A DNA stretch of 32,000 bases, taken from Candidatus Brevifilum fermentans. Its GTDB lineage: Bacteria; Chloroflexota; Anaerolineae; Anaerolineales; Anaerolineaceae. The first letter of the stretch is position 1; each line of letters opens with the position of its first letter. The position numbers and the translations under genes were made by a program. The notes beneath the pieces were generated by a model. The model did no database searches, was not told the origin of the DNA, and worked only from the letters and a program-made list of their open reading frames with translations. The DNA is taken from assembly GCF_900184705.1 (NCBI RefSeq), contig NZ_LT859958.1, positions 230,883 through 262,882 of the forward strand, in the 5' to 3' direction. Below are positions 1-32,000 of the stretch, piece by piece.

Positions 1-131
1 TTTTGGTGTGAATCGACAAGAATTTAAGGGAACAATACGTTAATGGGTCAACAATATCTAATATAATTTTTACACCCTGCCTGTAAGATTAATAACAGTA
101 AGAAAAAACAAAAATAATCAAAAAGGAGATC

Positions 132-563
132 ATGATGATTAAAAGAACAGCAAAAGCCGTATGGCAAGGTGATTTGAAGCAGGGCAGCGGTTCACTGGAA
201 TTGGGCAGCGGCGCCTTCCAGGGAAAATATTCCTTCACCTCCCGTTTTGAGGACGGCGTGGGAACCAACCCGGAGGAGTTGATCGGTGCCGCGCACGCGG
301 GCTGCTTCTCGATGGCGCTCAGCTTAGAGCTTTCCAAAGCCGGCTACACCGTGGATGAGATCCAAACCGAAGCGATTGTCTCTCTGGGCAAAGATGGGGA
401 TGGTTTTTCAATTCCCGAAATTAAACTGGTGTCGAAAGCTCGGGTCAAAGATATTACCATGGACGAGTTTATCAAGTACGCATCGGGCGCCAAGGAAAAC
501 TGCCCGGTTTCAAAAGCACTGGCCGGGGTGAAGATATACCTGGAAGCGCATTTGATTAAATAG
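132..563 (+). CDS. osmC: OsmC/Ohr-family peroxiredoxin (hydroperoxide reductase)
   Basis: 143-aa ORF with AAGGAG 3-6 nt upstream of tandem ATG ATG. Both conserved OsmC cysteines sit in their usual contexts (AAHAGCFSMAL and KENCPVSKAL). Length and end-to-end resemblance match E. coli OsmC as I recall it. Confidence 0.85.
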   Translation: MMIKRTAKAVWQGDLKQGSGSLELGSGAFQGKYSFTSRFEDGVGTNPEELIGAAHAGCFSMALSLELSKAGYTVDEIQTEAIVSLGKDGDGFSIPEIKLVSKARVKDITMDEFIKYASGAKENCPVSKALAGVKIYLEAHLIK

Positions 564-886
564 CGAATTGTGAATAGGAGACCGGATTTTGTTTAGCAGG
601 TCTTCAGTACCCGTATCCTGTCCCTTAGATGTGGCACTGGTCTGGTGATCGGTGCCACCAGAAGGGTCAGACCATCAGCAATATTCTGGAGGCCTGCATC
701 ATTGAATTTGTAAACGACCACCTCGCACACTGCGTCAACCATCATGGGCTTGAAAAATGAGCTGTCCTTGCATGTGATAATCAATACAATTAAACACTTT
801 TTCAATACGCTTGTTGGATATGACCAGTGGCAAATACCTGCCAGATTTTCGGTCTGTGTTGGAAAATCTGAATACCGCAATGAAAT

Positions 887-1741
887 ATGCAAAATCGAAA
901 CAAAACTGACCGGCAAGCCAGGGCGTTGACCCGCCAGCCCGTATTTTGGGCGAAAATCCTGTTGATCGCTCTGCTGCTATCCGGCTGTTTGCCCCGGCCA
1001 GTAGGCGAAACCGGGTCCATCCCGATGGATCTGTCTGCGCAGATGACTTATGAAGTGGTGAACTCCTTCCCGCATGACCCGGAGGCGTTTACCCAGGGAT
1101 TGGTCTACCATGAGGGTTACCTGTACGAAAGCGCCGGGCTGTATGGCGAATCATCCCTGCGCAAAGTCGCGCTGGAAACTGGAGAGGTGCTGCAGCGCGT
1201 GGAACTTCCTCCACAGGTCTTTGGGGAAGGACTGACTCTATGGGAAGATCGGTTGTTACAGTTAACCTGGCGCGAGGGGCGCGGGTTCATCCACGCGCTT
1301 GAGGGTTTCGCACCCCTGGGCGAATTCACCTATGCAACCGAGGGCTGGGGTCTGACTCATGATGGGGTGCAGCTTATTATGAGTGACGGCAGCCATCGCC
1401 TGTATTTTTTAGACCCGGAAAGCTATCACATGATTGGCACAGTCGAGGTTTTCGACCAGGATCAGCCTGTTGAGCGGCTTAATGAACTGGAATTTATCAA
1501 CGGGGAGGTGTTTGCCAACATCTGGCAGACGGATTGGATCGTCCGCATCGACCCGCAGTCTGGTGTGGTTTTGGGCTGGATCGACATGGCTGGGATCCTG
1601 CCTGAGGCGTTAATCACACCGACCACAGACGTGTTGAACGGCATCGCCTACGATCCGCAAGGCAACCGCTTGTTTGTCACCGGCAAAAACTGGCCACTGC
1701 TGTTCCAGGTTCGCCTGGTGCCCCTTGATGAGGGTCATTAA
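887..1741 (+). CDS. Glutaminyl-peptide cyclotransferase (bacterial/plant beta-propeller glutamine cyclotransferase family), predicted lipoprotein
   Basis: 284-aa ORF. The N-terminus has a basic n-region, a hydrophobic core and the lipobox LLSGC. The body matches the glutamine cyclotransferase family pattern (FTQGLVYHEGYLYESAGLYGESSLRKV, FGEGLT, EGWGLTHDG, LNELEFINGEVFANIW, LNGIAYD). The start is not supported by a clear RBS. Confidence 0.8.
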   Translation: MQNRNKTDRQARALTRQPVFWAKILLIALLLSGCLPRPVGETGSIPMDLSAQMTYEVVNSFPHDPEAFTQGLVYHEGYLYESAGLYGESSLRKVALETGEVLQRVELPPQVFGEGLTLWEDRLLQLTWREGRGFIHALEGFAPLGEFTYATEGWGLTHDGVQLIMSDGSHRLYFLDPESYHMIGTVEVFDQDQPVERLNELEFINGEVFANIWQTDWIVRIDPQSGVVLGWIDMAGILPEALITPTTDVLNGIAYDPQGNRLFVTGKNWPLLFQVRLVPLDEGH

Positions 1742-1745
1742 ATCA

Positions 1746-1776
1746 AAAATGGCCAGATCGCTGGCCATTTTCTTTG
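1746..1776. terminator. Bidirectional rho-independent terminator between the convergent cyclotransferase and hsp20 genes
   Basis: Perfect 11-bp stem (1746-1756 aaaatggccag / 1761-1771 ctggccatttt) with 4-nt loop atcg. An A-run lies on one side and a T-run on the other, so either strand reads hairpin plus U-tract. It lies 5 nt after the + strand stop (1739-1741) and 16 nt after the - strand stop (1792-1794). Confidence 0.7.
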
Positions 1777-1791
1777 ATTCAGGTTCGCCCA

Positions 1792-2280
1792 TTATTTATT
1801 TTTTGATTTGCCTTCGATCACCTTCGATTTGCTGGCGCCCTTGACTTCAATCCGGCGGGGTTTAACTTCTTCTTTTTTAGGCAGATGGATCTGCAGGATA
1901 CCGTTTTCTGTTTCAGCCTGGATCTTTTCCACGTCCACGGTGCCGGGCAGGGAAATCGTGCGAGAGAAGGTACCAAAGCGGCGTTCTCGCAGGTGGTAAT
2001 GACCCTCTTCGCCTTCTTCACGCTCATCGCGAACTTCGCCCTTGATCGTCAGGTTATTGTCCGTATAAGTGATTTCGATGTTGTCTGCGTCGATGCCAGC
2101 CACGTTGGCTTTAACAACGAACTCGTCTGGTTTTTCCACCATGTCCATGGGCATGCACAGGCTCATCGGTTCTCCGTAAGCATATTCACCGGTATCGTAG
2201 ACATTATCAAGCATACGCTCCAAAGCACGGTTCCAGCTCAGCATTTCTCGAAAGGGATCACGTCGTATTAAATTAGCCAT
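1792..2280 (-). CDS. Hsp20/alpha-crystallin family small heat-shock protein
   Basis: Alpha-crystallin domain pattern (DMVEKPDEFVVKANVAGIDADNIEITYTDNNLTIKGE...FGTFSRTISLPGTVDVEKIQAETENGILQIHLPK). The ORF track starts at 2295, but that ATG is itself part of ATGGAGGAcgaaaaaATG, so GGAGGA sits 7 nt upstream of the ATG at 2280. I therefore chose 2280. Confidence 0.9.
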   Translation of the reverse strand: MANLIRRDPFREMLSWNRALERMLDNVYDTGEYAYGEPMSLCMPMDMVEKPDEFVVKANVAGIDADNIEITYTDNNLTIKGEVRDEREEGEEGHYHLRERRFGTFSRTISLPGTVDVEKIQAETENGILQIHLPKKEEVKPRRIEVKGASKSKVIEGKSKNK

Positions 2281-2454
2281 TTTTTCGTCCTCCATTGAAC
2301 CTATTTTTATTGACTTACATCTACAGTATAGGGAGGATATGTTTGATTTTCGTCAAAAGGGTATTAACAAAATCTAAAAGATTTAACTTAAAGGGCTGGA
2401 TTGATCGTTTTTTGCTACTGGATGGCCGCCCCTTATGGAGACGAAACCCCGAGT

Positions 2455-3219
2455 TCACTCAAGCGATGTCTTTTCAACCACCCAGAAGTGCGATAAACCA
2501 AAAATCCGCAGGGGCGTTTTTTCCAGCCATTGCAGGACGGCGCGCAGACTCTTTCCAAAACGGGGATGCCGGGCGATGATATTGTCATAGGCACCGAAGA
2601 TGATTGTGCGCTTGATCACGCGTACGGGCAAACCGGAAAACAGGCGTGTGAGATCACGCCGGGTGTAAACATTGACATGAGGAGCCAGTCGATCGCGCCA
2701 GGCACGCGGCAGGTAGTTGATCAGGGGGATATTTCCGAAATGATAAACCCCGCGCCAGTAAAACCCATGGGTCTCGAAAGGGTAGCCGCGATTGGGGCAA
2801 AACAACACCAGCCGCCCCCCTGGTTTTAAGCTGCGCAGGATCTCTTTGATGACAGCACGGTCATCCTGGACGTGCTCCAGCACTTCGTGGCTCAATACCA
2901 GGTCAAAGCGCTCTGCACTCAAGGGCAGGTCTTCCCCGCGGGCATTGACCAGGTGCTCGGCGTGGATTTTGGCTTGCTGCAGGCGCTCAAACTCAATATC
3001 CAGCCCCACGATATTTTCCGTGAATTTCCCCAGGCGAAACAAGTACGTGCCCACTCCACAGCCATTCACCAGCACCGCCTGTTTCTGCCGTCCACCGGCG
3101 GCTTCCAGGATTAATGCCAGGCGACGTTCTTGACCGTCCCGCCAAACATAAGAAGGTTCGCCGCGCAGGGCTGCCTTGTCCAGGTTGCGCACAGAGGGTG
3201 GAGCTTCTTGAGGGGACAT
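2455..3219 (-). CDS. Class I SAM-dependent methyltransferase
   Basis: 254-aa ORF with SAM-binding motif I (VLVNGCGVGTY), the post-I acidic residue (GLDIE), FDLVLSHEVLEHV and LKPGGRLVL, the Methyltransf_11/25-like pattern. The start ATG is 3 nt after the kinase stop (TGA TCG ATG), with GGAG inside the kinase 3' end. Confidence 0.8.
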   Translation of the reverse strand: MSPQEAPPSVRNLDKAALRGEPSYVWRDGQERRLALILEAAGGRQKQAVLVNGCGVGTYLFRLGKFTENIVGLDIEFERLQQAKIHAEHLVNARGEDLPLSAERFDLVLSHEVLEHVQDDRAVIKEILRSLKPGGRLVLFCPNRGYPFETHGFYWRGVYHFGNIPLINYLPRAWRDRLAPHVNVYTRRDLTRLFSGLPVRVIKRTIIFGAYDNIIARHPRFGKSLRAVLQWLEKTPLRIFGLSHFWVVEKTSLE

Positions 3220-3222
3220 CGA

Positions 3223-4932
3223 TCACTCCATAGCCATCGGGTCGATATCGCGGGTGTGGGGCACCCAGGCCATAATGGTGGTACCATCGCCGGGCACAGT
3301 GGTGATATCCAGGTCTCCGCCAACATTGCGGGCGCGGGTTTGCATGTTTGAAATCCCATGTCCCAGCGTTAGCTGAACCGCTTCAGGATCAAAGCCGCGG
3401 CCATTATCGTGCACTTCCATCAGCACCCGATCAGATGTGGTCCAAACCGACACTTCCACCTTGCTGGCATTGGCGTGTTTGGCGACATTTGCCAGCGCTT
3501 CCTGGCAGATGTGGAACAGGGCAATCGCCTGCGGATCCGGCAAGTTTTCCAACCCTTCAGAGGGACCGCTGAGGGACGTCTCAACCAGAGAATTGACCTG
3601 AAATTCCTTCACCAACCGCCGCAATCCGTCCATCAGGTTCTCTTCATAAAGCTGGCGCGGCCGCATGTCCATGATGAAGGCGCGCAGGTCACGGATCGTG
3701 CTGTTGAGGTCTTCGATGGATTGGTCAATGCGGGTGCGGACCTGGGCGGGCTCTTCCTCGAGCAGCAGACGGGCATGTTCAAGCGTCAGCCCCACCGCGT
3801 AGATGGATTGGATAACACCATCGTGCAGGTCCATCCCAATGCGCTCACGCTCTTCGAGCACAGCCAACCGACGTCCCTGGATATTCAGGCGGACGTTTTC
3901 AATTGTGGTCCCCACCCAGGAGGCGATTGATGAGAGCAATTGTCGATCGATATCCTCCAACGGATCATCCCGCGTGAGGGCAATGCTGAGCACGCCCAGC
4001 ACTTCACTACGGCTGGTAAGTGGAAAACAAGCAATCTGCGCCAGCCCGGCATCCACCAGAGCCTGGTTCCTGAGGAAGGGGTCGTGCCGGTAGGGCAGAC
4101 CGACAATAGAGGGATTGCCGCTGCGGGCTGTACGCCCGATCAGGCTTTCATTCAAGGTGAAGCGTGCCTGGTTCCAGATGGAATGGACGGCATCACCCAG
4201 GTGGATCGCCCTCGAAAGGAAATTTTGACCTTCCTGGTCTAAAAAGATTTCACCGACTTCCACATCGAAATAATTAATCACCCGGTTGAGGGCTGTTTTA
4301 AGCAGATCGTCCAGCTCGGTGATCGACGCCAGGGCTGAAGCCAGGTTATTGAGCAGCGCCAAATCCTGGATGCGACGGGTGAGGGTGCGATCCCGTTCGT
4401 GCAGTTCATCGTAGGAGCGCGCGTTGGAGATTGCCACTGCGGCATAGGCAGCCAGGGTTTCGATCACGCGCTCATCATCCTGCGTGAAGCCGTCTCCGGT
4501 GATTTTATCGACCAGGTAGATTTGCCCCAGGTTGCGCCCGCCCTGGTAGATGGGTACGCCCAGCAGAGAAACAATCCTGGGCGCCTGTTCAGGGAATGCC
4601 ACCAGTCCAAGGTCGGTTTGAATATCCATCACACGCACCGGGTTGCTGGCGTCAGCAATCGCATTGATCAGGTTCATATTGATCGGCGGATGGGGTTGGG
4701 AAAAGACCTGTCCCTCATCGTTCCAGACCGAGATGAATTGCTCGAGATGCCCGCGCTCGGTACGGATGCCAATCGTCGCATAAGCAGCATTGGCTTGCTC
4801 ACAGGCGATGCGGGCGATGCGGTTCAACAGGGAATCAATCGAGATATCCTGCACCAGTTCCAGGCTCACCTGGTGTAAGGCTGCCAGCCTTTCTTCTAAC
4901 TGTTCACAGGAGAGATCTGTTTTGAGGACCAT
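3223..4932 (-). CDS. Soluble GAF-GAF sensor histidine kinase (HisKA_3 / NarX-DegS type)
   Basis: 569 aa with no hydrophobic TM segments. It has two GAF-like regions, the HisKA_3 H-box ERERIGMDLHDGVIQSIYAVGL, the N-box QEALANVAKHANA, and G-boxes HDNGRGF and GHGISNM. Confidence 0.85.
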   Translation of the reverse strand: MVLKTDLSCEQLEERLAALHQVSLELVQDISIDSLLNRIARIACEQANAAYATIGIRTERGHLEQFISVWNDEGQVFSQPHPPINMNLINAIADASNPVRVMDIQTDLGLVAFPEQAPRIVSLLGVPIYQGGRNLGQIYLVDKITGDGFTQDDERVIETLAAYAAVAISNARSYDELHERDRTLTRRIQDLALLNNLASALASITELDDLLKTALNRVINYFDVEVGEIFLDQEGQNFLSRAIHLGDAVHSIWNQARFTLNESLIGRTARSGNPSIVGLPYRHDPFLRNQALVDAGLAQIACFPLTSRSEVLGVLSIALTRDDPLEDIDRQLLSSIASWVGTTIENVRLNIQGRRLAVLEERERIGMDLHDGVIQSIYAVGLTLEHARLLLEEEPAQVRTRIDQSIEDLNSTIRDLRAFIMDMRPRQLYEENLMDGLRRLVKEFQVNSLVETSLSGPSEGLENLPDPQAIALFHICQEALANVAKHANASKVEVSVWTTSDRVLMEVHDNGRGFDPEAVQLTLGHGISNMQTRARNVGGDLDITTVPGDGTTIMAWVPHTRDIDPMAME

Positions 4933-5101
4933 AGCGGGCTCATTTTACCCCAAAAGGGGGGCTGTGTTCTGAAGGCAGGCGAGAATCTGATAGCTTTTGG
5001 GAGCCCTTTGCCAGTATATTCCATTAAGTGAATTTATTGTTGATCAATTACCACATCGGGTATGATCATTTCTGATACAACGAACCATGGAGGTCGGGCA
5101 G

Positions 5102-6403
5102 ATGACCGCAAACACGGCACATGAAGAAAAATTTTACAACCTGACACCTGCAGAACGCCTGGCACGCATAACCGATCAGTACCGGCTTTCAGCAGAGGAT
5201 GGGGCAGTATTGAGCGGAGAGCAGGGCCTTTCACTTGAATCTGCAAATCACATGATCGAAAATGTGATTGGCACCTTCAGCCTGCCGCTGGGAATAGCCC
5301 GCAATTTTCTGATCAACGGTCGCGAGGTTCCCGTGCCAATGGTCGTGGAGGAGCCTTCCATCGTCGCTGGCGCTTCTTTCATGGCGAAATTGGCGCGCGG
5401 CACGGGCGGTTTTTTTGCCCACGCAGATGCAGCCGAGATGATTGGGCAAATCCAGGTTTTGGACCTGGACGACCCATCCACTGCCCGACTGGCGCTGCTG
5501 GATAACAAAGAAATGCTGCTGGCAGAAGCTGCGCGGGTTGATCCCGTGCTGATTAAACTGGGCGGCGGACCGCGTGACCTGGAGGTGAGGTTGATCCAGG
5601 ATTCGCCCATCGGGGAATTTGTGGTGGTGCACCTGGTTTACGATGTGGTGGACGCCATGGGCGCTAACGCGGTCAACACAGCCGTGGAACGCCTGGCGCC
5701 GATTATTGAGCGCATCACCGGGGGCAGGGTCCTTCTACGCATTCTCAGCAACCTGGCTGATCGACGTTTAGCGCGCGCCCGGGTGACCATCAACACCGCA
5801 GACCTGACTTTTGGAGAGTTTAGCGGAGAAACCGTGCGCGATGGAATCGTCCAGGCTTGGGCGTTTGCTGCTGCCGACCCTTACCGTGCTGCAACACATA
5901 ACAAGGGCATTATGAATGGCATCGACTCGGTGCTGATTGCAACCGGGAACGATTGGCGCGCTGTGGAAGCCGGTGCGCACGCGTTTGCCGCCCGGGGTGG
6001 GCGCTATACCAGCCTTTCGACCTGGAGCCAGGATGAGACCGGAAACCTGGAGGGGTCACTTGAGATGCCGATGGCTGTTGGCACGGTGGGCGGCGCCACT
6101 CGCGTTCACCCAGCGGCTCAGGCCTGCCTGCGCTTAATGGGAATTAAATCGGCTGCCGACCTGGCTGAGGTGCTGGTTTCGGTCGGCTTGGCACAGAACT
6201 TGGCTGCTTTGCGGGCACTGGCGACAGAGGGCATCCAGCGTGGGCACATGACCCTGCATGCACGCCAGGTAGCGGTTGCCGCCGGCGCACAGCCCGAACA
6301 GATCGATGCCCTGGTCGAACGCTTGATTGCTGATAAAATCATCCGTATTGATCATGCGATAGCAATTTTGGAAGATTGGAATGGAGGAGACCGTGGACAA
6401 TAA
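5102..6403 (+). CDS. mvaA: Hydroxymethylglutaryl-CoA reductase, class II (NAD(P)H-dependent, 'degradative' type)
   Basis: Hallmark HMGR motifs are present: [33 protein letters not shown]. The size (about 430 aa) is typical of class II enzymes. The ORF-track start 5087 is ATGGAGGtcgggcagATG, so GGAGG lies 8 nt upstream of the ATG at 5102, which I chose. 5087 remains possible. Confidence 0.9.
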
Positions 6404-7484
6404 TGAGCATTTGTCAGCGCAGCAGGGAGGAGTGGCTCAAATCCCATCCCGCCCCGTAGGCATTGCCGGTTATGGGGTTTATATTCCGCGGTACCGCTTG
6501 CCCGGCACCGAGGTCTCGCGAATTTGGCTTGGCGAGCCCTCACCCGGCCCGGTTAAAGAGAAAGCCGTGGCGGGGCTCGACGAAGATGTGGTCACCATGT
6601 CGATTGAGGCCGCGCGCAATGCCCTGGCACGGGCGGCAATCGATCCCGAGGAACTGCGAGCGGTGTGGGTGGGCTCGGAATCTCATCCTTATGCGGTTAA
6701 ACCCTCTGGCACGATTGTGGCAGAGGCGATTGGTGCACCGGTTCACGTCCAGGCCGGGGATTTTGAGTTCGCTTGCAAGGCTGGAACAGAGGCGATGGTG
6801 GCTGCCATGGCCCTGGTTGGTTCGCACATGGCGGATTACGCTCTGGCGATCGGCATGGATACCGCCCAGGCTAAACCCGGTGACGCGCTGGAATACACCG
6901 CTGCATCGGGTGGAGCGGCTTATATCATCGGTCCGGCTGAAAACGCCCTGGCATCAATTGACGCTCATTATTCTTTCGTGACCGATACTCCGGATTTCTG
7001 GCGGCGGGAACACCAAATCTACCCCGAACATGGTCAGCGGTTTACCGGTGAGCCGGCTTATTTTAATCACATCATCTCAGCTTCGCGAACCTTGCTGGAT
7101 CAAATGGGTCTCACGGCAGCCGATTTCAAATATGCGGTCTTCCATCAACCCAACACAAAATTTCCCCAACGGGTCAGCAAACAGCTTGGCTTTACGCCGG
7201 AGCAGATCAAAGAGGGGCTGCTCTCACCGGTGATTGGAAACACCTACGCCGGGTCGGGTATGGTTGGGCTGACCGCCATACTGGATATTGCTGAGCCGGG
7301 CGATCGCATCCTGATGACGACCTACGGTTCGGGCGCCGGGTCGGACGCTTTTGTGATCACTGCCCTGGAAGCGCTATTAGAACGACGGAATGCTGCGCCC
7401 AGCACCCAGACTTATATTGCCCGCCGCACACAGATCGATTACGCTACCTATGCCCGCATGCGCGGGAAGATTGCCATGAGATGA
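6381..7484 (+). CDS. Hydroxymethylglutaryl-CoA synthase, short archaeal-type
   Basis: 367 aa. [14 protein letters not shown] is an N-terminus typical of the archaeal-type enzymes. Catalytic Glu/Cys/His contexts are retained ([24 protein letters not shown]) plus IGNTYAGS. It overlaps the HMGR 3' end by 23 nt. Confidence 0.85.
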
Positions 7485-7491
7485 GGGTGCC

Positions 7492-8664
7492 ATGGATAAA
7501 CGCCCATCAGATGTAATTGTGGCTGGCATCAGCCAGACACCGGTCGGTGAGTTTTGGGATCAATCGATCCGCCAGTTGGGAATCGAGGCGATCCTTGATG
7601 CCCGCAAGGATGCAGGCGGTTTGGTGCCCGAGGTGTTGTATGTCGGCAATCTGCTGGCAGTCTCTGCCTCTCGTCAGGCAAACCTGGGCACCCTGCTGGC
7701 TGAGAACGCTGGTCTGCGCGGGATAGAGGGGGTCACTGTGGAAGCAGCCGACGCTTCAGGCGGGGCAGCCTTGCGGCTGGCTTACCTGGCTGTGCGTTCA
7801 GGCGCTGTGAATACAGCCATGGCGCTGGGCGTGGAAAAATTCACCGATGTGATTGGCGGGGCATCGGAAGCCATGCTTGCCCACATGCTGGATGCTGATT
7901 ACGAAGCGGCTGAAGGGTTGACCCCGGTCGGACTGGCAGCGCTTTTATTTAAGCGTTACCTGCTTGAGTATGAGGTCGATCGCGATGCCCTGGCAGGCTT
8001 CCCGGAAACCGCCCATGACAATGCTTCGGTCAATCCAAATGCCATGTTCAAGTATCCGATGCGCCCGGGCGTTTACCAGCAAGCTATTGTTTCCGAGGAT
8101 TTTACCTTGTATGACGTGGCGCCCTATGCGGATGGGGCAGCGGCAGTCCTGCTCACCCGCGAGGATTGCCTGCCCGTGGGTTGGGACCAACCGCGGGTCA
8201 GGCTGATTGGATCCAGCCTGGTTACGGATACGCTTTCTATTCATGACCGCCATCATCCGCTGGAATGGGATGCAGCCCGTTTAAGCGTTGAACGCGCCTG
8301 CCGTGCAGCAGGCATCATGCCCCGGGATGTAGATTTTTTTGAAGTCCACGACGCCACCACCCTGCATACCGTTCTTTCTCTCGAGGCAGCGGGGTTTGCT
8401 TCGCAGGGACAGGGTTGGATGTTGGGCAAGCCTGAGACGATCGGACTGGGCGGTCAGATCCCGATAACCACTTTTGGTGGCTTAAAGGCACGCGGAAATC
8501 CGATCGGTGCAGCCGGGATTTACCAGGCGGTGGAAGCCACGCTGCAATTGCGCGGGCAGGCGGGTACAAACCAGGTGCAGGGTGCCAAACTGGGCTTGAT
8601 CCAGTGCCTGGGCGGGATGGCTTCTACAGCAGCAGTGCATGTTTTAGCAGCGGATAACGGTTAG
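7492..8664 (+). CDS. Thiolase-fold protein (SCP-x/archaeal thiolase-like) with substituted catalytic residues; not a canonical acetoacetyl-CoA thiolase
   Basis: 390 aa, starting 7 nt after HMGCS. The thiolase scaffold is recognisable throughout (GVEKFTD, LYDVAPYADGAAAVLL, TTFGGLKARG.PIGAAG, QLRGQAG, QCLGGMAS). However, the nucleophile context reads EAADASGG (Asp87, GAC 7750-7752), the HDCF loop reads HDAT (286-289), and GHP reads GNP (Asn336, AAT 8497-8499). Confidence 0.8.
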   Translation: MDKRPSDVIVAGISQTPVGEFWDQSIRQLGIEAILDARKDAGGLVPEVLYVGNLLAVSASRQANLGTLLAENAGLRGIEGVTVEAADASGGAALRLAYLAVRSGAVNTAMALGVEKFTDVIGGASEAMLAHMLDADYEAAEGLTPVGLAALLFKRYLLEYEVDRDALAGFPETAHDNASVNPNAMFKYPMRPGVYQQAIVSEDFTLYDVAPYADGAAAVLLTREDCLPVGWDQPRVRLIGSSLVTDTLSIHDRHHPLEWDAARLSVERACRAAGIMPRDVDFFEVHDATTLHTVLSLEAAGFASQGQGWMLGKPETIGLGGQIPITTFGGLKARGNPIGAAGIYQAVEATLQLRGQAGTNQVQGAKLGLIQCLGGMASTAAVHVLAADNG

Positions 8665-8809
8665 TCGGTAGTTGGATGGCAGAAGGAAGACAGGTTTTCG
8701 ATCGATGGGAGTCTTCCTGTAAGAATTCACCTTCAGACTTTAAATCCCTGATCTTATTTCAATGATACAATCTACAAACGATGATGACCACGATTCAGGA
8801 GGACATTCC

Positions 8810-9820
8810 ATGAAGGTTTTGATCACTGGCGGGGCAGGCTACATCGGCAGCACAATTTGTTCGGCGCTGCTGGATCACGGGCATACCCCGGTTATCCTCG
8901 ATTCCCTGGTCACCGGTCAGCTCGCTTTCACCCGTGGACGCATCTTCTACCATGGCGACATCGCTGACCAGGACCTGGTGCGGCAGGTTTTTAAGGACCA
9001 TCCAGACATCACTGCAACGATCCACTGTGCCGCCCTGATCGTGGTGCCTGAATCTGTGTCAAAACCCTACGAGTATTACCAGGAAAACGTGGTCAAGTCG
9101 ATGGATTTCTTTTTCCAGTTAGCGACTCTGGGTTACCCGCGGGTGGTGTTCAGCTCATCAGCAGCAATTTATGATGTAGTGCCCGGTTTCATGGTCACGG
9201 AGTCGTCTCCGCTTAATCCCATTAGCCCTTATTCGCGCACCAAGTACATGATGGAGATGATCCTCAAAGATTTTTGCCACGCCTACGGGCTGAAGGGTAT
9301 TGCCCTGCGTTATTTCAACCCGATTGGTGCAGACCCGCACATGCGCACGGGTCTGCACATCAAAGAGCCCAGTCACATCCTCGGGCGGTTGGTGGCAGTG
9401 GCGCGGGGAGAGGCACCGGAGTTCCAAATCACAGGCACGGACTGGCCCACCCGCGATGGCACTGGCATCCGCGATTATATCCACGTGTGGAACCTGGCTC
9501 TGGCGCACATCAAGGCGGTTGAACGTTTTGATGCGGTTATTGAGGCGGATGCGAGCCTCGAGAATCCCTATGCGGTGATCAACCTGGGAACCGGTCGGGG
9601 CGTTACTGTGCGCGAGATGGTGAAGGCTTTTGAGCATGTTCTCGGCCGCGAAATTCCCAAGGTGGAAATGCCGCCGCGTCCCGGCGATGTGGCCGGCTCC
9701 TATGCCAACGCGGATAAAGCCCTGTCACTGCTGGGCTGGTCGGCTGAACAGTCGATCGAAGCAGGGATAGCCGACGCGCTTAAATGGGGTGAAATACGCG
9801 ACCAGATTTTGGGGTGGTGA
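8810..9820 (+). CDS. galE: UDP-glucose 4-epimerase
   Basis: MKVLITGGAGYIGS Rossmann start, the SxnYxxxK catalytic context (SPYSRTKYMME), and the GalE-like body (LRYFNPIGA, GTGIRDYIHV, NLGTG.G.TV). AGGAGG lies 6 nt upstream of the ATG at 8810. The ORF-track start 8762 adds 16 non-homologous residues. Confidence 0.9.
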   Translation: MKVLITGGAGYIGSTICSALLDHGHTPVILDSLVTGQLAFTRGRIFYHGDIADQDLVRQVFKDHPDITATIHCAALIVVPESVSKPYEYYQENVVKSMDFFFQLATLGYPRVVFSSSAAIYDVVPGFMVTESSPLNPISPYSRTKYMMEMILKDFCHAYGLKGIALRYFNPIGADPHMRTGLHIKEPSHILGRLVAVARGEAPEFQITGTDWPTRDGTGIRDYIHVWNLALAHIKAVERFDAVIEADASLENPYAVINLGTGRGVTVREMVKAFEHVLGREIPKVEMPPRPGDVAGSYANADKALSLLGWSAEQSIEAGIADALKWGEIRDQILGW

Positions 9821-10023
9821 AGGGGGCAACATAAAGGTTGCGGCGTTGAGTCATCTCCTAAAAGCGTATTCACGATGATCGTGTTTGGAGCGGAACGCCA
9901 GAAGCACAGCGAAAAGGTCTGAAGAAAAGCGAGCGAGATCAGGGTTCATAATTTAATTTCTCATCGAATGCGAGAAAAAATCGTCTATAATATAATCAAC
10001 CACAAGACAAAGGAACGCATTAG

Positions 10024-10341
10024 ATGAGCATTTTCGATTTAATCTTTGGTCATCCCGCCATTCGAGCACTATCCGATGAGCAGAAAAAAGAAGTCAACCT
10101 GCTGCTGGTTGAGCTGGTAAAAATCGGTCGCCTGGACGATTACCTTTCGACCAGCCCGGGCGGACATTTTGATATCCGCTGCCATCACACCGGGGCGCGC
10201 AGGATCGGGATGAAATTGAACCAGATCGGCGGTTTGGAGCTGATGCAGGCTGCCAGGGCGCATGTTAAACGTAAACTGAAAATGGTGATGGCAGAGCACC
10301 TTGATTATTGCTGGCAGGGTATTGGAGATTGGAAAGCCTGA
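10024..10341 (+). CDS. Hypothetical protein (105 aa, soluble, no family recognised)
   Basis: ATG ORF preceded by aAAGGAAcgcattag and by a tandem TATAAT (9986-9996). Codon usage is similar to its neighbours. I recognise no motif. Confidence 0.5.
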   Translation: MSIFDLIFGHPAIRALSDEQKKEVNLLLVELVKIGRLDDYLSTSPGGHFDIRCHHTGARRIGMKLNQIGGLELMQAARAHVKRKLKMVMAEHLDYCWQGIGDWKA

Positions 10342-10391
10342 ACATCTAAGAAATTCAGCAACACTTTTGTCTTTAATAAAAGGAATGTACG

Positions 10392-10877
10392 ATGAACGAC
10401 CACCCCGACTTCCAGGAAGAGCAAACGCCGCGCCCCCCGCATTATGACGAGATAACTGAAGAACAATACGAAAAAGAAGACCAAAAACCTGCCGAAAAGG
10501 CTCACCAGGATCCCTTGAGCGCCATTACCTGGGCGCTGATTCTGATCTGGGCTGGCCTGGTCTTCCTGGCTTCGAACCTGGGCTGGCTGGACAGATTCCA
10601 GCCGCAATTCAACCTGCCGGGAGAGATCGAATTTTTGGGCTTGCGAACCTGGTCGGTCATCGCCCTGGGCGCCGGCATCATCCTCTTATTTGAGGCGATC
10701 ATCCGCACGATTGTGCCTGCTTACCGCCGTTCTACCGGCGGAAGTTATTTCCTGGCAGCCATCTTGCTGGCGATCGGGCTGAATGCGATCTTCGGCTGGC
10801 AACTCATTTGGCCCCTTGTGTTGATCGGTATGGGTCTGGCTGCCCTGGCTAACGCTTTTTTCCATAGGCGCAAATAA
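10392..10877 (+). CDS. Hypothetical membrane protein (acidic N-terminal tail plus about 4 TM helices)
   Basis: 161 aa with AAAGGAA 7 nt upstream of the ATG. The N-terminal 40 aa are E/D/Q/P-rich, followed by four hydrophobic segments (ITWALILIWAGLVFLA, WSVIALGAGIILLF, YFLAAILLAIGL, LIWPLVLIGMGLAAL). Confidence 0.6.
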   Translation: MNDHPDFQEEQTPRPPHYDEITEEQYEKEDQKPAEKAHQDPLSAITWALILIWAGLVFLASNLGWLDRFQPQFNLPGEIEFLGLRTWSVIALGAGIILLFEAIIRTIVPAYRRSTGGSYFLAAILLAIGLNAIFGWQLIWPLVLIGMGLAALANAFFHRRK

Positions 10878-10880
10878 GGT

Positions 10881-11389
10881 TTAAAACAGGTCCGGATCCA
10901 GATTTTTAAGCAGCCGCCAGGTATGCAGCAGGGGAGTATGCCAGCGTTCGCGCCCGGTACAGCGAAAATACGGGATTTGGTAGGCGCGCACCAGGTCGCC
11001 GATTTTGTAGCGCGCCAGTATGGGGGTAAAAACGATCAAACTGCCGGTTTCACCCGGTTCCATTTCGTACAGCATTTTCACACCGTGGCGGTCATGGGGA
11101 TGAACTTGGTCTCGTCTTTGGTTATGCCGTGGGTGATCGCCCAGCCCAGGGCGGTTTCGTGTAGTAAAAGTTCGTTTTCGCCCGCCCTGACGCGTTCGAT
11201 GCGGGGCTTATAATCGTCATAGGTTGAAACGGGGAATTTCGCCCGGTAATCCGCGCTGCTGCTGACGGTGCTGGCGCCAAATTTTACACTATATGCGGTT
11301 TGAGCGTAGATTCTCAGCGGACTTTGCAGCACAACTTCCTGGGCTGCTGGCGGATTTTCCAGTGATGCCTGCCAGGGCTGCCCCGCCAA
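10881..11389 (-). pseudogene. Relic of a GH3-family (acyl-acid amido synthetase / adenylate-forming) gene, internally deleted and frame-broken
   Basis: Two abutting ORFs overlap in GTGA at 11078-11081. The 103-aa piece matches the GH3 N-terminus (YRAKFPVSTYDDYKPRIERVRAGENELL....ITHGITKDETKFIPMT, where GH3 has SSGTT..K.IP). The 66-aa piece matches a C-proximal GH3 segment (YEMEPGETGSLIVFTPILARYKIGDLV......F.CTGRE). The roughly 250 aa normally between them and the C-terminal tail are absent. Confidence 0.5.
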
Positions 11390-11395
11390 CCCACC

Positions 11396-12799
11396 CTACT
11401 GGTGCCGGATCTCCGCCAAGCCTTTCCAGACTAAAATGCTCACCGTGACCACGAAATATGCGCTTAACAGGGCTGCTTCCGACAGGTAGCCCAGCACCGG
11501 CACGATCAAAAATGCCAGCCCGATCTTGCCCAACATGGCGAGAAAGCTGACTCTTAAGGGCAATTCTGCCCTGCCAAAAGCCAGCAGCAGGGAACGGTCC
11601 CAGTAGAAGGTATTGGCGATTCCATAACCGACCATCAGCACCATTAACACCGCAAAAGCTGGTGCATACGCTTCTTTGTAGATATAAATGGTGCGTCCAA
11701 ACAGCATCCAGGGCGAAAAAAGCAGTTGCCGCCCTAACAGCAACAACCCGGCAGCCACAGTCCCCGTCCAGGCGCCTGAGACGGTGGTGACACGGATGAG
11801 CAATTGCTTGAGCCGGTTCCATTCGCGGCGGGCAACGTGTCGGGTGATCTCCGGAAAGGTGGTGCTGATGAAAGGTGTGATCGGCATCACCACCAGGTTG
11901 ATCACGGCCTGTGCAACCTTAAAATAGCCGGCTACCGAGGTATCGAAGAAATAGCTCACCCACAGCACCTCGCTATCGCGCGCCAGGGTGGTGACCATAC
12001 CGCTGAAGTTGGAATTGACAGCAAAGCTTAACATCTCTTTGCGCTCTGGCAGGTTGCCGCGCAAGGTAGTTCGCCACCAGCCCTTCCCCAGGTGTTTGGG
12101 TAGCCAGTACAGGGCAACAAAAACCGGGCCGAGCCCCAGGATCGTCTTACCCGCCAGGTATACCAGCATGACGGCAAACACACCCCCTTTCACGAGGAAT
12201 ACCAGGGCGAACAAGCCGATGGTGACCAGGCTCTGGATAAAATTGATCAGCGCCAGTGATTTGAAGTGACCGGTCACCTGCAGCGCGCCGGTGGCGGTTT
12301 CGGTGATCATATTGCTGAGGATCGTGATCCCGTAAATGATGAACAACGGCTGAACGGCGAGGTCCTTGGCGAAGGTCAGTGCGCCCCAGCGAGACAGGAT
12401 GAGCAATACCAGGTATGCCAGAAGCGAGGTGGAGAGTTCTGCCAGACCGCCCACTTTGATTATCGCTGAGGCGTGTTTGCGCTTGTCCTCAGCCAAAAAT
12501 CCCCCCATGTAGCGGACCACAAAATCACCCATCCGGAAGGACAGCAGGCGGTTGATATTGGTGACAAAGCTGATCACCACCCCCAATTCACCAAAGCTCG
12601 CCACACCCAGAAGATTGGCAGCCAGGACGCTGAGCACAGCGCTGATGGCCTGGCTGGCAAATAAATAGGCTGAATTGCTGACAACCTTTTTGAAGATGGC
12701 GTCCTTGCCCCAGAATTTAATTCTGGAAAACAGCTTTTCGTCCTCTTCCCGGGTCTGCTGTGGATCGTTTTCTGTGTTTTGTTCCTTGTGAAGGCTCAT
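11396..12799 (-). CDS. Polysaccharide/oligosaccharide flippase (Wzx-like, MOP superfamily)
   Basis: Polytopic membrane protein of about 467 aa with 12 or more hydrophobic segments and the usual 'polysaccharide biosynthesis protein' organisation. I chose the ATG at 12799 because it forms an ATGA overlap with the epimerase stop (12796-12798). The ORF-track start is 12823. Confidence 0.8.
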   Translation of the reverse strand: MSLHKEQNTENDPQQTREEDEKLFSRIKFWGKDAIFKKVVSNSAYLFASQAISAVLSVLAANLLGVASFGELGVVISFVTNINRLLSFRMGDFVVRYMGGFLAEDKRKHASAIIKVGGLAELSTSLLAYLVLLILSRWGALTFAKDLAVQPLFIIYGITILSNMITETATGALQVTGHFKSLALINFIQSLVTIGLFALVFLVKGGVFAVMLVYLAGKTILGLGPVFVALYWLPKHLGKGWWRTTLRGNLPERKEMLSFAVNSNFSGMVTTLARDSEVLWVSYFFDTSVAGYFKVAQAVINLVVMPITPFISTTFPEITRHVARREWNRLKQLLIRVTTVSGAWTGTVAAGLLLLGRQLLFSPWMLFGRTIYIYKEAYAPAFAVLMVLMVGYGIANTFYWDRSLLLAFGRAELPLRVSFLAMLGKIGLAFLIVPVLGYLSEAALLSAYFVVTVSILVWKGLAEIRHQ

Positions 12800-13776
12800 G
12801 GGGTTTCGACCTGGCTGACCCAATCTCGTTCTGCCATGTACCAGTCCACCAGGCGAGTGACGCCTTCTTCAAGGTTCACCTGCGGCTCCCAACCGAGGAG
12901 CGCTTTGGCTGTTGTGACATCGGCCTGGTTGGTGTGCACATCGGCGCGGTGAAAAGCTTCGTATTTGATCCGGGCGCGCTTGCCGAGGAGCTCTTCCAGC
13001 ATGTGAATCAGGTGATTGATCGTGATCACCTCATGTCCGCCCAGGTTGATCACCGCATAACCGAGGGGTTTCAGCGCCTGGATTGTGCCGCGGGCGATAT
13101 CGTCCAGGTAGGTGAAGCCGCGCGACTGCTCGCCATCGCCGTTGACGATCACCGGTCGGTCCTCGGCGATCCACTGGCAGAAACGAAACATGACCATATC
13201 CGGCCGCCCGGCAGGACCGTAGACGGTGAAATAGCGCAAAACCGTGACGTCAATGCCATACAGGTGGTGATAGGCAAAGGCCATTGCTTCAGCGCCCTTT
13301 TTGCTGGCGGCATAGGGCTGCAGGGGGTGATCGGTATCATCCGTTTCCTTAAATGGCGGATCGGATTTTTCAGCGTACAGGCTGGAGGTCGAGGCAAGAA
13401 TAAACTTCTCGACAGGGTACTGGCGGCATAGCTCCAGAAGGTTGAGGGTGCCGGTCAGGTTGGTATCCACGTACACCCAGGGGTCTGTCAGGCTGGAGCG
13501 CACCCCGGCGCGAGCAGCCAGGTTGATCACCCCGTCCACTTTTTCAGGCAGCCAGGGTTTTAGGGACTCGATGATGAACCGATCAGCAATATCCTCCTTC
13601 AGAAAGTGAAAATTCGACCGGGTCATCAGCTTTTTTAAGCGGTATTCTTTCAGGCGGACGTCGTAGGCGTCATTCAGATTGTCAACGCCGTACACCTGGT
13701 GACCGGAATCAGTCAGCAATTCCGCCACACGGTAAGCAATAAAACCCGCGACTCCCGAAATCAAATAGTTAGCCAT
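12796..13776 (-). CDS. NAD-dependent nucleotide-sugar epimerase, UDP-glucuronate 4-epimerase-like
   Basis: The N-terminal SGVAGFIAYRVAELL....GHQVYGVDNLNDAYDVRLKEYRL is characteristic of the UDP-uronate 4-epimerase subgroup of SDRs. The YxxxK motif is present (PYAASKKGAE). Its start overlaps the dehydrogenase stop by 1 nt (TAATG). Confidence 0.85.
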   Translation of the reverse strand: MANYLISGVAGFIAYRVAELLTDSGHQVYGVDNLNDAYDVRLKEYRLKKLMTRSNFHFLKEDIADRFIIESLKPWLPEKVDGVINLAARAGVRSSLTDPWVYVDTNLTGTLNLLELCRQYPVEKFILASTSSLYAEKSDPPFKETDDTDHPLQPYAASKKGAEAMAFAYHHLYGIDVTVLRYFTVYGPAGRPDMVMFRFCQWIAEDRPVIVNGDGEQSRGFTYLDDIARGTIQALKPLGYAVINLGGHEVITINHLIHMLEELLGKRARIKYEAFHRADVHTNQADVTTAKALLGWEPQVNLEEGVTRLVDWYMAERDWVSQVETP

Positions 13777-15095
13777 TAGAGCCTGACGACCTTGGGGTGA
13801 TCTTTCCCCTGATTTCCCAGGGCATTGCGGGTGTCAACAATCAACTTTGCCCTGGCGAGGATGGCACCGTAATCGTACTGTGCGTGATTGGTGATGATAG
13901 CCACACAATCGGCATGCTCAACCGCTTGCATCAGGTCGGGTACGGAAGAAAGCGACAGCCCTTCCTCCTCAAGATGCGGGATATAGGGATCGTGATAAAT
14001 CACATCAGCGCCTTTTTCCTGTAAAAGGTGGATTACATCCAGGGCAGGCGACTCGCGCAGGTCATCGACATTCGGTTTATAAGCAGCACCCAGGATCAAC
14101 ACCTGGCTGCCGTTGATGGGCTTTTTATGGAGGTTCAGGGCGTCCTGAATCTTTCCCAGGGTATAGCGGGGCATGCTGGTATTGATCTCAGAGGCAAGCT
14201 CGATAAAGCGGGCGGTGTAGTTTAACGAGCGGAGCTTCCACGACAGGTACAGCGGATCAACCGGGATGCAGTGACCACCCAGACCGGGTCCGGGGGTGAA
14301 TTTCATAAAACCAAAGGGCTTGGTGGCGGCGGCATCGATCACCTCCCACACATCAATTTTGAGGCGGTCGCACATGATCGCCAGTTCATTGACCATGCCG
14401 ATGTTGATCATGCGGAAGGTGTTTTCAAGCAGTTTGGTCATCTCGGCTACTTCACAGGTTGAAACCGGCACAATGGTCTCGAGGGCCTGGCTGTACCAGG
14501 CTGTAGCCACTTCCGTGCAGTCTGGAGAGATGCCGCCGATAACCTTGGGGGTGTTGATGGTTGTCCAATCATCCCGACCGGGGTCAACCCGTTCCGGGGA
14601 AAATGCCAGGAAAAAATCTTCGCACACCGAAAGTCCGCTGGTCGACTCAATAGCAGGCAGAATCATCTCGCGGGTTGTGCCCGGGTAGGTGCTGGATTCC
14701 AGCACCACTGCCATGCCCTGATGCATGTGGGGAGCCAGGGACCTGGAAGCCGAAACAATAAAGGAAAGGTCCGGGTCGCCAGTTTTGCGCAAGGGCGTGG
14801 GAACACAAATTGATACGGCATCGACCTGGCTTAAAATGGCATAATCGTTACTGGCGGAAAGCAAACCCGCATCAACCAGCGCTTTGACGCGTTCGGAGCT
14901 TACGTCGAGAATATAGCTCTCCCCCCGGTTGATGGTCTCCACTTTCTCGACGTCCGGGTCCACGCCTACTACGGTGAACCCGGCTTCGGCGAACACCACA
15001 GCCAGGGGCAGCCCCACATAACCGATGCCTACCACGCCCACGCGGGCGCTTCGGTCACGGAATTTTTGGATTAAGTTTTCTTTGATCGTTCCCAT
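13776..15095 (-). CDS. Nucleotide-sugar 6-dehydrogenase (UDP-Glc/UDP-GlcNAc dehydrogenase family, TviB/WbpO-like)
   Basis: The N-terminal Rossmann fold VGVVGIGYVGLPLAVVFAEAGF..VGVD, the catalytic Cys context GLGGHCIPVDP, and a C-terminal UDP-binding domain (VLILGAAYKPNVDDLRESPA). Confidence 0.9.
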   Translation of the reverse strand: MGTIKENLIQKFRDRSARVGVVGIGYVGLPLAVVFAEAGFTVVGVDPDVEKVETINRGESYILDVSSERVKALVDAGLLSASNDYAILSQVDAVSICVPTPLRKTGDPDLSFIVSASRSLAPHMHQGMAVVLESSTYPGTTREMILPAIESTSGLSVCEDFFLAFSPERVDPGRDDWTTINTPKVIGGISPDCTEVATAWYSQALETIVPVSTCEVAEMTKLLENTFRMINIGMVNELAIMCDRLKIDVWEVIDAAATKPFGFMKFTPGPGLGGHCIPVDPLYLSWKLRSLNYTARFIELASEINTSMPRYTLGKIQDALNLHKKPINGSQVLILGAAYKPNVDDLRESPALDVIHLLQEKGADVIYHDPYIPHLEEEGLSLSSVPDLMQAVEHADCVAIITNHAQYDYGAILARAKLIVDTRNALGNQGKDHPKVVRL

Positions 15096-15166
15096 GGGAT
15101 GAACCCTTTTTTATAATAGAATTCGAAAGATTATTTTATCACAGACCCTGGCGGCAGCACGTCTTT

Positions 15167-15826
15167 CTAAAATAAACTCAACTGTTCTGGCTGATCGTTG
15201 CCCGCCGGATCATCACCGGGAAGGTCTAGGTTGGCGTCCTGAGACACGGTGCTGGTTTGGCGGGCAGCCTGTGCTTTTTTCATTAGACTGGGTAATTTTG
15301 CAAAATCTTCTTTGACCACGTTGCGTAGGGATGGCTGATGCAAGGCGGCTGCCGGGTGATACATGGCCACCACCATGCGTCCACGGGACCAAAAATCGCG
15401 GCCATGAATGAGGCTGATCTTTCCCTTGTCGATAAAATAGTTCATCGATACCCGCCCAAGGGTGACGATCACATCCGGGTTGATCGCTGAAATCTGACGT
15501 TCAAGGTAGAATTTGCAGGCATTCAGTTCTTCCGGTTCAGGGTCGCGATTGCCAGGCGGGCGGCATTTGACCACGTTGGTAATAAACACTTCTTCGCGTT
15601 TGAACCCCGCATCGCCCAGGAGTTCATCTAAAAAATTTCCGGCTGCGCCTACAAAGGGTCGCCCCTGTTCGTTTTCGTAAAAACCGGGTCCCTCGCCAAT
15701 AAACATGATCCGCGAATGGGGGTTTCCCTCCCCGGGAACTGCATTCTTGCGGGAAAGATGCAACGGGCAGCGGGTGCAAACCCGGGTTTGCTGTGCGATT
15801 TCATCTAAAATTTCTTCGGGCGTCAA
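15167..15826 (-). CDS. Uracil-DNA glycosylase, family 4 (4Fe-4S), with C-terminal beta-clamp-binding-like tail
   Basis: Family 4 motifs are present: CTRCPL, FIGEGPG..E...G.PFVGAAG, VKCRPP, C.FYL, YHPAA. The ORF-track start (GTG 15856) lacks an RBS. An in-frame TTG at 15826 has GGAGG 6 nt upstream, so I chose it. The stop codon is unambiguous. Confidence 0.85.
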   Translation of the reverse strand: MTPEEILDEIAQQTRVCTRCPLHLSRKNAVPGEGNPHSRIMFIGEGPGFYENEQGRPFVGAAGNFLDELLGDAGFKREEVFITNVVKCRPPGNRDPEPEELNACKFYLERQISAINPDVIVTLGRVSMNYFIDKGKISLIHGRDFWSRGRMVVAMYHPAAALHQPSLRNVVKEDFAKLPSLMKKAQAARQTSTVSQDANLDLPGDDPAGNDQPEQLSLF

Positions 15827-15862
15827 AACACACCTCCAGCGTATTGAATAACACACTCAATA

Positions 15863-16381
15863 TTATCGGTTATCCACCAGTTCGGCAAGTATTTCAGGCA
15901 CCAGTGGGTTTAAAGTCATCAAAAGTGCATCTTCGCCGGCATCCTGATAATATCCTTTGCGGACGCCAACCACAGCAAAGCCAAATTTATTGTAAAGATG
16001 AAGGGCGTCCTGGTTACAGGCTCTGACCTCCAGCAGTGCGTGGGTTGCGCCCAACCGGGTTGCTTCCAGTAACACTTTTGCCAGCAATCGCCGGGCGATG
16101 GAACGCCCGCGGTACTCCGGGTGAACTGCCAGCGTTCCGATATGGGCTTCATCGAGGATCAGCCAGACGATCACATTCGCGACAACCCTTGGTGGATGGG
16201 GTTCTTCAATCCATTCTGCGACCCAGCACAAAGTTCCCTGGTTTTGTGCAAGGGCTTTAATAAAATCTTTTTCAGCCCAGGGTGTGAGGAAAGAGGCTTG
16301 CTCGATAGCGCTAATCGGACTTAAATCCGCCGCGGTCATTGGGCGTAGACGGATGTACCCCTCATCGGTTTTCGATCTCAT
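15863..16381 (-). CDS. rimI: Ribosomal-protein-alanine N-acetyltransferase
   Basis: GNAT fold (IRLRPMTAADLSPISAIEQASF, LAVHPEYRGRSIARRLL, LEVRACNQDALHLYNKFGF), positioned directly after tsaE-tsaB as in many bacteria. Confidence 0.85.
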   Translation of the reverse strand: MRSKTDEGYIRLRPMTAADLSPISAIEQASFLTPWAEKDFIKALAQNQGTLCWVAEWIEEPHPPRVVANVIVWLILDEAHIGTLAVHPEYRGRSIARRLLAKVLLEATRLGATHALLEVRACNQDALHLYNKFGFAVVGVRKGYYQDAGEDALLMTLNPLVPEILAELVDNR

Positions 16382-16382
16382 A

Positions 16383-17051
16383 TTATCCAGGAATGGCGGA
16401 CGTTGTGCTCAGATAGGTCGGCGCCAGGCTTGCAGGGTCGTCAGTATCGCCAGCCTGCAGGCGTGCCCATCCCAGGGCTGCCAGGAAACCTGCCCGACGC
16501 AAACAACGTTCAGGCGGGAGCAGGCACGCGTTTTTCCAACGGCGCCCAATGATGGCGCGGGCTTCTGCTGATAATTCGCCACAGATCAACGTGGGCGATT
16601 CAATGGTTTTAACCAGGTCCCTGGCATCCAGCACCACAGGCTCGCCCTGTGCAACCCACTCACCGCCAACGACATGGTAGGTGCCACAGGCTAATCGCTG
16701 GCGCCCGGCATGTAAAACAGCGACCATTGGACGCTCATCGAGGGGCTGTGCTTTGGCAATGACATCCAGTGAAGGGATACCCACAAGCGGGATGTTAACC
16801 GCCAACGCCATGCCCTTAATAAATGAGACGCCAATTCGTAAACTGGTGAAGGAGCCTGGTCCCGTCGCCACAGCCAGACCGGTCAGCTCGCTTGGTTTGA
16901 TGCCGGTGGATTTGATCATGCGCTCAAGCGCCGGCGCAAGCTCAACAGTGTGATGATGTTGAGTTTCCCAGGTGACTTCATACCGTAAAAATGTGCCATC
17001 AAACAATGCCAGGCTGATCCATGAAGTTGATGTATCAAGGGCGAATAACAC
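16383..17051 (-). CDS. tsaB: tRNA N6-threonylcarbamoyladenosine (t6A) biosynthesis protein TsaB
   Basis: MLFALDTSTS start, GPGSFTSLRIGVSFIKGMA motif, 222 aa. Its start overlaps the tsaE stop by 1 nt. Confidence 0.9.
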   Translation of the reverse strand: MLFALDTSTSWISLALFDGTFLRYEVTWETQHHHTVELAPALERMIKSTGIKPSELTGLAVATGPGSFTSLRIGVSFIKGMALAVNIPLVGIPSLDVIAKAQPLDERPMVAVLHAGRQRLACGTYHVVGGEWVAQGEPVVLDARDLVKTIESPTLICGELSAEARAIIGRRWKNACLLPPERCLRRAGFLAALGWARLQAGDTDDPASLAPTYLSTTSAIPG

Positions 17052-17548
17052 TAGAACACTCCATAAACTTTGCGGCGCAAATTAAAAACCATTGATTCAT
17101 ATCGCGCTCCTCGGGGAGAAAACAGCATGGTGCGGTTTTCGAGGGCTGTCGCTTCAAGTTGAACCCACAGGTGTTCGGCAGGAAGCGCGGCTTGGATCCG
17201 TTCAGCCCATTCAATCACAAGGATGCCCTGGGCGAGCATTCGGTCAAGATCCAGGATTTGGGCGTCTTGTGCGCTTTCCAAACGGTATGCATCCAGGTGG
17301 AAGAGCCGTTCCTGGTCGGGACGCCGGTATTCGTTTACGATCACATAAGACGGGCTTGTGACCGGATCAAGCGTGCCCCAACCGTCACCGATGCCCTGGA
17401 CGAGGGTGGTTTTTCCAGAACCCAGCTTGCCTGCCAGGCAGATGACATCACCCAGCCTGAGATATCCGCCCAGGTGGATACCCAACCGCCGGGTCTGCTC
17501 GGCGCTGTAGCTAAAAAATTCAAAGCTCAAGTCATCTAAGATAGGCAT
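17051..17548 (-). CDS. tsaE: tRNA t6A biosynthesis ATPase TsaE
   Basis: Walker A in the TsaE context (ICLAGKLGSGKTTLVQGI), SPSY..VNEY, HLDAYRL, IEW. 165 aa. Confidence 0.9.
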   Translation of the reverse strand: MPILDDLSFEFFSYSAEQTRRLGIHLGGYLRLGDVICLAGKLGSGKTTLVQGIGDGWGTLDPVTSPSYVIVNEYRRPDQERLFHLDAYRLESAQDAQILDLDRMLAQGILVIEWAERIQAALPAEHLWVQLEATALENRTMLFSPRGARYESMVFNLRRKVYGVF

Positions 17549-17593
17549 AAGGATTAAACAGTATCATATCAGATTCGTGTTCAATGAACAACC

Positions 17594-17830
17594 TCAGTGT
17601 TCTTTGCCTGGAGCGCCAGGTTGGTCCTGGTCCTGGGCGGAATCAGCGCTGTAGAGGATTTTTTTAAGCCGGTTTTTGAGCGCCCTCCGCTCAAGCATGA
17701 CCCGTCGCCCACAGGTGAGACATTCGATGCCAATATCGGCGCCGAGGCGCACCACGCGCCATTCGTACCCGCCGCAGGGATGCGGTTTACGCAGGCGTAA
17801 GATATCGCCAAGACCCAGTTCAGTCAGCAT
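17594..17830 (-). CDS. DUF951 family protein (small zinc-ribbon-like protein)
   Basis: 78 aa carrying the family pattern as I recall it: [42 protein letters not shown]. Confidence 0.75.
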
Positions 17831-17836
17831 GATTGG

Positions 17837-17845
17837 ATTATACCA
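17837..17845 (-). promoter_or_regulatory. Extended -10 promoter (TGgTATAAT) placed for a leaderless DUF951 transcript
   Basis: The minus strand reads ctggaTGGTATAATccaatcATG. A perfect TATAAT (17842-17837) is preceded by TGn, and only 6 nt separate it from the ATG at 17830. The predicted TSS therefore falls on or next to the start codon. There is no SD sequence and the -35 is weak. Confidence 0.35.
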
Positions 17846-17939
17846 TCCAGACGGGCAGGGTTTTTAAATCTCTCGACGATTTTTGGTACGCAACGCTTAG
17901 GGTTGATGTCCAGTTCCTGGTTTGGAAGCGTTCCCAGTC

Positions 17940-18623
17940 TTATTCAGGAATTTCTGCAGCTTCAGCCAGCAATTCCTGTAATCTGGGGTGGTTTGCATAA
18001 AAACCGCGGTATTCAGGTGGCAGCAGCATGGCGATCCGGCACATGATTTCATCGGTGTTTTGGGCTAACCAGGCCTGGCGGTTCTCGCGATCAAAATCGG
18101 GCAGGTGGTATGGATAACCTACACGAATTGTCACCGTTGGGCGACGGAACTTCATCCATTCATTGTAGACGCGCTCTGTGCCGACGATGCCAATGGGTAA
18201 AATTGGAACTGAAGCTTTGGCAGCCAGCATCGCGGCACCCTGTTTGCCTTCAAGCATGCCCACACCCTCATGACTGCGGGTGCCCTCCGGGGCAATGCCA
18301 ACCACACGTCCTTTTCGAAGCCAGTTAAGAACCTCGCGCAAAGCTGAAAAGTCGGTTGTTTCCCGATCCATCCAGACGATGTCGCCAATTTTTTCCAGGA
18401 CCCACCTGAAGAAAGGCTTTTTCTGGTATTTTTTAGCGACAATTGCCACCTTATCCATGCGTTGAGGAACGGCTATCAAAAAGGGCACATCCAGGCGGCT
18501 GATGTGATTGGTGGTCATCATCACTCCGCCTTGTGGAGGAATGCGCTCCCCATTGATGATTTGAAAGTGGGTTATTTTGTTGATCAAAAAGATGATCAGT
18601 TTGAATAAAGGTTTCTCAGGCAT
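17940..18623 (-). CDS. 1-acyl-sn-glycerol-3-phosphate acyltransferase-like (lysophospholipid acyltransferase)
   Basis: The HX4D motif is present (NHISRLD) along with APEGTRS and VPILPIGI, the blocks of the PlsC family. Confidence 0.85.
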   Translation of the reverse strand: MPEKPLFKLIIFLINKITHFQIINGERIPPQGGVMMTTNHISRLDVPFLIAVPQRMDKVAIVAKKYQKKPFFRWVLEKIGDIVWMDRETTDFSALREVLNWLRKGRVVGIAPEGTRSHEGVGMLEGKQGAAMLAAKASVPILPIGIVGTERVYNEWMKFRRPTVTIRVGYPYHLPDFDRENRQAWLAQNTDEIMCRIAMLLPPEYRGFYANHPRLQELLAEAAEIPE

Positions 18624-18665
18624 GGTGATTAATTTCCTCTATACGATCGTTAACAGGCATGTCTG

Positions 18666-19949
18666 CTATAAGTTGCCCTGATTGTGCCTTTCCGGATGAA
18701 CGCTTTCGGTTGCAGCCAGGGGATGTGGTTTTTCATTTCGCAAATGCTTGTTGATTAAAATCAGACCTATCACTGCCAGCACCAACATCAGGGTTACCGG
18801 TAAGTGGGAAAGCAAAGTTTGGGCGAAGGTAGGTTCTGCTTCTAAAATCAGCAAAGGTGCCACCCCTGAAATAAGCGCCAGAACATTCCAGAAGCCATGC
18901 AAGACAAATGCGCCCAGGGCGCTTAACCCAAGAGAGAGCCATTTTGAGTCGCGCCATGCCCTTGATAATCCCCAACCCATCATACCCGAAGCAAGCATGT
19001 GCAATACGCCCGTCCCAGCCCGACTGATGGCCATGATTAACCAATCTTCCGTGTTAATGACGTTGGTAAAATACAGCACGTTTTCCATCAAAGCAAAACC
19101 TGCGCCACACAACAGTCCGCCCACAAAACCCTCCTGCGGGGTGATTTTGCGACCAGCCAGTGGCCATAAACTCAGGGGCTTGATCACCTCTTCAATGATT
19201 GGGGCGATACCGCCGAAAATTGCCAATCCCCAGAAAATGACGCTTGGCTGCAGGAGAAGGGGCTTGAGGAAGTCAAGTATGGCGTCTAAATCCTGGTCCA
19301 ACATCATTAGCTGTTCAACCAGTCCCAATAATTGCTGCTCAAGTTGTGGATTGGCGTTAATACGAAAACCCAGCCCGATGCCCCCGATGCCAGCCAGGAT
19401 CAGGATGGCCAGCAGTTCCAGGACAACCACCAGGAATGGCAGCATGACGATACTGATCCCAAAAACCCGCCATTTTCTTGCCTGGGATCCGCCGGCAAAA
19501 CCTCTTTGAGCAGCCTGGTAGATCCATAAGATGGGAATTCCGGCAACCAGAATGTTGATCGGACCCAACAGGATCACAGCCACATTTTCCAATCGGGCGA
19601 TCAGCCAACCCAATAAAACCACGACAGGCCAGATCAGGATCACCCAGCGAGCAGCTTTTGCTAAAACGGGATGGTTCAGATCCAGCCAAGTCAGCGAGGG
19701 TTTTCCTCGCAGTTGATTGATGCTGAGCAGTAAAAGTGGGAGGAGCAACACACCGCCCAAGATCGACGTCCAGAAGAGCAACCCGATGGGCATGCTCTGT
19801 GAGAAACTCATCCGTGAATCTAAAACAAACAGCAGCCAGGCAACGCCTGTTGAGAAGGCTTGCACAGCAAACAACAGGATGCCCAGGATGCTGGCCAGCA
19901 GGGTCAGTATCACCTGCCAATTTTTACCCGGTGTTAGCTGTTCTGTCAT
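18666..19949 (-). CDS. PrsW-family intramembrane glutamic/metallo-protease-like membrane protein
   Basis: 427-aa polytopic protein with the PrsW-type motifs EEVIKP (EExxK), GAGFALMENVLY (GFAxxEN) and HGFWN (HxxxN). Assignment to PrsW versus CPBP rests on motif recall only. Confidence 0.7.
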   Translation of the reverse strand: MTEQLTPGKNWQVILTLLASILGILLFAVQAFSTGVAWLLFVLDSRMSFSQSMPIGLLFWTSILGGVLLLPLLLLSINQLRGKPSLTWLDLNHPVLAKAARWVILIWPVVVLLGWLIARLENVAVILLGPINILVAGIPILWIYQAAQRGFAGGSQARKWRVFGISIVMLPFLVVVLELLAILILAGIGGIGLGFRINANPQLEQQLLGLVEQLMMLDQDLDAILDFLKPLLLQPSVIFWGLAIFGGIAPIIEEVIKPLSLWPLAGRKITPQEGFVGGLLCGAGFALMENVLYFTNVINTEDWLIMAISRAGTGVLHMLASGMMGWGLSRAWRDSKWLSLGLSALGAFVLHGFWNVLALISGVAPLLILEAEPTFAQTLLSHLPVTLMLVLAVIGLILINKHLRNEKPHPLAATESVHPERHNQGNL

Positions 19950-19969
19950 TTAATGTTGGCCCGTGACGG

Positions 19970-21244
19970 TTATTTTTTAATGATCTCAATGCCATTGATG
20001 ATGGTGGCATCTTCAAAGCCAACCGCGGTTTGTGGATCTCGGAGGGCGATCAGATCTAATATGGGCATACTGTCCTCGGTTACCTGGCCGAAGATCGTGA
20101 AACCACCGTCCAGGGAGGGAGTGGGCGCCAGGGTGATGAAAAATTGGCTGCCGTTCGTGTCGGGACCGGCATTCGCCATGGCAAACAGCCCATTGCGATC
20201 AAACGAAAGGTCGTCCTTGGTCTCATTGACGAAGGTGTATCCAGGCCCGATTATTCCAAGGCCAGAGGGGTCGCCCGCCTGAGCAACGAAGCCCGGGAGA
20301 ACCCGGTGGAAATAGACATCGTCATACCAACCACTTTGCGCCAGGAAGACAAAGGAGTTAACTGCAATCGGGGCGACATCGGCAAAAAGTTCGATGTCAA
20401 TTTCACCCGCGCTGGTGTTCAACCGGGCCATATAAGAAGCTTCAGGATCGATGACCCAGGCAGGGCACTCCAGGGTACCGCCGAATTCGTACGCCCCGAG
20501 CAGACCGAAAAGGTTGGGTTTATTATCGCGATAAATCCGGTCGTTCACGACCACGGTTGGTGTGTAATTCATGCCAATGGCAAACCGCTCTTCGGTGAGC
20601 TGTTCAATCCAGGCTCTTTTTTCCGGATTGAGAAGGTCTTTCGTAAACTGGTCCACATCCAGTTCCCAACCCTCGGCGACCTCCTGGACCCAATCGACAA
20701 ATTCATCTTCCGTCATCTGGTTCCAGTAACCCTGATACAGATACAACAAGTCGTGCATTTCCCAGAATTTCCCCTGGGCGCCTGCTGCCTCGGCAGCTAA
20801 GCCCGCGATAAAGGCTTTATCATGGATGGATGGCAGGGGTAAATGCCGGAAGGCTAGCTTAACCGCATTGGGAAAATTTTGACGTAAAAAGTCCGTCAAG
20901 TGTGAAAATTGTACACAGGCTGGACATTGAAAATCGGCGTATTCGATGATTGTAATCGGGGCGTCCGGATTCCCCCGCACCCAGTCCTCATCGGATAACG
21001 GTGGGAGTTGATCAATGACCGCCTGGTAATAATCGGTTTCAGGGGAGGTTGTGTAATCATATGCTGCGGAACAGGGCATGCGGTCCGTCTGATCTTCCGA
21101 ATCACGTTCAGGCGTGATCTGCGGTGGCGGATCCTTGATTACAGGGATGGCTTCAGATGTTTGCTGGGGTTCAACAGCTTTAGGAGCACAGGCTGCGATT
21201 AGCAAGGCGCCGATTAATAATGTAAACATCGTCTTTTTTAGCAT
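19970..21244 (-). CDS. Exported lipoprotein fusing a DsbA-like thiol:disulfide oxidoreductase domain to a cyclophilin-type peptidyl-prolyl isomerase domain
   Basis: I chose the start at M41 of the ORF-track protein (ATG 21244, GAAAGG upstream). It yields the signal/lipobox MLKKTMFTLLIGALLIAAC and removes the overlap with tmk. The DsbA/Thioredoxin_4 pattern is PITIIEYADFQCPACVQF...AAEAAGAQGKFWEMHDLLY. The cyclophilin pattern is FHRVLPGFVAQAGDP...FAMANAGPDTNGSQFFITL...FTIFGQV. Confidence 0.85.
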   Translation of the reverse strand: MLKKTMFTLLIGALLIAACAPKAVEPQQTSEAIPVIKDPPPQITPERDSEDQTDRMPCSAAYDYTTSPETDYYQAVIDQLPPLSDEDWVRGNPDAPITIIEYADFQCPACVQFSHLTDFLRQNFPNAVKLAFRHLPLPSIHDKAFIAGLAAEAAGAQGKFWEMHDLLYLYQGYWNQMTEDEFVDWVQEVAEGWELDVDQFTKDLLNPEKRAWIEQLTEERFAIGMNYTPTVVVNDRIYRDNKPNLFGLLGAYEFGGTLECPAWVIDPEASYMARLNTSAGEIDIELFADVAPIAVNSFVFLAQSGWYDDVYFHRVLPGFVAQAGDPSGLGIIGPGYTFVNETKDDLSFDRNGLFAMANAGPDTNGSQFFITLAPTPSLDGGFTIFGQVTEDSMPILDLIALRDPQTAVGFEDATIINGIEIIKK

Positions 21245-21311
21245 TTCAAACCTTTCTTCGTGGGTGTATTTGCCAGTTAACCCTGGAGACCTGCCAAACA
21301 GGGTGAGTCCT

Positions 21312-21932
21312 TTACCCTCCCCCCAGCCGACTGGTAACCGCTGTTTGCAAGGCTTTCTGGACACTGTCTTTATCTTTCGTTGCGTCGATGATCACCCATC
21401 GCGCGGGTTCTGCTTCTGCCAGGGCAAAATAACCCTGCCGGACGCGTTCGTGGAATGCCAGCGTATAAGCATCCAGCCGGTTCCATTCGGTGCTGTTGAC
21501 GCGCTTACGTTCCATTCCCACTTCAACGGGAACATCCACCAGCAGGGTCAGATCGGGTTTCAGTCCACCGGTGGAAAAATCAAGCAGCATTTGCAGTGTG
21601 TCCAGGTCGATTTGATGACCAAATCCCTGGTACGCCAGGGTGGAATCGCCGAAGCGATCACACAAGACAATCTTCCCTGCTGCCAGCGCTGGGCGGATGA
21701 GCTCTTCCACGTGCTGGGCGCGGGCTGCCAGGAACAGTAAGATCTCGGTGCGTGGGGTAATAGATACGTTTTTGAGGTTCATCAAGACTTCACGAATCTG
21801 GTTGCCGACGGGGGTGCCGCCGGGTTCCCGGGTGAGAACAACCTCGTAACCCGCATCCTGTAAAAACTCTTTTAGCGCAGGCAGTTGAGATGTCTTCCCG
21901 CTGCCATCGGGTCCTTCCAAGGTGATAAACAT
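21312..21932 (-). CDS. tmk: dTMP (thymidylate) kinase
   Basis: MFITLEGPDGSGKTSQ P-loop, TREPGGT, and the DRF motif (LCDRFGDSTLAYQG). 206 aa. Confidence 0.9.
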   Translation of the reverse strand: MFITLEGPDGSGKTSQLPALKEFLQDAGYEVVLTREPGGTPVGNQIREVLMNLKNVSITPRTEILLFLAARAQHVEELIRPALAAGKIVLCDRFGDSTLAYQGFGHQIDLDTLQMLLDFSTGGLKPDLTLLVDVPVEVGMERKRVNSTEWNRLDAYTLAFHERVRQGYFALAEAEPARWVIIDATKDKDSVQKALQTAVTSRLGGG

Positions 21933-21934
21933 GG

Positions 21935-23566
21935 TTATTCTCTAAATATCCTCACGTGCCGATTGGGTTCTTTACCATATGAATGCGAGACAAGGTCAGC
22001 CTGGCGTGCCATTTCGTGCTGTAAACGGCGAATTGTGGACGAGGCGGGCGCCAGGTCAATCCAGCGCTCGCCGTTCAACACGGCTTCGATGGCAGCCTGG
22101 GTTTGATCGACAACAGTGCGATCCTGCCCGGATATCTCCTCGACGCTGGCCAGGTTGAACACATCGACTAAAAATTGCTCTAATTGCTGGCTGGTGTTCG
22201 AGCGTAAGACAAAAATGGGCATTTTACGCTGTTCTGCCTCGACAATGGGCTGCTGGCGCTCGCGATAATAACGGCGCAGTGTCAACAGGGCATCTGCTTC
22301 TTTCAACTCACGTACGATTCGGGCGGGTACATTCAGCAGTTTTGCTGCCTGGGTCAGCCGATTGCGCGCCACCCCGAATGGGAAAATGTTGATCGGCTTC
22401 AACGGTTGTGTCTCCATCTCCGCCAATGCCAGGGGAGGGGTTGCGCCTGCGAGTATCCCAACCTCGCTGCGCTGATTGCCAGTCGAACGGCTGAAGGGCA
22501 TCGTTTCTCGTTTGCCTGCCCTGCTTACAGCCTGGGCGGCTGTGCTGATCTTTGGAACAACCGGTTTTTGCGTATGGATTCGATTTTGCTCATCACGATA
22601 GCGGATTTCCGGCGGAAGCGGGTAGCCCCGTAAAAGTGCGTCCACAGCCGCAGAGACATCGTTTTGTACGGCAACTCGGTTCCGGTCCTGGATCTCGACC
22701 AGCATATCAAAGGTTGCTGGTGCGCGGCGTTCAAGAACGGTCTTTTGGGTGCCGCGCCGGCGGGCTTCCTCATCGGAAAGGGTAACGGATTCAATTCCGC
22801 CCACCAGATCAGACAGGGTGGGGTTGAGCAGGAGGTTTTCTAGGGTGTTGCCATGGGCGGTGCCGATCAGTTGAACCCCACGTTCTGCAATAGTACGGGC
22901 TGCCATGGCTTCCAGTTCTCTGCCGATCTCATCGATGACGATCACCTCGGGGTTGTGATTTTCCACAGCCTCGATCATCACCTCGTGCTGGAGAGAAGGT
23001 TTGGCCACCTGCATTCGGCGAGCAGAGCCAATCGCCGGATGGGGGACATCCCCGTCGCCGCCAATTTCGTTGCTGGTGTCCACGATGATCACGCGGGATT
23101 TTTCTGCCAGGATACGGGCTGTCTCCCGCAGGATGGTGGTTTTGCCCACTCCCGGTCGTCCGAGGATGAGGATGCTGGCGCCGGATTCAATTAAATCCTG
23201 GATGATATCGCTGGTACCATAAACTGCGCGGCCGATCCGACAGGTCAATCCGATGACTTCCTGGCGCCGGTTGCGAATGGCTGAAATTCGGTGCAGGGTG
23301 CGCTCGATACCGGCACGGTTATCGGCATCAAACTCGCTGATGGAACGCGTGACGGCTTTGATATCGTCGTAGGTGATCTCTTGCTCGCTGAGAACCACCT
23401 CACGGTTTACGAAACGCGCCTTTGGTAGCCTCCCTAAATCCATGACCACTTCGAGTAAATTATCGCTGTCATCCAGCTCACGTAAAACCGCAGAAATTTG
23501 CTGTGGCAGGATGTCCAGCAGCAAATCAAGATCATCTGTAATTTTTTCGTGTTTTTGCATATTCAA
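21935..23566 (-). CDS. Ycf45/SpoIIIAA-like AAA ATPase with C-terminal R3H nucleic-acid-binding domain
   Basis: Walker [17 protein letters not shown], Walker [13 protein letters not shown], and the C-terminal R3H-like [29 protein letters not shown]. Its stop is 2 nt from the tmk start. Confidence 0.8.
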
Positions 23567-23678
23567 ATTATTTTCTTTTCCGTAAAATTGATGCCGGGGA
23601 AGGTTACCTCAACATCACCTTTAATTCTATCCTAAATTGATGAATGTTGGCTCTGTGTGCAACTCGACAGCCCGGGTT

Positions 23679-24674
23679 TTATTCCCGGGAAGATTCGATC
23701 GATGCAATTGGAAGGGTCGGCTCACGATTGCCGTTTTCAAACGCTGGATATGAAAACTCGGTCTTAACCCGTTGGCGGTGTGCCATATAGCGCACCAGCA
23801 AGGCCTGTGCAGGGAGCACCCGAACAGCGCGTTCGCACAATGCAGGTTCTAACCAGGGCTGGTAGGAGCGTGAGGTGATAAAGACCGGGCGCCCATGCAG
23901 GTCAGGCAATGCCAGCAGCAATTGCTCCAGCAGTTCGGTCATTTCAATCCTGGCTTGCGGGTTGACGACGGGCAATACCCATACCCCAACCGGACCGTAG
24001 ACCAGGTCTGCATAAGCTTGCAGATCGCCCTTTGACGTGTAATGCACCAGACCGAGCATCTCCTGGCGGGAAAGGAATTCCACGGATTGCACCAAAGGCG
24101 GCACCAGGGTGTAGTACAGGTTGCGCATCCCCGTTACATCTGTGCTTGACCAAATCCGCCAGCCTGAAGAGCGCTGATGGCGGGCTTGCCCTGGCGGGGC
24201 ACATTGATAGACATTTTGCTGGGCTAAAACTGAGAAACCTGCCTGACGAAAGTGTGGAAGGAGGGGCGAATCTGTGAAAACTTCTGCCACGACCTGTTTT
24301 GCACCCCAGCCACCGGCTTTTTTCACCAGCGCCTCCAGCAAGGGCACCAGGCAGTGTGAATCCCCCCGGGTTGGCGCGAGCAGGTAGTTAATCTGGGCGC
24401 TGCTCATCTTTGAGGACTGGTAAATTTGGGCAATACAGCGCTCCTGGTCACCTTCAGATTGAAAAACGCCGGTAAAACGGTGATCGGCTGGGTGAATTGC
24501 AATCAGGAGGTGACTTAGAGAGAGGGGTTTGCCGTGGGTGAGGTGCAGAATGTTGTCCAGGCAGGTGAGTTCTCGGCGATGACGATAAAGATATAACCAG
24601 TCACTCCAGAGGATTGCACGCTCGCTCATGTCCTTACGATACTCACAAAAATAAGTTAAAAGGGGGATCGACAT
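23679..24674 (-). CDS. Hypothetical protein, possible degenerate tandem GNAT-like fold
   Basis: 331-aa ORF with coding-like composition. The segment LAPTRGDSHCLVPLLEALVKKAGGWGAKQVVAEVFTDSPLLPHFRQAGFSV has the beta4-alpha3-beta5-alpha4 spacing of GNAT acetyltransferases, but the R/QxxGxG/A loop is not conserved. The start is uncertain because the ATG at 24674 has no clear RBS. Confidence 0.55.
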   Translation of the reverse strand: MSIPLLTYFCEYRKDMSERAILWSDWLYLYRHRRELTCLDNILHLTHGKPLSLSHLLIAIHPADHRFTGVFQSEGDQERCIAQIYQSSKMSSAQINYLLAPTRGDSHCLVPLLEALVKKAGGWGAKQVVAEVFTDSPLLPHFRQAGFSVLAQQNVYQCAPPGQARHQRSSGWRIWSSTDVTGMRNLYYTLVPPLVQSVEFLSRQEMLGLVHYTSKGDLQAYADLVYGPVGVWVLPVVNPQARIEMTELLEQLLLALPDLHGRPVFITSRSYQPWLEPALCERAVRVLPAQALLVRYMAHRQRVKTEFSYPAFENGNREPTLPIASIESSRE

Positions 24675-24693
24675 TCATTGCCTGATTAACACC

Positions 24694-24723
24694 GCTTCCC
24701 AGCCTTTCTATATGCTGGGAAGC
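24694..24723 (-). terminator. Perfect 10-bp hairpin downstream of pdxS (terminator or processing/regulatory stem)
   Basis: gcttcccagc (24694-24703) and gctgggaagc (24714-24723) are exact reverse complements with a 10-nt loop. The hairpin lies 66 nt after the pdxS stop and 20 nt before the next gene's start. No U-tract follows on the minus strand, so it is not a canonical intrinsic terminator. Confidence 0.3.
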
Positions 24724-24788
24724 AAGCCTGTCTTTATCGGGCAGGATCATCAATGTCGATGTCCATCTTTAGATTAATTCTGGACGAA

Positions 24789-25676
24789 TTACCAGCCACG
24801 GGTGGAAAGCATGTCGGAATCGGAGAGATCTGCCACCTGGCGTCCCACCATGGCTTCACCCAGGTTACGGCTGATTTCAGCCAGAACCCGGGGGTTATCA
24901 TAATTGGCGGCGGCTTTGACAATGGCTGCAGCCCGCTTTGCCGGGTCACCGGACTTAAAAATGCCCGAACCCACAAAGATGCCATCCACACCCAGTTGCA
25001 TCATTAAGGCAGCATCGGCAGGTGTTGCAATACCGCCGGCAGCAAAGTTGACGACGGGCAGGTGTCCAAGCTGGCGCACCGCTTTGACCAGTTCATAGGG
25101 TGCGCCGATATCTTTCGCGTAGGTCATCAACTCTTCTTCAGGCATATTTTGCAGACGCTTAATCTCGCCCAGTACGCTGCGCGCATGGCGAACCGCTTCG
25201 ACCACATCGCCGGTGCCGGGTTCACCCTTCGTGCGCAACATGGCTGCACCTTCGCCCAGTCGGCGTAAGGCTTCACCCAGGTTACGGCATCCGCACACAA
25301 AAGGGACTTTAAAAACGTGTTTGTTGATGTGATAGGCTTCATCGGCGGGGGTTAACACCTCAGATTCATCGATAAAGTCCACGCCGAGGGATTCCAAAAT
25401 TTGAGCTTCAACAAAATGTCCGATGCGACATTTAGCCATCACCGGGATAGAAACCGCATCCATGATCTGGATAATTAACTCGGGGTCGCTCATACGGGCA
25501 ACTCCGCCGTGGGCGCGAATGTCTGCGGGAACGCGCTCCAACGCCATTACTGCGACGGCACCAGCATCTTCAGCGATCTTCGCTTGATCGGGCGTGACCA
25601 CATCCATGATCACCCCGCCTTTTAGTTTCTGTGCCAGGCTTTTTTTAACCTCAAAAGCCGCAATTTGTTGTTCCAT
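24789..25676 (-). CDS. pdxS: Pyridoxal 5'-phosphate synthase, lyase subunit PdxS
   Basis: Highly conserved PdxS sequence throughout ([77 protein letters not shown]). GGAGG lies upstream of the ATG. Confidence 0.95.
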
Positions 25677-26108
25677 AGAGCCTCCAAAAGATAAATAGTT
25701 ATAAAAATTCTACCACGCGCAGAGATGTCCGACAACTGAAGCCGTGGTATAAATCGTTCCGAAACACTAAACTTTTGGTGATACAGTTTTTTATGTTTTG
25801 TCAATATTTTTGTGTCGTCCAGGATGTAATATTGCGTTGCATGTGCGGAGTATTTTTTCAATTGCTTTACGAAATTGCAATAATTTCAGTTTTCTCGCTT
25901 AAGATTTGGGGATATTGCACAGCGGATGTTGCCCCCATTTCGTTATTGTTTTTAGCAGTCCAATTTTCCAACCAGTATTTCAATCTCTTGCAGTGGCGCT
26001 ATAAGAGCTTTTATCTTTTAGGGGTATCTTGATAGCATTCTTATCGGAAATCTATATTAAGCTCGATTTTTCATCTTCTCGCTATGGAAATAGCGATAAA
26101 CATGGTAT

Positions 26109-26615
26109 TTACTTTCCCAGCAATTCCTTGTAGATTTCATAATCATTATCTGAAAAACAACAAAACATCACTTTCTCTAATGAGTGATCTGACTGAATGA
26201 AATCCTTTACTGTTTGGACGGCTATTTGAGCTGCAGGGCGGTTGGGATAGCCATATACCCCGGTACTTATACAAGGGAAAGCGATCGTTTTTATGTGATG
26301 CTCAACCGCCAATGAAAGGCTTTTACGGTAACAGGATGCCAAAAGCTGTGACTCTCCCTGTGCCCCGCCATACCAGACGGGGCCAACCGTGTGAATGACA
26401 TACCGGGCTGGCAGGTTGTATCCGGCAGTAATTTTTGCGTCTCCAGTCTGGCAGCCATTTAATTTTCGACATTCTTCCAAAAGACGCGGGCCTGCAGCCC
26501 GATGGATGGCGCCATCAACACCACCGCCACCCAGCAGCGTTGTGTTAGCAGCATTTACAATGGCATCGACTTTAAGCATTGTAATGTCAGCCTTAATACA
26601 ATCCAAAATTGTCAT
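26109..26615 (-). CDS. Macro-domain protein (O-acetyl-ADP-ribose deacetylase / ADP-ribose hydrolase, YmdB-like)
   Basis: [37 protein letters not shown] and [13 protein letters not shown] are the canonical MacroD/YmdB motifs. GAAGGTG RBS. The gene is markedly AT-rich relative to the window. Confidence 0.9.
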
Positions 26616-26859
26616 TTTTCACCTTCTTTTTGGCAGTTTAATCACATAGATTTCATAATAAAATGAGGCACATTTACAAGCAACGGATAATTAAATAAAT
26701 CAAAAAAAGGTTTGCTTTTATAAGCTTCTCCACACACTTACCACCGTCCCATGGATATTCGCCTTGCGTACTTCTTCAATGCCAATTCTTTATTGGCATG
26801 AATCTTTTGCAATAATGTGATTATTATTTATGATCGATCCTGGCGACTTGCAGTATGGT

Positions 26860-27495
26860 TTACAAAAAAGACAGCCAATAGGCTGCAATCCCAAAAGCCA
26901 CAGATACATTAAGCGAGGCTTTCAGTCCGACCATCGGCACCGAAACCACCAGATCGGCGATCGTCAGTAAACCGGGGTCAATGCCTGCTTGCTCATTTCC
27001 CACTGCCAGTAAGAATTGCTGAGCACCCAGCGAAGCCAGGTCGACATTAAAGATAGGCTGTGAACTTGCCGTAGTTTCAAGAGCCAGAAGGTAATGCCCC
27101 TGGTTTTGCAGGTTTTGAGCAAGGGCAAGTGCATTGAGATGCTGTGACCAGGAAAGTGTAATTTCAGCGCCCAGAGCCGTTTTTTGAATGGCTGAATTGT
27201 CTGAAGGGCTAGGCGTATATCCGCATAGGTAGAGGTGCCGAGCGCCCACACCATCCGCTGTACGAAAAATAGCCCCGACATTGTGTGTACTGCGGATATT
27301 GTCCAACAAGATACAGATTCTGCGTTTGGGAACCACACTGCTATGTTCTGATCCCTGATGCTGAAAAGGTGCCGAAGCTTTAAGCATTGGCGCACCGCAA
27401 CGAGGACAAAAATCTCCTTTGTGTACCGTCGGATCAATCGGCATGCGCAAACCACAGTCAGGGTGGGTACATTGTCGAATTTCAAACATGGTCAT
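26860..27495 (-). CDS. SpoU/TrmH-family RNA 2'-O-methyltransferase with N-terminal CxxxxC...CxxC zinc ribbon
   Basis: SPOUT motifs are present: NVGAIFRTADGVGA, LAVGNEQAGI, VPMVGLKASLNVSVAFGIAAY. The N-terminal 45 aa carry C9-x4-C14 ... C30-x2-C33 (CTHPDC...CPRC). Confidence 0.8.
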   Translation of the reverse strand: MTMFEIRQCTHPDCGLRMPIDPTVHKGDFCPRCGAPMLKASAPFQHQGSEHSSVVPKRRICILLDNIRSTHNVGAIFRTADGVGARHLYLCGYTPSPSDNSAIQKTALGAEITLSWSQHLNALALAQNLQNQGHYLLALETTASSQPIFNVDLASLGAQQFLLAVGNEQAGIDPGLLTIADLVVSVPMVGLKASLNVSVAFGIAAYWLSFL

Positions 27496-27612
27496 GTTCC
27501 AAAACTGTCTCGTCCTGGCGAACTGTCAATCGAACTGGGTTTATTTTATCGCGAGTCTTGGCTTTCCCCCACCTTGAAGTTGGGAACACTTTTCCCCAGT
27601 GAAATATAAGCC

Positions 27613-27645
27613 AAACGCCTGGGTGAGGGGGGCACCCAGACGTTT
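27613..27645 (-). terminator. GC-rich hairpin downstream of the Y1-like gene (candidate terminator)
   Basis: aaacgcctgggtg (27613-27625) pairs with cacccagacgttt (27633-27645): 13 bp with one mismatch and a 7-nt loop agggggg. On the minus strand it is followed by ggcttatatttc, a partial U-tract. It lies 77 nt after the stop at 27722. Confidence 0.35.
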
Positions 27646-27721
27646 GACGCTTGTAAATATATCATGGTCTCCTGTAGATTGCAAGGGTTAAGAGGTTAAA
27701 TTAACATTAGCGTTTTAATGT

Positions 27722-28426
27722 TCATTGCCTCCGGTGTCCAGAACTGCGTTCAGACCAATCCCGAGAGACATGGGCGATCAAAACCTGGGTGGGGAAATCA
27801 TGGGATTGTGTATCGACCAGGTAACCCGGCGACCAGAAGTCGCCGATGTTTTCATCGGTTTGCAGAGCGGGGAAAGCTTCGAAGATCCGTTTTGACGTCC
27901 ACTGCCTGACAGCAGCCAGCGTTTTCAGGGTCAGGCATTCGGGAAAATCCAGCAGGGTCCATTTAAAATAATCGGGTCGAATAGAAATCAGATCCAGTTC
28001 CCAGCCATAAATTTGGCTCAATTCTGGCATCCAAGTTCGCAATTCTTGTGCCAGCTCACCTAAAAGATAGTGCTCCTTCATGCGTGGGACCAGGTAGAAG
28101 GAGGTGTCATAAACCGTTTCTGCCAGGGCAGCCAGATCGTCATTTGAGGCAGGTTGAAAATCGGGTTGCTGGTCGCCAGGTGACTGACTGCTGGATTCAG
28201 CAACGCCTGGATGACGGGCTGAATACAAGTCATCGATTTCTTCCGCGGATTGGTCCTTGATCCCCGCTTGAAGAATGCTAGCCAGGTCCTCTTCGGCTGG
28301 TGATTTGGGTTCCAACGGCTGCCAGGAGCGGCTTGCTGAAAGATCAGCATGAGGAAGCTTCACTTTGTGATCGGAAAGCCCTTGATCTTGTTTTTCTGCT
28401 GATTTTTTTGGCTTTGCAGACACCAT
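27722..28426 (-). CDS. Protein with disordered acidic N-terminal region and a degenerate IS200-like Y1 transposase (TnpA/RAYT-fold) domain lacking HUH and catalytic Tyr
   Basis: The C-terminal ~125 aa follow the Y1_Tnp pattern (FYLVPRMKEHYLLGELAQEL......GWELDLISIRPDYFKWTLL.....TLKTLAAVRQWTSKRIFEAFPAL.....FWSPGYLVDT). I chose the ATG at 28426 (AAGGAtgaaATG). The ORF-track start at 28462 is a TTG. Confidence 0.6.
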   Translation of the reverse strand: MVSAKPKKSAEKQDQGLSDHKVKLPHADLSASRSWQPLEPKSPAEEDLASILQAGIKDQSAEEIDDLYSARHPGVAESSSQSPGDQQPDFQPASNDDLAALAETVYDTSFYLVPRMKEHYLLGELAQELRTWMPELSQIYGWELDLISIRPDYFKWTLLDFPECLTLKTLAAVRQWTSKRIFEAFPALQTDENIGDFWSPGYLVDTQSHDFPTQVLIAHVSRDWSERSSGHRRQ

Positions 28427-28934
28427 TTCATCCTTATTGTGCTGGGCGGTATTCCATTCCAAATGCCATCGATTTGATGTCGATTTCTGTTACCTTGCAA
28501 GGATTGTTCCAGCCTCTGGTGGGCGTTTCCTTTTATCTCCGTGCTTGTTCCCGCAACCTTGTTTTACCAGCTTCAAGCTACAATATTTGCTGAGTTGAGG
28601 ACGTTTTTAATACGATTGAACCATTCCAGTGCAATCATTATACTGGAAGGTTGCAATGCTCTGCACGGTCATTAAGCGTCTTTTTGATCAGCTCAATAAG
28701 CTAAGATCGTATCCATTAACAACCGTTTTGAGTTTGGAATGATGTTATTGTATCAACAAATTTGCAAACATTTTACTCTTATGGATTAACAAAGTATCAT
28801 TATTTATTAAGAAAACCACGTCATACGCTAGATCGTTATGCGCGGAAAGATTAAGCGCACATCGGCAAAATGGTACAACTTACGGCAAACCATTTCGATT
28901 TCTATTGAATCAAATACCCATAAAGGAGGTGAAA

Positions 28935-29918
28935 ATGACACTTTCGAAAGAACAAAAAATAGATATGTTCTGGTATCTGTTGCTTTCCAGACGATTGGAT
29001 GAACGTGCCTGGGTACTGCATCGTCAGGGAAAAATCGCTTTTCATATTTCTGGTATTGGACAGGAAGCTGCTCAAATTGGCGCTGTCTATGCCATTAAAA
29101 AGGGCAAAGATTGGCTGGTTCCCTATTACCGTGACCTCGCAATGGTCCTTGCGATGGGGATGACCCCGGCTGAGTTTGTAAGGAGTCTGATGGGAAAAAC
29201 AGACGAACCCACATCCGGGGCCCGGCAGATGCCAAGCCATTTCAGCATGCGCAAGGCAAATATCCTCAGCCACTCTGCACCGGTTGCCACACAGTCACCC
29301 CATGCGGCAGGTATCGGGCTGGCAATTAAACTGGATGGTGGAGACGCAGTTGTCCTCACTACGATTGGTGAGGGATCTACATCTCAAGGTGAGTGGTACG
29401 AGGCCGTTAACTTTGCGGCGATTCACAACCTCCCGGTGATATTTCTGGTAGAAAACAACCATTATGCCATCTCTGTTCCGCAGGAAAAGCAAATGGCAGT
29501 CAGCAGCGCGGCTGATAAAGCCTGTGGTTTAGGGCTGCCAGGGATTGAGGTCGATGGAACGCAAATGTTCGAAGTGTATGATGCTGTGGCAGAGGCGGTT
29601 AAAAATGCAAGGGCAGGCAGGGGGCCATCCGTTATTGAGGCGAAAATGTATCGATTAACGCCGCACTCCTCCGATGATGACGATCGGAGCTACCGCACCC
29701 GTGAAGAGGTTGAAGCCTTTAAAAAGAAAGATCCGCTGCTGATGATGAAGAATTTGTATATTGAACAGGGCTTGATAACCGAAGAAGAATATGAGGAACT
29801 GGAAGAGAAAGCCAAACAGATGGTCGATGCAGCGGTTGAAGAAGCAACCCGGGCTCCCTATCCCCAGGGCAAAGATGCAGCAACCCTGGTTTATGCTGAG
29901 GAGGTAAACAATGGCTGA
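28935..29918 (+). CDS. 2-oxoacid (pyruvate/branched-chain 2-oxoacid/acetoin) dehydrogenase E1 component, alpha subunit
   Basis: The TPP-binding pattern is present (TIGEGSTSQGEWYEAVNFAAIHNLPVIFLVENNHYAIS) with the phosphorylation-loop-like YRLTPHSSDDDD.SYR. AAAGGAGG lies 6 nt upstream of the ATG at 28935. The ORF-track start 28905 is a TTG. Confidence 0.9.
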   Translation: MTLSKEQKIDMFWYLLLSRRLDERAWVLHRQGKIAFHISGIGQEAAQIGAVYAIKKGKDWLVPYYRDLAMVLAMGMTPAEFVRSLMGKTDEPTSGARQMPSHFSMRKANILSHSAPVATQSPHAAGIGLAIKLDGGDAVVLTTIGEGSTSQGEWYEAVNFAAIHNLPVIFLVENNHYAISVPQEKQMAVSSAADKACGLGLPGIEVDGTQMFEVYDAVAEAVKNARAGRGPSVIEAKMYRLTPHSSDDDDRSYRTREEVEAFKKKDPLLMMKNLYIEQGLITEEEYEELEEKAKQMVDAAVEEATRAPYPQGKDAATLVYAEEVNNG

Positions 29919-30900
29919 GATTACTCTAATTGAAGCAATTCGCCAGGCAATGGATGAAGAACTGGCGCGTGATGAGCGTGTTTTTATCATTGGCGAAGAC
30001 GTTGGTGTGCGAGGCGGTGTGTTTCGAGCAACACAGGGGCTATTCGAAAAATATGGTGAATCGCGGGTGATCGATTCTCCTTTGGCTGAATTGTCAATTG
30101 TCGGTGTTGGCATTGGTGCAGCTGTGTATGGAAAGCGTCCTATTTGCGAAATCCAGTTTGCCGATTTTATTTACCCCGCCTTCAACCAGATTGTCAGTGA
30201 AGCTGCAAAAATGTATTACCGTTCCAATGGGCAATGGTCGGTTCCTATGGTCATCCGCGCACCCTATGGAGGTGGTATTGGCGGTGGATTATATCATTCT
30301 CAAAGTGTAGAGGCTCTCTTTACACAGGTACCGGGCTTGAAAGTCGTGATCCCCTCCACCCCCTTCGATGCTAAGGGTCTGCTAAAATCCGCTGTCCGCG
30401 ATCCAAACCCCGTACTATTCTTTGAACCCAAAAAAGGTTATCGCCTGATCAAAGGAGAAGTGCCGGAGGATGATCGGGAATATACAGTTCCGATAGGGCC
30501 AGCCAAAATCACCCGTGAAGGTCAGGACTTGAGCGTTTTCGCTTACGGAATGATGCACCATTACGCTAAGCAAGCAGCAGAAGTGGTTGCCAAAGAGGGG
30601 ATTGACGTTGAACTTGTTGATCTGCGCACGCTATACCCGGTAGACCGGGAAACGATTCTGAAATCTGTGCAAAAAACCAGTAAAGCCCTGATTGTACATG
30701 AGGATAATCTGACCGGCGGATATGGCGCCGAGGTGGCTGCGACCATCGCAGAGTGGGGTTTTATGGATCTGGACGCGCCCGTGCGAAGGCTGGCTGGTCC
30801 GGATGTTCCGGCAGTTCCTTTCAGCCATCCCATGCAAGAATGGTTCATGATCAATCCAGAAAAGATCGCTGATGCGATCCGTGAATTGGCTGCTTTTTAA
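29911..30900 (+). CDS. 2-oxoacid dehydrogenase E1 component, beta subunit
   Basis: ITLIEAIRQAMDEEL..DERVFIIGEDVG..GGVFRAT.GL, DSPLAE, and IQFADFIYPAFNQI are typical of E1-beta. It overlaps E1-alpha by 8 nt. Confidence 0.9.
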   Translation: MAEITLIEAIRQAMDEELARDERVFIIGEDVGVRGGVFRATQGLFEKYGESRVIDSPLAELSIVGVGIGAAVYGKRPICEIQFADFIYPAFNQIVSEAAKMYYRSNGQWSVPMVIRAPYGGGIGGGLYHSQSVEALFTQVPGLKVVIPSTPFDAKGLLKSAVRDPNPVLFFEPKKGYRLIKGEVPEDDREYTVPIGPAKITREGQDLSVFAYGMMHHYAKQAAEVVAKEGIDVELVDLRTLYPVDRETILKSVQKTSKALIVHEDNLTGGYGAEVAATIAEWGFMDLDAPVRRLAGPDVPAVPFSHPMQEWFMINPEKIADAIRELAAF

Positions 30901-30926
30901 AGCATGCACTCAATAGAGGAGGAAGG

Positions 30927-32000
30927 ATGGCTACAAAAATTGTTATGCCCCAATTGGGCGAATCGATTGTTGAAGGGACAGTCACTGGCTGGCATAAGCA
31001 GGTGGGAGATGAAATAAATGAATTTGATCCGTTGCTGGATGTGGAAACCGATAAGGTGACCAGTGAAATTCCCAGCCCAGCAAGCGGCACCGTGTTAAAA
31101 ATTCTTGTCCATGAAGGGGAGACCGTTGCAGTGGGAACCGTTTTAGCTTGGGTTGGTGAACCTGGCGAGGAAATCTCCGCTGCAGATGAAAAGGTGATTC
31201 ATCACCACGAACCACATGAGACCCCGGATATTGAATCGATCATTGACGAGCCGGTCCTGCAAAGGCCTGCCGGCAGGAACGAGGAGCTGGGTTATATCTC
31301 GCCGGTTGTGGCTCGACTGGCGCGTGAAAAAGGAGTGGATCTTACCAAGGTCAAAGGGACCGGCATGGACGGACGCATCACCAAGAAGGATGTCCAAAAC
31401 TATCTCAAAGAACATCAGGGGGTAGCAGAAGCTGAAATACCCATCTGGGAGACACCGGCAGATGGGGACCTGTTCCGCCCAACAGAATTGATTTTTGCGA
31501 AAAAAGTGGAAGAGCCTGTTCCTACCAGCCGACCGGAAGTCAGTGCAATCCCCGGTGAAACCCTGGCACTGACTCCGATGCGGAGGCGAATTGCCGAGCA
31601 CATGGTGCAAAGCGTCCATTCAGCGCCACATGTGACCACGGTAATGGAAGCGGATATGAGTCAGGTAGCGCGCCATCGTACCATCATCAATCAGGAGGTA
31701 GGCAAAGAGGTAAATGTAACCTACACTGCTTACATTCTTTCTGCTATTGTCACCGGATTGAAAGCTGTTCCTTTGGCAAATTCAACCTGGACAGAAACGG
31801 GAATCCGTATCCATAAGCAAATCAACCTTGGCATGGCTGTCGCCCTTCCAGATGGCGGGTTGATCGTTCCTGTGATTAAAAACGCTGATGAACTTTCACT
31901 GATCGGGTTGGCGAAAAAGATCAATGACCTGGCAGAACGCGCTCGAAGGGGTCAGCTCAAACCAGACGAGGTCCAAAACGGCACCTTTTCCCTGACCAAC
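30927..32000 (+). CDS. Dihydrolipoamide acyltransferase E2 component (partial, runs off the 3' end of the window)
   Basis: This gene is absent from the ORF track because it has no stop in the window. AGGAGGAAGG precedes the ATG at 30927. It has a lipoyl domain (IVMPQLGESIVEGTVTGWHKQVGD....VETDKVTSEIPSPASG), an E1/E3-binding domain (ISPVVARLAREKGVDLTKVKGTGMDGRITKKDV) and the beginning of the catalytic domain (TPMRRRIAEHMVQS....PHVTTVMEADMS). The frame stays open for 358 codons to position 32000. Confidence 0.9.
   Translation, partial: MATKIVMPQLGESIVEGTVTGWHKQVGDEINEFDPLLDVETDKVTSEIPSPASGTVLKILVHEGETVAVGTVLAWVGEPGEEISAADEKVIHHHEPHETPDIESIIDEPVLQRPAGRNEELGYISPVVARLAREKGVDLTKVKGTGMDGRITKKDVQNYLKEHQGVAEAEIPIWETPADGDLFRPTELIFAKKVEEPVPTSRPEVSAIPGETLALTPMRRRIAEHMVQSVHSAPHVTTVMEADMSQVARHRTIINQEVGKEVNVTYTAYILSAIVTGLKAVPLANSTWTETGIRIHKQINLGMAVALPDGGLIVPVIKNADELSLIGLAKKINDLAERARRGQLKPDEVQNGTFSLTN

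Follow-up and report, generated by a model that had tools for sequence, protein, structure and literature searches.

A Cys-less thiolase-fold protein in the mevalonate operon of Anaerolineae, a candidate non-catalytic partner of the short HMG-CoA synthase

All thiolases require a nucleophilic Cys. In the thiolase/HMG-CoA synthase (HMGCS)/DUF35 complex of the M. thermolithotrophicus type, the archaeal-type HMGCS is 50-100 residues shorter and the complex creates a shared CoA site (PMC11522927), which is also described in PMC12960953. The His of the H-D-x-F motif is essential in archaeal ACAT, the H284A variant being inactive (PMC12960953). Pseudo-subunits can be retained in the same architecture, as seen for PhlA/MucA and the P. 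fluorescens HMGS-DUF35, so that the tripartite arrangement of PhlABC/MucABC and P. fluorescens ACAT/HMGS-DUF35 is kept despite one catalytically dead subunit (PMC12960953). In PhlABC/MucABC it is the HMGS-like subunit that is dead, while the ACAT-like subunit keeps its Cys.

Other relatives of the fold also do without this residue. ST0096 of Sulfolobus tokodaii (4YZO), for which we know of no function or HMGCS linkage, has an archaeal-type thiolase fold in which another residue stands in the place of the nucleophilic Cys. It reads N-T-S-G-S-G-G where the protein described here reads A-A-D-A-S-G-G, together with H-D-M-A and G-H-P, and superimposes on it with Foldseek TM values of 0.82-0.92, but the two are only 24-26% identical and the replacing residue is Ser in the one and Asp in the other. 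Within the thiolase superfamily, KS-CLF and KS-DC are inactive partners, and Cys-less KS decarboxylases are partnered with HMGS in polyketide beta-branching. KS-CLF and the KS0/KS-DC decarboxylases (KS0 as defined in PMC11522927) thus resemble the present case in placing a Cys-less homologue beside an active partner or HMGS; KS0/KS-DC, however, keep the decarboxylation His-His pair and use ACP-bound substrates, whereas the corresponding His positions are unconserved in the Anaerolineae orthologues. The Ltp2/Sal steroid side-chain aldolases (6OK1, 9MYR; PMC12329534) likewise have an SCP-x fold without the nucleophilic Cys and have DUF35 partners, but belong to a different pathway and carry a conserved Tyr in Y-D-[HC]-[FY], where the present protein has H-D-A-T together with Asp87; replacement of this Tyr by Phe abolishes Sal activity (PMC12329534).

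In the 32-kb stretch of DNA analysed here (the window), which belongs to a Brevefilum sp. (Anaerolineae), the two folds of the M. thermolithotrophicus-type complex (PMC12960953, PMC11522927) are encoded side by side, at the following positions:

5087..6403, + strand: HMG-CoA reductase (HMGR, class II), operon gene 1 (PF00368, E 1.6e-108; TIGR00532, 415 bits, cut-off 260)
6381..7484, + strand: archaeal-type (short) HMG-CoA synthase with the tetrad Glu100/Cys132/His255/Asn287 intact (NF003274, 6esq_I)
7492..8664, + strand: Cys-less thiolase-fold protein (putative pseudo-thiolase), 390 aa (Pfam Thiolase_C_1 and Thiolase_N; AF2; Foldseek)
7750..7752, + strand: codon GAC, Asp87, at the nucleophilic Cys position (alignment to 7yvy_A and 6esq_A)
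8347..8358, + strand: His286-Asp287-Ala288-Thr289, the HDxF loop, CACGACGCCACC (aligned to HDAF of 7yvy and HDCF of 6esq)
8497..8499, + strand: codon AAT, Asn336, replacing the GHP His (alignment)
8605..8607, + strand: codon TGC, Cys372, in the QxLGG loop (CxG-loop region); not conserved

The open reading frame, its coordinates and the codons for Asp87 (GAC), HDAT and Asn336 (AAT), as given by an earlier sequence-only reading of this DNA, were exact on re-check, and the motifs which that reading had assigned to HMGCS and HMGR hold. The pseudo-thiolase frame starts 7 nt past the HMGCS stop codon. HMGCS scored 531 bits against NCBIfam NF003274 (cut-off 244) and aligns over the full length (E 4e-120) with 6esq_I, its counterpart in the M. 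thermolithotrophicus complex, every catalytic residue being in place; its Glu/Cys/His/Asn tetrad is invariant in the 75/75 Anaerolineae loci over which it was counted. The gene order HMGR-HMGCS-thiolase-like is kept in essentially all of 80 Anaerolineae loci, with HMGR upstream of HMGCS in nearly all of them. The locus differs from the archaeal complex in that its thiolase subunit has Asp, and in relatives Gly or Glu, in place of the nucleophilic Cys, Asn replaces the GHP His, and a DUF35 (zf-ChsH2/OB_ChsH2_C) gene, although encoded in most of the orthologous Anaerolineae operons, is missing from both the operon and the 32-kb window. Three DUF35 queries run with phmmer and Pfam scans over 28 ORFs gave none. 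The function that defines the archaeal complex, to make acetoacetyl-CoA in situ and channel it onward, is impossible here in its canonical form. Compared with PhlABC/MucABC, the Anaerolineae arrangement is a mirror image, with an intact HMGS and a Cys-less ACAT-like subunit, and, with HMGR encoded alongside, it is still part of primary mevalonate metabolism.

The product of 7492-8664 is an archaeal/SCP-x-type thiolase fold, with Pfam gathering scores exceeded for Thiolase_C_1 (PF22691, 133.9 bits, cut-off 28, E 4.4e-39) and Thiolase_N (PF00108, 49.2 bits, cut-off 26.4, E 6e-13). The AF2 model (pLDDT 90, pTM 0.93) matched 6esq_A/6et9_C with a Foldseek TM of 0.92-0.93, 7yvy with 0.87-0.93, and 6ok1 and 9myr with 0.82-0.84, bearing out the full-length thiolase fold proposed from the sequence. 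Against curated thiolase models the protein stays below the cut-offs: the best NCBIfam model, NF004720, gave 331 bits against a cut-off of 420, and AcCoTHIOL_METTL (NF053570) gave 277 bits against a cut-off of 600. A literature search on PDB 7YVY found no paper.

HMMER alignments to solved thiolases (7yvy_A, E 8e-84; 6esq_A, E 4e-51) fix the register, and the Cys to Asp and His to Asn changes are therefore real. VEAADASGG aligns with IEAACASGG of 7yvy_A and VEAACASGS of 6esq_A, and KARGNPIGAAG aligns with KARGHPVGATG, so that a proper alignment puts Asp87 and Asn336, rather than Cys and His, at the catalytic sites. The same protein, residue for residue, is found in 23 database members (P0001), and a Brevefilum MAG homologue, 94% identical, has the same residues; on this comparison the two substitutions are not assembly errors. 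With Asp87 at the nucleophile position of the alignment, the earlier proposal that the protein has no canonical Cys-dependent ping-pong thiolase reaction is supported. The third catalytic position is a different matter, as FFEVHDATT aligns with FFEVHDAFT of 7yvy and EVHDCFA of 6esq. The P. furiosus thiolase 7yvy reads HDAF, likewise 120/120 Cys-bearing Anaerolineae paralogues, and because these nearest active-looking relatives have HDAF, the apparent change from HDCF to HDAT removes no catalytic Cys. The real change within the loop is Phe289 to Thr, with His286 kept, and the suggestion that all three catalytic positions are substituted thus stands for Asp87 and Asn336 and falls for HDAT. His286 is present in the whole Brevefilum clade and replaced in most other Cys-less orthologues. 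In the AF2 model, Asp87 lies two residues ahead of helix 89-102; the residues that replace Cys (G, D, E, S, A, N, T and Q) are mostly good helix N-cap residues, and these replacements look structural.

Conservation was followed in 121 close homologues (68-100% identity) and in the 80 Anaerolineae loci carrying the operon, which include Anaerolinea thermophila, Leptolinea tardivitalis, Longilinea, Levilinea and Mesolinea. Every one of the close homologues (121/121) has Asp87 and HDAT; position 336, in contrast, is variable (H 91, N 23, F 4, Y 3), so that Asp87 proved conserved and Asn336 did not, and position 372 is divided between Ser (58), Cys (44) and Asn (18). At the 80 loci, position 87 is Gly (the majority), Asp or Glu and never Cys (0/80), and the orthologues are thus far from uniformly Cys/His. 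Position 286 is H/Y/F/S/C/A/D/W/T and position 336 is N/H/Y/F/L/R/E, with Asn predominant among the Gly-type sequences. These residues, odd for a thiolase, recur in hundreds of independent assemblies. The pseudo-thiolase is under purifying selection and is not decaying (dN/dS 0.04-0.14 over 12 pairs, with HMGR, HMGCS and DUF35 within the same range), in agreement with the view that the operon is not degenerating; the substitution is an old, conserved and selected state. Loss of catalytic residues that then vary among orthologues, with purifying selection retained, is the pattern of a pseudoenzyme. In a neighbour-joining (NJ) tree the Asp clade is nested among Gly-bearing lineages, although this tree is only a rough one, in which a single clade of all operon-linked Anaerolineae sequences has 38% bootstrap.

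A Cys-bearing paralogue family (P0124), 44% identical to the pseudo-thiolase, occurs in Anaerolineae, with Anaerolineaceae, Anaerolinea sp. and Longilinea arvoryzae among its organism names. All 120/120 sequences have Cys87, HDAF, GHP and Asn372, and at 74 positions the pseudo-thiolase group and this active-looking paralogue each reach 95% identity or more. It is unlinked to the mevalonate operon and has a conserved neighbourhood of its own (PGA_cap, AlkZ-like and amylase genes); by assembly-prefix matching, its records JAXGYU01 and JAUYTD01 are not among the operon-carrying loci.

Loss of the Cys is seen beyond Anaerolineae, with 72/134 of the nearest 50%-cluster representatives lacking it. 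In syntenic clusters of the Bathyarchaeia type (GGR-PcrB-FeADH-HMGCS-thiolase-DUF35-polyprenyl synthase), the thiolase slot holds a protein with Cys (L101), Asp (L011, L103) or Ser (L102), and HMGCS is intact in all of them. Asp87 is paired with Ser/Thr289 in 34/35 Anaerolineae and 19/28 Bathyarchaeial Asp sequences, and the Bathyarchaeial Asp forms retain both His residues. This independent recurrence of Asp with Ser/Thr289 could mean a new active site and as such speaks against a partner role, as do the invariance of Asp87 with HDAT and the retention of His336 in 75% of the 121 close homologues.

It had also been suggested that the thiolase-like protein might replace the missing DUF35 protein. 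This was rejected, as most Cys-less orthologues of the Gly type adjoin a DUF35 gene, which places the pseudo-thiolase state first and the loss of DUF35 later, in the Asp subclade. In the Asp/Glu subclade, 29/29 loci have no adjacent DUF35. The HMGCS of this DUF35-less clade shows nothing that obviously compensates, F315Y being the only fixed difference, together with one gap column. A clade without an adjacent DUF35, the scaffold mediating the archaeal complex, is a further observation at odds with a partner role.

The explanation that we favour, and hold to be somewhat probable on comparative grounds, is that the gene product is a pseudo-thiolase kept as a non-catalytic partner of the short archaeal-type HMGCS. 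The partner role put forward earlier, apart from its DUF35-replacement part, has strong comparative support, in that the catalytic side chains vary while operon position and the HMGCS tetrad are conserved. The acyl-accepting Cys would have been lost in an ancestor of the operon-linked Anaerolineae lineage, and the protein retained as the partner of a co-translated, C-terminally truncated HMGCS. We infer from gene order and homology that it physically joins HMGCS and would still form the thiolase side of a thiolase/HMGCS assembly, where it may supply the shared CoA-binding chamber and the stability that the short HMGCS could not provide alone. The pseudo-thiolase would neither cleave nor make acetoacetyl-CoA, and another enzyme would provide it, most probably the unlinked Cys/His/His paralogue of Anaerolineae. 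With the nucleophile gone, acetoacetyl-CoA arriving at the shared site would be spared thiolysis, the direction that thermodynamics favours. Asp87 is probably a substitute that suits the structure at the N-terminal end of the former nucleophile helix, and it may share a small polar network with two residues that changed along with it, Thr289 and His292.

The same residues could instead be read as a new active site on Asp87, His286, Thr289 and His292 in the thiolase pocket of the Asp subclade, which we consider unlikely. Asp would act either as an acyl acceptor, through an acetyl-aspartyl anhydride intermediate as in CoA-transferases, or as the general base in a malonyl-CoA decarboxylation or a non-covalent condensation that feeds HMGCS. 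The invariance of Asp87 and H-D-A-T at 68-100% identity fits such a site, yet it is weak evidence when taken alone, since 24% of positions are invariant across the same 121 sequences, and residue 336 varies (H/N/F/Y/L) inside the clade. The derived Gly80, Leu133, Leu291 and His292 are common to the Asp clades and their Asp is coupled to Ser/Thr289 as described above, but in the sister Asp clade, of Mesolinea type, position 286 is Ala or Ser, and the NJ tree places the Asp clade amid lineages with Gly, which are incapable of such catalysis. Bathyarchaeial Asp forms, with both His residues, occupy the slot of the lipid/MVA cluster that is held by a Cys form in a relative, and Cys-less KS decarboxylases partnering HMGS exist in polyketide beta-branching; against this, we know of no second acyl-CoA site in the thiolase fold. 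The more specific claim that the Asp forms of the Brevefilum/Mesolinea clade, and independently those of Bathyarchaeia, are a carboxylate-for-thiol condensing enzyme still supplying acetoacetyl-CoA to HMGCS is a little less likely again; here the anhydride may serve as acetyl donor, or a Claisen step, non-covalent or decarboxylative, may have Asp as its general base. If true, the Asp form would be an unprecedented carboxylate-based thiolase.

Thiolases are obligate dimers and active/inactive heterodimers are common in their superfamily, so the Cys-less protein might also pair, in the manner of KS-CLF, with an unlinked active thiolase and dock it onto HMGCS, whereby acetoacetyl-CoA channelling would persist with a single active thiolase subunit. 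The Cys/His/His paralogue in the same class and the positions that it shares with the pseudo-thiolase group would suit this arrangement, which we nevertheless regard as improbable, as the paralogue never adjoins the operon, keeps its own neighbourhood, and is known from the class Anaerolineae rather than placed in the same Brevefilum genome. A retro-aldolase or aldolase acting on a 3-hydroxyacyl-CoA, of the Ltp2/Sal type, is very unlikely, and the Ltp2-like role raised earlier was not supported. Ltp2 and Sal have Gly at the nucleophilic Cys position, their structures are among the Foldseek matches, and some Gly-type orthologues read Y-D-A-[FY]; in sequence, however, it resembles 6ok1 only marginally (E 2.8e-7), the third position of the motif is Ala and neither His nor Cys, and the context is a mevalonate operon and not steroid catabolism. 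What decides against it is the defining Tyr, which is His here and Y/F/H/C/S/D/W among orthologues, being absent or not conserved. That an ordinary acetoacetyl-CoA thiolase is obscured by an artefact of sequencing or of alignment, or that the gene is a pseudogene in decay, would agree with the 'acetyl-CoA C-acetyltransferase' label carried by family members in databases, but this is the least likely reading of all, being refuted by the register (fixed by the E 8e-84 alignment and by the fold), the same residues across hundreds of independent assemblies and a dN/dS of about 0.1, and further opposed by the sub-cut-off score with the best NCBIfam model.

No description of a Cys-less mevalonate-operon thiolase was found in the searchable literature, nor any literature on Anaerolineae/Chloroflexi mevalonate thiolases or on thiolase pseudoenzymes. 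Judged from its sequence, the acetyl-CoA acetyltransferase label on the 7492-8664 product is most likely wrong. Proteins of this kind routinely receive the acetyl-CoA C-acetyltransferase label, and metabolic reconstructions, both of Bathyarchaeia and of the Anaerolineae that abound in digesters and sediments, therefore assign to the mevalonate operon a thiolase that it very probably does not have. The source of acetoacetyl-CoA is then to be sought outside the operon. The accepted role of the thiolase/HMGCS/DUF35 complex is to channel an unfavourable thiolase product; that its thiolase subunit is kept without the nucleophile in a bacterial class and in several archaeal lineages points to a second, non-catalytic role, which may lie in the CoA chamber, in stability or in gating. 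As the mirror image of PhlABC/MucABC, the Anaerolineae operon suggests that either subunit of this architecture can evidently turn scaffold.

The thiolase-like gene was the last of three tightly packed plus-strand genes, in which HMGCS overlaps the end of HMGR by 23 nt and the thiolase-fold ORF begins 7 nt past the HMGCS stop:

5087-6403, + strand: HMG-CoA reductase (HMGR), Pfam and NCBIfam matches well above cut-offs
6381-7484, + strand: HMG-CoA synthase (HMGCS), Pfam and NCBIfam matches well above cut-offs
7492-8664, + strand: thiolase-fold ORF of 390 aa, Thiolase_N and Thiolase_C_1 matches

No NCBIfam thiolase model scored the ORF above its own curated cut-off (top model NF004720, 331 bits vs 420), and neither a DUF35 gene nor a second thiolase gene was encoded within the 32-kb window. 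The next gene 3' encodes a GalE-like NAD-dependent epimerase (8762-9820, + strand), which in the Brevefilum clade (homologous loci L001, L012-L014, L016, L017, L021, L024 and L027) directly follows the thiolase-like gene, in the slot of DUF35 in other Anaerolineae. The annotated HMGCS start (overlap 6381-6403) gives ~24 extra N-terminal residues relative to the HMGCS of the archaeal complex (6esq_I), and the true start is uncertain, since one and the same sequence is called as 367 aa in L001 but as 347 aa in L003. A sensor kinase (GAF-GAF-HisKA_3/HATPase; 3223-4932, - strand) lies divergently, immediately upstream of HMGR, an arrangement shared by 30 of the 67 related Anaerolineae loci whose upstream sequence is long enough to show it, a lineage of 48% identity (L007) among them; the kinase may serve to regulate the mevalonate operon specifically. 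At 27722-28462 on the - strand lies an ORF with an IS200-like Y1 transposase domain (Pfam E 3e-7).

The register was set with HMMER by aligning the protein to two thiolases of solved structure, 7yvy_A of Pyrococcus furiosus (E 8e-84) and 6esq_A of the Methanothermococcus complex (E 4e-51), which placed the catalytic positions as follows:

7750-7752, + strand: Asp87 codon (GAC), aligned to the nucleophilic Cys of 7yvy_A and 6esq_A
8347-8358, + strand: His286-Asp-Ala-Thr289, aligned to H-D-A-F (7yvy) and H-D-C-F (6esq)
8497-8499, + strand: Asn336 codon (AAT), aligned to the His of G-H-P

The sequence-only reading had counted three catalytic positions as lost. The replacements of Cys by Asp87 and of His by Asn336 were upheld in this register; H-D-A-T, however, is not a loss, because the nearest active-looking relatives carry H-D-A-F, which was invariant in 120/120 Cys-bearing Anaerolineae paralogues. 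As the established thiolase mechanism requires Cys as the acyl acceptor, canonical thiolase activity is excluded, in agreement with the earlier claim that acetoacetyl-CoA could not be made by the canonical ping-pong mechanism. The Gly-bearing Sal also bears on this requirement (PMC12329534). An AlphaFold2 model of the protein (pLDDT 90, pTM 0.93) superposed on 6esq_A/6et9_C with TM 0.92-0.93, and its strand 79-83 and helix 89-102 put Asp87 where the former nucleophile helix starts, at its N-terminus. The sole low-confidence stretch was in the loop domain (window 7852-7941, residues ~121-150; block pLDDT 58-76).

An identical protein was found in 23 database members. Asp87 with H-D-A-T was present in each of the 120 closest homologues, which are 68-100% identical and bear names such as Brevefilum and Anaerolineaceae; since ~24% of positions do not vary at all in this set, Asp87 invariance alone is modest evidence. 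Conservation of Asp87 and Asn336 was the check proposed earlier: Asp87 was constant among these homologues, whereas residue 336 was variable (H 91, N 23, F 4, Y 3). A genome scan with one genome per species yielded 80 Anaerolineae loci, headed by a Brevefilum MAG (94% identity), which places the window in Brevefilum, and including Anaerolinea thermophila, Leptolinea tardivitalis, Longilinea, Levilinea and Mesolinea, with the order HMGR-HMGCS-thiolase-like conserved in essentially all. None of the 80 carried Cys at position 87, where most had Gly, the Brevefilum and Mesolinea-type clades had Asp and a few loci had Glu; position 286 varied among H/Y/F/S/C/A/D/W/T, and position 336 was chiefly Asn, plus H/Y/F/L/R/E. 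One Gly-type locus (L004) has an unexplained ~450-nt gap between HMGCS and the thiolase-like gene (9553-10001), where the window has 7 nt. The HMGCS tetrad Glu100/Cys132/His255/Asn287 was invariant in 75/75 loci. Values of dN/dS for the thiolase-like gene were 0.04-0.14 (pairwise Nei-Gojobori, twelve pairs), indistinguishable from those of HMGR, HMGCS and DUF35 of the same loci. The protein is functional and not decaying; an artefact or pseudogene was refuted by the alignment register, the same residues in homologues and dN/dS.

The nearest Cys-bearing relatives (the P0124 protein family, 44% identity) are likewise from Anaerolineae, with source names including Anaerolineaceae bacterium, Anaerolinea sp. 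and Longilinea arvoryzae, and are encoded away from HMGCS in their own conserved neighbourhood (PGA_cap, AlkZ-like, amylase). Cys87, H-D-A-F, G-H-P and Asn372 were present in 120/120 of these sequences, at a divergence similar to that of the Asp clade. By column comparison, Cys87, His286, Phe289, Asn372, Trp72, Met117, Ser120, Pro121 and Gly57, among others, were fixed in the paralogue and free in the operon-linked group, while 74 positions, many of them charged or polar, were >=95% identical in both. Several loop-domain positions (117, 120, 121, 124, 131 and 132) showed this same pattern.

It had also been suggested that the protein replaces a missing DUF35 partner. This did not hold, since a DUF35 gene (zf-ChsH2/OB_ChsH2_C) lies directly 3' of most Gly-type orthologues, and the Cys-less state is therefore no DUF35 substitute. 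The Brevefilum and Mesolinea-type Asp clades and one Glu sequence formed one group (NJ bootstrap 96/100), with DUF35 absent within the fetched flanks of all 29 of its loci; two further Asp sequences (loci L066 and L070) were of separate origin, with DUF35 still present. Both Asp clades share the derived residues Gly80, Asp87, Leu133, Leu291 and His292, and Thr or Ser occupied position 289 in 34/35 Asp sequences. The order Cys->Gly->Asp is suggested by the codon path TGY->GGY->GAY and by the NJ tree, in which the Asp clade branches from within Gly lineages; the deep branches of this tree had poor support (38% for a monophyletic operon-linked set as a whole).

Beyond the Anaerolineae, the nearest 50%-identity cluster representatives covering site 87 (n=134) comprised 62 with Cys and 72 without (G 24, D 13, E 10, S 9, A 5, N 3, T 2, Q 2, P 2, V 1, Y 1). 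HMGR-HMGCS-thiolase(Asp)-DUF35 was found in another bacterial lineage (L099), where HMGR is split between two ORF calls (200 + 208 aa; 3639-4930) upstream of the three other, intact genes and may be a frameshift or pseudogene. Protein P0134 and its relatives bear Bathyarchaeota names. On Bathyarchaeia-type contigs, membrane-lipid genes form a compact cluster (GGR - PcrB/GGGPS - Fe-ADH/G1PDH - HMGCS - thiolase - DUF35 - polyprenyl synthase), and in the syntenic loci of this kind the thiolase has Cys in L101 but Asp in L011 and L103; Ser occurs in L102, a Bathyarchaeota trio of HMGCS, thiolase and DUF35. HMGCS was intact in all of these loci. Nucleophile loss in HMGCS-linked thiolases is thus recurrent across both domains. 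A solved Sulfolobus tokodaii 'thiolase-like protein' (ST0096, PDB 4yzo) aligned with Ser at the nucleophile position and H-D-M-A, which makes it a Cys-less member for which a crystal structure already exists.

These data leave room for a new active site, with Asp87 as a carboxylate acyl acceptor or general base, given that Asp87/His286/Thr289/His292 are invariant in the Brevefilum clade and that Bathyarchaeia, with both His kept, have independently arrived at Asp plus Ser/Thr289. However, residue 336 varies inside the clade, His286 is absent from the sister Asp clade and the ancestry appears to be Gly. An Ltp2/Sal-type aldolase is disfavoured, as the essential Tyr is absent from the protein and not conserved in orthologues. 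A heteromer of the Cys-less protein with the Cys-bearing paralogue is a less likely alternative.

The closest known system is the archaeal thiolase/HMGCS/DUF35 complex, from which the window locus differs in its Cys-less thiolase and lack of DUF35. In PhlABC, MucABC and Pseudomonas ACAT/HMGS-DUF35, it is HMGS that is inactive and the ACAT-like subunit that is still active (Nature Communications 2026, PMC12960953), the opposite of the intact HMGCS and Cys-less subunit described here; that study makes no mention of Cys-less ACAT subunits or Chloroflexi, and a literature search on Anaerolineae/Chloroflexi mevalonate thiolases and thiolase pseudoenzymes found nothing relevant.

Drifting catalytic side chains, together with a maintained fold, operon position and selection and an intact partner enzyme, are the signature of a pseudoenzyme, here probably retained for a structural role, and favour the non-catalytic HMGCS partner offered earlier as one option. 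Relative to stand-alone HMGCS, the archaeal type is shorter by 50-100 residues (PMC11522927), thiolase and HMGCS share a CoA-binding chamber in the complex (PMC11522927; PMC12960953), and archaeal thiolase and DUF35 partners can need co-expression for solubility (bioRxiv 10.1101/2024.07.05.601840), which offers a plausible reason for keeping the subunit. The observation of a Cys-less thiolase beside HMGCS has good support; its mechanism is put forward as a proposal: the subunit would still complete the shared CoA chamber or stabilise HMGCS, acetoacetyl-CoA would be supplied by the unlinked paralogue known in Anaerolineae or by another route, and the replacement residues at 87, mostly good helix N-caps, would serve as structural fill-in at the helix start, while removal of the nucleophile would block the favoured thiolysis of imported acetoacetyl-CoA.
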